Of a DNA stretch of 64,000 nucleotides, positions 1 to 64,000 are shown piece by piece. Under the pieces are notes generated by a model. It was not told the origin of the DNA. It worked only from the letters and a program-made list of their open reading frames with translations, and searched no databases. Numbering within the stretch: the stretch's first letter is position 1; every line of letters begins with the position of its first letter. The stretch comes from Candidatus Uhrbacteria bacterium (lineage in GTDB: Bacteria > Patescibacteriota > Patescibacteriia > UBA9934), in the NCBI GenBank assembly GCA_943359345.1, contig CALRHE010000002.1, positions 705 through 64,704 on the forward strand. The letters are read 5' to 3'. A program made the translations under genes and the position numbers.

Positions 1-571
1 GTATACGCTTGTCCTTGATCGACAGCTCGTGTCGCACTCCGCTTTTGCCCCGAAAAATAAATTTCATATCTGATCCTCGGCCATGCACGTGTCGTCTAAG
101 TAAGGTGGTGAGCCCGTATGATTTATTTTCGTGGGCATATTCTTCATTGCCAACACGAATATAAGTAGTATCGAGAAGTTTGACGAGCGTAGCCACAACC
201 TTGGCTTTGGGTATCCCGGGCAGGGCTAGATCTTGTGCCACAGAGCGGCGCAGACTCCCTAAAATACGCGCAAAGGGTAATAGTTGTTCATACTTCACCA
301 CCTCGCGCTGTGATCGCCAGACTGGGTGATAGAAATATTGTTTTCGACCACGATCATCATGGGCCGTAGCCTGTAAATGACCGTGAGGATCTGGGGTTAC
401 CCAAACGTGAATATACGCTGGCGGGATGCCCAGGCTTTCACAGCGCTTGATAATTCTTTGACTTTTGATAAGTCGACCGCGTTGATTATAAAAAACAAAT
501 TTATCTCCCACGAATTTACGTGTAAATCCAGGCTGGTTGTCTGAGGTATGATGCAACTTTGCAGATGGCAT
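1..571 (-). CDS. DNA topoisomerase IB (poxvirus/bacterial type), N-terminal part; gene runs off the window start
   Basis: Minus-strand translation from the ATG at 571 gives ...GHLQATAHDDRGRKQYFYHPVW...YIRVGNEEYAHENKSYGLTTLLRRHV...FRGKSG, matching conserved TopIB blocks. It is absent from the ORF track only because there is no stop inside the window; the 60-aa ORF at 397..579 is an overlapping wrong frame. Confidence 0.6.
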   Translation of the reverse strand, partial: MPSAKLHHTSDNQPGFTRKFVGDKFVFYNQRGRLIKSQRIIKRCESLGIPPAYIHVWVTPDPHGHLQATAHDDRGRKQYFYHPVWRSQREVVKYEQLLPFARILGSLRRSVAQDLALPGIPKAKVVATLVKLLDTTYIRVGNEEYAHENKSYGLTTLLRRHVHGRGSDMKFIFRGKSGVRHELSIKDKRI

Positions 572-596
572 AACAACAAGTATCATTATAATCTAT

Positions 597-1070
597 ATGA
601 CTATCGACATCCTCTTTACCGTGCTCATGTGCTTATGCGTGCTTTTGACCTGTATCCCCACTTTGCCGGGCGTGCCGCTCATGTTCGCACTCACCTTTAT
701 ATACGGCCTCATTGATGGCTTCGAAACCATGGCGGCTTGGCATCTAGCAATTTTTGCCGCACTCGCTCTACTCTCGATTGCCATTGATTACTCATCAGGC
801 CTGATTGGAGCCAAGCTGGGAGGTGCTAGCAAAAAAGCTTTGCTGTTTGGAATCATTGGATTGTTCGTTGGCTTGATAGTCTTCCCACCACTCGGCGCTT
901 TTGCTGGTTTGTTTATCGGTGTATTTATCGCCGAGCTAGTTCAATTCCGTGATCACCACCGAGCCCTCAAAGCAGCCTCATATTCCTTAGTAGCCACAGT
1001 AACAGGTGCTTTAGCCAATATTCTAATCGCCATCGGAAGCTTGGTCGGTTTTCTAATTGTCATTTACTAA
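597..1070 (+). CDS. DUF456-like small integral membrane protein
   Basis: Four hydrophobic segments and a PLGAFAGLFIGVF-type motif typical of the DUF456 family. Confidence 0.5.
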   Translation: MTIDILFTVLMCLCVLLTCIPTLPGVPLMFALTFIYGLIDGFETMAAWHLAIFAALALLSIAIDYSSGLIGAKLGGASKKALLFGIIGLFVGLIVFPPLGAFAGLFIGVFIAELVQFRDHHRALKAASYSLVATVTGALANILIAIGSLVGFLIVIY

Positions 1071-1094
1071 TACTGACTCGATCAAAAGTTATCT

Positions 1095-2804
1095 GTGGGT
1101 AAGTTTACAACAAGTCTAATACATCTTGATATTATTGTGATGAATTTTAATCCTTTCTCAGGAAATGCTATGTCTTCACACAGGCTTCATGCCTTGTCGG
1201 TATTGCGGGTTGCCGCGTTAATCGCCTGCGCCGCTATTGGCTTTTTTGTGCTTAGTAACTCTGCCCAGGCAGCAAACACGTTATCTTCCTCTGCCTACAT
1301 TGATGCCAACGGTAATGGCACCATCGACAACATCAAACTAACTTTTGATGAAAACATCGACCTGTGTACTTTTGAAGCTGGCGACTGGACAGTTAACACG
1401 GCTGGTAGCGTCACCGTAGCTATTACGGGTATCAATGCAGCCAATCCAGAAAGCAACGGTCAAGGTGACTGTAATGGCACAGACGCCGTCATTTATCTGT
1501 CTATTACAGCTGACGCTAATGAAACAGGTGGCGCTACGGCACCAGTAGTCAGCTACGCCAACGCTGTTACCGCTGGCAGCTTGAGCGGAGTCACCACAGC
1601 TCAAATTTCTGCCAAGGCCAGCGCTACCGTCACCGACACCGCTGCCCCAACTGTTGTTAGCACTTCCCCGGCTAGCGCCGCTACCGGAGTGTCTGTGAGT
1701 GCGGATATAATCATCACTTTTTCAGAGTCCATGGACACTGGCTTCGTGGAGAACACTGAATTCACAGTCTCGCCTGACCCAGGCACTTTCTCAGCCGCCT
1801 GGACAGTTAGTGACACCGTGGTTACTTTGAGCTTCCCTAACATGGTTTGTGGTATTGCTTACACCGTAGCAACGGTTGAAGCCCAAGTCGTAGCCTCAGC
1901 TGGTACGCCCACCGCCCTGATTACTACCGGGGCTCAAGATGGTGATTGGGTCTTCAACGCCAGTACTTGTGGAGGTGGCGGTACTACACCGGCCGTTATA
2001 ACCAGCTTTGAATACGCTGGACCTGTATGTGGTAGTGTAGACACACACTCATTCTCAGTCTCCGGTACCAACATCGACGCTTATATTACCGACGATAACA
2101 GCTACTTCACTTACGGCGAGTGGACCACCAATAATATTGAGGGTACGGGTACGATTGATGCTACTTTTGACAGTAACGAAACCTGGGCCTACTTGGCTCT
2201 ACGCAGCGACACTGGTACCGTCACCAATACCTATGCGTTTGAACTTAATAACTGGTCAGACACTTGTGAAGAGGACGATGACGAAGTAGTGGTTGAAGAG
2301 GAGGTAATCGAAGACGTTGAGGACGAAGACAGCGTCACCCCAGTAGCAGGCGTATCTCCCGGCGATGTCATTAGCAGCTCAACCTCGACAGCTGTTTACT
2401 ACGTAACCGAAACCTACGGCCGCCGAGTGTTTATTAATGAAGCCGCTTACTTCACCTGGTTTGAGTCTTTCGACGCTGTCATTGAAGTAAGCGCCGATAC
2501 TCTAGCCGCCCTGCCGCTCGAAGGCAGCATGTTGCCTAAGGCCGGCGTAGTCTTAGTCAAAATTCAGTCAATCGCCGATGTCTTTTATCTTGACGCTGGC
2601 AGTGATGACTTAGTCCCAGCCTTGCGTCTAATCAGCGATGAAAACATGGCTATCTCCCTATTTGGTAGCTACTGGGCTGATTACGTCATCGACATCGAGC
2701 CCACCTTCTTCACCAAATTCGAAACCGGTACAGCCATTGAGGCTGACGAGTCATTGAGCAGTGATGTAGGTGATATGAAGAAAAGACAGGACCTCCACGA
2801 TTAA
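1095..2804 (+). CDS. secreted or surface protein with Ig-like/Thr-Ala-rich repeats and an acidic E/D tract
   Basis: 569-aa ORF. The signal-peptide-like segment after the internal Met at 1168 (MSSHRLHALSVLRVAALIACAAIGFFVLSNSAQA) is a likelier start. Low-complexity T/A/S/V-rich beta-rich sequence with an EEDDDEVVVEEEVIEDVEDED tract. Confidence 0.5.
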   Translation: MGKFTTSLIHLDIIVMNFNPFSGNAMSSHRLHALSVLRVAALIACAAIGFFVLSNSAQAANTLSSSAYIDANGNGTIDNIKLTFDENIDLCTFEAGDWTVNTAGSVTVAITGINAANPESNGQGDCNGTDAVIYLSITADANETGGATAPVVSYANAVTAGSLSGVTTAQISAKASATVTDTAAPTVVSTSPASAATGVSVSADIIITFSESMDTGFVENTEFTVSPDPGTFSAAWTVSDTVVTLSFPNMVCGIAYTVATVEAQVVASAGTPTALITTGAQDGDWVFNASTCGGGGTTPAVITSFEYAGPVCGSVDTHSFSVSGTNIDAYITDDNSYFTYGEWTTNNIEGTGTIDATFDSNETWAYLALRSDTGTVTNTYAFELNNWSDTCEEDDDEVVVEEEVIEDVEDEDSVTPVAGVSPGDVISSSTSTAVYYVTETYGRRVFINEAAYFTWFESFDAVIEVSADTLAALPLEGSMLPKAGVVLVKIQSIADVFYLDAGSDDLVPALRLISDENMAISLFGSYWADYVIDIEPTFFTKFETGTAIEADESLSSDVGDMKKRQDLHD

Positions 2805-2817
2805 ATAAGACCGTGAT

Positions 2818-2851
2818 TAAAATACCAGCCCGACCCGGGCTGGTATTTTTA
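2818..2851 (+). terminator. rho-independent terminator
   Basis: aaaATACCAGCCCGaccCGGGCTGGTATttttt, an 11-bp perfect stem plus T-run directly after the 1095..2804 stop. Confidence 0.7.
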
Positions 2852-3018
2852 TGTAGTTTAAGCTATTCTGTGGCCCATGCTTAAACGTCAAACTACTATT
2901 CTGGGATTGTTCGCGGGCTCGGCCCTAACTACCCTATTTCTCATGGGTTATATTATGTTCTGGGTGGCTACGCGATAGCTGAACACTCAAAATAAAAGCC
3001 CCACAATATAGCTCAGGT

Positions 3019-3888
3019 ATGATTAAAGCCTCGCAATCACGCTTACGCTGGGCCAATGATCAGTGTCCCTTGTCCGGGTCTTCAATCCCATCTCTACACC
3101 ACACCCGCTGGTACGCCGAAAGTCAGACTGATCAACCGCCACCAAGCTGGCAGATAGATGGCTTTACGAGCACCATTTTCCAATCTCGATTTTTCAGTTG
3201 GTATCGTACTTTTTCGCAGGACGAACCGCAGCTTAAGTCCAGCCACTCACTAATTACTGTTTGTGAATGGCTGCCGCGTTACGAACCACTCAATTCATCC
3301 GGCTGGATAACTTTTGGTCGTCACTATACAAGCGCCTATGCCAATCTTCATCCCGACTACCTCAAGGACTGGCGAGAACATGCACTTAGACATCTAAAAA
3401 AGTTTAAGCGTGCAAACTGTGAATTGCGTTTAGGCACGCGTGAAGAGGTGGTTAAACTATACGCTACTTCACAAGTACCTAAACACCTTCAAGTGGCCTT
3501 GTTAAGGCTGCTCGATAAACATCTCGCGACCCATCTCGACACGATCGATATTCTGATCGCTGAAAAACACGGTCAACCGATCGCCTGTCATATAGTTGGA
3601 AATTGTGCTGAGGCAAAGCTCAGCGAATATATCATCGGAGCTTTTGATCCAAACTATAAACACGACCAACCTATGGTTGGATTGATTGACTGGTGGTACC
3701 GTCGTTCGCTTGAGCGTGGCTATACCTGGCTTACGTTTGGATTCATGGAGTCGTGGGACTGGGGCCTACCCAAAACCGGCAACGGTTATTCTTTGTTCAA
3801 AACTCATTTCGGGGTCCAACGAATGTGGTTTCCGCAAAACCGTTGGAAGATTATATTCAACCACAAGGGTCTCTTCACTAGACCCTAA
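3019..3888 (+). CDS. FemAB-like / GNAT-fold acyltransferase (PF13480-like)
   Basis: C-terminal ...GYTWLTFGF...GYSLFKTHFG resembles the FemAB/BioF2-like YxFKxxFG signature. Confidence 0.4.
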   Translation: MIKASQSRLRWANDQCPLSGSSIPSLHHTRWYAESQTDQPPPSWQIDGFTSTIFQSRFFSWYRTFSQDEPQLKSSHSLITVCEWLPRYEPLNSSGWITFGRHYTSAYANLHPDYLKDWREHALRHLKKFKRANCELRLGTREEVVKLYATSQVPKHLQVALLRLLDKHLATHLDTIDILIAEKHGQPIACHIVGNCAEAKLSEYIIGAFDPNYKHDQPMVGLIDWWYRRSLERGYTWLTFGFMESWDWGLPKTGNGYSLFKTHFGVQRMWFPQNRWKIIFNHKGLFTRP

Positions 3889-3900
3889 GCACGAGCTACA

Positions 3901-4440
3901 ATGCCAAAGTTCACTCACTTCAAATTCTGCTTTATGGACAAGAAGCTTTTCGGTGGTTTGGCACTCATCTTACTCTTAGGGGCTGGCTGTACTGAAGCCA
4001 ACATCGTCGATACCACGGTTAATACTGGAAACCCAACTGAGACCTCTGCCATTACCGCGGATGAATCTGAAGCTAGCGGCACGGTTGAAACTGGGGTCGT
4101 GGTCGACATCAGCGGTGACATGATCGGCGGCGATGTCAAAGCCGAAATCGTAGTTGAGGCCAGCGTGAAAGAATTTACAGTTACCGGTGGCAACTTCGCC
4201 TTTTCTCCGACCAGTTTGAGCGTAAACAAGGGTGACACAGTACGCATTACCTTCAAAAATGCTGAGGGCTTTCACGACTTCGTAATTGATGAATTCGATG
4301 TCGCCACCAAACAAATCTCGGCCGCGACTGAAGAAACCGTAGAGTTTGTAGCCGACCAAGCTGGCAGTTTTGAATTTTATTGCTCGGTTGGTCAACATCG
4401 TCAATTGGGCATGAAGGGTACCTTGACCGTCACTGAATAA
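3901..4440 (+). CDS. cupredoxin-domain (type-1 copper) lipoprotein
   Basis: Lipobox LLGAGC after the internal Met at 3934. C-terminal ...HDFVIDEF...FYCSVGQHRQLGMKGTLTV carries the Cys/His/Met copper-ligand pattern of plastocyanin/azurin-like domains. Confidence 0.6.
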   Translation: MPKFTHFKFCFMDKKLFGGLALILLLGAGCTEANIVDTTVNTGNPTETSAITADESEASGTVETGVVVDISGDMIGGDVKAEIVVEASVKEFTVTGGNFAFSPTSLSVNKGDTVRITFKNAEGFHDFVIDEFDVATKQISAATEETVEFVADQAGSFEFYCSVGQHRQLGMKGTLTVTE

Positions 4441-4442
4441 CT

Positions 4443-4805
4443 ATGAACAAGCAGGGCTGGTTAACCGTCCTCGTGATTGCAATTTTTCTAGCCGGGGCTA
4501 TCAGCCTACTAATCTGGAACGAATCCCACCTCGCGATTATCCCCTCAACCCCATCAACCCCCAATGATATCTATACTCTATCCGACATCGCCACGCACAC
4601 TGAGGCAGCCAGTTGCTGGACGAGCATAGACGGTAGCGTCTATGACTTGACCGAGTTTATCGAAGAGCATCCGGGCGGATCTAAAGCAATTCTTGTGATC
4701 TGTGGCTTTGATGGCACAGGTTCCTTCAACAGCATGCCGGCGGCAGTCATGCCAGTGGTTCGGATGACTTTGGCAAAGTATAAAATTGGGACCCTAGCCG
4801 AGTAA
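4443..4805 (+). CDS. cytochrome b5-like heme-binding domain protein, membrane anchored
   Basis: N-terminal TM helix followed by a ...DLTEFIEEHPGGSKAIL... HPGG heme-binding motif. Confidence 0.6.
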   Translation: MNKQGWLTVLVIAIFLAGAISLLIWNESHLAIIPSTPSTPNDIYTLSDIATHTEAASCWTSIDGSVYDLTEFIEEHPGGSKAILVICGFDGTGSFNSMPAAVMPVVRMTLAKYKIGTLAE

Positions 4806-4806
4806 T

Positions 4807-5184
4807 ATGGGAAAATACGATTCTTTGGTGCCGCTAGTTCTGCGCGTCGGCATGGCCGCAGTCTTTGCTTGGTTTGGACTCCATCAGCTCTTCGATCCTA
4901 GTAGTTGGATCGCCTTTGTGCCGAGCTTCATGACTAACCCCTGGATAACCTCTGAGTCAATCGTTCTCGTAAACGGTTGGGCAGAAGTGGTAGGCGCCTT
5001 CCTCCTGCTCATCGGCTTCCAGACCAGACCAGTTGCGCTTCTCCTTAGCCTTCACATGTTGTTCATCACAATTGAAACCGGCGGTGCTATTGGTGTGCGC
5101 GATCTGGGGATTACGATCGCCTGCCTAGCTCTAGCCCTATCGACCATCGACCGCTGGACACTTGACGCTAAATTCAGAAGCTAA
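4807..5184 (+). CDS. DoxX family membrane protein
   Basis: Four-helix small membrane protein; ...VLRVGMAAVFAWFGLHQL... is DoxX-like. Confidence 0.6.
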   Translation: MGKYDSLVPLVLRVGMAAVFAWFGLHQLFDPSSWIAFVPSFMTNPWITSESIVLVNGWAEVVGAFLLLIGFQTRPVALLLSLHMLFITIETGGAIGVRDLGITIACLALALSTIDRWTLDAKFRS

Positions 5185-5195
5185 AAACTCAATAC

Positions 5196-5232
5196 AAAAA
5201 ACCGCCCTGAGCAAAGTCGAAGGCGGTTTTTT
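5196..5232. terminator. bidirectional rho-independent terminator
   Basis: aaaaaACCGCCctgagcaaagtcgaaGGCGGTttttt. Confidence 0.7.
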
Positions 5233-5703
5233 AACTCAAGCACTTAGGCCTGGTCGGTGGTCTCAGTAACTTCCTCAACTGGAGCTGCTTCAACAGTCTC
5301 TGGCATAGCTGTCTCCTCAGCAGGAGCCTCGGTTGGCATAGCTGGAGCAGCTGTCTGCATATCTTCGCCGTCGAACATAATATGTATGTTTAAAGAATCA
5401 AACGGTGCCCATTTAAGGGAACGGGGGAAGTCTAATGGATGTGACTCCTAAAGTCAAGGATTTTTATCTAATTGCAGACCAGAGTTTTTACCGGTAAACT
5501 TAGCCAGTATACTGATAGTGACGATTAATCACTCGAGATTTATGAGGAGATTGGGAAGACAAAGAATGATGGCGCCTATGGGTCGCCGTCGACGCAGCCC
5601 GTTGCGCTTCATTCCAATACTAATAGTGCTTGGAATAGTGGCCTATTTCATCATGAAGACCACCGGTTAGCTCAGATTTAAATCCGCGAGAATATTAGCG
5701 CTT

Positions 5704-6447
5704 ATGAATCTTGAAATCAAAATCGGGCTTTTCGTATTAGTCATAATTTTGGCAATCGTGATTTACGATGTCATTCAAACTACTCGTCTGATTAGGATTG
5801 GGGTTGAACAAACCAATACTACCCAAGCTTTTGAGCGCCGCTTAAGCTCGCCTGAGTACCATTTTCTCATAATTGGCGATAGCTCGGCGGTTGGGGTTGG
5901 GGCTATCCCCAGTGAAGGCTCGATCGCAGGTCGTTTAGCGGCTGACTTCCCCACTGCTGATATTCGTAATCTGGCGGTCAGTGGGAGTAAGGTGACTGAT
6001 GCGATCAAACAACTTGAAAATCTACCCGAAACCGAACGCTACGACCTGATTTTGATTCAGATCGGTGGCAATGACATCGTGCGTCGCACGCCGTACGTCG
6101 ACATCGAACGCGAACTTCCGAAACTTTTCAGCCTAGCCAACGCTCACTCTGAAAATGTCGTCCAACTAACTAGCGGCAACGTTGGTACTTCTAGGCTCCT
6201 ACCCTTCGGGACCCGTTGGTACTTCACCCTCAGAACCAAAGCAGTGCGTAAAATATTCATGAGCATAGCCGTCGATCAACATGTCCATTACATCGATCTG
6301 TTCCGCACTCGAGCCCATGATCCTTACGCCCAAGACCCAAAAACCTACTACTCACCAGACTTCTTCCACCCTAGCGCTGAAGGCTATGGGGACTGGTATA
6401 AATTCGTGGCTCCGATCGTAAAGGCCCTGCCCGGACTTGAAAAATAG
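5704..6447 (+). CDS. SGNH/GDSL-family hydrolase
   Basis: FLIIGDSSAVG (block I GDS), IQIGGNDI (block III), DFFHPS (block V D..H). Confidence 0.65.
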   Translation: MNLEIKIGLFVLVIILAIVIYDVIQTTRLIRIGVEQTNTTQAFERRLSSPEYHFLIIGDSSAVGVGAIPSEGSIAGRLAADFPTADIRNLAVSGSKVTDAIKQLENLPETERYDLILIQIGGNDIVRRTPYVDIERELPKLFSLANAHSENVVQLTSGNVGTSRLLPFGTRWYFTLRTKAVRKIFMSIAVDQHVHYIDLFRTRAHDPYAQDPKTYYSPDFFHPSAEGYGDWYKFVAPIVKALPGLEK

Positions 6448-6481
6448 CCCTCTCGGTGCTATTCTTTCACAGCTCAAACAC

Positions 6482-6557
6482 GCCGATGTAGCTCAGTTGG
6501 TAGAGCAACGGTTTTGTAAACCGTAGGTCGTCGGTTCAAGCCCGACCATCGGCTCCA
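6482..6557 (+). tRNA. tRNA-Thr (anticodon TGT)
   Basis: GCCGATG acceptor pairs with CATCGGC; anticodon stem-loop ACGGT-TTTGTAA-ACCGT; T-arm GGTTCAAGCCC; encoded CCA. Confidence 0.85.
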
Positions 6558-6727
6558 CAAAAAGCCCAATATCCCTTGCGTTGTTGGATTAATTCCGGTA
6601 TTATTCGGCCCGCAACGCACCGTAGGCTAGTGGCCCGAACGTAGTGAGGGCCAAAGCGAGCGGCGGATAGACGAGACGAGGGCGACCACAGGGAGTCCGA
6701 ATGAGAGTCTATCTGGCAAGTAAGCGT

Positions 6728-6813
6728 GGGTCGATACCGAAGCGGTCAAACGGGGCAGACTGTAAATCTGCTGGCGCAAGCCTACGAAGGTTCGAACCCT
6801 TCTCGACCCACCA
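6728..6813 (+). tRNA. tRNA-Tyr (anticodon GTA), long variable arm
   Basis: GGGTCGA/TCGACCC acceptor; D-arm CCG-AAGCGGTCAAA-CGG; anticodon arm GCAGACTGTAAATCTGC as in E. coli tyrT; T-arm GAAGGTTCGAACCCTTC; CCA encoded. Confidence 0.85.
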
Positions 6814-6967
6814 TGTAGAAAACCCATATAACATCATAACTCCCCAGGTTCATTTAAATCATTCAGCTCCTAGAAGCGAACGAGTAAGGCCGCGGCGTAG
6901 GTAAATCCTACGGTAAGGCCGACGGAGTAAGCGACAACGGAGATGAATGATTTAAATGAACCGATTC

Positions 6968-7043
6968 GCCGCAGTAGCTCAGTTGGTAGAGCGCATCCAT
7001 GGTAAGGATGAGGTCATCGGTTCAAACCCGATCTGTGGCTCCA
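6968..7043 (+). tRNA. tRNA-Thr (anticodon GGT)
   Basis: GCCGCAG/CTGTGGC acceptor with one G-U pair; anticodon arm CATCC-ATGGTAA-GGATG; T-arm GGTTCAAACCC; CCA encoded. Confidence 0.85.
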
Positions 7044-7068
7044 TATGGTCCCGTCTTGACGGGATTTT

Positions 7069-7263
7069 ATGTTTAGGCTAGGATTGTCTAGATTTTTATC
7101 CCCTACTATGTCCCAGGAAACCCTCATCAAATTGGAATGCACGGTCTGCAAAAATATTAACTACCGATCCACCAAAAACAAGAAATTGTTGAAGGATCGT
7201 CTAGAGCTTAATAAGCATTGCTCAACCTGCGTCAAACACACTCCACATAAGGAAACCAAGTAA
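7069..7263 (+). CDS. rpmG: 50S ribosomal protein L33
   Basis: ...[19 protein letters not shown]...[21 protein letters not shown] zinc-ribbon pattern of L33. The true start is probably the Met at 7108 (MSQETLIK). Confidence 0.8.
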
Positions 7264-7287
7264 AAACTGGCTCTGAGCCAGTTTTTA
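7263..7287. terminator. bidirectional terminator between rpmG and the convergent TPR gene
   Basis: aaaaCTGGCTCtgaGAGCCAGtttt. Confidence 0.7.
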
Positions 7288-8085
7288 CTTTCTAAGATTT
7301 TTTTCCCTGACTGCCTCTATTCGTTCCTCAAAGTCGGGGATCTTCTGGTTGTCGGAGTTGACCTCGCGCAGATGATTGAGAGCAATGGTGGCTTCCATCA
7401 CATCTCCCTTCTTAATAGCCGCCTCAATAAAGAAATCTAGGTACTTGGGATTGTTGGGGCTAATGTTTTTAGCTCGCGAAAAATAGGTAAAGGCGGCATT
7501 GACATCATTTTCAATGATCGCAATTTCACCCAAACTCGCTAGCACACTGGCGTCTTGAGGTGACAACTTCTGGAGATATTTGAACGCCTCCTTGGCATTC
7601 TCCAAGTTTCTAGTTTGGATATACAAACGACCGATATATTCGTAGGCGTCAACGTTTTTGGGATCAAGGCTCAAAACCTCGACCAGCTTCTTCTCGGCAG
7701 CGTCGTACATGTCTTCATCCAACAACTTACTCGCCTCATCAATCATGCGACGAAGTTCTTGAAGATTGGGCTTGCGTCGTGCTGATGACTTCTGACGCTC
7801 GGCATATGAGCGCTCAATGGCCGCTAGCTTGGCGGCTGTACGGCGGACGGTATTTTGTATCCAAGTGAAAGGTCCACCCATGGATCTACGCAGGCTGGCA
7901 GCTTTTTCGTTACTCACTCGTTCCAGACGCTTACGCAAAATGTCATACTTTACACCTTTAGCCTTGGCCTGTTTGGAGGTTGAAGGATCAACAATCTTGA
8001 GTTGGGGCAATTTACGGGCGACAATCCAAAACAACAGCAGAAGACCTAAACCTAGGAGACCTAAAAAAATAATCGTCCAAATCAT
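7285..8085 (-). CDS. TPR-repeat membrane-anchored protein
   Basis: N-terminal TM helix, K/R-rich linker, then tetratricopeptide-like repeats (AYEYIGRLYIQTRNLENAKEAFKY...). The start ATG overlaps the tpiA stop (ATGA). Confidence 0.55.
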   Translation of the reverse strand: MIWTIIFLGLLGLGLLLLFWIVARKLPQLKIVDPSTSKQAKAKGVKYDILRKRLERVSNEKAASLRRSMGGPFTWIQNTVRRTAAKLAAIERSYAERQKSSARRKPNLQELRRMIDEASKLLDEDMYDAAEKKLVEVLSLDPKNVDAYEYIGRLYIQTRNLENAKEAFKYLQKLSPQDASVLASLGEIAIIENDVNAAFTYFSRAKNISPNNPKYLDFFIEAAIKKGDVMEATIALNHLREVNSDNQKIPDFEERIEAVREKNLRK

Positions 8086-8858
8086 ACAGATGCTTGAGCC
8101 TCGATTACGTCACAGGCGGCGCCTATGATTTGCGCAAACTCATTGGCTTTGATACTAGCCCCGCCTACGAGTAAACCATCAATCTCAGGTTCGCGCAAAA
8201 ATTGATAAGCGTTCTTAGCGGCCACTGAACCACCGTACAACACAAAGCAGTGATCGGTAGGTAGCTTGAGCTCATGCAGCAAGTATTCTCGGATGAGTTT
8301 GTGCATAGCTACAATCTGCTCGGGGCTGGCAGGCTGCCCGCTCCCAATAGCCCAAACCGGCTCATAGGCCACCATAAAGCTCTTGCCTCTAGGCAATTTC
8401 TGGTTGGCAAAAGCTTGCTTCAGTTGTCGGAGTACATACTCCTCTGCTTGCTCAGCCTGACGAACCTCCATAGGTTCCCCCACGCACAAAATCGGTGTGA
8501 GGTTGGAAGCAAGCACGGCCGTCAGACGATCATGAACTACAGCGTCATCTTCACCGAACTTTAGACGACGTTCAGAGTGCCCAAGAATGGCGTACTGACA
8601 ACCCAGGTCTTCAAGCTGGGCAATACCGATCTCACCAGTGAAGGCGCCAGCGCGGTCTGGACCGGCATTTTGCGCACCAAGGGCTAGGTGGGTCCGGGTA
8701 ACAAGTTTATGCGCCTCGGCTAGGGCTGTGGCTGAAGGGCAAATCACTATGCCGGGAAAATGTTTGCGCCCTTGGACAGACCGTAAAATACTGCGCACAA
8801 GTGCGATTGATTCGCGTACGGACAAGTTCATTTTCCAATTGGCGACCACGTATTTCAT
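8082..8858 (-). CDS. tpiA: triosephosphate isomerase
   Basis: VVANWKMN, ILCVGE, GHSERR and AYEPVWAIGSG signatures. The stop codon is TGA, which shows the standard code is in use. Confidence 0.9.
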   Translation of the reverse strand: MKYVVANWKMNLSVRESIALVRSILRSVQGRKHFPGIVICPSATALAEAHKLVTRTHLALGAQNAGPDRAGAFTGEIGIAQLEDLGCQYAILGHSERRLKFGEDDAVVHDRLTAVLASNLTPILCVGEPMEVRQAEQAEEYVLRQLKQAFANQKLPRGKSFMVAYEPVWAIGSGQPASPEQIVAMHKLIREYLLHELKLPTDHCFVLYGGSVAAKNAYQFLREPEIDGLLVGGASIKANEFAQIIGAACDVIEAQASV

Positions 8859-10144
8859 AGCTTGGGGAAATGCTTGAGGAGATCGGCCTCGGTTTTGTAA
8901 GGGCCGATGGCAGCAATCGACAAACGACGGAAGTTGATAATCTCCATAGCCACACGCTTGACGTCACTCAAGTTTACACGATTAAACTTCTCCAGACGCT
9001 GTTCTGGAGTTTCGACCTTGGCATTAAAGAGCTCTTGACGAGCAAAGAACTCTGCCAGGTTAGATGAATCCTCGAGCCTTAGGGTCGTGCCACCCTTGAC
9101 GTTGTCCTTGGCCATCTTAAGCTCGGCTGGCGTAATGCCGTGCTTGGCGATTTTTTTGAGCTCGTTCACAATCACCTTCATGGCCATGGTCAATCGAGTA
9201 GCGTCGAGACCGGCCCGGACCATAAACACGCCCGTGTCTTCGTAGAAATCGGCCGACGAACGCACGTTGTAACACAGGCCTCGCTTCTCACGCACCTCGA
9301 TAAATAAACGTGAGCTCATGGTACCGCCCAAGACACTCGCAAGTAACTTGAGCGCCTCAGCGTCTTTATGATCACGTCCAAAAGTTGGGAAGCCGAGAGC
9401 CACCTGGATTTGTTCGAGTTTTTTGTTCTGAATGCGTACACGTGGTTTGTCCCACTCGCCTGCAACAATAAACTGCACGCTCTCAGACACCATGGGACGA
9501 GCTTTGACGCTGCCGAAGGTTTTCTCGAGAGTACCCATGATGCCCTGAGGCACATTACCAGCTACGACCACCACCATATTCTCTGGTACGTAATGGGCGT
9601 CGCGATAAGCCAAAACATCGTTGCGCTTCATGTTGATCATCGACTTGGATGTACCTGCGATGTTACGGCCGAGAATATGTTTATCAAAAATGGCTTCCTC
9701 GAGCATGTCCTCAAGATGCATGATGGGGTTTTCCTCGTACATCTTGATCTCTTCGATGATAACTTTCTTTTCGCGCGTCATCTCAGCTGCCTCGAATTTG
9801 GAGCTGAAGAGCATGTCGTGCAACAAATCAACCGCCACCGGAATTTGCTCGGTAGCAATCTTCACCCAATAACCAGTCAGATCTTTACCGGTATAGGCGT
9901 TATACTCGGCACCGTAACGGTCGAGCTCCTTTGAAATGTCAATCGTTTCCGGTCGCTTTTTGGTGCCTTTGAACATCAAGTGCTCAATGAAGTGAGACCC
10001 ACCCCAAACTTTAAGCGGCTCGTTGCGCGAACCAACCTTAAACAAAACCAGCAAAGTGGCGGCCTGCGTACCTTCGAGCGGAACAATGTGAACACGGGTA
10101 CCGTTTTTGAGTTTGTGAACTTTCGACATAGCCATTACTTTCAA
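8855..10144 (-). CDS. M16-family (insulinase-like) zinc peptidase
   Basis: HFIEHLMFKGT inverted zinc-binding HxxEH motif; size and fold consistent with M16. Confidence 0.8.
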   Translation of the reverse strand: MKVMAMSKVHKLKNGTRVHIVPLEGTQAATLLVLFKVGSRNEPLKVWGGSHFIEHLMFKGTKKRPETIDISKELDRYGAEYNAYTGKDLTGYWVKIATEQIPVAVDLLHDMLFSSKFEAAEMTREKKVIIEEIKMYEENPIMHLEDMLEEAIFDKHILGRNIAGTSKSMINMKRNDVLAYRDAHYVPENMVVVVAGNVPQGIMGTLEKTFGSVKARPMVSESVQFIVAGEWDKPRVRIQNKKLEQIQVALGFPTFGRDHKDAEALKLLASVLGGTMSSRLFIEVREKRGLCYNVRSSADFYEDTGVFMVRAGLDATRLTMAMKVIVNELKKIAKHGITPAELKMAKDNVKGGTTLRLEDSSNLAEFFARQELFNAKVETPEQRLEKFNRVNLSDVKRVAMEIINFRRLSIAAIGPYKTEADLLKHFPKL

Positions 10145-10189
10145 GAATCACACTGGCAGATTTTAGACGATCGCCTGTTTTCTGCCAAA

Positions 10190-11497
10190 CTAACAACCGA
10201 GCTGTTTCGACAAGTAGTCCTCGAGCTCCGCTAGAGGGACTCGTGCCTGCTTCATCGAATCTCGCTCACGCACCGTCACGGCTTTGTCCTCAAGCGTCTC
10301 AAAGTCGACCGTCACGCAGAACGGTGTACCAATTTCATCTTGCCGGCGATAGCGCTTACCAATCGATTGTGTTTCGTCATAATCAGTGCGCCAGCGCTTA
10401 GCAAGTTGCTTAGCCAAAGGCTCGGCGACGCTTGAAAGCTCGTCTTTCTTTGAAAGCGGGAGGACCGCGAGCTTGATGGGAGCCAAATGCTTGGGCAAGC
10501 GCAAGACTACACGTGTTTCACCTTCAACTTCTTCTTCGTGGTAGGCGGACAGCAAAGTCACAAGCAACGTACGATCAACGCCAAACGCTGGTTCAACAAC
10601 GTGAGGAACGTATTTCTCCTTAGTCTCAGGATCGGTATAGTCTAACTTTTCTCCGGACTTTTCTGCATGTTTCATCAGGTCAAAATCCGTCCGATAGGCC
10701 AGGCCGTACAATTCCTTACGACCAAACGGGTAATCGAATTCGATGTCAACCGTACGCTTTGAATAGTGAGCCCGATCTTCAGGCGACACTTCAAGTTCGT
10801 GAATCTTTGACTTATCGAAACCGCATTCCTCCATCCATTCATGCATTTGCTTGAGCCAGTACTCAAAATGCTTTTCCCATTCGCTAGGATGCACGAAATA
10901 TTCGAACTCCATGAGATCAAACTCTCGTTGTCGGAAGATAAAATTTCCTGGCGTAATCTCATTGCGGAAGACTCGACCGCACTGAGCGATACCAAACGGG
11001 ATACGCTTACGTGACGTCAGAAGAACATGATTAAAATCAACGAACATGGCTTGAGCTGTTTCGGGTCGTAAATAGACCTCTGCAGAGGCATCTTGCTTAG
11101 GCCCTAGCCAGGTACGCAGCATCATATTAAAAGCTGCCGGCTCCGTGAATGTGCCCTTATTGCCACATTTCTGACAGGATTTGGAGAGATCGATTTGATC
11201 AGCACGATAGCGTTCATGGCATTGCTTACACTCAACCAGAGGATCACTAAAGGTGGCGATGTGGCCAGATGCCTCCCAAACTTTCGGGTTCATGATCAGG
11301 GCAGCATCAATACCGACCATATCAAGGCGAGAGGTCACAAACTTCTTCCACCAAGCCTGTTTGATATTATTCTTAAGCTCAACACCAAGCGGACCGTAAT
11401 CCCAGCTGTTAGCCAGACCTCCATAAATATCCGAACCGGGAAAAATAAATCCCCGGGTCTTACACAGCGTGACAATCTTATCCATTGAAACATCCAT
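10190..11497 (-). CDS. glyQS: glycine--tRNA ligase, dimeric class II type
   Basis: N-terminal ...CKTRGFIFPGSDIYGGLANSWDYGPLG... and overall length match alpha2 GlyRS. Confidence 0.9.
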   Translation of the reverse strand: MDVSMDKIVTLCKTRGFIFPGSDIYGGLANSWDYGPLGVELKNNIKQAWWKKFVTSRLDMVGIDAALIMNPKVWEASGHIATFSDPLVECKQCHERYRADQIDLSKSCQKCGNKGTFTEPAAFNMMLRTWLGPKQDASAEVYLRPETAQAMFVDFNHVLLTSRKRIPFGIAQCGRVFRNEITPGNFIFRQREFDLMEFEYFVHPSEWEKHFEYWLKQMHEWMEECGFDKSKIHELEVSPEDRAHYSKRTVDIEFDYPFGRKELYGLAYRTDFDLMKHAEKSGEKLDYTDPETKEKYVPHVVEPAFGVDRTLLVTLLSAYHEEEVEGETRVVLRLPKHLAPIKLAVLPLSKKDELSSVAEPLAKQLAKRWRTDYDETQSIGKRYRRQDEIGTPFCVTVDFETLEDKAVTVRERDSMKQARVPLAELEDYLSKQLGC

Positions 11498-11500
11498 AGT

Positions 11501-12043
11501 CTAAACAGTCATGATGTCTTTTTCTTTCTTGTCGCCGGTGTCTTCGATCTTGGCTACGTAATCTTTGACGGTCTTGTCGAGCAGCTCAAGGTCACGGCGA
11601 ATATCATCTTGGCCAACGCCGGTTTGTTTTTCTGTTTGTTTTTTGACGTCTTCACGAATTTTACGAATTTGCACGCGCGCATCTTCAAGCTTCTCACTCA
11701 TGACTTTGACCATTTTCTTGCGATTCTCCTCGGTCATCATGGGCATGATGAGACGGATAATCTTGCCATCAACCACTGGTGACACACCTATGCCAGAGGC
11801 CACAATGGCTGACTCGATGGCTTTCACAACTGAAGAGTCCCAAGGCTCAATCACTAGCGTGCGGGCGTCTGGAGTCGACATTGAGCCCAAGGCCTTAACA
11901 GGCTGGGCCGTGCCATAAGCCTCAACCATCAGATCTTCAACCAAAGCTGGGCTGGCGCGTCCGGTGCGGAGCGTACCAAGCTCGTGTGTGAGGTGCTCAA
12001 GGACTTTATCAAAGTCCGGTTTATACTCGTTAATTGTGGCCAT
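11501..12043 (-). CDS. frr: ribosome recycling factor
   Basis: ...LGTLRTGRASPALVEDLMVEAYG...LVIEPWD... canonical RRF blocks. Confidence 0.9.
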   Translation of the reverse strand: MATINEYKPDFDKVLEHLTHELGTLRTGRASPALVEDLMVEAYGTAQPVKALGSMSTPDARTLVIEPWDSSVVKAIESAIVASGIGVSPVVDGKIIRLIMPMMTEENRKKMVKVMSEKLEDARVQIRKIREDVKKQTEKQTGVGQDDIRRDLELLDKTVKDYVAKIEDTGDKKEKDIMTV

Positions 12044-12071
12044 AGTGGCTATACGCTATCCTGCTGGCCTA

Positions 12072-13130
12072 CTAGTCGTCAATTGTTACGCCACCTAAAT
12101 AAATACGCTCGGGGTTACTCTCATCAACATGAATTACAGAGGCAGCCCTGGTGGTGGGCAAAGTAGCCGTGCTCCAGGCATCGCCCCCGGAGGTAGAGGT
12201 GTAGAAGGTCGCGCCGCTAGCGTAATAAAACAGCTCTTTGTTTTGGGGAGAAATTTCAGCTGCTGAGATGCCGTCACCGCTAGCGCTCACAAGGGATATA
12301 CCTTGCCAGCTGGCAGCTTGATCGTCAGATATAGCCAAACCATAACCACTATGCATGAGTACGCGTGCGCCGTCGTCGGTTTGTGAGAAGCCTAAAACTT
12401 TGTGAGAATTTTTCAATTCGGACATGGAGTCTTTCAAGCTAACCCAAACTGCACCGCCGTCAACCGAACGGAACACCCCGCCTGACAAAGTGCCAGCAAT
12501 CACAATCCGACTGTCGGAATTACTCACCAGAATGTCCACCACGGCGTTGCGATGTCTGGCCACAGCTGTCCAGGTAGCGCCGCCATCAAGTGAGCGCAAA
12601 ACATCACCTTCGGTGTTGCCCAGATACAAGGTCTCGGGGTTGTACCAATCAAGAGCTAAAGCGGTCAGAGCTTCGTCAGTACGTGTTTCCACGTAAGTGT
12701 CAGTATCGAACTCACGGCCACAAGTCGTAGTTTTGAGCAACCGATCAGCCTTCAATAAATAATATGTACACACGTTGCGTGGATCAACTTCAATAGCTAA
12801 CACGGAACCACTGGCTGCTAATTGCGCTTCCGGTCTCATCCATGACTCACCCTGATCATAAGTGTAGAATAAACCACTGGTCTTTGAACCCAGATACAGC
12901 ACCGTGTCATCAGATGGATCTTGTTCCAAGGCCAAAACATCTAGGCCGTTGATGCTGCCCGTACCGCTTGATAACGGCAGGGCGTTTTTTGGTGTCCAAC
13001 TAGCCCCCTGATTGTCAGAAACCCAGATTCCACCGCTAGCCGCGGTAGTGGTACTATCGCCACCAAGGCAACCAGCACCAGCTAGTAAAAATAAGGTCAG
13101 AGCCACAAATGTTGAGCGAAATTTTGTCAT
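12072..13130 (-). CDS. BNR/Asp-box repeat beta-propeller lipoprotein (Ycf48/sialidase-like fold)
   Basis: Lipobox LLAGAGC; repeated SxDxGxTW-like motifs (SDNQGASW, DQGESW, DGGATW, DGGAVW, DDQAASW, SGGDAW). Confidence 0.5.
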   Translation of the reverse strand: MTKFRSTFVALTLFLLAGAGCLGGDSTTTAASGGIWVSDNQGASWTPKNALPLSSGTGSINGLDVLALEQDPSDDTVLYLGSKTSGLFYTYDQGESWMRPEAQLAASGSVLAIEVDPRNVCTYYLLKADRLLKTTTCGREFDTDTYVETRTDEALTALALDWYNPETLYLGNTEGDVLRSLDGGATWTAVARHRNAVVDILVSNSDSRIVIAGTLSGGVFRSVDGGAVWVSLKDSMSELKNSHKVLGFSQTDDGARVLMHSGYGLAISDDQAASWQGISLVSASGDGISAAEISPQNKELFYYASGATFYTSTSGGDAWSTATLPTTRAASVIHVDESNPERIYLGGVTIDD

Positions 13131-13148
13131 AAACTTAATGAATAGATT

Positions 13149-14096
13149 TTAGGGTAGAGCCAGGGAGATCCGCTCCAGGGCCAGGGCCGGGTTGCCATTA
13201 TCGCGCAAGGCTTCACGAGCGTCGAGTAAGGCTGAAAGCCCAGCTGCAAAGGCCTGATGCTTGACCTGATCTTGGTGGAGCTTGGTATGCAGGGCACCGC
13301 ACAAGTCTAGTAACCAAGCCTGACGACCGTCAGCGCTTTTGGCGTCGTCACCTTTCACAAGTGTGGTGATTAGCTTGATTCGCTCGTACCTAGGTGCGGC
13401 GATAAACTTGTCTATAGCCGCTGACTGCTGACGTGCCTGCATGAGTGCGTCAGCGTCGGCCAAGCCAAGAGCGATACCGGGTAAACCCACCGAACGACGA
13501 GCAGCTTCTTCAGCAACTTTTTCAGTATAGCCACGGGCCACGAGCTGCTCCACAATCTGCCGTGTGGGTACGCGTGACAAGGTCACAGGCACACTACGTG
13601 ACAGAATAGTACGCAACAAACGAGCACGATCTTCAGCCAGCAAAATTAAGACGGCGCTGCCAGCAGGTTCTTCAAGCGTTTTCAGAAGTGCGTTCTGAGC
13701 CTGCACCGTCATGCAGTCTGCGTCTTCGATAATTACAATCTTGCGCTTACCTACAGCTGACAAAGCCAGACGGTCACAAGCCAGGCGAACTAGTTCAAGC
13801 GGGATGTGCCGTTTTTTCTCATTAGTTTTTTCGTCTACTGGTCGGGCCAAAAAAATCACATCCGGATGAACCCCTAAACGCTTAGGCTCAACCTCCAATA
13901 AAGCCGCCACGAAACTCTGGGCCAGGGCCATTTTGCCAACACCCTGGGGCCCCAAAAGCACATAAGCATGAGCCGCCGTATCCTGCTCTAAAACACGCTT
14001 AAAATAAGCCGTTTGTAGCTCATGGCCAATCAAATCCTCAAATGCCATATCGCTTATAAGTATAACACATAAATTACCCCTTAACCCCATCAACAC
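13149..14096 (-). CDS. holB: DNA polymerase III subunit delta-prime
   Basis: Walker A-like LLGPQGVGK, then ...IIEDADCMTVQAQNALLKTLEEP...; the Met at 14047 is a possible alternative start. Confidence 0.75.
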   Translation of the reverse strand: MLMGLRGNLCVILISDMAFEDLIGHELQTAYFKRVLEQDTAAHAYVLLGPQGVGKMALAQSFVAALLEVEPKRLGVHPDVIFLARPVDEKTNEKKRHIPLELVRLACDRLALSAVGKRKIVIIEDADCMTVQAQNALLKTLEEPAGSAVLILLAEDRARLLRTILSRSVPVTLSRVPTRQIVEQLVARGYTEKVAEEAARRSVGLPGIALGLADADALMQARQQSAAIDKFIAAPRYERIKLITTLVKGDDAKSADGRQAWLLDLCGALHTKLHQDQVKHQAFAAGLSALLDAREALRDNGNPALALERISLALP

Positions 14097-14144
14097 CCTT
14101 AACTACTTTATCACTAATATTAGCCCTAAAACAACTCTTTTCCC

Positions 14145-14173
14145 TTGACAAAAGTCAATTTTTATGCTATCTT
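14145..14173 (+). promoter_or_regulatory. sigma70-type promoter with extended -10 (TTGACA-N17-TGC-TATCTT)
   Basis: Near-consensus -35 TTGACA, 17-nt spacer, TGn extended -10 and TATCTT. The same architecture recurs at 39114, 49152 and 62534. Confidence 0.45.
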
Positions 14174-14180
14174 ATCCGGT

Positions 14181-14412
14181 TGCTTAAAAATCTATCAATC
14201 TAATAGGACGGTTTCATTTGAGGCTGTCCAATTGCTCCCAATATTCGGGGAGGAGAGATGGTCGGACGGGATTGGCAACACCAGTCCCCCGATCGGTGTG
14301 GGGGTACCGGACTTGGCTCCGGCTGACTCTTGGCACCGCGCCGCATCACGACCCATATCAACTTCGGCTGATCACTGAGTCCCTTCTTTCCGAAATCTTG
14401 TGAGGAATTGTT
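14181..14412 (+). ncRNA. candidate small structured RNA of unknown class, transcribed from the 14145 promoter
   Basis: Non-coding 230-nt interval between holB and a convergent TrmB-like gene. It begins GGGGAGGAGAGATGGTCGGACGGGATTGGC, followed by an H-type pseudoknot-like ACACC..CCCCC..GGTGT..GGGGG arrangement and the hairpin CCGGACTTGGCTCCGG. The only ORFs are short and low-complexity. Confidence 0.25.
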
Positions 14413-15189
14413 TTACTCCCCCACCTTCAGCTGCTTTTGTATTTCTCCGGCCTGTTGCCAAGCCAGTTCAAGCGTGGCTCGACAGGTATCGGCAATCGCT
14501 GGCGAAATGATTTCTATAGCGACGACGTTGTGTGTGTACGCGAACAATAACACATGGTCTTCACACACAGTCATTTCACCCCGCACATCCATCAGCGCTT
14601 TGGGTACCCGACGGACTATAAAATCAGAACCCCTAGGCGGATCAATCGGGAGGTCAGTCACAAGAATGGCGCGGCCACAAGACTGTTTTTGCTGCAACCG
14701 CTCAGTATTTTCCTGAACCAAAGTTTCTCTGTGCAGCTCTAGAAAAGCGTCGTAACCAACCAACTGCAAGATGGGTTTATTTAGCTCAGCATATTCTGCA
14801 TGAATAGCATGCAGCTCTTTGGCGTCGTTAATTATCCGAAAACGTGGTTTGAGCTGGCCATCACCTGCCAGAGCTTCGAGTTGTGGCAGAAATAGTTCAG
14901 CCCTGCGACGACGGGCATGCACCTCTTCAAGCTGTAACGCTAAGAGCTTGTTAATCTGGTTGGGCGGCTCGGTGATGAAAGTTTGTTGCTCAGTGTCTTC
15001 GATCAATCTCACCAGACCTTGTGAAATCAACTGACCCAAAGTGTCATAGCAAGAAGCTCGAGGCAAGCCAGTGGCCAAGGCCAACTGCTGAGCCCCGCTT
15101 TTTCCAAACCTAAGTAAAGTCACGTAAACACAAGCTTGGCGCTCAGTAAAACCTAACTGCTCAAGTTCAAACTGAAGATCGCCTTGCAT
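14413..15189 (-). CDS. TrmB-family HTH transcriptional regulator
   Basis: N-terminal ...LGFTERQACVYVTLLRFGKSGAQQLALATGLPRASCYDTLGQLISQGLV... is typical of the TrmB wHTH. Confidence 0.6.
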   Translation of the reverse strand: MQGDLQFELEQLGFTERQACVYVTLLRFGKSGAQQLALATGLPRASCYDTLGQLISQGLVRLIEDTEQQTFITEPPNQINKLLALQLEEVHARRRRAELFLPQLEALAGDGQLKPRFRIINDAKELHAIHAEYAELNKPILQLVGYDAFLELHRETLVQENTERLQQKQSCGRAILVTDLPIDPPRGSDFIVRRVPKALMDVRGEMTVCEDHVLLFAYTHNVVAIEIISPAIADTCRATLELAWQQAGEIQKQLKVGE

Positions 15190-15193
15190 AAGT

Positions 15194-16324
15194 TTATTCG
15201 TGCGCGGTGGCTCGTAAAGCCTGCCAAGTTGCCTCGGCCGTCTGAATCCAAGAAAAAGCTTTAACTCGTTCTTTACCTTTAACGCTTAGCTCTTCACGAC
15301 GTTTTTGATCAATCAGCATGGTATCAAGTGCCACCGTCCATTTGGCCACATCCAGCGCTGGCACAAACACAGCGGCTTCATGAGCGATTTCACGCATGAC
15401 TGGGAGGTCGCTTGTAACCACTGGAATACCAGCTGTCATGGCTTCAAGTATGGGGATACCAAAACCCTCACCAAGTGAAGGAAAGGCAAAGCACAAAGCG
15501 TTGGCCATCAACTCCGGGACATCCTCGTCAGGCACATAACCCAAGAACAAAATATCGTTGGTACAGTTAGAGGCCTTGGCCAGATTCAGAGCGGCTTCAG
15601 CGCCAAAACCATAGCTGCCAGCTAACACCAATTTAAGCGGATGACCAACGCCGTAACGACGGCGTAGCTCAATAAAGGCCTTGATCAAAGTAATCGGGTT
15701 TTTCTTGGTTTCAACACGACCTACAAATAAGACGTACATACCCGGAGTCAGGGCATATTTACCCATAACTGCCTGGGCAGTCGCAGGCGGTCCAAGGCTG
15801 CTACCCGGAGCCAGATGTGTGACCACTAAACGCTCAGCTGGAACTTTATAAATGTCGATGAGATCTTTTTTTGTAGATTCAGACACGGTCACAATCCTAG
15901 CCGCTCGTTTTGCAATACTTTTAATCGCCCACTCTTGGCGGCGCAAGCTAGCAGTCGAATAGGCGCCCGGCACGTGTCTAAAAATCACATCGTGTACGGT
16001 AGTCATAACTTTGGCGCGACCGTGACAGAGTGGAATCTCGTGGGCCGGATTAAAGAACACATCAGGTGGATGCCGCAGCAGTTCGTAACTCAAACGTATG
16101 TGTGTCCAGCCGCGCGGCAACCAAAAATCTAACTCTTTCCAAACCCAACCAACTGGTAAAACTAGCTGGGCTGGTTTAGCTTGAGGGGCATATAAAATCA
16201 CTCGCTCAGACTCGGGCGCGAGTGGCAATGTCATCATGGCCGACAAAAGTTGGGTAACATACCGTTCCACACCGGTTGGAGTCGGCTTGATCAAGGCAGT
16301 GCCATCGATTCCGTATGTAATCAT
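15194..16324 (-). CDS. GT4-family (group 1) glycosyltransferase
   Basis: C-terminal ...LFVGRVETKKNPITLIKAF...LVLAGS... with an EX7E-like region. The start is more likely the Met at 16324 (MITYGIDG) than the ORF-track start at 16369. Confidence 0.7.
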   Translation of the reverse strand: MITYGIDGTALIKPTPTGVERYVTQLLSAMMTLPLAPESERVILYAPQAKPAQLVLPVGWVWKELDFWLPRGWTHIRLSYELLRHPPDVFFNPAHEIPLCHGRAKVMTTVHDVIFRHVPGAYSTASLRRQEWAIKSIAKRAARIVTVSESTKKDLIDIYKVPAERLVVTHLAPGSSLGPPATAQAVMGKYALTPGMYVLFVGRVETKKNPITLIKAFIELRRRYGVGHPLKLVLAGSYGFGAEAALNLAKASNCTNDILFLGYVPDEDVPELMANALCFAFPSLGEGFGIPILEAMTAGIPVVTSDLPVMREIAHEAAVFVPALDVAKWTVALDTMLIDQKRREELSVKGKERVKAFSWIQTAEATWQALRATAHE

Positions 16325-16340
16325 AGAGTGATACGGATTA

Positions 16341-16452
16341 GTCATTACAAAATTAGATATTAGCAGCAATTAGAGAATAGAAATTAGACTGAAACGGAGC
16401 GGTTCTAAGTACTCTTTTCTATTCTCTGCTAATTCCTAATTTTGTAATGACT
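16341..16452. repeat. long imperfect palindrome (about 40-bp arms, 33-bp centre) filling the mreB-GT4 intergenic region
   Basis: Left arm GTCATTACAAAATTAGATATTAGCAGCAATTAGAGAATAGAAA versus the reverse complement of the right arm GTCATTACAAAATTAGGAATTAGCAGAGAATAGAAA; the inner 12 bp AGAGAATAGAAA/TTTCTATTCTCT is perfect. Confidence 0.5.
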
Positions 16453-16456
16453 ACTC

Positions 16457-17467
16457 CTAATTACTAAACAAACTCCGCTTGTAGGCTTCAAGATTCTCAA
16501 GCGCGAGCCCAGTACCGCGGGCTACGCATAACTGCGGGTCTTCGGCCATGTAGGTTGGCACGCTGGTAGCTTCGGCTATCAAACGATCAAAATTTCGCAA
16601 CTGACTCGAACCGCCAGAGATCACAATGCCTTTGTCCATGACGTCAGCTGAAAGTTCTGGTGGCGTTTGATTCAAAACATCCTTGAGCGCCGCCAGTATA
16701 CCCTCAAGCAGAGGCTGGATAGCCTCAGTTACGTCATCGCTCGTGACCTCGATGATTTTGGGGAGACCCGTGATCATGTCGCGACCCTTAACGTCCATCC
16801 TGAGCTTGTCAGTGAGGTACATAGCTGAACCGCACTTGATCTTAATGTCTTCAGCTGTACGTTCTCCGATGGCCAAATTATACGTACGGCGTATAAACTC
16901 CATAATCGCATGATCCATTTTGACGCCACCAATCCGAACCGAGGTCGAGGCCACAATGCCACCAAGCGAAATGACCGCCATCTCGCTTGTGCCACCACCA
17001 ATCTCTACGATCATATGACCGTTCGGACTACCAATCGGAATATTGGCACCTATGGCCGCCACGATCGGTTGCTTAATAATATAAGCAGCCTTAGCACCAG
17101 CTGAGAGAGCAGCGTCGATTACAGCCCGTCGTTCAGTTGAGGTAATCCCGCCCGGTACTGCAATCATGACTTCTGGTCGAAAAATACGTACGCCTCCCAA
17201 AGCTTTATTAATAAAATAACGCAGCATCGCCTCTGTGGTTCGGTAGTCAGCAATAACCCCATCCTTCAAAGGTCGGCGCGCCACGATGGTGTCCGGCGTA
17301 CGCCCAAGCATGTCCTTGGCCTCTTTGCCAACAGCTAAAACAGTCTTATCCAATTTAGATATAGCCACCACCGACGGCTCATTAATAATAATGCCCCGCT
17401 TTGGGACATACACCAAGACTGTAGTGGTACCTAGATCGATACCGATTTTTTTGCTGAACATAAGCAA
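16457..17467 (-). CDS. mreB: rod-shape determining actin homolog MreB
   Basis: ...IGIDLGTTTVLVYV...EPSVVAI... and actin-fold blocks throughout. Confidence 0.9.
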   Translation of the reverse strand: MLMFSKKIGIDLGTTTVLVYVPKRGIIINEPSVVAISKLDKTVLAVGKEAKDMLGRTPDTIVARRPLKDGVIADYRTTEAMLRYFINKALGGVRIFRPEVMIAVPGGITSTERRAVIDAALSAGAKAAYIIKQPIVAAIGANIPIGSPNGHMIVEIGGGTSEMAVISLGGIVASTSVRIGGVKMDHAIMEFIRRTYNLAIGERTAEDIKIKCGSAMYLTDKLRMDVKGRDMITGLPKIIEVTSDDVTEAIQPLLEGILAALKDVLNQTPPELSADVMDKGIVISGGSSQLRNFDRLIAEATSVPTYMAEDPQLCVARGTGLALENLEAYKRSLFSN

Positions 17468-17515
17468 CAGGAAGATTAGACAGTATACGATTCACGACCG
17501 TCTACGGTCTACTGT

Positions 17516-19459
17516 CTAGCGTAAACGAACTGTGAGCAGCTTATCCGTATTCAGCTTAGTTGTCACTTGATAATAGTTGTCTCCAAAATCTGCCAAGTTT
17601 TCGCCGGGCACGGCCGACTTCAAGGTGTTATCAAAGTCTAGGTTGAGGGTCAAAAGGTTATCCCCTGCTCCCATCTGTTTTATGGCTAATAATCGATAAG
17701 TGCCACGGTCAATGGCATTGCTAACCGTGACTGGAAGATCATATGTAAAACTTAAGGTCCCGGTCTGCCCAGGTTCGATAGCAATAAAGGCTCCAAAACT
17801 CGTCATCCCAAACTCATCAGCAACCGCAATCTCACCTGGGAGTAAACCAGGATTACGGATTTGGTCATCTATAAGGCTGCCGGACGAAGACACCAAGGTA
17901 GAACCAAGTGGAACATAAATACGCGTGTAGGTTCTATAACGCGTAGTTTTCCAATCAAAACCACCTTGATGATCATAAGTAATACTCGTGGTGGCACGAT
18001 AACCAGCACCGTTTTTCACAATGCTGTATGTAACGTGCCTATCAACCGCAGGATCGGTCTTTAGGGATGCCAGATTAGCATCAACTGTCATGAGAACATC
18101 ATCGCTGCCAGCAGGATTAAGCACACCAGCCCAGCCGCTGTCTTCAAGTGCGGCTTGTGACTTGTCATCATAGCTCATGAGTGCGAACTCCTTTTCATCA
18201 AAGCCATCATTCAGAATCCGGAACAAACCAAGCCAAGCTGACGGAGGCAAGGCCAAGAGCTGATCAACCAGCTCGGTTGTAAGCGTACTTACGATCTCCT
18301 TACGTTGTTCTGGTGGAATAGCTGCGTCTACAAACCCCTTTTCAACCTGATATTCAAGTTGGTCGGCGATATTCTCGCTGGTAAAAGTTTGCCCCTCCAC
18401 GGTAACTGGACCCACCAAAGTTAAGAGCCTAGAAATGAAGGTTGGTGTGATGCCTATCACGCCGTGGATTTCCGGTACGGGCTGGCCCCCAAAAGCCACT
18501 TCCTGGCGCAGCAGCTGAACGGCGTCTTTAGCAGTTTGAGAAAAATCTGGCGACCAAGCGGCATCGCGGAAAAACCAGTCTGGCTGAGACAGATAGGACC
18601 CGAGGGGCGGAGGCGGATTCACGTGATACGCAGACTGACCTTGTACCAGTGCGTCAAGATGATATGAATCAGCAGTCACCATGTTCTTGATCTGGCCATC
18701 ACGCATCAGCATCAAGCCATAAACTCCAATAAAACCACCTCCTGGCCGGAGCTCAGTATCGTTCAAGAACAAAACTAAAAATTGTTTATCCTCTCCCAGG
18801 CCAGCATATTCTGGTGCGATAGCTGCGAAAGGAACTAAAACATCGACACTCGTCAGCAACTCCGGAACCAGTAAACGCACGGGCTCAATAACTTTTTCTA
18901 GTGCCGGTAGTAATTGATAACTATTAAGACGGTCAAGATCGGTCTGGGCTAAACGCAAGCGTACCTGCATCTCCCTAAGTTCCGGAAGTGAGGCCGACAA
19001 ACCTGTGAGCAGCAAACGTTTTTCTTCATCAGACAGATCTACATACGGCCGCGCTAAGGCAGAACCGTCGGTTCCTGAGAGTAAACTCTCAGCTTGATTG
19101 GCAGCGCTAAAAACATCTTCGGCTATGTGTAGCCCAGTTAAAATAACCTCAAGAGTTTCAAGCGAGGCATCTATAACCACCTCCGTAGCCGTTAATTGCT
19201 CTCCGACCCAGGGCAAAATTTTAAGATAACTTAAAAACGGGAAACCAGATTTAATCTCCTGCAAGCCCACCGCCGCGTCTTCAAGGGCCTGGTTAGCGAC
19301 CAATAAGTCAGAGGCTTCAACCGCTGTCCGACCCACAGCCGTAGCCGCTTTGACTTTTAAGGCACCATCGAGCAAAAAAGCCAAGCCAATGAGTGTCAAT
19401 AAAAACGTCACTGATAGCCCCGCTAACGCCAACCAAACACAAATACGGCGATTTTTCAT
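17516..19459 (-). CDS. large membrane-anchored extracytoplasmic protein, function unknown
   Basis: Single N-terminal TM helix (the start is likely the Met at 19459, MKNRRICVWLALAG...); a long extracytoplasmic region with no recognisable catalytic motif; it sits in the envelope glycosyltransferase cluster. Confidence 0.5.
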   Translation of the reverse strand: MKNRRICVWLALAGLSVTFLLTLIGLAFLLDGALKVKAATAVGRTAVEASDLLVANQALEDAAVGLQEIKSGFPFLSYLKILPWVGEQLTATEVVIDASLETLEVILTGLHIAEDVFSAANQAESLLSGTDGSALARPYVDLSDEEKRLLLTGLSASLPELREMQVRLRLAQTDLDRLNSYQLLPALEKVIEPVRLLVPELLTSVDVLVPFAAIAPEYAGLGEDKQFLVLFLNDTELRPGGGFIGVYGLMLMRDGQIKNMVTADSYHLDALVQGQSAYHVNPPPPLGSYLSQPDWFFRDAAWSPDFSQTAKDAVQLLRQEVAFGGQPVPEIHGVIGITPTFISRLLTLVGPVTVEGQTFTSENIADQLEYQVEKGFVDAAIPPEQRKEIVSTLTTELVDQLLALPPSAWLGLFRILNDGFDEKEFALMSYDDKSQAALEDSGWAGVLNPAGSDDVLMTVDANLASLKTDPAVDRHVTYSIVKNGAGYRATTSITYDHQGGFDWKTTRYRTYTRIYVPLGSTLVSSSGSLIDDQIRNPGLLPGEIAVADEFGMTSFGAFIAIEPGQTGTLSFTYDLPVTVSNAIDRGTYRLLAIKQMGAGDNLLTLNLDFDNTLKSAVPGENLADFGDNYYQVTTKLNTDKLLTVRLR

Positions 19460-19508
19460 GACAGGTGATGCCACAACTTTAGGTTCCCCCACCTCGACTT
19501 TAGGGGGG

Positions 19509-20354
19509 TTATGTGAGGGTCTCGCTGGTTCTAGAAAGTTGTGGGAATTCACGGGGATTTTTCTGACCGGAATGTTTACGGAAGAATTTGTAAGCACTTT
19601 GAATGTGACGCCAGGTCAAAGGTGAACGCAACTGCTGAAAAATCGAGCCGTCAGCTGAAGCGCGACGATGGTAGTGTACCATGACAGCCTCAGGGTAATA
19701 TATGACTGTATAGCCTGCTTCCCACATGCGCCAACACAAATCAGTGTCTTCAAAATACATGAAAAAGCGTTCATCAAAACACCCTGTTTTTGCCAAGGCT
19801 GCGGCTCGCGTAAACATAGCGCTCCCCATAATCCAATCCACCTCCAGGGTTTGCGCGTGATCCACGTCTTGCATGAGAAAACGCTCAATGGTTTTCTGAC
19901 CCCAAGGTAAACGACCAAGCGGGGTACGACGCAAAATTGGGACCAAGGGCTCGTGATAACGGTAACAAGAGTATTGCAGACTCCCATCAGCGTTTAACAA
20001 CTTTGGCCCCAGTGTGCCTACCTGGGGATGAGCCTCCATGTAAGCAAACATTTTTTCAAGCGCCCCAGGTGAAATAATAATGTCGGGATTAAAAATCAAA
20101 ATGTACTTACCCAAGGCATGTTGTAGACCTACATTCATGGCCGAACCAAAACCCTGATTGCGCTTGGCAAAATAGCGCACCTCAGGAAATTCTGCTTTGA
20201 GCATGTCAACCAGACCGGCGCCAGGATTATTGTCGATTACTAAAACTTCAATCTGCAGTTGGGGTGCCGCCCGACGCAAACCGCGCAAAGTTTGACGAAT
20301 CAAACGGAGCTCAAAGGTATGCACGATTAAAATGGAAACGTCAGGCACTGACAT
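19509..20354 (-). CDS. GT2-family glycosyltransferase
   Basis: ...VSILIVHTFE...VIDNNPGAG...ILIFNPDIII...; probable start at the Met at 20354 (MSVPDVSIL). Confidence 0.7.
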   Translation of the reverse strand: MSVPDVSILIVHTFELRLIRQTLRGLRRAAPQLQIEVLVIDNNPGAGLVDMLKAEFPEVRYFAKRNQGFGSAMNVGLQHALGKYILIFNPDIIISPGALEKMFAYMEAHPQVGTLGPKLLNADGSLQYSCYRYHEPLVPILRRTPLGRLPWGQKTIERFLMQDVDHAQTLEVDWIMGSAMFTRAAALAKTGCFDERFFMYFEDTDLCWRMWEAGYTVIYYPEAVMVHYHRRASADGSIFQQLRSPLTWRHIQSAYKFFRKHSGQKNPREFPQLSRTSETLT

Positions 20355-21384
20355 AAGCGCGGATGACCTTAGCAGATTCTTTGGCCAAGGCCAAGACATG
20401 TTTACGTTTTTTGGTCATCTTCAGCATCAAACCCAGGCTTTTAATGAGTAGTTGTCTGGTCTGTGGTTCAAAGATTAAACCGTATAGTATGCGGCTAGAC
20501 TCATTAATTAGAATCCACGGCCAATAACGCCAGACATCACCGAAAGTAAGATTTTTAATCAAGAAAAATACTTGATTGCGCGTTGACATAGCGGCCGGGA
20601 ATGGCCTCTGCTGACGGCGATCAAGAAAACGCTGCCAGAGGTTACGTTTGGCCGCTCCGTACATGCCTCGATAATGATGAGCCCGAGCCGAAGGCACAAA
20701 AGCCGCCTTATAGCCGGCCCGACGGGCTCGAATAGCCAGATCGCAGTCTTCACGGTAAGCAAAAAAATCGCTATCGAAAGGTTCGCCGTCGATAGACAGC
20801 GCCTTAAGCGTGGCAGCTCGCCAGAGTGCACTTGTACCCGTAGCGCCTATGATGTCTGTGTGATCATCGTACTGACCTTTATCCAACTCGCCGGCCCCGC
20901 GGTCCTCCATGCGCCAGGTACGTGTCAAAACTAAACCGGTGGTGTCTAAAATATCTGACTGCACATTTTGTTCGAGGCCATCGTCTAGGGTGACATTAGC
21001 AAAGGCCCGCAAAAGTTTGGGTTGAGTAGCGCCAAGCGCAGAATCCGCCTTAAGTGCCACAACCAGTTCCTCAAGCATGCGCTCATGCAAAATCATGTCG
21101 GAATTAAGGATCAGAATGGCCTGATCATCCAAATTATCATAGGCCCGCTCGAGCGCAAAACGAATCAACTGGTTATGGCCAGGGGCAAAACCCTGATTGC
21201 GAACGTTACGACCTACCAAATATTGGGGGTGGTGCGCTTGAATGTAAGCTAAGGTGCCGTCATCGCTGCCGTTATCAAGTACCCGAATAGTGAGGTCGGT
21301 GTAGGTCTGGGCCGCTAGCGAAGCAAATAAGTCCGGTAAATAGCGGAGGTCGTTCCAGGTCAGGATATTTACAGAGACGTGCAT
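20341..21384 (-). CDS. GT2-family glycosyltransferase
   Basis: ...VSVNILTWNDLRYLPDLFASLAAQTYTDLTIRVLDNGSDDGT... GT-A fold N-terminus with a DxD region. Confidence 0.7.
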   Translation of the reverse strand: MHVSVNILTWNDLRYLPDLFASLAAQTYTDLTIRVLDNGSDDGTLAYIQAHHPQYLVGRNVRNQGFAPGHNQLIRFALERAYDNLDDQAILILNSDMILHERMLEELVVALKADSALGATQPKLLRAFANVTLDDGLEQNVQSDILDTTGLVLTRTWRMEDRGAGELDKGQYDDHTDIIGATGTSALWRAATLKALSIDGEPFDSDFFAYREDCDLAIRARRAGYKAAFVPSARAHHYRGMYGAAKRNLWQRFLDRRQQRPFPAAMSTRNQVFFLIKNLTFGDVWRYWPWILINESSRILYGLIFEPQTRQLLIKSLGLMLKMTKKRKHVLALAKESAKVIRAYVSA

Positions 21385-21387
21385 AAC

Positions 21388-22887
21388 CTAGGTGTCACGC
21401 GGGGTAACTATTTTCTTGGTGACATTAAAGCCCAGATATTTACCTAACATGAAACGTGTCTGAGCATCAAGAGCCGGTAGAGCACCAAAAACAATGAAGG
21501 TGACGGGCAAAAGTGCCCACTGAGCTAACATCAGCAACCAATTCCAGCGGGGTGCACGGCTGGGTCTCATGGGTAGCAAAAAGAAGCTCAAGGCTCCGGT
21601 CACAAACACGCCCAGTGTCGCCCCGCGCATCATGAACTGCAGCGTGTAGGGAGAATTCACAAACAGGGCACTCTCGGCGTTGTCCACGGTTAGAAACGGC
21701 AAATAACCAAGTACGAAAATCAGGAACGGAGCCGTAGCCCACGTGAACATGCCCTCAAGGTGATTGAAAATATAGCGCAGCTTATCTTTACGTGGCAGTT
21801 TAGGGTGATGCTTAAACTGTTTAAGCATGTAGGGAAAATGTTCCACACCCCAAGCCCAACGGCGCTGCTGCTTGTAAAGCGCCACTAAACTCTCCCAATA
21901 AGTATTCCCGGCCACAGCGTCCATAGACACCGGTAAAAAAATTGGTGTCACACGATAATCGCCGTCGTAGTGCAAAAAGCCCTGCATAAAAATGCGTGAA
22001 TCTTCGCTGACCAGATCTGGTTCCCAAAAACCTACCTCAGTCAACATTTTCCATGACATCGAATGTGAAGAAAAAGTCCACATGCGCTCGGGTCTGACAA
22101 GCTCAGAAAATAACCAAAAGACCGTACCAAAAGCTGCTACGCGCACGGGCGCAGTTGCGCTCCATATATTATTGGAAAATAAAGTAATTGGCTGATAAGA
22201 GCTGCGGTGTGGCTTATCAACCGTACGAAACATGTAAGCTAAGCATGCCAAGTATTGCGGGTGAGCAATCGTGTCAACGTCAAAGGCTGAGACCACTACG
22301 TCATCAGGGTGAATGTCTGGTCTCCCGGCAAAATACTTCTGCACCTCAAGCCCCATGTGCCGCATATTTGAACCCTTACCTGGGATCTCGCCCGGAAGAT
22401 CGCTGGGGTGTAGAGTGAAAAGCAAAGCGGCAAACTGATGCTTATAACGCTTTTCAAGGTCTTCCTTATACCTCAAAAAGTTCTTCTGATCACGCTCTTC
22501 ACCGCCTAAAACGACAATCAAACGATCTTTCCGATACTGGGCACGTAACAAGGACTCCATGGCCTCTTCAAGAATCGGCAGGTCTTCTTTGTAAGTGGGC
22601 AAGAGTATGAGGTGATAGACCTTATCCCAATTTGCAAGTCCAGTAAGCAATTCATACCAGTTGATTTTTAAAGAGCGCCGATACTGAGTATATGAAACCA
22701 AAACATGGATGATGAAATAAAAAACCCGCAACATCCAATACAAATCAAAAACTATAATAAACACTACGGCCACGGTCGGTACTACAAAAGCCGAAATCAC
22801 AGCGGCACTCAAAATCCCCCAGCTCAGTAAGCCGGGAATAATTTCTAAGGCACGATACTTACCGTACTGACCAAAGGTAACGGACAT
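21388..22887 (-). CDS. membrane-integrated processive GT2 beta-glycosyltransferase (cellulose/chitin/hyaluronan-synthase-like)
   Basis: Multiple TM helices on both sides of a cytoplasmic GT-A domain with a QQRRWAWG (QxxRW) motif. Confidence 0.65.
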   Translation of the reverse strand: MSVTFGQYGKYRALEIIPGLLSWGILSAAVISAFVVPTVAVVFIIVFDLYWMLRVFYFIIHVLVSYTQYRRSLKINWYELLTGLANWDKVYHLILLPTYKEDLPILEEAMESLLRAQYRKDRLIVVLGGEERDQKNFLRYKEDLEKRYKHQFAALLFTLHPSDLPGEIPGKGSNMRHMGLEVQKYFAGRPDIHPDDVVVSAFDVDTIAHPQYLACLAYMFRTVDKPHRSSYQPITLFSNNIWSATAPVRVAAFGTVFWLFSELVRPERMWTFSSHSMSWKMLTEVGFWEPDLVSEDSRIFMQGFLHYDGDYRVTPIFLPVSMDAVAGNTYWESLVALYKQQRRWAWGVEHFPYMLKQFKHHPKLPRKDKLRYIFNHLEGMFTWATAPFLIFVLGYLPFLTVDNAESALFVNSPYTLQFMMRGATLGVFVTGALSFFLLPMRPSRAPRWNWLLMLAQWALLPVTFIVFGALPALDAQTRFMLGKYLGFNVTKKIVTPRDT

Positions 22888-22888
22888 G

Positions 22889-23305
22889 TTAGTTGATTTT
22901 GCGCTTTAGAAGGTCGCGTTTGGTTTGGGTAATGTTAGGTTCACGCGCGTATACCGGTAGAGCAAAAGCCCGCGGCTCATGAGCCTTAAGCTGAGTCGTG
23001 ATACCGGCGTCAGATTCAGAGATCGACTTCTGGATCGAGATTATCTGGACGCCGAGTGCAAAGGCTAGTGTGTTCACAAGCGCATGTGAAGTGCGCAGTG
23101 CAGTCGCCGAGCCCGGACCCTGCACAAGTACAAAGCCGTCTATGTCTGATGCCTTGAGCTTAACCTGACGCAAAAACTCCTCCAGACCCTTTAAGTATTG
23201 CTCGGGCCGATACGCGTAAGCTTGAGGCGGCTGCAGCCAGTTGTCAGCTTCAAGTGTGCCGAGTGTTAGGCTGGCAATCTCCTGACCATTCACGTAAATC
23301 ATCAT
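22889..23305 (-). CDS. tsaB: TsaB/YeaZ-like protein (N-terminal domain only), tRNA t6A biosynthesis
   Basis: ...DIDGFVLVQGPGSATALRTSHALVNTLAFALGVQII... matches the TsaB GPGSFTG.R.G core; only 138 aa. Confidence 0.55.
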   Translation of the reverse strand: MMIYVNGQEIASLTLGTLEADNWLQPPQAYAYRPEQYLKGLEEFLRQVKLKASDIDGFVLVQGPGSATALRTSHALVNTLAFALGVQIISIQKSISESDAGITTQLKAHEPRAFALPVYAREPNITQTKRDLLKRKIN

Positions 23306-24048
23306 ACCTTGCCAATACTATCGGTTAGCACCACCCGCTTGCTTTGTAAAATACTGGCCAAGAAACGGTCCCCCACATCACGACGATATTCAAACTCTTC
23401 GCGTGGCATGTAAGTATAGTTTACCTCGCGCCCAATGTCTTTCTCAAATTCACTAATCGAACTTTGAACTCCCGCCTCTTTTAGTTCGCCGACGACTAGA
23501 ATATCCGTGGGAATATTGGGAGCATCCGTAAAGCTGCCGGTCAAAATTAGCAGATCAAGTTGGCCGTGCTTAGTCAATTCATGAATCAGCGTATGGTTCA
23601 TGAGTACAGCCACCTTCTTCATGACCCCGCGCATATCTTCAAAAATTGGGAAGTCCTGATTGGCCTGATAAAAACGCTTGTTGTCGATCTTGTTGCCGTT
23701 TTCATCATGGTCATCTGCGGCCTGAGCGTCACCATCAACTTCAAGCACGATCCCCACATCAACAAGATTTTTGAGCTCACGACGAACCGAATTAAGCTGG
23801 GCATCAATCCGACGCGCGAGCTCGCGCACAAAGAAAGCCCGTTCACTGTTATCCAAAAACAGGCCGAGTAAGCGGGCCCGGGTACGTGAACCAAAAAGTT
23901 GTTCAATCCTAAAGACCGTACCTGATGACTTATGCGCACTTACCTCAGTAGATTGTGTAACTGCTAGTGAAACCGGTATTTGAGGCTTGGTTTCGGCTAC
24001 AGTTGGAGGCTGAACAAGCGAGTTATCCATAGAAGCTGGGGGTAACAT
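23302..24048 (-). CDS. winged-helix DNA-binding protein with a C-terminal domain of unknown function
   Basis: The ORF-track N-terminus (402 aa) overlaps the divergent plus-strand gene and looks like frame read-through. The likely start is the Met at 24048 or 24030. There is an HTH-like ...RARLLGLFLDNSERAFFVRELARRIDAQLNSVRRELKNLVDVGIV... Confidence 0.4.
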   Translation of the reverse strand: MLPPASMDNSLVQPPTVAETKPQIPVSLAVTQSTEVSAHKSSGTVFRIEQLFGSRTRARLLGLFLDNSERAFFVRELARRIDAQLNSVRRELKNLVDVGIVLEVDGDAQAADDHDENGNKIDNKRFYQANQDFPIFEDMRGVMKKVAVLMNHTLIHELTKHGQLDLLILTGSFTDAPNIPTDILVVGELKEAGVQSSISEFEKDIGREVNYTYMPREEFEYRRDVGDRFLASILQSKRVVLTDSIGKV

Positions 24049-24118
24049 AGGCCAATCTTTTGTACACGGCTCCGTTTGGGTATACTGTAATAGCAAACAG
24101 GAGGAAAGAGCAACCGTC

Positions 24119-26302
24119 ATGAGCCAGTATCTTGTTATTAAATCTGCGGACCTGGTTATTGACCCTCCCCAGGGCGAACTTGCTGTCCGCAGCGTCCTCC
24201 ATACTCTTCCGCAGGGCAAGGGCTGGGTTTTTGGGTTATTTACCCTAGAACACAAAGATGATATCGCCCGTGAACGAGTGGCCCATATCCTACTTAGCCA
24301 TCTAGAGCATTTGGCTGCTGACCTGACTGAAGAGACCAACGTGGTACGCCGTTTTGAACAAGCCTTGAGCCGAGTCAACCGCGATCTTGCACGAGCGAAT
24401 AAGGACCTGTCTTTGAACATCGACAAATTCCAGGCTGTGATAGGTGTGCTGTCTGGCGGACAGATATTCATGTCCGGCATTGGCCGCTTAAAAGCCTTAT
24501 TCCTCCACAAAACTGCTGAGCGCCGTTACGTTATTTACGAACTCGATGCTCAGTTTCATGATGGCCAGACTAAAACCTGGGATAAGCCCCTGGTAGCAGT
24601 CTTAGATGGCGAACTGAATCCTGGGGACATTTTCTACCTGGCAACCCCTGTCTCGCACCAAATGTTGGGCATGAACGAACTTCAGGACATTCTTGTCACT
24701 CTCCCTCCGGCTGGCGCCTTACAGCGCATACGCCAGTACTTACCCACGACTGAGCATTATGGCGGCTTGGCTTTCCATGCCCTAGCAGAGGACTTGACGG
24801 GTGTGACTCGCAGAGCCAACCCCATCATTTCGCTTCAAGAACTCGAAAATACCAAACAGCAAACCGCCAACGTGCTTGGTGATCAACAACCTGACCTAGT
24901 CAACACCGTCAAAGAAGTAGCCACGGGCATTAGCAAGAAGCTGTCTAGCCCAGGAATTAGGGGTGCGCAAGCCACCTTGAAGCGTGTCTTGGTGCTCGTC
25001 GTCAAAGGGCTGTCTCGTTTGGCAGCACTGCTAGCAACTCTGAGCGTGAAGTTTGCTGCCTGGCTCAAACGGCGGGTGGCGGATTCGCGCACCAACCGAG
25101 CTATGCGTCACGGTCTGGGCCGTACCAGAAAAATTGGCACACCTGGATTTGTGGATGCCACTCGAGCCTTGTTCTTGGAGCTGTCTACACCGCGCAAATT
25201 TATCTTACTTGGCTTCATGCTCGTCATGGTCATCCTCGGAGGCACAATCTTTATTAATGGTGGCGAGTCTGAAAAAAATAAATCTGAAGCCGCCTTTACT
25301 AACTCAGTCAATTCAATCCAAGATAAAATCCTGGCAGCTGAGGCCAGCTTGATCTATAGGAATAACGCTGAGGCTGTGCGCGCGCTCGAGGGGGCCGCCG
25401 CTACGCTTGAAGCCCTACCCCGTGATACCAATGATCGTCTTAACGAGGCTAATCGCTTAGCTGAAGAACTCACGGTACTACAGGCCAAAATTCGGGGTGT
25501 CACCATGGTTGAACCCGGTCTGTTAGCTGATCTACGTACGCTTGACTCTAGTGCAACACTGGTATCAGCTACCGGCACCATTAATGGGCTCATAGCTCTA
25601 GGTGATAATCTTGGCGTATATAAACTTGATCCGGCCGCCAGAGTTTGGGCTAAGCAAGAAACTATTAACGGGCCAATTTCTCGGATTGAATCGAGCACCA
25701 CTCTAGGGGCCGATGTCATCATTCTCGACGCCACCCAACAACTTGGTCGTATCGATCTCACTGCCCTCACCATGAACCCAATTGCAAGTGGCGCTAACAA
25801 CATGGCCAGCGTTGAGGACATTACTGTCTACAATGATTCGCTCTATGCTCTAACCAGCGTCAGCCAACAGGTAGTCAAGATGCGGCCACAAACGCCAAAC
25901 TTTGAAGCCGGTACAGCCTGGATTAGTGCGCACACAACTGATCTCACCACAGCCCGTGCACTCGCCATCGATTCTGACGTGTACATCCTGCTAGCCAACG
26001 ACATCATTAAATTCACCAGTGGTCGTGAACAAGACTGGCAAACCGCCACCATTGACCCTCCGCTGTCACAACCCGCCGACCTGTGGACAGCCCTTGAATC
26101 CGCCTACCTCTACGTGCTTGACCCAGCTGAAAAGCGTATTCTCGTGATTATCAAAGACACCGGCGCCATCCAAGCCCAGTATGTGTCAGATGACTTTGCC
26201 AGTGCTGTCGGGTTCGTCGTTGAAGAAGCTACCAGCAAAATCACCGTGATTACATCAACTCAGGCCCTTGAATTTACTCCTCAACACCTAATTGTCAATT
26301 AA
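24119..26302 (+). CDS. large membrane protein (cytoplasmic N-domain, one TM, extracytoplasmic C-domain), function unknown
   Basis: 727 aa; TM helix FILLGFMLVMVILGGTIFI near residue 355; the stop codon TAA lies inside the TTAA flank of the repeat element at 26299. Confidence 0.5.
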   Translation: MSQYLVIKSADLVIDPPQGELAVRSVLHTLPQGKGWVFGLFTLEHKDDIARERVAHILLSHLEHLAADLTEETNVVRRFEQALSRVNRDLARANKDLSLNIDKFQAVIGVLSGGQIFMSGIGRLKALFLHKTAERRYVIYELDAQFHDGQTKTWDKPLVAVLDGELNPGDIFYLATPVSHQMLGMNELQDILVTLPPAGALQRIRQYLPTTEHYGGLAFHALAEDLTGVTRRANPIISLQELENTKQQTANVLGDQQPDLVNTVKEVATGISKKLSSPGIRGAQATLKRVLVLVVKGLSRLAALLATLSVKFAAWLKRRVADSRTNRAMRHGLGRTRKIGTPGFVDATRALFLELSTPRKFILLGFMLVMVILGGTIFINGGESEKNKSEAAFTNSVNSIQDKILAAEASLIYRNNAEAVRALEGAAATLEALPRDTNDRLNEANRLAEELTVLQAKIRGVTMVEPGLLADLRTLDSSATLVSATGTINGLIALGDNLGVYKLDPAARVWAKQETINGPISRIESSTTLGADVIILDATQQLGRIDLTALTMNPIASGANNMASVEDITVYNDSLYALTSVSQQVVKMRPQTPNFEAGTAWISAHTTDLTTARALAIDSDVYILLANDIIKFTSGREQDWQTATIDPPLSQPADLWTALESAYLYVLDPAEKRILVIIKDTGAIQAQYVSDDFASAVGFVVEEATSKITVITSTQALEFTPQHLIVN

Positions 26303-26424
26303 CACAGATGATGAATCGATCAGTACAGATCTCACACAGATTGTGAAACTGAAAAGCGAGCTGGTTGGGCTCGCTTTTCACAGCTGTGTTAAATCTGTAA
26401 TTTGCGACTCTCTATCTGTGTTAA
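26299..26424. mobile_element. miniature inverted-repeat element, copy A (118-bp core flanked by TTAA)
   Basis: Terminal inverted repeats CACAGATGATG... and ...CTCTATCTGTG (consensus TTAACACAGATAG) plus sub-terminal ACAGATYTnACRCAG repeats; same length and end sequences as copy B at 50767. Confidence 0.5.
26351..26379. terminator. bidirectional terminator hairpin inside element A
   Basis: gAAAAGCGAGCtggttggGCTCGCTTTTc, a perfect 10-bp stem flanked by A and T runs, between a convergent gene pair. Confidence 0.6.
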
Positions 26425-26425
26425 T

Positions 26426-26827
26426 TTACTTGAGAGTCACTTTAGCACCAGCGGCTTCGAGCTTGGCCTTCATGTCGTCGGCTTCGGCCTGAGTGGCGTT
26501 TTCTTTAACGGCCTTAGGCGCGGCATCAACGATGTCCTTGGCTTCCTTCAGACCCAAACCAGTCAATTCACGCACAGCCTTGATCACGTTGATCTTGCTG
26601 TCACCGGCTGAAGTGAGCTCAACGGTAAATGAACTCTTCTCTTCAGCAGCGGCAGCGCCAGCAGCGGCTGGAGCAGCCATCATCATGGCTGGAGCAGCAG
26701 CTGAAACACCGAACTTGTCTTCCAGAACCTTTACCAATTCGGCTAGATCAAGTACCGACATCTTCTCAACGCTCTCAACGAGAGACTTAAACTTCTCTGG
26801 AACCTCTACGGATTTCATGTCAGACAT
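26426..26827 (-). CDS. rplL: 50S ribosomal protein L7/L12
   Basis: ...[23 protein letters not shown]...Ala-rich hinge...[18 protein letters not shown]... Confidence 0.9.
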
Positions 26828-26841
26828 ATATATTTTTAGGT

Positions 26842-27390
26842 TTAAGCTTTTTTCTCCTTAATTGCACCGAGCACCGTCACGAGACCACGGAGGTTACCAG
26901 CCAACACATTGACGAAGCCAGACACCGGCGCATTGAGCGTACCGACGAGCTGTCCGAGTAACTGCTGTCTGGACGGTAGAGCAGCCAAGCGGCCGACCTC
27001 TTCTGCGTTTACGAACCTGCCCTCCAGGATGCCCGCCACCAATTGCATGGTGAGTGACTTGTCCTTGCTCTCAAACTTCTTGCTGGTAGCAAGTTCTTTG
27101 AGGAGCTTAGCGGCCGAGACTTCGTCAGCATAGCCTACGGCAGTCAGGATTGAACCTTCCATGCCATTGGCGTCCATGCCTTCAATCCCAGCTTCCTTGG
27201 CGGCCAAGGCGAGCAAAGTACGTTTGGTGATAAACACTTCAACGTTCTGCTCGGCGGCTTTGACCCGGAGTTTATCCGCGTCGGCCATGGTATAGCCTGA
27301 GACTTGCGAGAAGGCGGCGGCCTTCATACGCTTCAAGCGATCGGCGACTTTGGCCACGATCTCGGCTTTCTGAGCCTTGGTTTTTGGCAT
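26842..27390 (-). CDS. rplJ: 50S ribosomal protein L10
   Basis: ...[38 protein letters not shown]...; start at the Met at 27390 (MPKTKAQK). Confidence 0.85.
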
Positions 27391-27692
27391 AAGTCTTACA
27401 AAACACATCCAAGTTCGTCATCTACGTTGTCGCCGACTTCCATCGGACTCACCGTATATCTCTATACGCCTCGTCCTTACTCAATCGTCTTCTAGTAGCT
27501 GACAAACTTAATGTGTTTTGTCTGTACATGTGAATAAAAAATAGCGCCATGATTGGCGCAAAACATATGAAAATAGCTCACTTTGATACTATTTTCATCG
27601 ATCTTCTCGACGGGACTTATGAGGATTATTCCCCGACCCGAGTTCTGCGAATTTCGATGGTACGGGTAGGATATATAAAAACCCCAAAAGCG

Positions 27693-28412
27693 TCAAGACA
27701 ATAACGTCCCACGAAAGTCTTGGCCTAAAATGGCTTTTTCAACCTCCGCTAAATTCTTGCCATTTACAACCGCGACGGACATACCGTACTTGTGGCAAAA
27801 CTTGGCAGCGACGGGATCAAAAGGGGCCGATAGACCAGGTGACCATTCATCACCCACCAGCTGGCGATAGTCGCGCCAACGCAAGTCTTCATAGGCTTTG
27901 GCGTCTGGATTCGTGCGGGGGTCGTCGCTATAGACAAAGTCGATGTTCGACATGTTGATGACAGTCTTGGCGTCGAGGAGCTGGGCAATGCGGCAAGCTA
28001 CGAAGTCTGTGCTCCAGCCTGGTCGCCAACCAGCGCCAATTAACACATTCCCCTGCCATTCTTTAACCGGAGGAACTGCTAACGGGTTCTTATAAACAAT
28101 GGGATGAGCGACGTCGCGTAAGATAGTACGAACGAGGTGGCCGTTCAAGCGCGTAGCATGGATTCCCAGCCAGTCAAGGTCGTCATCAGAAATCTTTTGT
28201 ACATTCGAAGCTGCGTCAATGTAATGACGCGCCGTTTTGCCACCACCCGTTACAATGACTATCTTCCTGCCCTGCTCGATGACTTTCAACACGAGCTCGC
28301 GGAGCTGTTTCAAAAAATCTACATTCGGCCCGCCGTCAGGAACTATGAGCGAACCACCGACTGAAAGAATCAAGGGGTCATTGGAGTCGAGGGTTAAGTT
28401 TGGCATAAGCAT
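27693..28412 (-). CDS. pyrH: UMP kinase, archaeal-type amino-acid-kinase fold
   Basis: ...LILSVGGSLIVPDGG...VIVTGGGKTARHYI... amino acid kinase family signatures. Confidence 0.7.
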   Translation of the reverse strand: MLMPNLTLDSNDPLILSVGGSLIVPDGGPNVDFLKQLRELVLKVIEQGRKIVIVTGGGKTARHYIDAASNVQKISDDDLDWLGIHATRLNGHLVRTILRDVAHPIVYKNPLAVPPVKEWQGNVLIGAGWRPGWSTDFVACRIAQLLDAKTVINMSNIDFVYSDDPRTNPDAKAYEDLRWRDYRQLVGDEWSPGLSAPFDPVAAKFCHKYGMSVAVVNGKNLAEVEKAILGQDFRGTLLS

Positions 28413-28637
28413 TTATTCCGTGACGTCCATCGCCTCAAGTGAGGCAAATTTCTTCTTCAAGTCAACAACTTTATTGTCTACTTCTGCCAGCTTGTGTTTA
28501 CACATCTGGGCTAATTCAAGGCCACGCTCAAATTTCTTGAGTCCCTCATCCAAATCGACCTCGGCCGTTTCAAACCAAGCCGTGATGGTTTCAAGCTCCT
28601 GAAAGGCGTCTGCAAAGCTAGTCTGTTTCTTAACCAT
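28413..28637 (-). CDS. xseB: exodeoxyribonuclease VII small subunit
   Basis: ...FADAFQELETITAWFETAEVDLDEGLKKFERGLELAQMCKHKLAEVDNKV...; start at the Met at 28637 (MVKKQTSF). Confidence 0.7.
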   Translation of the reverse strand: MVKKQTSFADAFQELETITAWFETAEVDLDEGLKKFERGLELAQMCKHKLAEVDNKVVDLKKKFASLEAMDVTE

Positions 28638-28638
28638 A

Positions 28639-29919
28639 TTAGAGGAGTTTTTCTTGTTTATGCTGACCAATAACCTGTGTATCGATCTCGCCTTCGGCAA
28701 AGTGTAGCGTCAGTCGCTCACCCACCGCAAGTCGGAGTGGATCCCTGATAATTCCCCTAGCATTACGCACAATGGCATAACCACGCCGCAAAACCGTGTC
28801 TGGGTTAACACTCTCAAGCAAACGTTCAAAGGCCTTAAGGCCAGAACTCAAGCGTTCAAGAGTTAAGCGATAACGTTGTTCGTTAGCTTGCTCGCGCCGT
28901 TCAAGGTGTTCGCGTGTGGCTACGATGCTCAAGCGGAAACGATCAAAAGCATGTGATAAGCCTGTTGTTACCCCCTGGAACCGATGACCAACACCTATAA
29001 ACGTGCGTTCGAACAACATGGTTGATCTTTCGATACGAGCAAAATAGCCACTCAAACGGCCAGTCAGTCGGTCCTGAAGTCGATCTTCAATATACGCAAC
29101 CTGCCGCAGCAAGTCACGGCGATCGGCGTAAATGAGCTCGGCGGCGTTAGAAGGTGTCGAGGCCCGCACGTCGGATACAAAGTCGCATAAACTTTCGTCA
29201 CGCTCATGACCAACACCAACCACAACAGGAACGAGCGAGCCAAACACGGCCCGCACCACACGTTCGTCATTAAAAGCGTGCAGCTCTTCCAAGCTGCCAC
29301 CACCCCTGGTTAAGACGATGAGCTCAGGTCGCTCGTTGACTGGCAGTTGATTAAAAGTCGTAAAAGCCGCGCAGATCTCATCCACCGCATATTGACCTTG
29401 CACATGTACATTGGCGTGTACGATAGTGATGCCGCCGATACGATTACTCAGGATACGGATAAAGTCACCGTATGCAGCAGCTTCTTTTGAAGTGATTAAC
29501 CCGATTGTTTGCGGGAATCTTGGCAAGGCTCGCTTGCGAGCAAGCTCGAACAAACCCTCAGCCGTCAACTTGGCTTTTAACATTGCATAGGCCTTGGCGA
29601 ACGCGCCCTCGCCCACCGGCGTAACTGAACTAACGTTCAGCGAAAATTTACCAAAACGCTCAAACACTTTGGCATACCCAGAAGCTCGCACTCGCATGCC
29701 GCTCTGGATGGGAAGGCCGAGCTGATAAGTGGTCATGAAACAGGGTAACTTGGCATCGATGCTTTCGTCTTTCAAATCAAAGGTTACCCACTTGCCTTGC
29801 GAAATTTTAAAATCTGCTACCTCACCCTCAATCATAAACGTCTCCGAAGGAATACTTCGGAGTGTTTGATTGACGAGTCCCAGAAACTGGGCCACTGAAA
29901 TGGTGGGGATCTCAAGCAT
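28639..29919 (-). CDS. xseA: exodeoxyribonuclease VII large subunit
   Basis: N-terminal OB-fold (VSVAQFLGLVNQTL...FMIEGEVADFK...) and a catalytic core ...LTRGGGSLEEL..FNDERV...; probable start at the Met at 29919. Confidence 0.8.
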   Translation of the reverse strand: MLEIPTISVAQFLGLVNQTLRSIPSETFMIEGEVADFKISQGKWVTFDLKDESIDAKLPCFMTTYQLGLPIQSGMRVRASGYAKVFERFGKFSLNVSSVTPVGEGAFAKAYAMLKAKLTAEGLFELARKRALPRFPQTIGLITSKEAAAYGDFIRILSNRIGGITIVHANVHVQGQYAVDEICAAFTTFNQLPVNERPELIVLTRGGGSLEELHAFNDERVVRAVFGSLVPVVVGVGHERDESLCDFVSDVRASTPSNAAELIYADRRDLLRQVAYIEDRLQDRLTGRLSGYFARIERSTMLFERTFIGVGHRFQGVTTGLSHAFDRFRLSIVATREHLERREQANEQRYRLTLERLSSGLKAFERLLESVNPDTVLRRGYAIVRNARGIIRDPLRLAVGERLTLHFAEGEIDTQVIGQHKQEKLL

Positions 29920-29920
29920 G

Positions 29921-30772
29921 CTAGACAGGTTCAATATACATAATACGCTTCGGACCGTTGGTTGGATCCTCATTAATCCAATCACCCATAGCCTCCATGA
30001 TCACGTCGATGTCATAAATATAATTCTGGCCAAGTCTGGTGCCGGGATCGTTGGTGATAAAGGTCGTCTCGGTATAACCACGAATGACTAGCATATGGTA
30101 GAGCGGCCCCTCACCAGTGAAGTTGGGGTTGCCAAGCTCGCGACCAGCGGCTGGAACAATAACTGGCTTGCCAGCTGCGATCAGAGCCTTAATGTCGTCG
30201 CTGGTGGGGTTGTCGATAATGATCGCCTTGGTGCCTGAATCTTTAAGTAAAAACTCTTGAGCTTGAGCTAGGCTGATACTCGGACCCATACCCAAACTTT
30301 CTTCCGCCTGCACCATGCGTATGAGTTCCGGATCTGCCACAACAGGATCAAGTTCACCAACCGCAGCTCCAGCATAATATTCAAGCACCATGTAAAAGGC
30401 CGCTTCCTCACAAGCATCATTATGCAGCTCATCCCAATTACGGTACGGGGCCTGAGATGTAAACGGTACAGCTAAGTTAAACTCAAGCGGCGGCAGTGCT
30501 GGCACTGGCTCAGTTTTTGGCTCAAGCTCTGTATCGAGTTCCATCACTAAGTCCGGCTCCGGAGCAGGTACAGGTGCTGGCTGTGTTTCAGACGTTGGCT
30601 TGGTGACTTCGACATAAGTCACCGCCGGGATGTCAGAGCTAGGCGTCGGCTGAACTCGCAACGCTTCGATAATCTTTAAACTAAAGGCGACTATTAGAAC
30701 GACTAAAATCAAGAAGGCATACCAGGGGTTAAATTTTTTTTCCTGTCGGCGGCGGCGCGGAAAAGCCATCAT
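29921..30772 (-). CDS. membrane-anchored peptidase C39-like (PF13529-like) domain protein
   Basis: N-terminal TM helix, Pro-rich linker, then ...VPFTSQAPYRNWDELHNDACEEAAFYMVLEYY... Cys-containing C39_2-like motif. Confidence 0.5.
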   Translation of the reverse strand: MMAFPRRRRQEKKFNPWYAFLILVVLIVAFSLKIIEALRVQPTPSSDIPAVTYVEVTKPTSETQPAPVPAPEPDLVMELDTELEPKTEPVPALPPLEFNLAVPFTSQAPYRNWDELHNDACEEAAFYMVLEYYAGAAVGELDPVVADPELIRMVQAEESLGMGPSISLAQAQEFLLKDSGTKAIIIDNPTSDDIKALIAAGKPVIVPAAGRELGNPNFTGEGPLYHMLVIRGYTETTFITNDPGTRLGQNYIYDIDVIMEAMGDWINEDPTNGPKRIMYIEPV

Positions 30773-32157
30773 AATGGTTGGGATAAACTCCAGTTGCGCA
30801 GCGCCCAGGTAGCCCGAACGTCGTCCTCATTGTAATCGATCACGTCTTGCAGTGATTGCTGATTCCCGCTTTTTAACCAGTCTTCAAACCAGAGAACCGA
30901 ATTCAAGCCCGAAGCGTCATCGTGCCGCCAGCGAAAACCAATGTACTGAGCAATATCTTTAAGAGAATAAAATGACAACGGAAAAACTACAGCTTCCCGT
31001 AAGCGCACCAGAATATCGATAGACTGTTCTTCGAGCATTAACAAGACCTCGCGATCAGTCCCATACTTTTCTCCCAAGCTCCGAAAAATATCTTGTTCAG
31101 ACCAACCATAATGATAAATCGGCGTGCCGATGTAACCACGTACAAACTTGATAAATTGCTCCCAAGCTTGCTGCTCGTGTTCAGGGTCCTTGGCTAAAAA
31201 GGCATGATATTTTTCGTCTTTGCCATTAACCTCAAGTACGCCAAACAAGTAGTGAGCGTCGCGCAACGGATCACTTTCAACATCAACAATCAGAGCGGTG
31301 TCGCCAGCGGGGAGATCAACTGGCCGCAAAATAAAGTGTCGCTTTTCGGCCAAAGCTCGAGCCTGCAGGTGAAGAAACTCCAAGCGATCGCGAGCTACAC
31401 CCGTAACCTTGCTCGCTACTAGATCAGGGTGAACAGCGGCAAGCTCAGTCACAGTAGTGAAGCCAGCTGAGTTAAATTCCTTCACCTCGCTCCGCCAAAT
31501 TCGGTTTAAACGTGACAGATCATCACAGATCACAGCCTGTTTTTTACACTCGTGAAACCAAGGTGATTGTTTACAGTCAGAGGTGAGGAAATGCGGCTCA
31601 GCATCACCGTCCAAAATACGCTCAATCGAATCAAGCGTAAGATGATATCGGGTAGCCGTTTCCGACAATAAATAACTTTCTATTTCGCCATTCGGACGCA
31701 TGACGTAACCCTGGATCGGCTTATTGCCCTGGATCAACCCCAAAATCTCGGCATAAAAACAGCCCTGTACCCTGTACTCATCCTTCAAATGCCTGGAGCG
31801 CTTAATGTCGCAAGCGATGTAATAATAATTTCCAAAACTCGACTTACCTTCGACCCTCTCTAGAATATCTGGTCTGGCTACAAACCGATCATGAATCAGC
31901 ACGCCACGATATATGCTCTGAGCCCCCTTTTTCATCTCTTCAAGCGTGTGAACAACAGCTTCATCCATGTCTTCGGCCACAATCTCAACCACCTTCCGGT
32001 TGGCCAGCAATTTGCGTTCAACTTCAGGCAAGAGTCCATCCTCTTGCAAACGCCGACGCAAAGCATCCTCAAGATGCCCGGCCTTGGCATCATGTGCCAC
32101 CCAAGACGGACACTTTAAATATTGATAAAAAGTATGTTCGTAAATGCGCGGGCGCAT
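30769..32157 (-). CDS. RecB-family nuclease, TM0106-like (PD-(D/E)xK N-domain plus RNase H-like C-domain)
   Basis: ...YYIACDIKRS... (DxK); C-terminal ...ALIVDVESDP...YHYGWSEQDIF... RNase H-like exonuclease signature; 4-bp overlap with the downstream C39-like gene. Confidence 0.5.
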   Translation of the reverse strand: MRPRIYEHTFYQYLKCPSWVAHDAKAGHLEDALRRRLQEDGLLPEVERKLLANRKVVEIVAEDMDEAVVHTLEEMKKGAQSIYRGVLIHDRFVARPDILERVEGKSSFGNYYYIACDIKRSRHLKDEYRVQGCFYAEILGLIQGNKPIQGYVMRPNGEIESYLLSETATRYHLTLDSIERILDGDAEPHFLTSDCKQSPWFHECKKQAVICDDLSRLNRIWRSEVKEFNSAGFTTVTELAAVHPDLVASKVTGVARDRLEFLHLQARALAEKRHFILRPVDLPAGDTALIVDVESDPLRDAHYLFGVLEVNGKDEKYHAFLAKDPEHEQQAWEQFIKFVRGYIGTPIYHYGWSEQDIFRSLGEKYGTDREVLLMLEEQSIDILVRLREAVVFPLSFYSLKDIAQYIGFRWRHDDASGLNSVLWFEDWLKSGNQQSLQDVIDYNEDDVRATWALRNWSLSQPL

Positions 32158-32189
32158 ACTTTAAGGATATAGGACAGCGCCCAAAAAAG

Positions 32190-33200
32190 CTAAAGCTTTC
32201 TCACGATCCCCTGGTTGGCATCGACTTCTACCATATCGCCGTCCTTGAAGACTTTGCTAGCGATCTTGGTGCCAATGATACACGGCTTCCCAAGTTCACG
32301 AGCAACAATTGCGGCATGGCAGGTGATGCCACCCTCATCTGTAACAAAGGCTACGGCCTTTTTCATGGCGGGCAAGAAGTCAGGAGTAGTCATCGGCGAA
32401 ACAATGACGTCACCTACCTCTACCTGAGCAACTTGATCTTTCTTTCTTACAATCTTGACCCGTCCTCGGGCAAGTCCCATTTGAGCTATCTGGCCCTTGA
32501 TCTCACGCCAACCTTCTTGCTCATTCGCGTGATCTTGCAAGACAATAACGGGACGCGTTTGGATGTATTCGTGCAATGAAATGAGGCCTAATGGCTGGCC
32601 ATCTACAAACAGAAATTTAGCGCACCGCTCCTCTAAAATTGCTGGGTCAAGCCCGGCTTCAAGATCAGCCATGGTGACATGTGAGATCAAATCAAGATGA
32701 TGTGGTAGCAAATTGCACAAAGATGCTTGGATATATTTTTCCGCATCCACAAAAAACTGATCTTCGCTCCTTATCTGCATACCTTCGTCACGAGCCGCCT
32801 GCAGAGATTCTTCGCAGGTAATGACGTAAAAAAGCGTGTGTAGATTAGCCAAGGCTTCGCGCATCTTCACGAGCGATGCCTTGAGTTCGCCTACAGCTTG
32901 CGAAGGCCGTGACCACATATCTTGCAGATCGCTCAACTGCTGACGATACGTGCTCGCCGTCTGACGGATGAGCTCAAGATTTTGCCCATAAGTTTGTCCG
33001 GCCTTGGCCACCATCCAATCTTGATAAGCGATGTTCATCCAGATGTCGATCAGTCCGTCAGCGGCGTCAATAAAAATTGCCGGGCGTGGAAAATCCAAAT
33101 CACCAAAACGTACCGGAAGATCGATCAAACTAGTTTGCATCCAAATTTCCTGCGTTAGCAGAGCTGATTCACGACTGTATTTTTTCTCAAAGACAATCAT
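32190..33200 (-). CDS. PEP-utilising enzyme, central plus C-terminal phosphohistidine (mobile) domain half
   Basis: C-terminal ...VTDEGGITCHAAIVARELGKPCIIGT... is the PEP-utilisers swivel domain (PF00391) with the catalytic His. Confidence 0.6.
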   Translation of the reverse strand: MIVFEKKYSRESALLTQEIWMQTSLIDLPVRFGDLDFPRPAIFIDAADGLIDIWMNIAYQDWMVAKAGQTYGQNLELIRQTASTYRQQLSDLQDMWSRPSQAVGELKASLVKMREALANLHTLFYVITCEESLQAARDEGMQIRSEDQFFVDAEKYIQASLCNLLPHHLDLISHVTMADLEAGLDPAILEERCAKFLFVDGQPLGLISLHEYIQTRPVIVLQDHANEQEGWREIKGQIAQMGLARGRVKIVRKKDQVAQVEVGDVIVSPMTTPDFLPAMKKAVAFVTDEGGITCHAAIVARELGKPCIIGTKIASKVFKDGDMVEVDANQGIVRKL

Positions 33201-33202
33201 AT

Positions 33203-33820
33203 TCAGATAACTTTCGCGGCTTCTTGCAGCGCCTCCTGGAAAAGATTTTGCAGTGTGTTCATACGCCCCTCATCAGCTCGCTGCAGAGCACTGACGTACT
33301 CTCGTCTACGCATTGGGGTTTCAACGTGCAACTCGACAGGTGGCAAATCAAGATTGAGCAAAATAATATTCGTCAGCAAGCGCCCGATTCGACCGTTGTA
33401 ATCTTGAAAAGGATGGATCCAAAGAAAGCTATGATGAGCCCAAGCCAATAGCTCAATCAGTTGTTCTAGAAACTTCGGATCCTGCACGGTTGGCAAATGG
33501 CGTATCCGTTCAGCGAGATCGGCACAATAGTCGGCCATGCGTTCTGGAACTTTTATAAATTTGGGAGGGTGATGTTTTGAAACCTGTACGTCAACTTTAC
33601 GAAATCGACCGCCAAGATCCGGAAAGATCCATTTGAAACCTATCTCGTGCAACTTCTTGAGGAGCTCGGGCGTGATCGCGATCTCCGTTGTTTGACTCAA
33701 CCGTAAAACAAAATCCCATGCCCGTTGGATTCCCTCGAGCTCGAGCGGGATCAACTGAGAACGTGGAATAATGCCAAAGGCCGTATCCTTGTAGCTTGTC
33801 TCACCTGCTCTACGAGCCAT
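33203..33820 (-). CDS. Fic/Doc-family protein (putative AMPylator/toxin)
   Basis: HPFQDYNGRIGR matches the Fic motif HPFx(D/E)GNGRxxR with Gly to Tyr at position 6; 2-bp gap to the downstream PEP-utilising half. Confidence 0.75.
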   Translation of the reverse strand: MARRAGETSYKDTAFGIIPRSQLIPLELEGIQRAWDFVLRLSQTTEIAITPELLKKLHEIGFKWIFPDLGGRFRKVDVQVSKHHPPKFIKVPERMADYCADLAERIRHLPTVQDPKFLEQLIELLAWAHHSFLWIHPFQDYNGRIGRLLTNIILLNLDLPPVELHVETPMRRREYVSALQRADEGRMNTLQNLFQEALQEAAKVI

Positions 33821-34044
33821 AAAGCCTATGTTCGCTTGCGCATCGACGCAGTTACCATTTGCCTGGTGGTTTCAGGGTTTTCGGTTTTAGTCGTACGATA
33901 AAGCATCTTAGGTAAAAACCTGCGAAGATAGTTCCTACGCACTGCGCTTCTTTTAGAAGAACGCTGATAGCGGAGCAGCGATAACAAAATTCCCTTATTC
34001 AACATATTAACTAAACGGTAGCATGCTTAAAAGATCCTCACAAC

Positions 34045-34998
34045 TCATAACGTCGTAATTGGCCGGCTTTGGAGAATATACGCTTTTCCATCCTCCATCG
34101 CCCATTCGATGTCGCAGGGGAAGCCATAGTGAGTTTCGATGTTCTTGAAAATTTGCACAAGGGCATGAAGCTTATCAGAAGCAATCTTCTGTCGAGCAAC
34201 TTTGTCAGTTGGAACACCGACGCGTTCATTGCTGTGCTGACCTCGAACCAACATGAAGTCTTGAGCAGCGATATTCACGTCGATGATCGAGTCGTCACGC
34301 TTGTCGACAATGTAAGCATCAGGCGTGACCATCCCACCGACGATGTATTCGCCTAGGCCCCAACAAGCTTCGATGATCATTTGGTTGACGTCACGTGTGA
34401 CGGGGTGGACGGTAAACGTGATGCCAGAGACCTCACTTTGAACCATCTGTTGAATGACAACCGCAACTGAAACATACGACTTGCGCATACCTTTTTCGTT
34501 GCGGTACACGATGGCTCGCGGAGTAAACAATGACGCCCAGCATTTCTTCACGTTGCCGAGCAAAACTTTTTCTGTGGTATTCAAATAACTCTCAAGTTCC
34601 CCCGCCCAACTAGCCGTAGACGAGTCTTCGGCTGTGGCTGACGAACGAACGGCGACGAACTCGGAGCCGAGTTTGTGAAACTCGCTCAAAATTTGTGTTT
34701 CGATGTCCGCCGGAAATCTCGCATCGTGTAAAAGATCGTGAAGAATGCGTGAAGCTCGCTCAACCGAAGCCACGTCATCGTAATTTACTTTATTAAGTTC
34801 GGCCTCAACTTCCGCTTTCAAATTCGTCTCGTCGAGAAACCTGTCAAAGGCACTAGCAAGAATCACAAACCCAGGCGGGACAGGAATCCCGGCCTGAGTC
34901 ATCTCTCCGAGCGACGCGCCTTTACCCCCGGCTTCGTGGACAGAATTTTTGCTTAGCTGCGTGAAGGGCTTTACGAACATATAAACGATGCCCTCCAA
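34045..34998 (-). CDS. PEP synthase/pyruvate phosphate dikinase N-terminal ATP-grasp domain protein (PPDK_N only)
   Basis: ...SKNSVHEAGGKGASLGEMTQAGIPVPPGFV... and ...YILQSRPIT at the C-terminus (PF01326); stops at the domain boundary. Confidence 0.7.
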   Translation of the reverse strand: MEGIVYMFVKPFTQLSKNSVHEAGGKGASLGEMTQAGIPVPPGFVILASAFDRFLDETNLKAEVEAELNKVNYDDVASVERASRILHDLLHDARFPADIETQILSEFHKLGSEFVAVRSSATAEDSSTASWAGELESYLNTTEKVLLGNVKKCWASLFTPRAIVYRNEKGMRKSYVSVAVVIQQMVQSEVSGITFTVHPVTRDVNQMIIEACWGLGEYIVGGMVTPDAYIVDKRDDSIIDVNIAAQDFMLVRGQHSNERVGVPTDKVARQKIASDKLHALVQIFKNIETHYGFPCDIEWAMEDGKAYILQSRPITTL

Positions 34999-35014
34999 CT
35001 TAAATCTGTAGTTT

Positions 35015-35677
35015 TTAGTCCTGAGTTGATTTGTCCTCCACCACCACCTTAGTCATGACATCACCCACCTTGATTTTATCTACCACGTCCATGCCCTCGA
35101 GTACGCGGCCGAAAACCGTGTAATTATTATCCAAGAAATAAGCTGGGCCAAGCGTGATGTAGAACTGACTACCGGCGGAGTTGGGGTCCATGGAGCGGGC
35201 CATGGCTACAATCCCGCGGTCGTGCTTAACCGCATTGAATTCGGCAGGGATTGAATACCCTGGGCCACCAGTACCATTGCCAAGCGGGTCACCGCCCTGA
35301 ATGACAAACCCGTCTTCACGACGATGGAATTTCAAACCATCGTAATAACCACCTTGAGTCAGGTACACAAAATTAGACACGGTTACAGGCGCTACATCAG
35401 ACAACAGTTCAAACACAATGTCACCTTTGTCGGTAGTTATGCGAATGTGTTTGTTTTCAAGCTGGTCGGCAGGTAATTGACCTGGAAAAGTCCAGGTGGG
35501 GGTGTCAGCTGACATAGAGGTTTCCAATGAATCATCAAGGGTGTCTGACTCCGATTCTACACAACCCGCACCAAACGTCAAAAAGGCCAGTGCTAAAAAC
35601 ACGGATGGGGAAAGCTTTAACATAGACACAAAATTATTCAGTTTGAGCATGCGCAACCTGCGCTTCCAAGGCTTCAA
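35015..35677 (-). CDS. secreted cyclophilin-type peptidyl-prolyl cis-trans isomerase
   Basis: Signal peptide, then ...[24 protein letters not shown]...[14 protein letters not shown]... Confidence 0.8.
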
Positions 35678-35911
35678 CCTTGGCCCCCTGAACTTCTAGT
35701 GCGTAAATCGATGTAAACAAAACCGCTGTCAAAGAAAAGACTAACACTAACATAAGTGCCATCAATTCCATGCTGCCGGCTGGCAAAGCATGGCAACTAC
35801 GACACACATTCGGTACTGACTGGATGGGAGTTGCGGATAGGGCCGACTTTCGTGCCCGGGCCGAGCTAACTTTTTTCGCGCGTGATGATGTAGGCATACC
35901 TCCCGAGTAGG

Positions 35912-36685
35912 CTAAATTTGAATCTTATCAAGTATACCATATTCGCTCAGTGGTTGAAGTGGCTCAGCCTGAGCACAACCACCGTTGCTTGAGGTGAACC
36001 ATCGGGCCACAAACACAAACTTTAAACTTGTAGGGGCGTCACCGATGTCAACTATAGCCTGCCGTTCAAGACGTGAACTAGCCTCGCCGTCGCCTACCCT
36101 GACCACGCCATTACACCCGCCTTGTTCTCCAAGCTCCAGAATACGCACCAACTCTTGATCTGGCTGGCTGAAACCGACAGCGATTTCGTAACCGACAGCT
36201 TCGGACGGAGCTTCTGCCAGGAGTTCATCGTAGACGTTAGTAAACACTGGTGGGTTAAAATCCAATACGTTACCAAGCGCAAAGGTACCCAACCTAGCAG
36301 TTTCGATAGTAATCAATTCTGAGGTGTGAGCTACAACCGGCGTAACCGCTTCCCACATATCTAGACTCTCGTGAAAACGATACACACGATACCCGTCAAT
36401 CAAGGCTAGATCCGTCTCGAAAATTTTAAAACTCACTCTGACAGGCTCTTCTAGAACAACTCCATCAGGGGTAGTCAGGTACCCTGAACCGATCAACGGC
36501 GCCGCGAGTGCAGAGCCCATTGTCACAGTTAGCGGCTGCGTGTTTCTAACAAACCCGGTCACGGTGGCAATCCCGTCTAGGCTGCTCACACTCGAGTCTT
36601 CGGGATTTATAAACATCAAATATCCAGCCGTAATCAGCGCAACTGCCAAAATCGTCAAAGATGAAAGCCCACGTTCAGACAACAT
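35912..36685 (-). CDS. hypothetical membrane-anchored protein
   Basis: N-terminal TM helix; no recognisable domain. Confidence 0.45.
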   Translation of the reverse strand: MLSERGLSSLTILAVALITAGYLMFINPEDSSVSSLDGIATVTGFVRNTQPLTVTMGSALAAPLIGSGYLTTPDGVVLEEPVRVSFKIFETDLALIDGYRVYRFHESLDMWEAVTPVVAHTSELITIETARLGTFALGNVLDFNPPVFTNVYDELLAEAPSEAVGYEIAVGFSQPDQELVRILELGEQGGCNGVVRVGDGEASSRLERQAIVDIGDAPTSLKFVFVARWFTSSNGGCAQAEPLQPLSEYGILDKIQI

Positions 36686-36689
36686 GGGA

Positions 36690-37040
36690 CAAGTATAACA
36701 AACAGAAGACCCTCGTTAGCAATCTCCCAGCAGAGGCTGAGCGACTTAAAACGAGGGCCGAGACAAAACGGAGTGTAGAAAACAGATACGGATGTGGTCC
36801 GTGATACGTGCAGGCTTGCGGCGCAAACGTTTGGCGCCGCATCGGGGTTCCCCAACCCCTTACTCCTGCACGGAGAGTTTACCTGCGCCGCCCCCGACGC
36901 AGACTCTACACAGCTTACTAAGCGGCTTCTACTCAAGCTCGCGTCTCAGCTGCCATCACGGCCACGCTATCCGCATCTTGTTCATGTACGTAAACAGAGC
37001 TTACATGAATGTTACGCAAAAGTCAAATTCGAGACCCCAC
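36690..37040 (-). ncRNA. GC-rich structured non-coding region (candidate ncRNA or leader, class unknown)
   Basis: No credible ORF; the overlapping ORFs on both strands are typical of a GC-rich non-coding stretch. Three-way junction: CGTGCAGG...[GGGGTTggggAACCCC][GCGGCGCcaaacgtttgGCGCCGC]...CCTGCACG. Confidence 0.3.
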
Positions 37041-37041
37041 G

Positions 37042-38070
37042 TTACTCTTCCCAAGGCACGCCCTCACGGCCAAACATGCCGTAGTTAGCGCAAGCAGCGT
37101 AAAGCGGTCGGCGCAAATTAAACCGCTCCACAATGGCTTCGGGCCGGAAATCGAAACGCTCTTGCACGATCTTTGACAAATCGGTGCCATCGCCGCCTCG
37201 AGCGCATAGTGAAATCGGCTCTTCAAGGCCGACCGTGTAAACCACCGTAATGAGCAAATTAGCAGCTAGCCCATCTTTAACCAGCTCACGGGCAGCAAAA
37301 CGGGCCATGTAGGCCCCCGCGCGTGATGGTTTCAAGGGATCTTTGCCAACCATGGCCACCCCTCCGTGGGGCAATAAACCTCCGTAAGTATCTGATAAAA
37401 TTTTCCGGCCACTCACACCAGCATTCAAAGTAAAGCCGCCAGACGTGAACGGACCTACGGGATTAATAAAAACTTTCACACCTTCAAGATCGCCGAGTAC
37501 TGGCACAACTGCGTGCTCGAGTAATAAACTTTGAACCTGAGTAGTATCCATGTCTTCGGTGTGTGCGGCAATCACCGTGACCGAGACAACTTTGTCTCCC
37601 TGCATAGCCAGCTGTACCTTGCCATCTGGTCGTAACCATGAAAAACGAGTATCGGTATGACGAAGGTCGTCAATTCTGCGAGCCAAACTATTGGCATACA
37701 CCACCGAGCGCGGCATCAGCTCACGTGTCTCTCTGGTGGCGTAACCATAAATTATCGCCGTGCCCGAAGCACCCGTTACGCGCGGTGTGCGTAAACGCTC
37801 TTGGCTAGGCCGCTCTAAATTTACAAACAACTCAATCGGTTCAGTGTATCCCAAACCTGCGTAAGCTTGTTTGGCAATGTCGGAAACATCAAAATCCGCC
37901 CGAGAGTCGACTACCCCGCCCAACATGAGCATGCCGTTTGAACCAAGTGCCTGAATATCCATTTTGGACAGCAAGTCACGACGCAAATACTCATCAACCA
38001 CCGACTCCACCAATAAGTCGCAAACTTTATCCGGATGTCCAGCCAAAGGTGCTTCCACGGCTTTTAACAT
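37042..38070 (-). CDS. metK: S-adenosylmethionine synthetase (short/divergent form)
   Basis: N-terminal ...LAGHPDKVCDLLVESVVDEYL... GHPDK motif. Confidence 0.75.
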   Translation of the reverse strand: MLKAVEAPLAGHPDKVCDLLVESVVDEYLRRDLLSKMDIQALGSNGMLMLGGVVDSRADFDVSDIAKQAYAGLGYTEPIELFVNLERPSQERLRTPRVTGASGTAIIYGYATRETRELMPRSVVYANSLARRIDDLRHTDTRFSWLRPDGKVQLAMQGDKVVSVTVIAAHTEDMDTTQVQSLLLEHAVVPVLGDLEGVKVFINPVGPFTSGGFTLNAGVSGRKILSDTYGGLLPHGGVAMVGKDPLKPSRAGAYMARFAARELVKDGLAANLLITVVYTVGLEEPISLCARGGDGTDLSKIVQERFDFRPEAIVERFNLRRPLYAACANYGMFGREGVPWEE

Positions 38071-38133
38071 ATTGGCAGCAGTTTAAGGAGGAATCCCAAA
38101 AGAGTAAAGGAAATTTGACAAAATGGCCAAAAA

Positions 38134-39018
38134 ATGTTACTATTTTCGGTTCCGTGCCACCCCGCACTCCTGGAGGAACACATGCGTCAATCCCGTTGGC
38201 CGTGGCTGCACGGCGTTGTCATCCTGTTCATGTGCGCACTAATGGGCTGTGATCGGATTCAAGAACCTGATCGACAGACCAAGAATGTAGGCATGTCGGT
38301 GCCTGGTTGCGACTCTGACTGTCAGAACCGCATCCACCTCAGTCGGACCAAGGTCGCTCCGATCGAAGCCAACGAGGTCCGCTACGTCCTCAAGATCGTA
38401 CAGGACGAGTACTCTGCAAACCTCTGGCAAGCCCGTCTGAAGACGTGTCTTGACAAGTGGGAATACTTCGAACGTGCCCAGCGCGTCACCATGTACCCGG
38501 CCGGCCTCTTGGCTGGCAAGGCCTACGTGGAAGGCGCAGGTTGTCGCTTTCTCCGCTCCGGAGATGGTGGCTATGGCCCGATGCAGATCACATCGCCGAC
38601 AGCGCGTCACGTCAAAGACGTGGCCACCATGCTCGGCTTAAAGGCTAGCAACGTGAAGTGGAAAGAGGACTACTGGCACAATGTACTCCTCGGTGCTGTC
38701 ATGTTGTCGGACTTCGAAAATGAATTCGAATCAAGAGGTGTAGGTATCTTCGCCTACAATAGCGGACCAGGCGCGACACGCAAATACATGCGCAAAGCCA
38801 ACATCAAGGACTTCACTGGTCGGACCATCTCCGATTTCCGTGGAGCAATCCCGACTGGTTTCAGCGATGGCGCGCGACCTCGCATCTACCTGGACCGAGT
38901 CCTGGCGGGTGCTGTGCTCGTACAGCGAGCCAAGAACGGTCAGCCCACTACCGGCATCAAGCGCCTCGAACTTCACGACATTCCGGGTGCTGTGCCTGTT
39001 CAGGACAACGTCCAGTAG
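38134..39018 (+). CDS. lytic transglycosylase (SLT domain) lipoprotein
   Basis: ...GYGPMQITSPTA...NVLLGAVMLSDF...FAYNSGPGA... SLT family 1 motifs; probable lipobox LMGC after the Met at 38182; GC3-rich codon usage unlike its neighbours. Confidence 0.65.
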   Translation: MLLFSVPCHPALLEEHMRQSRWPWLHGVVILFMCALMGCDRIQEPDRQTKNVGMSVPGCDSDCQNRIHLSRTKVAPIEANEVRYVLKIVQDEYSANLWQARLKTCLDKWEYFERAQRVTMYPAGLLAGKAYVEGAGCRFLRSGDGGYGPMQITSPTARHVKDVATMLGLKASNVKWKEDYWHNVLLGAVMLSDFENEFESRGVGIFAYNSGPGATRKYMRKANIKDFTGRTISDFRGAIPTGFSDGARPRIYLDRVLAGAVLVQRAKNGQPTTGIKRLELHDIPGAVPVQDNVQ

Positions 39019-39063
39019 GCTGCAAACACCTGATTAGAGAGCTTCTCGCGGCTAGACCGCACG

Positions 39064-39102
39064 AACGCCCTCGGATTCGAAAATCCGGGGCGTTGTTGTT
39101 TG
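39064..39102 (+). terminator. rho-independent terminator
   Basis: ACGCCCTCGGATTcgaaaATCCGGGGCGT followed by TGTTGTTTG. Confidence 0.65.
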
Positions 39103-39113
39103 AGGACTAAAAA

Positions 39114-39142
39114 TTGACTTTCTGTCAATCATTTGCTATCCT
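39114..39142 (+). promoter_or_regulatory. sigma70-type promoter, TTGACT-N17-TGC-TATCCT
   Basis: Same architecture as the 14145, 49152 and 62534 promoters; followed by a 145-nt leader before the helicase start. Confidence 0.45.
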
Positions 39143-39286
39143 TCGGGCCTTATTTACACCGTCTCTTGTTGCATCTCCCCCTCATTATCCCTCTTAACTG
39201 AGCAATGGGGAGTCTGGAGTGCCGACGGTCTCGAGCCTCAAGCTGACGTTAGTCATGACTTCTAGGGGTACGAGTCATGAATAATT

Positions 39287-40756
39287 ATGTCAGAACACAA
39301 ATTGTCCCCCGAAGCTCGTCAGAGCGAAGTGGGATCGGGTTTTACTGGTTTAGGTATTAACCCCTCATTACTTTCGATTCTTCACACTGCTAGTTTCGTT
39401 ACACCCTCACCCATTCAGGCTAAAGCCATCCCGGTGGCTATCGACGGCCAGGATGTGATTGGTATTGCCCAAACCGGTACCGGAAAAACTCTGGCCTTTG
39501 GTATCCCCATGATCCAGCGTCTAGCCATGTTCAAAGGTCGCGGCTTGGTAATTGTGCCTACCCGCGAGCTAGCCCTTCAAGTTGAGGAGTCTTTGCGTAA
39601 AATCGGTACCAAGATCGGCATGCGCACGGCCGTGCTGATTGGAGGCGAAAATATCGAAAAGCAAAAACGTGCACTGCGCACCAACCCTCATTTGATAGTA
39701 GTGACTCCAGGTCGTCTCATTGATCACCTTGAGCAACGCACGGTGAATTTAAGCGACATCAAAATCCTCGTCCTCGACGAAGCCGATCGCATGTTAGACA
39801 TGGGCTTTGCTCCTCAGATCAGTAAAATTTTGTTGTCGGTGCCCAAAGAGCGTCAAACCATGTTGTTCTCAGCCACCATGCCGCAGGATATTGTGAAAAT
39901 CGCTACTCAACACATGAAGATGCCGGTACGGGTTGAAGTAGCTCCCGCCGGTACAGCTGCAGAACGGGTTGAACAGGAAATGTTCATTGTTGAGAAAGCT
40001 AAGAAACGTAGCCTGCTAGCAACTATCCTGGCCGACTTCTCGGGCACGGTACTGGTGTTTACCCGTACCAAACACGGTGCTCGCCAGACTTGTAAGGCGG
40101 TGCAAGACATGGGTCATACAGCCGCTGAAATTCACTCTAACCGCTCACTGGCACAGCGCCGCGCTGCTCTGGATGGTTTCAAAACTGGCAAGTATCGAGT
40201 ACTCGTGGCTACTGATATTGCAGCTCGGGGTATTGACGTAAAGGGTATTGGACTCGTGATCAACATGGATCTGCCGGACAATGCCGAAGACTACGTGCAC
40301 CGCATCGGCCGCACGGGTCGGGCTGGTCATACTGGTCGAGCGATGTCTTTTGCTACGCCAGATCAGCGCGATGAAATTCGAGCTATTGAACGCTTGATCC
40401 GTAATCGTCTAAACATTAGCAAAATGCCGGAGAAGTTGATTGAAGTTGCCGCTCCGCCAGCTCGTGATCGAGGCGAAGAACGTAATGATCGCCGTGGCAG
40501 CCGCCCGGCTCTGAACGCTCGCGGACGTGGCCAGGGTCGTTTTATTGATCGTGGTGTCCGTACCAAGCAAGCCAACCCTCGCCCACCTTTTGTACGTCGC
40601 GAAGACACTTTCAAATCCCCAAGCTCCGCCACGCCAGATATGCCCCGTTCCATCATTAGCGACGACGAGGACGAACCAGCTTATCGCTACGAACCTAAAA
40701 AGCGCAACGCTCGTCCCCAATCTCGCGGCCACCAAAAATCCGGCAACCGCCGCTAA
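39287..40756 (+). CDS. DEAD-box ATP-dependent RNA helicase with an R/G-rich C-terminal tail
   Basis: Q-motif region FVTPSPIQ, AQTGTGKT (motif I), VLDEADRMLDMGF (DEAD), SAT, HRIGRTGRAG (motif VI). Confidence 0.85.
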   Translation: MSEHKLSPEARQSEVGSGFTGLGINPSLLSILHTASFVTPSPIQAKAIPVAIDGQDVIGIAQTGTGKTLAFGIPMIQRLAMFKGRGLVIVPTRELALQVEESLRKIGTKIGMRTAVLIGGENIEKQKRALRTNPHLIVVTPGRLIDHLEQRTVNLSDIKILVLDEADRMLDMGFAPQISKILLSVPKERQTMLFSATMPQDIVKIATQHMKMPVRVEVAPAGTAAERVEQEMFIVEKAKKRSLLATILADFSGTVLVFTRTKHGARQTCKAVQDMGHTAAEIHSNRSLAQRRAALDGFKTGKYRVLVATDIAARGIDVKGIGLVINMDLPDNAEDYVHRIGRTGRAGHTGRAMSFATPDQRDEIRAIERLIRNRLNISKMPEKLIEVAAPPARDRGEERNDRRGSRPALNARGRGQGRFIDRGVRTKQANPRPPFVRREDTFKSPSSATPDMPRSIISDDEDEPAYRYEPKKRNARPQSRGHQKSGNRR

Positions 40757-40760
40757 AACA

Positions 40761-40798
40761 CAAAATCACCCTTCGCTTGTCGGAGGGTGATTTTGTTT
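40761..40798. terminator. bidirectional terminator
   Basis: caAAATCACCCttcgcttgtcggaGGGTGATTTTgttt. Confidence 0.7.
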
Positions 40799-40805
40799 AA
40801 CGTAG

Positions 40806-41108
40806 CTAAGCTAGTTTGAGATGACTCTTCACTCGAACCATGTCGGTTTGAAGCTCGTGAATTTGAGGAAGAATAGCTTGGTCGAGAAATTCGGTAATGG
40901 TATGAATGACGCGCTTTGCAGAGGCCACAATAAGTGCATGAACTTCGTCACGAATATCTCGCTTAAGGTCGATGTTATTCTGCACTAACATGTCTTTAAA
41001 CTCAACCCTTAGCTCCTTCTTGAGCACAGTATTATTTGCCTCAAGGGCAGCTTGAATTGATTTATCCATCATTCTTTGAAGAACGACGAAATCGTTTTGA
41101 TCCAACAT
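40806..41108 (-). CDS. hypothetical small coiled-coil protein
   Basis: 100-aa ORF with charged heptad-like sequence; no domain match recognised. Confidence 0.35.
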   Translation of the reverse strand: MLDQNDFVVLQRMMDKSIQAALEANNTVLKKELRVEFKDMLVQNNIDLKRDIRDEVHALIVASAKRVIHTITEFLDQAILPQIHELQTDMVRVKSHLKLA

Positions 41109-41242
41109 ATCCTAAACCTCACTGGAAAATTTCAAAAGGATTGGAGGTAATGGATTAACGGTAGCATACGGAAGTTAATCACGATAGCCAAGAAAACTCT
41201 ATCAAAATACAGGGTGCACACGGTTATCCCCAGCATGGATAC

Positions 41243-41275
41243 GTGTTCGTTTTCTGTTCGTGTATGATACGAACA
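41243..41275 (+). promoter_or_regulatory. candidate LexA (SOS) operator
   Basis: GTGTTCGttttctGTTCGtgtatgatacGAACA: a GTTC-N7-GTTC direct repeat plus an inverted GAAC half-site, 24 nt upstream of the lexA start. Confidence 0.35.
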
Positions 41276-41298
41276 TAAGGAGAACGTAACCAAAGTCT

Positions 41299-41922
41299 AT
41301 GCTTCCTCCACTCACAAAAAAACAACGCCAAGTCCTCGATTGCGTCGAGAACTTCGTGCGCCGCAACGGCTACACGCCGTCGTATCGGGAGATCGCCGAA
41401 AAACTCGGTTTATCATCTCCCGCTACGGTGCATCAGCACATCAAAGCACTGTGCGAGAAAGGCGTTATCAATACCGGGGAACACGGTGTAGCCAGATCTA
41501 TAGAGGTCGTCGAAACCATGCCTATGTCCCCGCTCGCGGTTATGCTGCCACTCTCTGGCCTAATCACGGCTGGTGAACCCATCGAAGCTGTTGAAGAACG
41601 TGAAGCCATGGCTATACCCAGTGACTTTGTCATGGATGCCATGAACTCGTACGTGCTCAAAGTCAAAGGTAGATCAATGATTGAAGACGGCATTTTCGAC
41701 GGCGACTACGTGATCATTGAACGCAACCCCTCACCCAAAAATGGAGATATCGTCGTGGCTCTACTCGACAATGCATACGCTACGCTCAAACGTTTCTATC
41801 GTGAGAAGGGTCACATCCGTCTTCAACCGGCTAACAGCACCATGAAGCCGATCATCGTCAAAGGCGACATCAACATTCAAGGAGTTGTAAGAGCAGTCAT
41901 GCGTAGGTTTTACAATATTTAA
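41299..41922 (+). CDS. lexA: LexA repressor
   Basis: N-terminal wHTH (LTKKQRQVLDCVENFVRRNGYTPSYREIAEKLGLSSPATVHQHIKAL) and a C-terminal S24 peptidase domain (VKGRSMIEDGIFDGDYVIIER...NGDIVVALLDNAYATLKRF). Confidence 0.85.
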   Translation: MLPPLTKKQRQVLDCVENFVRRNGYTPSYREIAEKLGLSSPATVHQHIKALCEKGVINTGEHGVARSIEVVETMPMSPLAVMLPLSGLITAGEPIEAVEEREAMAIPSDFVMDAMNSYVLKVKGRSMIEDGIFDGDYVIIERNPSPKNGDIVVALLDNAYATLKRFYREKGHIRLQPANSTMKPIIVKGDINIQGVVRAVMRRFYNI

Positions 41923-41932
41923 TCCCCCATTT

Positions 41933-42124
41933 ATGACCACAACCACACTTCGCCACTATCAAGTGGCGCCTGATTACGGCACTCCAATTAAGCCAACGCG
42001 TGAATCCGTACAGCGCGCTGCGCGTATCTGGTTCAATAAACGAAAACTACGCCAACGCACAAGGCAGGTTATGGATTTCATGAGTCTGCCGCAACGAGTG
42101 ACCTTGAAGTATAAGTTACGATAA
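41933..42124 (+). CDS. hypothetical small basic protein in the lexA-dinB cassette
   Basis: 63-aa ORF starting 10 nt after the lexA stop; no known domain. Confidence 0.25.
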   Translation: MTTTTLRHYQVAPDYGTPIKPTRESVQRAARIWFNKRKLRQRTRQVMDFMSLPQRVTLKYKLR

Positions 42125-42209
42125 ATCTATATACCACTCTGAGGTAACGAAGGGTTAGGTCCCCCAGGCTGAAACGCGGCGGGCTACTAATCCTTCGTCG
42201 ATACTCAGG

Positions 42210-42470
42210 ATGGTCAGAGAGTCTATGCATGAATTCATGAACGACCCCATTGATGTATCTGTCGACTTCACCGGCCGCAGGATAAAACCCAAGCGCGTGC
42301 GTTGGGGTACTAAGGTGTATGACATCGATAAAGTTAATCTTGTACACGGAGCCCGAGAAGGCCAAAAACGTATTTTCTATTTCTCAGTCTCAGACACTGC
42401 CAATTTCATGAAACTTAAACTGGATACGGAAACTTTAGAATGGCGTTTGGTAGAAGTTTACGCGCCATGA
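42210..42470 (+). CDS. hypothetical small protein in the lexA-dinB cassette
   Basis: 86-aa ORF between lexA and the Y-family polymerase; no confident domain. Confidence 0.3.
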   Translation: MVRESMHEFMNDPIDVSVDFTGRRIKPKRVRWGTKVYDIDKVNLVHGAREGQKRIFYFSVSDTANFMKLKLDTETLEWRLVEVYAP

Positions 42471-42484
42471 ACGCCAGGCGCCAC

Positions 42485-42576
42485 AGACCCTGAAAGACAG
42501 TGAAGGGTCTAGCAGACTGGAAATGAAGTGTCTCCAATAACAAATTCATGAGACCCTTCGCCTACGCTCAGGGTCT
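42485..42576 (+). repeat. pair of identical-stem palindromes, AGACCCT-N12-AGGGTCT twice
   Basis: First hairpin at 42485..42510 and second at 42551..42576; the second ends 10 nt before the dinB start codon. Confidence 0.5.
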
Positions 42577-42585
42577 GGTTGTGCT

Positions 42586-43857
42586 ATGGCAATAATCCTC
42601 CATCTGGACTTTAATTCATATTTTGCGTCTGTCGAACAACAAGCAAACCCGTTTTTGCGTGGACTTCCGATTGCAGTTGCCGGTAAGGGACGACACTCAA
42701 TCGATGTCGCTGCCGCTCATCAAGGTTCAGCTCGAATTACAATCGACCAACTCTCGTTTCAAAGATCAGTCGTCACCACCGCCTCGCGCGAAGCCAAACG
42801 ACGGGGTGTAAAAACAGCCATGGGAACCTGGCAAGCCCGTAAGATTTGTCCCGAAATGCTGGTCATTCCTGGTGATCCTCAAAAATACGGTGACATCACC
42901 AAACGCTTCATGGCCATTCTCCGGCGCTATGCAGATGTGGTCCAACAATTCAGTACTGACGAAGCCTTTGCTGATATTACTTGTGCTTGCGGTGGCGACT
43001 ATTTGGGGGCCACTATTCTGGCTCAGAGCATTAGAGCTGAGATTGCTTTGGAGTGCGGCGAATACTGTACGGTCTCAATTGGGATCGCAAGTAATAAATT
43101 TTTAGCTAAACTGGCGTCTGAATCTAAAAAACCCAACGGCCTAACCGTCGTACCGCCCCATGAAGCCGAAGACTTTGTGCTCACGCGGCCACTGGCAGAT
43201 TTTTGTGGTATTGGCCACCGTATTGAAAAGCATCTCGAAAGACTAGGGGCTACCTCGGTGGCTACCCTGCGGCAACTACCCCTATCCTTGTTGCTACGCG
43301 AATTTAAAAGCTACGGTTATTTTATTTATAACTCTGCTCGCGGCTTGGGTTCAGATGAACTAGAGCCAAACGAAGATCCAAAATCTATTGGCAACTCCTA
43401 CACCTTTCCCCACAACCTCAAGAACGAACAGGAAATCTATCGTAACTTATTAGCCCTAGCGGATCGGGTGGCTTGGCGTATGCGTAAACAAAATTTTGTG
43501 GCCACGCACATTGCTGGCTACGTACGCTACGGAGATTTTGGAGGCTACGGTTTTCACAGACGCTGCCAAGATCCACTCATAGATGGCTTAGACATAGCCA
43601 ACACGGCCTGGGAAATCATGAAAACACGTATTGACGCGCAAAAAGGCGTGCGGCTGATTGGCGTTTCTGCTAGTGGCTTATTGCCGCTTGGTGGAAGTGA
43701 CTCTCTGTTTGATTCTCAACGACGCAAAACCCGAGCTCTGAAGGCACTGGACCAAGTCACAGATAAATACGGTAGTGGTGTTTGGCAACGAGCCTCAACC
43801 CTGCAAACCAATTTCAAAGAACGGGTGAGCGGTTGGCATTATGACCATGAGAGTTAA
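42586..43857 (+). CDS. dinB: Y-family DNA polymerase (DinB/Pol IV-like)
   Basis: ...ILHLDFNSYFASVEQ... (catalytic Asp), ...FSTDEAFADIT... (DE); an insertion of about 25 aa after IAVAG. Confidence 0.8.
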   Translation: MAIILHLDFNSYFASVEQQANPFLRGLPIAVAGKGRHSIDVAAAHQGSARITIDQLSFQRSVVTTASREAKRRGVKTAMGTWQARKICPEMLVIPGDPQKYGDITKRFMAILRRYADVVQQFSTDEAFADITCACGGDYLGATILAQSIRAEIALECGEYCTVSIGIASNKFLAKLASESKKPNGLTVVPPHEAEDFVLTRPLADFCGIGHRIEKHLERLGATSVATLRQLPLSLLLREFKSYGYFIYNSARGLGSDELEPNEDPKSIGNSYTFPHNLKNEQEIYRNLLALADRVAWRMRKQNFVATHIAGYVRYGDFGGYGFHRRCQDPLIDGLDIANTAWEIMKTRIDAQKGVRLIGVSASGLLPLGGSDSLFDSQRRKTRALKALDQVTDKYGSGVWQRASTLQTNFKERVSGWHYDHES

Positions 43858-45119
43858 CTACCTAACTCTTCTTCGATTTCTAGTAATCGATTGTACTTAC
43901 ACAGGCGTTCCGAACGCGACGGAGCGCCAGACTTGATGTATTCGGCATTTACAGCCACGGCTAGATCGGCAATAGTTGTATCAGTGGTTTCTCCCGACCT
44001 ATGAGAAATAACAATCTTGTAACGATGTTTTTGAGCCAGCAGGATGGTCTCCATAGTTTCTGACAGGGTTCCGATCTGGTTAACTTTGATCAGCACAGCG
44101 TTAGCCACGCCAAGATCAAGACCCTTCTGGACCCGCTCCTTATTGGTCACAAACAAGTCATCACCGATCAGCAAAAGGTCGGAGCCAAGTCGGCGTGTCA
44201 ACGTTTGCCAGTCAGTCCACTCGTCTTCGGACAAGCCGTCCTCGATTGACAACATGGGGTACTTTTTCGTCCACTGCTCATAAAGTGCGATCATTTCAGA
44301 ACCCGAAAGCTTACGACGATCAGTTTTTAGAATGTACTTCCCTGTTCGGGCGTCGAAGAATTCGCTAGCAGCTACATCGATACCAAAACGAATGTCTTTA
44401 CGCGGTTTGTAACCAGCCTTGTTTACCGCCTTCAACAAATATTCAAGCGCTTGCTCGGTACGACCAACATCTGGTGCATAACCGCCCTCATTGCCGACAT
44501 CGGTGTCGAGTCCGTCGGCGCGTAAGACATCGCCGAGAGCGTGAAAGATCTCGCTCCCAGCCTGTAATTGCCTAGAAAAAGTTTTGAAACCGACAGGTAC
44601 GATAATAAACTCCTGCATGTCGAGGTTGGTGTCAGCGTGCCTGCCCCCGTTAAACACGTTCAAGAGCGGCACCGGCAACTTATAACCTTTGTAATTAAGA
44701 TTATAAACGTCGCGCAGATAGGCGTAGAGCGGCATCTTGGCCCGCTTAGCACCGGCGTGCGCGCAAGCTAAAGAGACTCCGAGAATGGCGTTGGCCCCAA
44801 GTTTGCGCTTGTTATCTGTGCCGTCGAGTACACGCATGGTATCGTCGATAGCTTGTAAGCCAAAAACGTCGCGACCTGTGAGTGCTTTGGCGATCGGTCC
44901 GTTCACGTGTTTAACAGCTTTCAAAACACCAAGTCCTCGATAACGGTGTTTATCACCGTCACGCAGCTCGAGCGCTTCATGGCTACCGGTCGAGGCGCCA
45001 GATGGTACAGCGGCTACGCCACGCGTACCGTTTTTTAAGAGCACCGTAACCTGCAGGGTGGGGTTACCTCGGGAATCCAAAATTTCATGAGCATGGATTG
45101 TATCAATCCGTTCCAACAT
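43854..45119 (-). CDS. eno: enolase
   Basis: ...IHAHEILDSRGNPTLQV...SGASTGSHEALELRDGD... and full-length conservation. Confidence 0.9.
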   Translation of the reverse strand: MLERIDTIHAHEILDSRGNPTLQVTVLLKNGTRGVAAVPSGASTGSHEALELRDGDKHRYRGLGVLKAVKHVNGPIAKALTGRDVFGLQAIDDTMRVLDGTDNKRKLGANAILGVSLACAHAGAKRAKMPLYAYLRDVYNLNYKGYKLPVPLLNVFNGGRHADTNLDMQEFIIVPVGFKTFSRQLQAGSEIFHALGDVLRADGLDTDVGNEGGYAPDVGRTEQALEYLLKAVNKAGYKPRKDIRFGIDVAASEFFDARTGKYILKTDRRKLSGSEMIALYEQWTKKYPMLSIEDGLSEDEWTDWQTLTRRLGSDLLLIGDDLFVTNKERVQKGLDLGVANAVLIKVNQIGTLSETMETILLAQKHRYKIVISHRSGETTDTTIADLAVAVNAEYIKSGAPSRSERLCKYNRLLEIEEELGS

Positions 45120-45143
45120 AGTGGCTCGAGTATAACATTTTGG

Positions 45144-46256
45144 TTACACTCGACGTAAGGCTTCGAGCCCGGGCAAATGTTCACCGCTCAAAAATGCTAG
45201 CATGGCTCCCCCGCCGGTTGAAACGTGAGTAAAACCTTTAAGCAACTTGTGCTGATCTAAAAACTCAACTGTCTCCCCACCCCCGGTAATCACCTGGGCT
45301 CGGCTCTTGGACATAGCTTTAGCCACCGCCAGCGTACCGGCCATGCCGTCTGATCTTTCAATAATGCCAAGTGGACCGTTCCAAATAATCATTTTAGCCT
45401 TAGCAATCACACCCGTAAAGGCGTCACGAGTTTCAGGGCCAATATCGGCCACCAAGTGTTGCTTAGGTTTGGCGATCAGGTCGCTAGGCAAGACCAGCTT
45501 GTGACCAAATTGACGGAGTAGTTTGCGGGCCACGGTCAGGTCATGTGTTTGCATGAGCGGCAAGGGATAAACGGGTAACTCCACCTCCGCGGCCGCTAAA
45601 AAAGTCACAGCTAATCCGCCCCCAAGTAAAATCTTGTCTGCCTTGGGGCCGAGCTTATTCAGAATACCAAGTTTGGTTTCAAGCTTAGATCCGCCCATAA
45701 TTAATACGAACGGCTTGGTCGTAGCCTGTGTTAGGACTGCCACTTCACGCACGATCAACTCACCGGCAAAGCTCGGCAGGTGCCGGGTAATCGCGTGAAC
45801 TGAGGCATGGCGACGATGACACACACCAAAAGCGTTGTTAACATATACATCCGCTAGCTTAGCAAGTTTCCAGGCGTAGCTGTCACTATTTTTTTCTTCG
45901 CCAGCATCAAAACGCAGATTTTCAAGTAGGCATAACTCACCAGGTTTCAGTTCAGGAGCCTGGAAGTCCCTTACAAGCGGAACCTGACGTTTGAGACGAT
46001 GCTCGAAAACCTTGGCCACGGGAGCCAGCGAAAGCTGTTTATCAAGCTTGCCACCCGGGTCACCAAGATGTGACGCCAGGAGTATACGGGCGCCACGCTT
46101 GCGTAAACGTTCAATCTCCGGCAGCGCTTGTGAAATACGTCCCAACGCGCCTCCGTCCTGGGCCTTACCAGTCTTAATTGGCACATTGGCATCGATACGC
46201 AAAAACACCCGAGTACCGGCTTTGATATCTTTAGATGTCCAAGTACGGAGTTGCAT
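45144..46256 (-). CDS. pgk: phosphoglycerate kinase (compact, 370 aa)
   Basis: ...RVFLRIDANVPIK... N-domain and ...VSTGGGAMLAFLSGE...PGLEAL C-domain signatures. Confidence 0.85.
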   Translation of the reverse strand: MQLRTWTSKDIKAGTRVFLRIDANVPIKTGKAQDGGALGRISQALPEIERLRKRGARILLASHLGDPGGKLDKQLSLAPVAKVFEHRLKRQVPLVRDFQAPELKPGELCLLENLRFDAGEEKNSDSYAWKLAKLADVYVNNAFGVCHRRHASVHAITRHLPSFAGELIVREVAVLTQATTKPFVLIMGGSKLETKLGILNKLGPKADKILLGGGLAVTFLAAAEVELPVYPLPLMQTHDLTVARKLLRQFGHKLVLPSDLIAKPKQHLVADIGPETRDAFTGVIAKAKMIIWNGPLGIIERSDGMAGTLAVAKAMSKSRAQVITGGGETVEFLDQHKLLKGFTHVSTGGGAMLAFLSGEHLPGLEALRRV

Positions 46257-46258
46257 AC

Positions 46259-47530
46259 TTAACGATCATTCTTATGGTACAAGCGTACACCCTCTAGCCA
46301 AACTCTCAGGGCTGAAAACGGTGGCAACAAATAATAGAAATAGTAAAGATCAGACAGGCGTCGCAGCACAAAGGCTGAGTAGCCCCAGAATTTGATCCCG
46401 CCTAGAGTACCGGCCGCTACCGTGCCCCCAAGTGCCGAGAAAAACGCCCAACGTTTGGGCAGGTGCGCAACTTTCAAAGGTCGACCTTGAATATAACGCA
46501 CGATGTTCTTAGCTAGGTCATGGGCCTGGTAATGCGCAACTTGCGCGCTCTGAGGATCGGCCCGCTCAGTGTGTGGGTTCACCAGGGCGGCACAGTCGCC
46601 AGCCGCAAACACACCTGGATGACTGGCAACCATGTAAGTATTCTCGAGCACAATCCGACCGCGATCATCTTTCAAAAATGGTAACGAGCCAACAAGTGAA
46701 TTGAATTTAACGCCAGCTGACCACACGCACAAATCTGCTGGAAGTTGTACAACGTCTTGATGCTTACCAGTAGCTGTAAAGGCTTTCACAAAACCTTGAC
46801 TAACCTCTGAAACACGCAGCCCTGGCTTCAGGTCGACACCCAGCCTCTCAAGCCTTTTGATAGCTCGCTTGCGTAGTGACGGGGCCAAGATGGTAAACAA
46901 CTCTGGGCTCGGATCAAGGAGCGAGATTTTAATCGCGCCGGTTTCAAGTTTTTCGCGGCGCTCGAGTATCCGGAGGGTGTTTGCAAGCTCGCTCACAAAT
47001 TCCACACCATTCGGGCCAGCTCCAGCGATCGTGATGTATTTAGGGTTGTGAGCCGTGGCTTTGTCTACCAGACGCACGATGGCCTCGTGAATCTTGGCAG
47101 CGTCTTCGAGGCGTTTCAAGACTAGAGCATGCTCGGGTAAGCCCGGAATACCAAAATAATTTGGCTCAGCTCCAAGCGTAACCACTAAAACGTCGTAAGG
47201 TATCTGGCGTTTGCCATCTAGCAAAATTTGCTTGGCTGTCAGATCAACACTCTCAATCCGGTTTTGGATAAAACGAATATGTCTGAAACCTGGTAAACGA
47301 TCATAACCGAAACAACACATCTCAAGCATCTTAGCCTTACTCATCTGCGTCTCACCGCGCAAGGCACCGGTCGCGGCTTCGTACAACCAAGGTGTGTAGA
47401 CGTGAGCCTTGCCAACATCAATGATGGTAACTTCACACAGTTTGCCAACCACCCCAGACTTAACCAAATGCCGGGCCGTAACCAGCCCGGCAAAACCGCC
47501 GCCCAAAATCACCACTCGCGCTTGCGCCAT
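46259..47530 (-). CDS. type II NADH:quinone oxidoreductase-like FAD/NAD(P)-binding oxidoreductase
   Basis: VVILGGGFAGL Rossmann motif at the N-terminus and a second ...ITIAGAGPNGVEF... dinucleotide-binding motif. Confidence 0.7.
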   Translation of the reverse strand: MAQARVVILGGGFAGLVTARHLVKSGVVGKLCEVTIIDVGKAHVYTPWLYEAATGALRGETQMSKAKMLEMCCFGYDRLPGFRHIRFIQNRIESVDLTAKQILLDGKRQIPYDVLVVTLGAEPNYFGIPGLPEHALVLKRLEDAAKIHEAIVRLVDKATAHNPKYITIAGAGPNGVEFVSELANTLRILERREKLETGAIKISLLDPSPELFTILAPSLRKRAIKRLERLGVDLKPGLRVSEVSQGFVKAFTATGKHQDVVQLPADLCVWSAGVKFNSLVGSLPFLKDDRGRIVLENTYMVASHPGVFAAGDCAALVNPHTERADPQSAQVAHYQAHDLAKNIVRYIQGRPLKVAHLPKRWAFFSALGGTVAAGTLGGIKFWGYSAFVLRRLSDLYYFYYLLPPFSALRVWLEGVRLYHKNDR

Positions 47531-47532
47531 AA

Positions 47533-47997
47533 TTAGCCGAACAAAAATTTGGTCACTGCATTTGGTCGCCGTAAATTTCTTAGCACCACGCCATCAAGCC
47601 CTAGAGCGTGTCCGGCACCTCCTGATGCGTACATACCAAACACCAACGCAATCGGAATATACAAAACCCAAATATCAGGGCTCAATTCCCCGCTATTAAA
47701 GGTAATGACAAGGCTTCCAAGCATATACGCGAGCATCACTACTGATGCAGGCCGAACTAACAGGCCTACGATCAACGACAAACCAAGAATCAGGGTCATG
47801 ATTTGAGTAAGTGAACTCCAGGCAATCTCGGACGCGGAAAAATTTAGGTCAGGATTCCACCAAGCTATAGCTCCAGATTGAAGAGCCATCAGCATGAATA
47901 CCACACCAATAAAAACTCGCAGTCCAATAAAACTCCAACCAAATAGCTGACCATTAGTTGCCGCTACAAGGTTCTCAAAATTTGTTTGCACCCGCAT
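47533..47997 (-). CDS. DoxX-like membrane protein
   Basis: Four-TM small protein adjacent to the NDH-2-like gene; probable start at the Met at 47997. Confidence 0.5.
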   Translation of the reverse strand: MRVQTNFENLVAATNGQLFGWSFIGLRVFIGVVFMLMALQSGAIAWWNPDLNFSASEIAWSSLTQIMTLILGLSLIVGLLVRPASVVMLAYMLGSLVITFNSGELSPDIWVLYIPIALVFGMYASGGAGHALGLDGVVLRNLRRPNAVTKFLFG

Positions 47998-47999
47998 AT

Positions 48000-49010
48000 T
48001 TAGGCTTGGTGGGCGGCCATTAAAACTAATTCTGCTAAACGATTGGCATAACCCCACTCATTATCATACCAGGCCACGACCTTTATAAGGTCGCCGTCAA
48101 CCACATTCGTCAGTGCCAGGTCGACTATGGCTGAGCGCGAGTCACCCCGATAATCAGACGACACGAGCGGCTCAGAACTAACTCCCAAAATTCCTTTAAG
48201 GTGAGCTTGTTTACTAGCTTTTTCTAATATTGCGTTAACTTGGTCTTTAGTAACTTTTTGTTTCAACAAAAAAGTCATGTCGGCTAGGGACACAGTTGAA
48301 ATCGGTACACGCACTGACAAACCATCGAAGCGACCCTTGAGCTCAGGAATAGTTTTTGTTACGGCGATAGCGGCGCCCGTTGTTGTCGGCACTATGTTTT
48401 CAGCGGCTGCACGACCTTCGCGTAAATCTTTCTTAGGTCCGTCGACGAGCGATTGAGAGGCTGTGTAACCGTGCACTGTCGTCATGATAGCTTTCTTGAT
48501 GCCAAAAGCTTCTTCAATCACGGCCGTGATCGGAGCCACACAGTTGGTGGTGCATGAAGCGTTGCTAATTATTTGGTGAGTATCAGTTTTTAAATCCTTG
48601 TCGTTGACACCGCGTACGTAGACCGGAATCTCGCCTTTACCAGGAGCTGACAAAACTACTCGGCGTGCACCGGCCGTAATGTGAGCGATAGCCTGGTCCT
48701 CACTCGTAAACAATCCGGTTGACTCGATGACAACGTCAACCGCGTGTTTACGCCAGGGCAACATAGTTGGGTCTTTTTCGGCGTAGACTGGAATCTTTTT
48801 TCCGCCGATTACCAACATGTTCGAACCAGCAGCTTTTACAGGCACGTTCCACATCCCGTAGTTACTGTCATATTGCAGCAAATACGCCAAGGTCTGGGCA
48901 TCCGCCAAATCATTAATGGCTACCACCTCCAAATCAGGGTGTTCAAACCAAGCCGCTTTTAATACTGCTCTACCAATCCTGCCAAAGCCGTTAATTGCTA
49001 CTCTAACCAT
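48000..49010 (-). CDS. gap: glyceraldehyde-3-phosphate dehydrogenase
   Basis: VRVAINGFGRIGR...ASCTTNC... Confidence 0.9.
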   Translation of the reverse strand: MVRVAINGFGRIGRAVLKAAWFEHPDLEVVAINDLADAQTLAYLLQYDSNYGMWNVPVKAAGSNMLVIGGKKIPVYAEKDPTMLPWRKHAVDVVIESTGLFTSEDQAIAHITAGARRVVLSAPGKGEIPVYVRGVNDKDLKTDTHQIISNASCTTNCVAPITAVIEEAFGIKKAIMTTVHGYTASQSLVDGPKKDLREGRAAAENIVPTTTGAAIAVTKTIPELKGRFDGLSVRVPISTVSLADMTFLLKQKVTKDQVNAILEKASKQAHLKGILGVSSEPLVSSDYRGDSRSAIVDLALTNVVDGDLIKVVAWYDNEWGYANRLAELVLMAAHQA

Positions 49011-49151
49011 ATTGTCTAGATTATAACATTAAGTCTGGAATATGGGGTCGACTATCACTGCCAGATGGCCATAAATAGGCCAGTTTTCACAGTCCTGCAT
49101 AAAAAATCTAAAAAAAATGGCTAACCTACGCTAAAAAGCCCTATTTTTTAC

Positions 49152-49180
49152 TTGACTTTTAGGCTAGTAAATGCTATCCT
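49152..49180 (+). promoter_or_regulatory. sigma70-type promoter, TTGACT-N17-TGC-TATCCT
   Basis: Third copy of the promoter architecture, followed by the conserved TCCGGGTTGC box also seen downstream of the 14145 promoter. Confidence 0.45.
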
Positions 49181-49278
49181 TCCGGGTTGCCTCTGGGCAT
49201 CCGTTCTCGAAAGCTAAAGCTGGTCGGGAATGCCTTCACAATCAAAGCCCCAGAATAGTCTGGGGTTGGGAGATCGAC

Positions 49279-50673
49279 ATGAACAGCAATCGCCTGCTGC
49301 CGCTCATCGGCATGCTTGCCACCCTCAACCTGTCCGCCTGCGCCATCGAGCGTGGAGCGGAAAAGCCCGCCAACACGCCCTCGCCGGCTCCGGCCTTCGA
49401 GGACACCGTTCCGAGCTTCGGCGAGGCGCCCCCGGCGCCTCCAGCCGACGACACCGAACCCGTCGATCTGGACGGTGACGACGACGGCTTCAACGCCGAC
49501 GTCGACTGCGACGACGCCGACCCGGGCATCAACCCCGGTGCATCCGACGACACCTGCAACGGCGTCGATGAGAACTGCGATGGCGCCGATCTGAACGTCA
49601 GCTTGCGCATGCTCGGCAACGAGTGTGGCAGCGTCGACGCGGACAGCGACAACTACATGGATTTCGGCTTCGACGAAGACGGAGTCCCGTACGTGGTCGA
49701 CTGCGACGACGCCAACCCGCTCGTCAACCCCGGCATGACCGAGGTGACGTACGACGGGCTCGACCAGGACTGCGATGCCACCACCCTGGACGACGATCTC
49801 GACCAGGACAGCTTCCTCCTGATCGATGATTGCAACGACGCCGACCCGGACATCAACCCGGACGCAGTCGAGATCTGCGGCAACGACGTCGATGAGGATT
49901 GCGATGATTCGGCGCCAGCGCTCGGTGCGATCTTCCCGGATGCCGACGGTGACGGGTACGGAGACATGAACTCCGGCGACATCGACACTTTCGTGTGCGA
50001 GGACGCTGTCCCCGAGGGCTTCGTCTTCGGTGATCGCCTGGACTGCGATGACCTCGATCCCGCCATCCACCCGGACGCGCCCGTCATCTACTATGACGCT
50101 GTCGACGACAACTGCGACGGCATCGTGGAAGACGACCAGGACTGCGACGGCTACCTGCTCGCGGTCGACTGCGATGACCTCGATCCCGCCATCCACGAAG
50201 ACTGCGAGGTCGTCGTGGAAGACCCGCCGGAAGAGCCGGTGGTCGAAGATCCGGTTGTGGCCTTCTGCGACGTGGGCTTCAGCATCGTGAGCGGCGTGTT
50301 CATCGCTCCGGCAGGGTCGACCTTCGTGTCGATCTACGGACGCCGCACCGGCTCCGACATGTCATTCAGCGATGACGTGTCGTGGACGGACGAGATCAGC
50401 GATCCCACCGACATGACCGTCGTCTACCTGGGCAACACCGTCGCGTTCCTGCTCGACACCTGCGTCGAAGATGCGGATGCCGAGTGGGTCGTCAACGGCG
50501 TCTACACGGATGCCGACGGCGACAGCCACTGGATCTGCGAAGGCGGGGCTCTCACCACCGTCTTCCAGGAAGCCTGGTACGACCTCGGCGCGGACGACGC
50601 CTTCGACCTGCCCGTCACCGCCGACGTGTGGGACCCCGCCGGCTTCGGCTGCGACGCCACCTGGTCCATGTGA
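49279..50673 (+). CDS. lipoprotein with tandem MopE-like Cys/Asp-rich putative metal-binding repeats; compositionally foreign (GC-rich)
   Basis: GGGAG RBS then ATG. Lipobox LNLSAC. At least five CDDxDPxINP...C-containing repeats. Codons are almost all G/C-ending (gac, tgc, ggc, gtc), which opens ORFs in all six frames. The stop is TGA. Confidence 0.6.
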   Translation: MNSNRLLPLIGMLATLNLSACAIERGAEKPANTPSPAPAFEDTVPSFGEAPPAPPADDTEPVDLDGDDDGFNADVDCDDADPGINPGASDDTCNGVDENCDGADLNVSLRMLGNECGSVDADSDNYMDFGFDEDGVPYVVDCDDANPLVNPGMTEVTYDGLDQDCDATTLDDDLDQDSFLLIDDCNDADPDINPDAVEICGNDVDEDCDDSAPALGAIFPDADGDGYGDMNSGDIDTFVCEDAVPEGFVFGDRLDCDDLDPAIHPDAPVIYYDAVDDNCDGIVEDDQDCDGYLLAVDCDDLDPAIHEDCEVVVEDPPEEPVVEDPVVAFCDVGFSIVSGVFIAPAGSTFVSIYGRRTGSDMSFSDDVSWTDEISDPTDMTVVYLGNTVAFLLDTCVEDADAEWVVNGVYTDADGDSHWICEGGALTTVFQEAWYDLGADDAFDLPVTADVWDPAGFGCDATWSM

Positions 50674-50766
50674 CCACTCAGGCCGCCTACTTGTTCGTGT
50701 GCACTCTGTGCGCACGGGCAGGTATGGCGGCCTTTTGAATTACCGCACTTTGTCTTCACCGTTTAT

Positions 50767-50892
50767 TTACACAGATAGTTAAAGCCTTAACAGATTTTAC
50801 ACAAGTACAAAATACGAGTCCTGATAGAGACCCGTATTTCGTTGTCCGTATCTGCGTAAAATCTGTAATCGCCTAATCACTATCTGTGTTAA
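50767..50892. mobile_element. miniature inverted-repeat element, copy B (118-bp core, TTTA/TTAA flanks)
   Basis: TIRs TTTACACAGATAG... and ...CTATCTGTGTTAA; an internal inverted ACAGATTTTAC repeat; the right TTAA contains the tsf stop codon. Confidence 0.5.
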
Positions 50893-51482
50893 TTCCCCAA
50901 AGTCAAACGCACAAAACGACCGATGCGAATATTTTCTCCAATAGCAGCAACTTTCTGTTCGAGTAAGTTAGCAATCGTGATGGCGTCATCTTTTACAAAC
51001 TTCTGATCCATGAGCACGATGTCTTCATAAAACTTGTTGAGCTTGCCGTCCAGGATTTTTTCAATGACTTCGGCTGGTTTACCCTCAGCTTTTAGCTGCT
51101 CGACATGAAAAGCTTTCTCTTTCTGAACTACTTCATCGGGAACATCAGCTCGAGAGGTGTATTGCGGGGCGGCGGCTGCGATGTGCAACGCTAGGTCCTG
51201 GCAGAAGTTTATGAAGTCTTGGTTACGAGCTACAAAGTCGGTCTCACACATAATCTCCACCATCACGGCCACCTTGCCGTTTGAATGAGTATAAGTGTGA
51301 ACCCGTCCTTCAGCGGTAGCGCGGTCAGCCTTTTTAGCCATTTTGAGAGCGCCACTCTTACGCAACCATTCAAGCGCTGCCTCCATGTTTCCGTTAGTTT
51401 CAGTGAGAGCCTTCTTGGCATCCATCATGCCGGCACCCGTCATTTCACGTAGCTTGGCAACGTCGCCTGCGGTTATTGTCAT
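50889..51482 (-). CDS. tsf: elongation factor Ts (short form)
   Basis: ...ITAGDVAKLREMTGAGMMDAKKALTETNGNMEAALEWLRKSG... UBA-like N-domain and a core domain. Confidence 0.85.
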   Translation of the reverse strand: MTITAGDVAKLREMTGAGMMDAKKALTETNGNMEAALEWLRKSGALKMAKKADRATAEGRVHTYTHSNGKVAVMVEIMCETDFVARNQDFINFCQDLALHIAAAAPQYTSRADVPDEVVQKEKAFHVEQLKAEGKPAEVIEKILDGKLNKFYEDIVLMDQKFVKDDAITIANLLEQKVAAIGENIRIGRFVRLTLGN

Positions 51483-51483
51483 A

Positions 51484-52326
51484 TTATTTCTTGTCAGCGA
51501 GCTTATCGGCCGTCTTCAGACTCGCCATTTCTTCTTTGATTTTATTATCCAGCTCATCAACAACCTCCTTAGCTTCAGCTGAAACACGAACTTCTTCTTC
51601 AAGCTGCTTGCGTACTTGAGCGGCGGCTTGAGCCTCAGAGGCTGCCTTAGTCTTGCCGTCCTGGACGGCGCCAGCCACAAGCTTGGTGATAAGGTCGAGA
51701 GAGTTTACAGCGTCATCGTTGCCAGGAATAACGTACTCGATACCGGTTGGGTTAACGTTACTATCAACCAAAGCAACCATAGGTACCCGCATAGTCTGAG
51801 CCTCACGTACAGCCGTCTTTTCATGACGCGCGTCCAAGATGAACAAGGCATCTGGCACACGAGTCAAAGTCGACAAACCACCAATCTTTTCATCCAGTTC
51901 AGCGATCTCACGATCAAACTGGAGCTGTTCGAGTTTAGTGTACTTCTTAAGTTCGCCTTTTTCACGCTTATCCTTCAAGTCGAGATAGTGACGGATTAAA
52001 CGCTGCAGCTGAACGTAGTTGGTAAGTGTACCACCAAGCCAACGAACGTTCACAAACGGCATACCGCATTCGGTAGCGTACTTAGCTACGATGGTCTGAG
52101 CCTGACGCTTGGTACCCACGAACAAAATGCTACCGCCACGGGACACCGTGTTGGTCACATAGTTCAAAGCTTTTTCGAGCTGCTCAGCTGTCTTTTCGAC
52201 GTTAATGATGTGCACGCCGCCGCGTTCACCAAAGATGAACGGTTTCATTTTGGGGTGCCACTTAGCGGACTGATGTCCAAAGTGCACACCGGCCTTGAGC
52301 ATCTCAAGGGATGAGGGGATCTTCAT
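51484..52326 (-). CDS. rpsB: 30S ribosomal protein S2 with a K/E-rich C-terminal extension
   Basis: ...MLKAGVHFGHQSAKWHPKMKPFIFGERGGVHIINVEKT...; start at the Met at 52326 by alignment with S2 N-termini. Confidence 0.85.
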   Translation of the reverse strand: MKIPSSLEMLKAGVHFGHQSAKWHPKMKPFIFGERGGVHIINVEKTAEQLEKALNYVTNTVSRGGSILFVGTKRQAQTIVAKYATECGMPFVNVRWLGGTLTNYVQLQRLIRHYLDLKDKREKGELKKYTKLEQLQFDREIAELDEKIGGLSTLTRVPDALFILDARHEKTAVREAQTMRVPMVALVDSNVNPTGIEYVIPGNDDAVNSLDLITKLVAGAVQDGKTKAASEAQAAAQVRKQLEEEVRVSAEAKEVVDELDNKIKEEMASLKTADKLADKK

Positions 52327-52363
52327 AACTTTCCTTTTAACCTCGATCAAGCCTCGCCTTGGG

Positions 52364-52397
52364 CCCTTCGACTCCCGTTAACCGGGGTCGCTCAGGG
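52364..52397 (+). repeat. conserved intergenic motif, copy 1 (CCCTTCGACTCCC-gttaacc-GGGGTCGCTCAGGG)
   Basis: Both 13-14 nt blocks recur at 63492..63555 upstream of rplK; this copy is 38 nt upstream of the rpsB start codon. Confidence 0.45.
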
Positions 52398-52506
52398 AGG
52401 ATCCTTAGCTTTATTTACGGCCGATCTGTGGGATGAAATTCTTTAAAGCGCCTTTTTCAAGGGCGGCAAAAGTGTACTGAAGTTCGCTAAAAAGGTCAAA
52501 TGGCGA

Positions 52507-53514
52507 CTAAATAATAAACATCGCGTCGCCAAACGAGAAAAACCGGTAACCATTTTCCTTGGCCGCTTCATAAGCTGCCAAAATGTGTTCACGACCAGCT
52601 AGGGCCGAAACAAGAACGAGCAAAGTCGACTTGGGTAAATGAAAATTCGTGATCAAACCGTCGATGATCTTAAACTCATAGCCTGGCGTGATGAACATAT
52701 TCACGTCACCTTCATAGGCTACCAGCTTACCGTCATGCGCGCTCGCAACTCCCTCCAGAACTCGCGTAGTGGTAGTCCCAATAGCGATTACACGACGACC
52801 TTCACGCTTGGCATCGTTAATGCGTGTCGCGACGTCAGCTGGCACACTCACCCACTCGCTGTGCATCGTGTGTGCTTCCAGGGTGTCGACCTGGACGGGT
52901 CTAAAAGTTCCAAGACCAACATGGAGTACAACATACTCAACCTGAACGCCCTTAGCTTTAAGCTTCTCAAGGAGCTCGACCGTAAAATGAAAGCCCGCCG
53001 TCGGAGCTGCGACTGAACCGACCTGTTGAGCATAAACATTCTGATACTCCTTTTCGACCTTCGTCCCCTTTACATAAGGCGGCGTCGGGATCTGTCCGTG
53101 CTCAGCGCAAAATTTGTGCATGTTGACCGCCGACATACCGGTGCCGACAATAACCACGCCATCTGCAAACTTGTGCTCGAGCTTAAAAGCGCGGCCGAAC
53201 ATAGCCACTGACGAACCAGACTTAAATTTCTTGCCAGGCTTTAAAAGTACCTCGGCTCTATTGTCGATAATTTTCAAAATGAACATCTCAATTCCCCCAT
53301 CGATCAGACGTGCCTTGAAAACCTTTGAAGTATTAAACACCAAAACGTCACCGGCCTTTAAAAGATCGACAAGTTCATAAAAATGCCGGTGGTCGAGCTC
53401 CCCCGTAGCTCGATCGACGACCATGAGCTTAGAGTGATCCCGGGGCTCGACTGAGCGCTGGGCAATGAAGCGTTCTGGCAAAGCGTAGTTAAATAAACCA
53501 ATATTTGTGCCCAT
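52507..53514 (-). CDS. queA: S-adenosylmethionine:tRNA ribosyltransferase-isomerase
   Basis: ...FNYALPERFIAQRSVEPRDHSKLMVVDR...; the ORF-track N-terminal 52 aa is read-through, and the start is at the Met at 53514. Confidence 0.8.
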   Translation of the reverse strand: MGTNIGLFNYALPERFIAQRSVEPRDHSKLMVVDRATGELDHRHFYELVDLLKAGDVLVFNTSKVFKARLIDGGIEMFILKIIDNRAEVLLKPGKKFKSGSSVAMFGRAFKLEHKFADGVVIVGTGMSAVNMHKFCAEHGQIPTPPYVKGTKVEKEYQNVYAQQVGSVAAPTAGFHFTVELLEKLKAKGVQVEYVVLHVGLGTFRPVQVDTLEAHTMHSEWVSVPADVATRINDAKREGRRVIAIGTTTTRVLEGVASAHDGKLVAYEGDVNMFITPGYEFKIIDGLITNFHLPKSTLLVLVSALAGREHILAAYEAAKENGYRFFSFGDAMFII

Positions 53515-53652
53515 AACGCCCCTTAGGATACCTGTGGCCAGGGTATTTGACCACTCGACTTCGCTCGTGGTCAATCCTGAGTTTATCCAGGGGTTTATCG
53601 AAGGGTTGACAATAACCCCAGATTTTATTACTCTACGGGCAACATTTTTGTT

Positions 53653-53967
53653 ATGAAACCCTCTATTCACCCCGATTACTATCCTAACGCCGCGATTGTT
53701 TGTGCTTGCGGTGCAACATACAAGACGGGCTCAAGCCAGGAGCACATCGATATTGAGTTGTGCGCTGCTTGTCACCCATTCTTCACCGGTAAGCAAAAAA
53801 TTGTGGACAGTGCCCGTCGCGTTGAAAAGTTCACTGATCGTGGTACTAAAAAGACCACTGCCGTTAAGACTTCTAAGGACAAGGCTGCTGATCGCGCCGC
53901 CCGGGCCCAAAAGAAATCAGAAAAGAAAGCTGCTAGTGATACGTCTATCAAAACCAGCCGTTCTTAG
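53653..53967 (+). CDS. rpmE: 50S ribosomal protein L31 with a Lys-rich C-terminal extension
   Basis: MKPSIHPDYYPNAAIVCACGATYKTGS...CAACHPFFTGKQKIVD...RVEKF. Confidence 0.8.
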   Translation: MKPSIHPDYYPNAAIVCACGATYKTGSSQEHIDIELCAACHPFFTGKQKIVDSARRVEKFTDRGTKKTTAVKTSKDKAADRAARAQKKSEKKAASDTSIKTSRS

Positions 53968-54000
53968 CTGCGACGAAAACACTTTGCCTATCTGGGCAGA

Positions 54001-55113
54001 GTGTTTTTGTTTATACTAACTCCATCTATGGAATTTGATCATCTAATTGCAGATAAACGCCGAGAGGTCGAACGCTTAGAGCAGGATCTCATGAATCCGG
54101 CCGTGCTTGGTGATCGCAAAAAGTTACGCGAGGTGAATACCGCCTATCAGCTCCTCAAGCAAACTTTGGCCGTGGCTGATGACTACCAAGAAATTGTTGG
54201 TCATCTAGCCAGCGCGAAAGCTACGCTACAGGATCCTGATCCGGAGATGCGAGCCCTAGCCGAAAACGAGGTAGCCGAACTCAGTGCCAAACTCCCTGAA
54301 GCTGAACGAGCACTTGAACTCGCCTTGTTGCCACGCGACCCAGTGGATGAACACGACGCGATTGTCGAAATCAGAGCTGGTACCGGCGGCGATGAAGCCG
54401 CATTGTTTGCTGCCGATCTGTACCGCATGTACACCCGTTATGCCGAGCGTCACGCTTGGAAGACCGCGCTCGTGTCACAAAGCCAGAATGATCTGGGTGG
54501 TTTTAAAGAAATCATCATCGAAATTTCAGGCGTAGGCGTTTACGGCATCATGAAACTTGAAAGTGGTGTGCACCGTGTGCAACGCGTGCCGACAACTGAG
54601 AAAGCCGGCCGAATTCATACTTCAACCGTAACCGTAGCCGTCTTGCCAAAACTTGAGGAAGAAGAATTTGATATCAATCCCAAGGATATTAAAATTGAAG
54701 CCACAACCTCTCAAGGCGCTGGTGGACAAAGCGTTAACACCACTTACTCCAGCTGTCGCGCCGTTCACATTCCGACTGGAATTACGGTGGTGTGTCAGGA
54801 TGAACGTTCATTTAGCCAAAATCGTGACCGGGCTCTGTCAGTTTTGCGCTCACGTGTTTACACCCAAGAACAAGACAAGAAACGTGCAGCACTGGAAGCT
54901 GAGCGTAAAGGCCAGATCGGCACTGGTGAACGATCGGAAAAAATTCGCACTTACAACTTCCCGCAGGATCGGATTACTGATCATCGTTTAAAACAGTCGT
55001 GGCACAACCTGCCAGGAATTTTGGACGGTGCTATCCAAGACATTGTAGACGCTTTACGCTTAGCTTCGCGTAACCAACTTTTGGCCGTGAGCGATGACGA
55101 AGACGAAGACTAA
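54001..55113 (+). CDS. prfA: peptide chain release factor 1
   Basis: GGQSVNTT (GGQ motif), RVQRVPTTE (PxT-type codon-recognition tripeptide typical of RF1); probable start at the Met at 54028. Confidence 0.85.
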
Positions 55114-55121
55114 GCTTTGGT

Positions 55122-56024
55122 ATGAGTTTGCTGACGATTTTTGAGTCCCTGACTTGGGCAGCTGACAAGCTCAAACAGGCTGAGCCAAGTGTTGTTTTGG
55201 GGGCTCGCAATTCCAAGCTCGACGCTCAAGTTTTGTTGGCCGCCTGCCTTGAAAAATCAACTGCGTATCTATTTGCTCATGGCGACGAGCAACTCGAAAC
55301 TGACGTTAGCGACCGCTTCATGCGTCTGGTCGATCGTCGCGCCCGCCACGAGCCCGTGGCCTACCTGCTCGGTGAGAAAGACTTTTATCGCCGTACCTTT
55401 GAAGTTACACCTGCGACACTTATTCCTAGGCCTGAAACCGAACTCCTAGTCGACCTCGTGCGTCAAGAGGTCGACAACACCAGTCTCATTGTAGATGTAG
55501 GTACAGGCAGCGGAGCGATAGCCGTTACGCTAGCTGCCGAAACCGGTAGCGAAGTTATTGCTATCGATCTATCTCACGAAGCTCTAAAAGTTGCCCATCA
55601 AAACGCCAAATACCACCAGGTCGCGGATAAAATCGCTTTTCTTGAGGGTAATTTGCTCAAACCCTTCTTTGAAAGTTACCACGCTTGGTCACCCCGCTCA
55701 CGTCCGCAAACTCTGCTGATTGCCGCTAACCTCCCTTACCTGACCGGTCGGACGTGGGAGGGATTGGATCCTGATGTCAAAAACTATGAACCCAAAACCG
55801 CCTTGGTGGGCGGTTTGGATGGGCTTGAGTTGTATGACGAACTTTTGCAGCAACTGGCAGCTAGACGCAAGGATCTCCCAACTAAGGTGAAAATCTTTTT
55901 TGAAATCGACCCCTCACAAGCCAGCGCCGCGACCGCCTTAGTGCAGCATTATTTCAGAGGTACTCCCGTTCAATGCGTACAGGACCTGGCCGGGCAGTTT
56001 AGATTTATAACGGCCGGCTTATAA
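55122..56024 (+). CDS. prmC: release factor glutamine N5-methyltransferase
   Basis: ...VDVGTGSGAIAV... SAM-binding motif and IAANLPY (a variant of NPPY). Confidence 0.8.
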   Translation: MSLLTIFESLTWAADKLKQAEPSVVLGARNSKLDAQVLLAACLEKSTAYLFAHGDEQLETDVSDRFMRLVDRRARHEPVAYLLGEKDFYRRTFEVTPATLIPRPETELLVDLVRQEVDNTSLIVDVGTGSGAIAVTLAAETGSEVIAIDLSHEALKVAHQNAKYHQVADKIAFLEGNLLKPFFESYHAWSPRSRPQTLLIAANLPYLTGRTWEGLDPDVKNYEPKTALVGGLDGLELYDELLQQLAARRKDLPTKVKIFFEIDPSQASAATALVQHYFRGTPVQCVQDLAGQFRFITAGL

Positions 56025-57132
56025 ATGTTTCAGCACGATCAAGCGACGGCACAATTTCAATCCAAGTCTGGCCAGCGTTCATATGCAGCTCCTGGCCCGA
56101 TAGATCGTAAAAGCGTAACCTGGCCTCAAGACTAGGTTTCTTCCATTTACACAGCACTAACTTACCGTCTTGCATCAAGAGCGCATCACCTTCTCCAAGC
56201 GTGCGTATCTGCAGACGCCCGAGACTATCAACCACCCCAATATCTGTAGCCAGCACAACCAGATTATTCGTATGAATCAAATCCCCATCAGTAGATTTAA
56301 CTAGCTCGTAATTTTGGTGACGAACATAGGTATTCGAATCTAAATCGTAGGTCCAAACAAGATCATAAAGATTGCTTGCGCTCCAATCAATGTTAAGCGA
56401 CAACGGGGCCGTGGTGGTAGGAGCATCATGCTTGAACAACCAAGTCTCTGGTTCGGGTAAATTAGTTTTCAGTTCAATGCTGCTTTCCCAAAGCCGATCC
56501 GTGGCAGTGTAAACGTTGTGTGGAGCCGCCCTACGTACCACATCGCGCCAAAAATATTCGCCCTGAAAAAATTCATTTAAATCATAAACATTAACCCGAT
56601 CTCGCTCGCTGACAATATCTAAGGCCTCTGGCGAACCGCCAACATGAGCATAAATGGCATTAAACTCACTGGCCCAATCAAGATAATAGGCACGCGCAGA
56701 CCGCACCGGTCCAATTTTATCTACGTACTTATCAGATGAATAAAAAGCTTCAAAGCGAGGGATGTTGCCTTCAACTGGGGCTTCGATCACTAAAAAAGCG
56801 TCCTCTACTCCTGAAAGCGGCCAAGCATCAGCGCTGTTCTCCACCATCACGCCATAAACCAACGGAAACCGTTCAAGTGTTGTTGTGAGCACTTCACCCG
56901 TTAGCGGATGGCGGAGTGAGTCATCAGCAACGCTGACTTGGTTTTTCGCCAGGTCTACCTCAGAGTACCTAGCCGGTTTCAGTAAAAAAACGGTGGTCAC
57001 CGCTAACATCACAGTCAAAGCTGCAAACACTGACCCAAATAAAATCAAGTTATCCCGGCGACGGGCCGCAGCCATACACGCTACCCGGGTGTTTAAAATC
57101 CAAGCCTTGAGTACTTGCAAACGCTTATTCAT
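56005..57132 (-). CDS. DUF3048-family membrane-anchored protein
   Basis: N-terminal TM helix; ...VYGVMVENSADAWPLSGVEDAFLVIEAPVEGNIPRFEAFY... matches the DUF3048 (YerB-like) core. Confidence 0.55.
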   Translation of the reverse strand: MNKRLQVLKAWILNTRVACMAAARRRDNLILFGSVFAALTVMLAVTTVFLLKPARYSEVDLAKNQVSVADDSLRHPLTGEVLTTTLERFPLVYGVMVENSADAWPLSGVEDAFLVIEAPVEGNIPRFEAFYSSDKYVDKIGPVRSARAYYLDWASEFNAIYAHVGGSPEALDIVSERDRVNVYDLNEFFQGEYFWRDVVRRAAPHNVYTATDRLWESSIELKTNLPEPETWLFKHDAPTTTAPLSLNIDWSASNLYDLVWTYDLDSNTYVRHQNYELVKSTDGDLIHTNNLVVLATDIGVVDSLGRLQIRTLGEGDALLMQDGKLVLCKWKKPSLEARLRFYDLSGQELHMNAGQTWIEIVPSLDRAETFISRPL

Positions 57133-57218
57133 AATAACGCACTTCAGTATAACTCAAATTTGAGGCCCAAAACAAAAGACTTAAAACCATTTTTAGTCTT
57201 AAGTCTTGTGTTTGGTAT

Positions 57219-57950
57219 TTATTTCTTAGCGTCTTTTTTGTCAGCTGCAGGAGCCTCGGCACCCTCAGTGGGAGCTTCATCTTTCTTCTCTGTCAAGACC
57301 TCAACCTTAGACACATCGGCATCAACGGCAGAGTCAAGGGCGGCCAACTCTGCTTCAGACAACGGCGGCTGAACAGAAGCCACAGCTTGATCAGGCAAAG
57401 ACTTGACTTCGATACCGGCTGGGACGGTGATGTCCTTAACCCGGATAACATCGTCGAAAGTAAACAGCTTAGTAACATCAACCTCGATTTCATGTACCAA
57501 AGCGTCTGGCAAGGACATGACTTCGATGTCTTCCAAAGATTGCACCAAGGTTCCACCAAGCTCTTTGACAGCTGGAGCTACGCCCACCAGCTTCAATGGG
57601 ATCTTGGCTTCGAGCTTGCGCTTTGGGTCAACACGACGGAAATCGACATGGGTAATAAAATCGGTCAAAACATCGCGCTGGATTTCTGAAATCAAAACTG
57701 GATGCTGTTGGCCCTCGATCTCAAGATCAACAACCGTACTTTCACCAGCCTGGTCGTACACCTTAACGAAGGTATTGCGATCCAGAACGATGTTGGTAGG
57801 TTTGGTTTCAAAACCGTACATGACGGCTGGCACCATTCCGGCTGCACGCAAAGTGGCGGTCTTGCGACCACGAATTTCACGGGTTTTGGCTTCAATTCGA
57901 GCATGCTGCATATCGGCCGGTATTCTGCTCGATTTCGCAATAACTGTCAA
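57219..57950 (-). CDS. rplY: 50S ribosomal protein L25 / general stress protein Ctc form
   Basis: ...EAKTREIRGRKTATLRAAGMVPAVMYG... plus a C-terminal beta-barrel domain and an acidic/Lys-rich tail. Confidence 0.8.
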   Translation of the reverse strand: MTVIAKSSRIPADMQHARIEAKTREIRGRKTATLRAAGMVPAVMYGFETKPTNIVLDRNTFVKVYDQAGESTVVDLEIEGQQHPVLISEIQRDVLTDFITHVDFRRVDPKRKLEAKIPLKLVGVAPAVKELGGTLVQSLEDIEVMSLPDALVHEIEVDVTKLFTFDDVIRVKDITVPAGIEVKSLPDQAVASVQPPLSEAELAALDSAVDADVSKVEVLTEKKDEAPTEGAEAPAADKKDAKK

Positions 57951-57989
57951 GCAACCAAGGGGTTGAGGGGGTTAGTATGAAAAATACCT

Positions 57990-58021
57990 GGGGTTAAGGG
58001 GTTTAAAAACCCCTTAACCCC
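57990..58021. repeat. perfect palindrome/hairpin GGGGTTAAGGGGTTT-aa-AACCCCTTAACCCC
   Basis: 15-bp perfect arms; located between the Zn-ribbon ORF stop and the rplY start, followed by a T-rich run on the plus strand. Confidence 0.6.
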
Positions 58022-58022
58022 T

Positions 58023-58304
58023 TTATTTACGCAGTTCAACATGGGCCTTCAAAACCTCGTCCAGGCTAATTTTCTGACCTTTTTCAAAACGCATAGCTTC
58101 GTCTACGGCGCAATCAGTCAACACGCCTACACAGGCTACATGACCAGCCCGACGCTCAACCGCAAACATCATGGCTCGAAAACATTGGCTACAAGTAGCG
58201 TGGCTGATTTGATTACCGTGTTTTTTTCCAACCGCACGAACGTCCGGCCCTGAATAAAGAGAGGTGCAAAAAGGACAACGAGCTATAGGTTCGGGCAAAC
58301 GCAT
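58023..58304 (-). CDS. small Zn-ribbon (CPxC...CxxC) protein, function unknown
   Basis: RCPFCTS...ATCSQCF four-Cys pattern; 93 aa immediately downstream of rodA. Confidence 0.4.
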   Translation of the reverse strand: MRLPEPIARCPFCTSLYSGPDVRAVGKKHGNQISHATCSQCFRAMMFAVERRAGHVACVGVLTDCAVDEAMRFEKGQKISLDEVLKAHVELRK

Positions 58305-58325
58305 ATAATTTAGTATAGAGCTGTT

Positions 58326-59474
58326 TTAGTGCTGACTGGCGAGTCGATCCACAGGCGTAATCCGGCTGGCAATACTCTGCGCCACCCCAAGCATGATGAA
58401 CATGACAATCAGCGAGCTACCCCCGTAACTCACAAACGGCAAGGTCACACCGGTGGCCGGCATAATTGATAGGTTCACACCAACATGAATACAGGTTTGC
58501 ACAAAAAAAGTTGCCAGAATACCAATCAACAAATAAGCGGCAAAGGCGTCACGCGTCATACGCACCGTTTTTAACATGCGTACAAACAAAAGCAGGAAGG
58601 CCGCCAAGACCACGATCACCCCTACAAACCCCAACTCTTCAGCTATAACTGCAAAAATGAAATCTGTCTGACTTTCTGGCAAAAACCGCAGTTGGCTTTG
58701 GCTACCTGCACCTAAACCTCGGCCTAAGAGCCCGCCGGCACCGATGGCGATTTTGGCCTGCGTAACGTTATAGCCGGTCTCGAGCGGATCTGAAGCTGGA
58801 TTCAAAAAAGTCGCAATCCGTTCCAGCTGATAATCCGGTAACTGACCGGAAACCATGACGACCCCAGCAATCAATCCAAAACTGAGTAGCAGAGCGGCTA
58901 CGTGCTGCCAACGAATACCGGCAAAGAACACCATGACCATCCAAATACCTATAAGTATGAGGGCTCCACCCAAATCTGGTTGTTGGAGTACAAACACGGC
59001 TGGGAGTAAGGTGCGCACCCCAGTTTGGAGTAACTCACGCCAACCAAAGCGCTCACGGGCATGATCGCTAAAGTAGCCGGCCAGCTCTAACGCCAGCGCC
59101 AGCTTCATGAGTTCGACCGGCTGAAATGAAAAACCAGCCAACACAAACCAGCCGGTGGTGCCGTTCAAAGTTTCGCCAAAAATCAAAACTGCGATCAGTA
59201 AACCCAGGGCCAGCCAGTAAAGAATGTGACTGTAGGCCCGATACAACTGATAGTTCACACTCGCGGCTGCCACACATAGGCCTAAACCTAACCCCAAAGC
59301 AATGAGTTGCTTACGTACAAAGATAAACTCCTCCGCCCCCTGTGAAAGTTCTACTGACGTAATCGTAGCTATACCGAAACAAAACAGCACAAAGGCCGCC
59401 AAAATCATTAACCAATCAAAACGCTGAAGAGTAATCACGGCTTTATCTTCGCACATCCAGACCGTTTTCGTCAT
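58326..59474 (-). CDS. SEDS-family peptidoglycan polymerase (RodA/FtsW)
   Basis: Ten-TM protein with ...PESQTDFIFAVIAEELGFVG... and a ...GGSSLI... C-terminal block. Confidence 0.8.
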   Translation of the reverse strand: MTKTVWMCEDKAVITLQRFDWLMILAAFVLFCFGIATITSVELSQGAEEFIFVRKQLIALGLGLGLCVAAASVNYQLYRAYSHILYWLALGLLIAVLIFGETLNGTTGWFVLAGFSFQPVELMKLALALELAGYFSDHARERFGWRELLQTGVRTLLPAVFVLQQPDLGGALILIGIWMVMVFFAGIRWQHVAALLLSFGLIAGVVMVSGQLPDYQLERIATFLNPASDPLETGYNVTQAKIAIGAGGLLGRGLGAGSQSQLRFLPESQTDFIFAVIAEELGFVGVIVVLAAFLLLFVRMLKTVRMTRDAFAAYLLIGILATFFVQTCIHVGVNLSIMPATGVTLPFVSYGGSSLIVMFIMLGVAQSIASRITPVDRLASQH

Positions 59475-60363
59475 CTGGATTCATGTACACCCCCTGATCA
59501 AAGTAAAAAATCAACGGCTCAACGCTGACACTAGCGCTCGGCGGGACTTCTCCAAACCAACGCACCTCAAATTGGCGGGTTTGATTGGACATGAATTCAG
59601 GTACCGAAATTTTGGTGAGCGAAATTACGCTTGTACTCCGCATAAGTTTTACCAAAAATTCTGCGTTCCAATACGCATAGGCTGTACGATTGGTCAGTAC
59701 CAACGTGGAACGACCAATCTGGTCATCACCCAAAATTAGATCTTTGCTGTAGGTAGCCAGATCAAGAGTGATATTGGCGCGGTCGGCTAGATACTGAGCT
59801 GTGCTCTCCACCCTGTGCCCGTCCACCCTGTGCCAAACCTGATTTTGCAGGCTCAAGCGTAAACCTGAAGGACGCCGTTCAAGGTTTTCATTGATAGCTG
59901 CTATCAAACGGGTCTCATTTGGATTCAAGAAACCGGAGTAGATCTCAGTCACTCCCCCGGCGTATACAAAGACGTAATCAAAAGTGACGTACCAATCAGG
60001 GTTAAAATTCTCTACCGTAGCGTACAGATCGTATTTACCCGATGATACTGATGACGACTTGGCGTCGTGTATGTCTAGCCCAACCGGGGCCGCTCGCATA
60101 ACTCCGGCATGGCTGGCACTGACATTATCCAAAATACTAGCGCTCATACGGGCATCACGAAAAGCGCCTGACACGATGTAAAGTAAAACTCCAAAAACAA
60201 AAACTACCATCAGGATGACGTCAATCACTGCCCACAGCCCAAAAACTGCCGCCTCCAATTTGGGACGGACATTTACGACTGCGACATCACGGCGGTAGCG
60301 GCTATCAATAGCCCTGTACTCTCCGGATATCTTTGGCTGCACCTGCTGTGCCTCCTTAACCAT
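59443..60363 (-). CDS. hypothetical membrane-anchored protein upstream of rodA
   Basis: Probable start at the Met at 60363 (MVKEAQQ...), which avoids overlap with gyrB; one TM helix then an extracytoplasmic domain; no known motif. Confidence 0.4.
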   Translation of the reverse strand: MVKEAQQVQPKISGEYRAIDSRYRRDVAVVNVRPKLEAAVFGLWAVIDVILMVVFVFGVLLYIVSGAFRDARMSASILDNVSASHAGVMRAAPVGLDIHDAKSSSVSSGKYDLYATVENFNPDWYVTFDYVFVYAGGVTEIYSGFLNPNETRLIAAINENLERRPSGLRLSLQNQVWHRVDGHRVESTAQYLADRANITLDLATYSKDLILGDDQIGRSTLVLTNRTAYAYWNAEFLVKLMRSTSVISLTKISVPEFMSNQTRQFEVRWFGEVPPSASVSVEPLIFYFDQGVYMNPDDENGLDVRR

Positions 60364-60418
60364 AACTGAGCATATTTTATCACATTCAGGGCTGTACCGG
60401 TCCCGGAGAACGTGATAA

Positions 60419-62482
<2,064 letters not shown>

Positions 62483-62486
62483 ACCC

Positions 62487-62516
62487 AAAACCACCCTGGT
62501 TCACCGGGGTGGTTTT
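62487..62516 (+). terminator. rho-independent terminator
   Basis: AAAACCACCCtggttcaccGGGTGGTTTT. Confidence 0.75.
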
Positions 62517-62533
62517 GTAATCCACCACCCCCC

Positions 62534-62562
62534 TTGCAAAGACTAAGTAAGTCTGCTATCTT
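62534..62562 (+). promoter_or_regulatory. sigma70-type promoter, TTGCAA-N17-TGC-TATCTT, for secE-nusG
   Basis: Fourth copy of the shared promoter architecture, followed by a small GNRA hairpin AGCCCgcaaGGGCTTTTT in the leader. Confidence 0.4.
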
Positions 62563-62603
62563 ACTCTCCGTAACAGCCCGCAAGGGCTTTTTAAAATACT
62601 GAT

Positions 62604-62819
62604 ATGTTGGGACGAATCATCAACAACCCCGTTATCCGCTACTTCCGTGAGGCTCGAGAGGAGTTGCGCAAGGTCACTTGGCCCCAGCGCCGTGAAGTAG
62701 TTGTGTACTCGGCGCTAGTCGTGATGTTCTCAATTATCACGGCTGCTTATTTTGGTCTCTTGGATTGGGTGTTCACGCTCGGACTGGAGAAGTTAGTCAA
62801 GCTCACCGCTAGTTTATAA
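62604..62819 (+). CDS. secE: preprotein translocase subunit SecE
   Basis: ...IRYFREAREELRKVTWPQRREVVVYSALVVMFSIITAAYFGLLDWVF... single C-terminal TM helix. Confidence 0.8.
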   Translation: MLGRIINNPVIRYFREAREELRKVTWPQRREVVVYSALVVMFSIITAAYFGLLDWVFTLGLEKLVKLTASL

Positions 62820-62826
62820 GTCATTT

Positions 62827-63372
62827 ATGGCAAAGCAAACCGCCAATTATGGTCGTCGATGGTACGCCATCCACACCTACTCAGGCTACGAAGAAAACGT
62901 CTACGACAGTTTGATGCAACGCATTGACACCATGGACATGGAAGAGAAGATCTTCACCGTCATGGTTCCCAAAGAGAAGAAGATCAAAATCAAAAATGGT
63001 CAGCGCAAGGTAGTTGAAGAAAAAATCTTCCCCGGCTACGTACTGGTGGACATGATCGTGACTGACGATTCTTGGTACGTGGTGCGTAACACCCCAAACG
63101 TCACCGGCTTCATTGGAACCGGTAACGCCCCAACCCCAATTCCACAAGAAGAGATCGATGCCCTGATTAAGCGCGTTGGTGTCAACGAACCTGAATTCAA
63201 AATCGACGTATCCAAGAACGACACAATCTCTATCACCGACGGTCCTTTCAAGGGCCAGCAAGGTAAGGTGGACGATGTGGATGTGGCCCGCGGTAAAATC
63301 AAGGTCATGGTGTCTATGTTCGGACGTGAAACCCCGCTCGAGCTCGACTTTCTCCAGATCAAGAAGGTTTAA
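62827..63372 (+). CDS. nusG: transcription termination/antitermination factor NusG
   Basis: ...RWYAIHTYSGYE... NGN domain and a C-terminal KOW (...GPFKGQQGKVDDVDVARGKIKVMVSMFGRETPLEL...). Confidence 0.9.
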   Translation: MAKQTANYGRRWYAIHTYSGYEENVYDSLMQRIDTMDMEEKIFTVMVPKEKKIKIKNGQRKVVEEKIFPGYVLVDMIVTDDSWYVVRNTPNVTGFIGTGNAPTPIPQEEIDALIKRVGVNEPEFKIDVSKNDTISITDGPFKGQQGKVDDVDVARGKIKVMVSMFGRETPLELDFLQIKKV

Positions 63373-63380
63373 TGACCACC

Positions 63381-63407
63381 AAATACAGCTTGAAAAGGCT
63401 GTATTTT
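63381..63407 (+). terminator. rho-independent terminator/attenuator after nusG
   Basis: AAATACAGCttgaaaagGCTGTATTTT. Confidence 0.7.
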
Positions 63408-63491
63408 GGTCTTTACCCTAAATAATTGACATTTAGCCCTAAAACTGGCACTCTTTCGCTACTAAATAACGACGTGGTTGCTTGAAGACCG

Positions 63492-63555
63492 CCCTTCGAC
63501 TCCCCCTCCGACTCAGCCCATAAAAAGGTTAAGCTTCGCTCGGGGTCGCTCAGGG
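63492..63555 (+). repeat. conserved intergenic motif, copy 2, in the rplK leader
   Basis: CCCTTCGACTCCC...(37-nt internal expansion)...GGGGTCGCTCAGGG; the same end blocks as 52364..52397. Confidence 0.45.
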
Positions 63556-63585
63556 CCTTTGGGAATCCACTATAAAAAAGCTCGT

Positions 63586-64000
63586 ATGGCCAAAAAAATT
63601 AAGGCTGTAATTAAAGTCCAGGCCATTGGTGGCGCGGCTACGCCAGCACCTCCACTTGGTCCGGTACTTGGTCAGCAAGGCGTGAACATTCAGCAGTTCG
63701 TGCAGGAATTCAACGCCGCCACGCAAGATCGTCGGGGTGAATTGGTACCAGCTGTACTAACCATTTACGAAGACCGCTCCTTCACGTTCATTCTGAAGAC
63801 CGCTCCGGCCTCAGAGATGATCAAAAAAATGCTCAAGCTTGAAAAAGGCTCAGGTAAGCCGCTAACTGAAAAGGTTGGCAAACTCACCAAGGCTCAACTC
63901 CGAGAAATCGCTGAGAAGAAGCTCCCAGACCTAAATACAAAAAACGTTGAGCAGGCTATGAAGATCATTGCCGGCTCAGCCCGCCAAATGGGAGTAGATG
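63586..64000 (+). CDS. rplK: 50S ribosomal protein L11, partial (runs off the window end)
   Basis: [43 protein letters not shown]... Confidence 0.85.

What the first reader, a model, noticed from the sequence alone, without database searches (positions are those of the whole stretch)
50767..50892. Copy B of the TTAA-flanked element overlaps the tsf stop codon and lies just downstream of a horizontally acquired GC-rich gene
The right flank TTAA (50889..50892) contains the TAA stop of tsf. The element therefore inserted into the TTAA that overlapped the native stop codon without disrupting the gene. The left side borders a compositionally foreign gene (49279..50673). That adjacency would be expected if the element, or whatever mobilises it, marks an integration hotspot. 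The internal structure is nested inverted repeats (ACAGATTTTAC / GTAAAATCTGT and AAATACG / CGTATTT). The transcript would therefore fold into a long hairpin.
Basis: seen in the sequence. Interest (0 to 1): 0.6.

Follow-up and report, generated by a model that had tools for sequence, protein, structure and literature searches.

The report
Modular palindromic repeat around tsf terminator
The 126-base palindrome after the tsf gene is real, but it is not a TTAA-bounded jumping element: it is the gene's terminator hairpin flanked on each strand by three copies of an ACAGAT motif, one member of a small repeat family found after translation genes in this group of candidate-phyla (Patescibacteria) bacteria.

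Summary
The sequence is as described, except that copy B's left end is TTTA, not TTAA. It is far from chance: the core motif has 4 matches against 0.7 expected, and RNA fold z-scores are -7 to -10.

Each half is a ~45-nt arm of three modules (AATTAACACAGATAGTGA-N7-ATTACAGAT-TTT-ACACAGAT). Each arm sits just 5' of an A-tract/GC-stem/T-tract hairpin, so where genes converge, two arms share one bidirectional terminator.

TTWAC is part of the module itself, so it is not a target-site duplication. Half elements exist with one arm plus the hairpin.

The family sits after rplL, tsf and rplA in this species. It also occurs in a few other Patescibacteria contigs. At tsf it is confined to a clade of at least 91% nucleotide identity, and strains there carry 3+3, 1+3 or 3+1 modules. 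The next species (82%) and more distant relatives have a plain terminator.

The GC-rich MopE-like neighbour is compositionally odd (GC3 86% against about 51%). It is nevertheless positionally conserved in relatives that lack the element, so it does not mark an integration hotspot.

My best reading is a REP/BIME-like dispersed terminator cassette whose conserved hexamers are binding sites for an unknown factor. The mechanism is not shown.

The parts
50850..50892 (-). tsf-side arm of copy B. Module 1 is TTAACACAGAT (50892->50882) and supplies the tsf stop. Module 2 is ATTACAGAT (50869->50861). Module 3 is TTTACGCAGAT (50860->50850).
   Evidence: nhmmer arm profile E = 1.7e-14
50807..50842 (.). 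Central hairpin of copy B (AAAATACGAGTC-loop-GACCCGTATTT). It has an A-tract on one side and a T-tract on the other, so it looks like a bidirectional intrinsic terminator of tsf.
   Evidence: 15-bp central stem in the MFE and centroid folds. A similar hairpin without arms is present in L015. The simple terminator scan did not call it.
50766..50806 (+). Second arm of copy B, on the + strand. Module 1 is TTTACACAGAT (50766-50776). Module 2 is TTAACAGAT (50787-50795). Module 3 is degenerate, TTTTACACAAGT (50796-50806).
   Evidence: nhmmer E = 5e-10
50889..51482 (-). tsf (EF-Ts, 197 aa), last gene of the rpsB-tsf operon.
   Evidence: PF00889; rpsB at 51484..52350
50678..50742 (+). The MopE-like gene's own GC-rich terminator hairpin plus TTTTGAATT, lying between that gene and the element.
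   Evidence: -46.8 kcal/mol, z = -6.2
49279..50673 (+). GC-rich, repeat-containing MopE-like secreted protein gene (neighbour, not part of the element).
   Evidence: PF11617; GC3 86%; positional homologues in relatives
26299..26341 (+). Copy A, arm on the side of the 727-aa gene. Modules are TTAACACAGAT (26299-26309), GTACAGAT (26323-26330) and CTCACACAGAT (26331-26341). Module 1 supplies the last codon and the stop of the 727-aa ORF.
26351..26379 (.). Central hairpin of copy A (GAAAAGCGAGC-loop-GCTCGCTTTTC), terminator-like in both directions.
   Evidence: Its stem is similar to the plain terminators AAAAACGAGC..GCTCGTTTTT of L046/L047 at the same place.
26382..26424 (-). Copy A, rplL-side arm. 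Module 1 is TTAACACAGAT (26424->26414). Module 2 is ATTACAGAT (26401->26393). Module 3 is TTTAACACAGCT (26393->26382). The rplL stop (26426-26428) is 1 nt from the arm.
   Evidence: Identical in 7 strain contigs.

Best explanation
Copy B is the bidirectional terminator hairpin of tsf. On each strand, immediately 5' of the hairpin, it carries a ~45-nt arm of three ACAGAT-core modules.

The arm-plus-hairpin unit belongs to a dispersed, lineage-restricted repeat family of Patescibacteria. The palindrome arises because two units share one hairpin where genes converge.

The family behaves like REP/BIME-type terminator-associated repeats. It has been copied to several gene ends. It sits directly after stop codons. 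It gains and loses modules by deletion between the direct repeats.

The hexamer cores keep their sequence and their roughly 21/11-nt spacing while the spacers drift. I infer that they are binding sites for a sequence-specific protein, either the factor that spreads them or a host factor.

I also infer an immediate effect. The paired modules lengthen the terminator stem from about 13-15 bp to a ~55-bp imperfect hairpin. This would reinforce termination in both directions and protect the 3' end at highly expressed translation operons.

Shown: the anatomy, the family, its distribution, the module conservation and the module-number polymorphism. Inferred: the binding factor, the effect on termination and stability, and the way copies spread.
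For: - Arm consensus. Fourteen arms give 30 of 49 columns at 70% conservation or more, with the modules near-invariant.
- Arm independence. Arms of one palindrome are no more alike than arms from different loci (0.69 against 0.69 identity). Overall arm complementarity is not what is kept.
- Half units. One arm plus a hairpin follows yidC in L005 and rplA in L021, in the sense orientation of the upstream gene.
- Coupling to the hairpin. Module 3 usually lies 2-3 nt from the A-tract.
- Hairpin type. Seven of 8 array-bearing hairpins have a CGAG-type stem. Array-less terminators of the window and of relatives do not, except the two at the same locus in L046/L047.
- Loci. The three loci in this species are the 3' ends of rplJL, rpsB-tsf and rplKA.
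- Cross-species retention. The rplA arm keeps three perfect modules in L021, whose rplA is only 74% identical at nucleotide level.
- Module-number polymorphism. Strains at 91-95% identity carry 3+3, 1+3 or 3+1 modules at tsf, with breakpoints in the repeated CAGAT. At rplA the states are 3+3, decayed 3+1 and 3+0.
- Folding. The full element folds with z = -7 to -10, with the modules paired and the spacers as internal loops.
Against: - No transposase, RAYT-like gene or binding protein has been identified, and no gain event has been caught in the act.
- Copy number is low: 2 in 64 kb, and none in about 200 kb from other species.
- Direction is unresolved. The array-less hairpins of L015 and L046/L047 could be elements that lost both arms, rather than ancestral terminators that later gained them.
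- Some modules decay in close strains. In L035/37/38 they read CACACAT and GCAGAT, so any constraint is not absolute.
- The + strand arm of copy B lies downstream of the MopE gene's own terminator. A role in that gene's 3' UTR RNA is therefore unlikely.
- The simple terminator scan did not call either central hairpin, though that scan is barely above its shuffle background.
- There are no expression data.
Confidence: 0.45

Rival explanations
1. It is a selected cis-regulatory array rather than a mobile repeat. The ACAGAT modules would be an operator-like platform, on DNA or on the 3' UTR RNA, for an unknown factor that co-regulates or insulates the 3' ends of translation-machinery operons. Copies would persist because they function in place.
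For: - All three loci in this species are ends of ribosomal-protein or EF-Ts operons. Arm-free terminators follow most other genes.
- The modules are perfect at the rplA locus in a species with only 74% rplA nucleotide identity.
- The CAGAT-to-CAGAT spacing of about 21 and 11 nt (two turns and one turn of the helix) is kept in most arms.
- The hexamers are conserved while the spacers drift.
Against: - In other contigs the arms follow yidC, ftsH, a cupredoxin-like gene and a small ORF.
- rpmE and rplY in the window have plain terminators.
- Arms are absent at tsf and rplL in neighbouring species.
- Whole arms or pairs of modules are deleted in close strains without an obvious replacement.
- The same module order and spacer consensus at unrelated loci still requires a copying mechanism.
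Confidence: 0.22
2. One reading: a classical MITE of about 126 bp with terminal inverted repeats inserted as one unit into a TTAA target, here the TTAA overlapping the tsf stop, and duplicated that target.
For: - The arms are inverted. Copy A has TTAA at both ends.
- Presence or absence differs between species.
- A second, unrelated palindrome (16327-16465) is also an insertion relative to relatives, so palindromic insertions do occur in this lineage.
Against: - B's left end is TTTA. The rplA copy ends GGAC / GTGAA. TTWAC also precedes the internal module 3.
- L010 has the native stop separate from the element.
- Sites without arms hold a similar hairpin, not a bare TTAA.
- One-armed units exist.
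- Copies share only the modules and a weak spacer consensus, not uniform identity.
- There is no match in phage or plasmid collections or in 185,579 species genomes beyond one Patescibacteria MAG and one MAG labelled Gammaproteobacteria.
Confidence: 0.1
3. The units are 3'-UTR-derived sibling small RNAs. The three single-stranded ACAGAU motifs upstream of a terminator hairpin would act as redundant seeds, or as a protein sponge.
For: In half units, and in the sense arm up to the terminator, the three modules are predicted to be unpaired just 5' of a strong terminator hairpin (folds of L005, L021, and window 50800-50900 minus strand). The architecture resembles multi-seed sRNAs.
Against: No promoter or processing evidence. 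No Rfam family matches. The + strand arm of B lies behind another terminator. The complementary motif ATCTGT is not enriched elsewhere in the window.
Confidence: 0.06
4. The elements are DNA-uptake-signal pairs doubling as terminators, as in Neisseria, given that Patescibacteria are naturally competent.
For: Inverted motif pairs sit around terminators.
Against: ACAGAT is not over-represented: 14 and 20 occurrences against 17 and 14 expected in 64 kb. Outside the two elements it is scattered. No literature links such signals to this group.
Confidence: 0.02

Closest known systems
REP/BIME elements of enterobacteria (RAYT-associated repetitive extragenic palindromes)
   Same: Extragenic, at 3' ends of operons and between convergent genes. 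Inverted units form mosaic palindromes. Unit number is variable. The elements can form hairpins in RNA. From general knowledge, they are thought to bind host proteins and to stabilise upstream mRNA.
   Different: There is no 20-40-nt palindromic REP unit and no GTAG head. Here each unit is three non-palindromic ACAGAT modules plus a terminator hairpin. Copy number is low. No RAYT gene is known.
Correia elements (NEMIS/CREE) of Neisseria, and MITEs in general
   Same: Palindromic repeats of about 100-150 bp near gene ends that can act as terminators and fold into long hairpins. Presence or absence differs between strains.
   Different: Correia elements and MITEs have defined terminal inverted repeats and a target-site duplication. 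Here the supposed TTAA duplication is part of the module, one-armed units exist, and the arms flank a hairpin that also occurs without arms in relatives.
BOX elements of Streptococcus pneumoniae
   Same: Modular intergenic repeats with a variable number of an internal module, predicted to form stable hairpins.
   Different: BOX modules are 45-59 nt and unrelated in sequence. They are not built around an intrinsic terminator.
Inverted DUS/USS pairs acting as terminators (Neisseria, Pasteurellaceae)
   Same: A short conserved motif in inverted orientation around gene-end hairpins.
   Different: Uptake signals are hugely over-represented genome-wide, including inside genes. ACAGAT is not.
Iteron or centromere-type arrays (for example parC of plasmid R1, two blocks of about 11-bp repeats)
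   Same: Short motifs at about one-turn spacing in two blocks. L024 shows 5+5 CACAGAT repeats with a 10-11 nt period.
   Different: Those arrays flank a promoter on a plasmid next to their binding-protein gene. These sit at chromosomal gene 3' ends in inverted blocks with no adjacent partner gene.

Membership tests
MITE | Terminal inverted repeats | tested here: met
   The arms are 71-79% complementary.
MITE | Target-site duplication (TTAA) flanking every copy | tested here: not met
   B's left end is TTTA. The L036 ends are GGAC and GTGAA. TTWAC also precedes the internal module 3. L010 has the native stop separate from the element.
MITE | Filled and empty sites differ by one precise insertion | tested here: not met
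   Relatives without arms carry a similar hairpin between the stop codons. In the window the extra sequence lies on both sides of it.
MITE | Related autonomous element or transposase in the genome | not testable with these tools
   Only 64 kb of the genome is available. The source species is not among the genome contigs representatives.
REP/BIME | Short imperfect-palindrome unit with a conserved GTAG head | tested here: not met
   The modules are TTWACACAGAT and ATTACAGAT and are not individually palindromic.
REP/BIME | Extragenic location at operon 3' ends, with inverted units and variable unit number | tested here: met
REP/BIME | High copy number, and a RAYT gene | tested here: inconclusive
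   There are two copies in 64 kb and three loci known in the species. RAYT presence cannot be tested.
Intrinsic (Rho-independent) terminator, bidirectional | GC-rich stem-loop with a 3' U-tract (and a 5' A-tract for the opposite strand), downstream of stop codons | tested here: met
   The central stems and tracts are read from the sequence and the folds. The consensus scan did not flag them, but it is close to its shuffle background.
Intrinsic (Rho-independent) terminator, bidirectional | Transcripts end there | not testable with these tools
   No expression data.
DNA uptake sequence | Strong genome-wide over-representation of the motif | tested here: not met
TIGR / CRISPR-like guide arrays | Regular 36-nt (or CRISPR-length) units with a neighbouring Tas or Cas gene | tested here: not met
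   The arms have three modules at 21/11-nt spacing in inverted blocks. No Nop, Tas or Cas domain was found among the neighbours scanned. The family definition is from PMC12045711.
Any Rfam RNA family | Covariance-model match | tested here: not met
   Nothing at gathering score. At E up to 5 there was nothing for copy B and only noise for copy A.

The most novel reading that the evidence does not exclude
The ACAGAT arms are not selfish repeats. They would be a lineage-specific 3'-end code: a phased array bound by an as-yet unknown Patescibacteria protein that homes to, or is recruited at, CGAG-type terminator hairpins. It would control termination, mRNA stability or supercoiling at the ends of the most highly expressed translation operons.

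Alternatively, a new hairpin-directed copying mechanism adds an arm 5' of a terminator on either strand without any target duplication.
Probability: 0.15. Interest if true: 0.7.

Novelty: new variant of a known kind. Interest (0 to 1): 0.42.

Why it matters
Candidate-phyla (Patescibacteria) genomes are small and are usually described as poor in repeats and mobile DNA. I found no paper describing REP-, MITE- or uptake-signal-like repeats in them.

This is a modular repeat tied to terminator hairpins. Its hexamer cores stay intact across species even though its module number changes between strains.

It therefore points to an unidentified sequence-specific factor in organisms that are hard to study. 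It also gives a ready marker for strain typing. For annotation, it shows that two stop codons here (tsf and the 727-aa gene) are supplied by the repeat itself.

Tried and rejected
- **Genome contigs and metagenome-contig scans.** I used TTAACACAGAT-N12-16-TACAGAT-NNN-AC. They gave 7 and 11 loci. About half are chance or coding-region matches (L003, L004, L008, L009, L016, L020), as is the single viral-contig hit L027. True relatives are L005/L018, L007, L021, L022 and L023. Looser CACAGAT arrays occur in L006, L017, L019 and L024-L026. The source species is not in the genome collection.
- **Phage and plasmid BLAST with the element.** No match.
- **Rfam.** No family.
- **TIGR/box C/D idea.** Copy A contains GATGATGA and CTGA, but the other arms lack these, and there is no Tas gene. 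Rejected.
- **PhoB/PhoP-type or DnaA-box readings of TTAACA/CTGT repeats.** Considered from memory. Rejected because the arrays lie between convergent genes, and the match to the DnaA box is poor.
- **Motif in the operon leaders.** A single sense-orientation CACAGAT lies in the rpsB leader. A degenerate TACAGACAAAACACAT lies upstream of rplJ. Both are consistent with chance.
- **Simple terminator scan.** Uninformative: 25 found against 20 expected in 20 kb.
- **nhmmer arm profile over all 527 kb held.** No further copies.
- **Arm similarity.** I tested whether the arms of one palindrome are more alike than arms from different loci. They are not.

Full report
**Observation.**
- The window holds tsf at 50889..51482 on the minus strand. 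Its TAA stop lies inside TTAA 50889-50892.
ACAGATTTTAC occurs only at 50790 on the plus strand and 50856 on the minus strand, against 0.03 expected.
- A second copy lies at 26299-26424, between a 727-aa ORF and rplL, which converge.
- The core ACACAGATAGT with at most 1 mismatch has 4 matches against 0.73 expected, all in the two copies.
- Both strands of both copies fold into one long hairpin, z = -7.1 to -10.2.
- Two details of the finding are wrong. The left end of copy B is TTTA, not TTAA. The GC-rich gene is also separated from the element by 93 nt that hold its own strong terminator hairpin.

**Anatomy.** Aligning both copies in both orientations, and later 14 arms from several loci, shows that each half is an arm of three modules. 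The consensus is aATTAACACAGATAGTGA - about 7 variable nt - ATTACAGAT - TTT - ACACAGAT. It is usually followed after 2-3 nt by an A-tract, a GC stem (mostly CGAGC), a loop, the complementary stem and a T-tract.
- CAGAT-to-CAGAT spacing is about 21 and 11 nt.
- Thirty of 49 arm columns are at least 70% conserved, while the spacers drift.
- The two arms of one palindrome are no more alike than arms from different loci.
- What is kept is therefore the hexamer modules and their coupling to the hairpin, not overall arm complementarity.
- In the predicted folds the modules pair and the spacers form internal loops.

**The unit is one arm plus a hairpin.** In L005 (a Patescibacteria MAG) a single arm and hairpin follow yidC, with the next gene in the same direction. 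In L021 a single arm and hairpin follow rplA. In both, the arm is in the sense orientation of the upstream gene. Where genes converge, an arm on each strand shares one hairpin, and that gives the palindrome.

**TTAA is not a target duplication.**
- TTWAC is the 5' part of modules 1 and 3 and recurs inside the arms.
- The rplA-locus copy ends GGACACAGAT ... ATCTGTGTGAA.
- In strain L010 the tsf stop is separate (AAC TAA A TTAACACAGAT). In the window a few bases are missing, so the module's own TAA serves as the stop.
- Likewise the 727-aa ORF ends ..QHLIK* in relatives and ..QHLIVN* in the window, with AAT TAA coming from module 1.

**Organism and distribution.**
- Tsf and RplL homologues are named Patescibacteria where any name exists.
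- The pattern scan of 185,579 species genomes found a true relative in one Patescibacteria MAG (L005) and in one MAG labelled Gammaproteobacteria (L007).
- The metagenome scan added L021, L022 and L023. It also found looser CACAGAT arrays in lower-GC contigs (L024, with three arrays of up to 5+5 in 14 kb, and L025).
- In the window's species the family sits at three loci: the 3' ends of rplJL, rpsB-tsf and rplKA. The last lies just beyond the window's right end.
- An nhmmer profile of the arms found no other copy in the window, or in about 200 kb from other species.
- ACAGAT itself is not enriched in the window.

**Comparative test at tsf.** A tree of rpsB-tsf DNA places the window, L010 and L012 in one clade at 91-95% identity. 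L014/L015 sit at 82%, L028 at 79%, L029 at 74% and L030 at 70%.
- Window and L001/L002: 3+3 modules.
- L010: 1+3 modules. L012: 3+1 modules. The deletion ends lie in the repeated CAGAT.
- L014/L015: no modules, only AAAAGACGGGGTGCGAGCCCTGTTTTTT, which resembles B's centre.
- More distant relatives: unrelated plain terminators.

**Comparative test at rplL.**
- Seven strain contigs carry an identical copy A.
- Species at 84-85% rplL nucleotide identity have a 43-56-nt spacer with a plain bidirectional terminator.
- In L046/L047 that terminator has the same ACGAGC stem as A's centre.

**Comparative test at rplA.**
- The states are 3+3 (L036), a decayed 3+1 (L035/37/38) and 3+0 (L021).
- L021's rplA is only 74% identical at nucleotide level, yet its three modules are perfect.

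**What this means for origin.**
- It is also not a one-step insertion into a TTAA. In the nearest array-less relatives a similar hairpin is already there, and the arms lie on both sides of it.
- I cannot tell whether arms were added to an existing hairpin or whether those relatives lost both arms. Deletion of modules is directly observed among strains, and no gain is.
- The same module order and weak spacer consensus at unrelated loci require copying between loci.
- The survival of perfect hexamers across species, and the association with CGAG-type hairpins, point to sequence-specific recognition. That association is 7 of 8 array-bearing hairpins against essentially none of the array-less ones outside the orthologous sites.

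**The GC-rich neighbour.**
- The ORF 49279..50673 is a MopE-repeat protein. Its GC is 64.9% and its GC3 86%, against about 51% for native genes.
- Its outside homologues are in Myxococcota, Bacteroidota and others at 30-50% identity. The compositional claim holds.
- A homologous convergent gene nevertheless sits downstream of tsf in L015 (40% aa identity although Tsf is 92%), in L028 (37%, including the C-terminal domain) and in L029 (GC3 83-93% in L028 and L029). L032 also carries GC-rich MopE-like genes there (63-66% GC). L030 has none.
- It is an old, fast-evolving, compositionally odd resident of the tsf-gap interval. It predates the arms, and copy A and the rplA copy have no such neighbour. 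The adjacency says nothing about an integration hotspot defined by the element.

**Mechanism.**
- Shown: a modular arm-plus-hairpin repeat at gene 3' ends, copied between loci, with conserved hexamers and a variable module number.
- Inferred: the central hairpins are the working bidirectional terminators of the flanking genes.
- Inferred: the arms extend the stem to about 55 bp, which reinforces termination and protects the 3' end.
- Inferred: the hexamers are sites for an unknown protein.
- The + strand arm of B lies behind the MopE gene's own terminator. This argues against a purely 3'-UTR RNA role for that arm and slightly favours DNA-level recognition or simple symmetry.
- Rivals and their weights are given separately.

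**Comparison with known systems.** The family works most like REP/BIME or Correia-type terminator-associated repeats, but it fails the defining features of each. It has no GTAG palindromic unit and no target duplication. It matches no Rfam family, no phage or plasmid sequence and no paper I could find. I file it as a new variant of a known kind.

Noticed in passing
window 16327-16465: A second, unrelated 139-nt palindrome (62-nt arms, 79% complementary, RNA fold z = -8.9). It is rich in ATTAG/CTAAT repeats and starts at the mreB stop codon (..AATTAG). Relatives L046 and L052 have only 6-7 nt between mreB and the next gene, so it is an insertion. It is single-copy in all the sequence held.
   Followed up: partly
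window 49279-50673; L015 3704-5095; L028 9215-11059; L029 10744-12729: The MopE-like gene downstream of tsf keeps GC3 at 83-93% across species. It evolves very fast (40% aa identity where Tsf is 92%). It also carries internal 121-nt and 30-nt repeats (repeat finder families D1 and D2). This is a compositional island that is positionally conserved, which simple recent horizontal transfer does not explain.
   Followed up: partly
L024 393-430, 1331-1456, 4746-4863; L025 2223-2320: Lower-GC contigs (42-43%) carry palindromes made of 4-5 tandem CACAGAT units at a 10-11 nt period on each side. There are three in 14 kb of L024, downstream of paralogous secreted-protein genes. The core motif is the same but the architecture differs. 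The taxon was not determined.
   Followed up: partly
L035 10901-11761, L037 2956-3816, L038 1465-2325 against window 63372-63559 and L036: A 286-aa ORF with no Pfam hit lies between nusG and rplK in some strains that have an identical NusG. It is absent in the window and in L036, so it is a strain-level insertion or deletion inside the secE-nusG-rplKA cluster.
   Followed up: no
window 42484-42577: Two hairpins with the same stem (AGACCCT / AGGGTCT) lie 40 nt apart in a divergent intergenic region upstream of the gene at 42586. No Rfam match.
   Followed up: no
window 57957-58023: G-rich and C-rich inverted repeats (AAGGGGTTGAGGGGGTT ... AAACCCCTTAACCCCTT, including a perfect 15-nt palindrome arm pair). 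They lie between the L25 gene region and the next minus-strand gene.
   Followed up: no
window 27511-27526 (minus strand): TACAGACAAAACACAT, just after a terminator-like hairpin upstream of rplJ, resembles decayed modules 2 and 3. It may be chance: that pattern gave 8 matches at up to 2 mismatches against 3.3 expected.
   Followed up: partly
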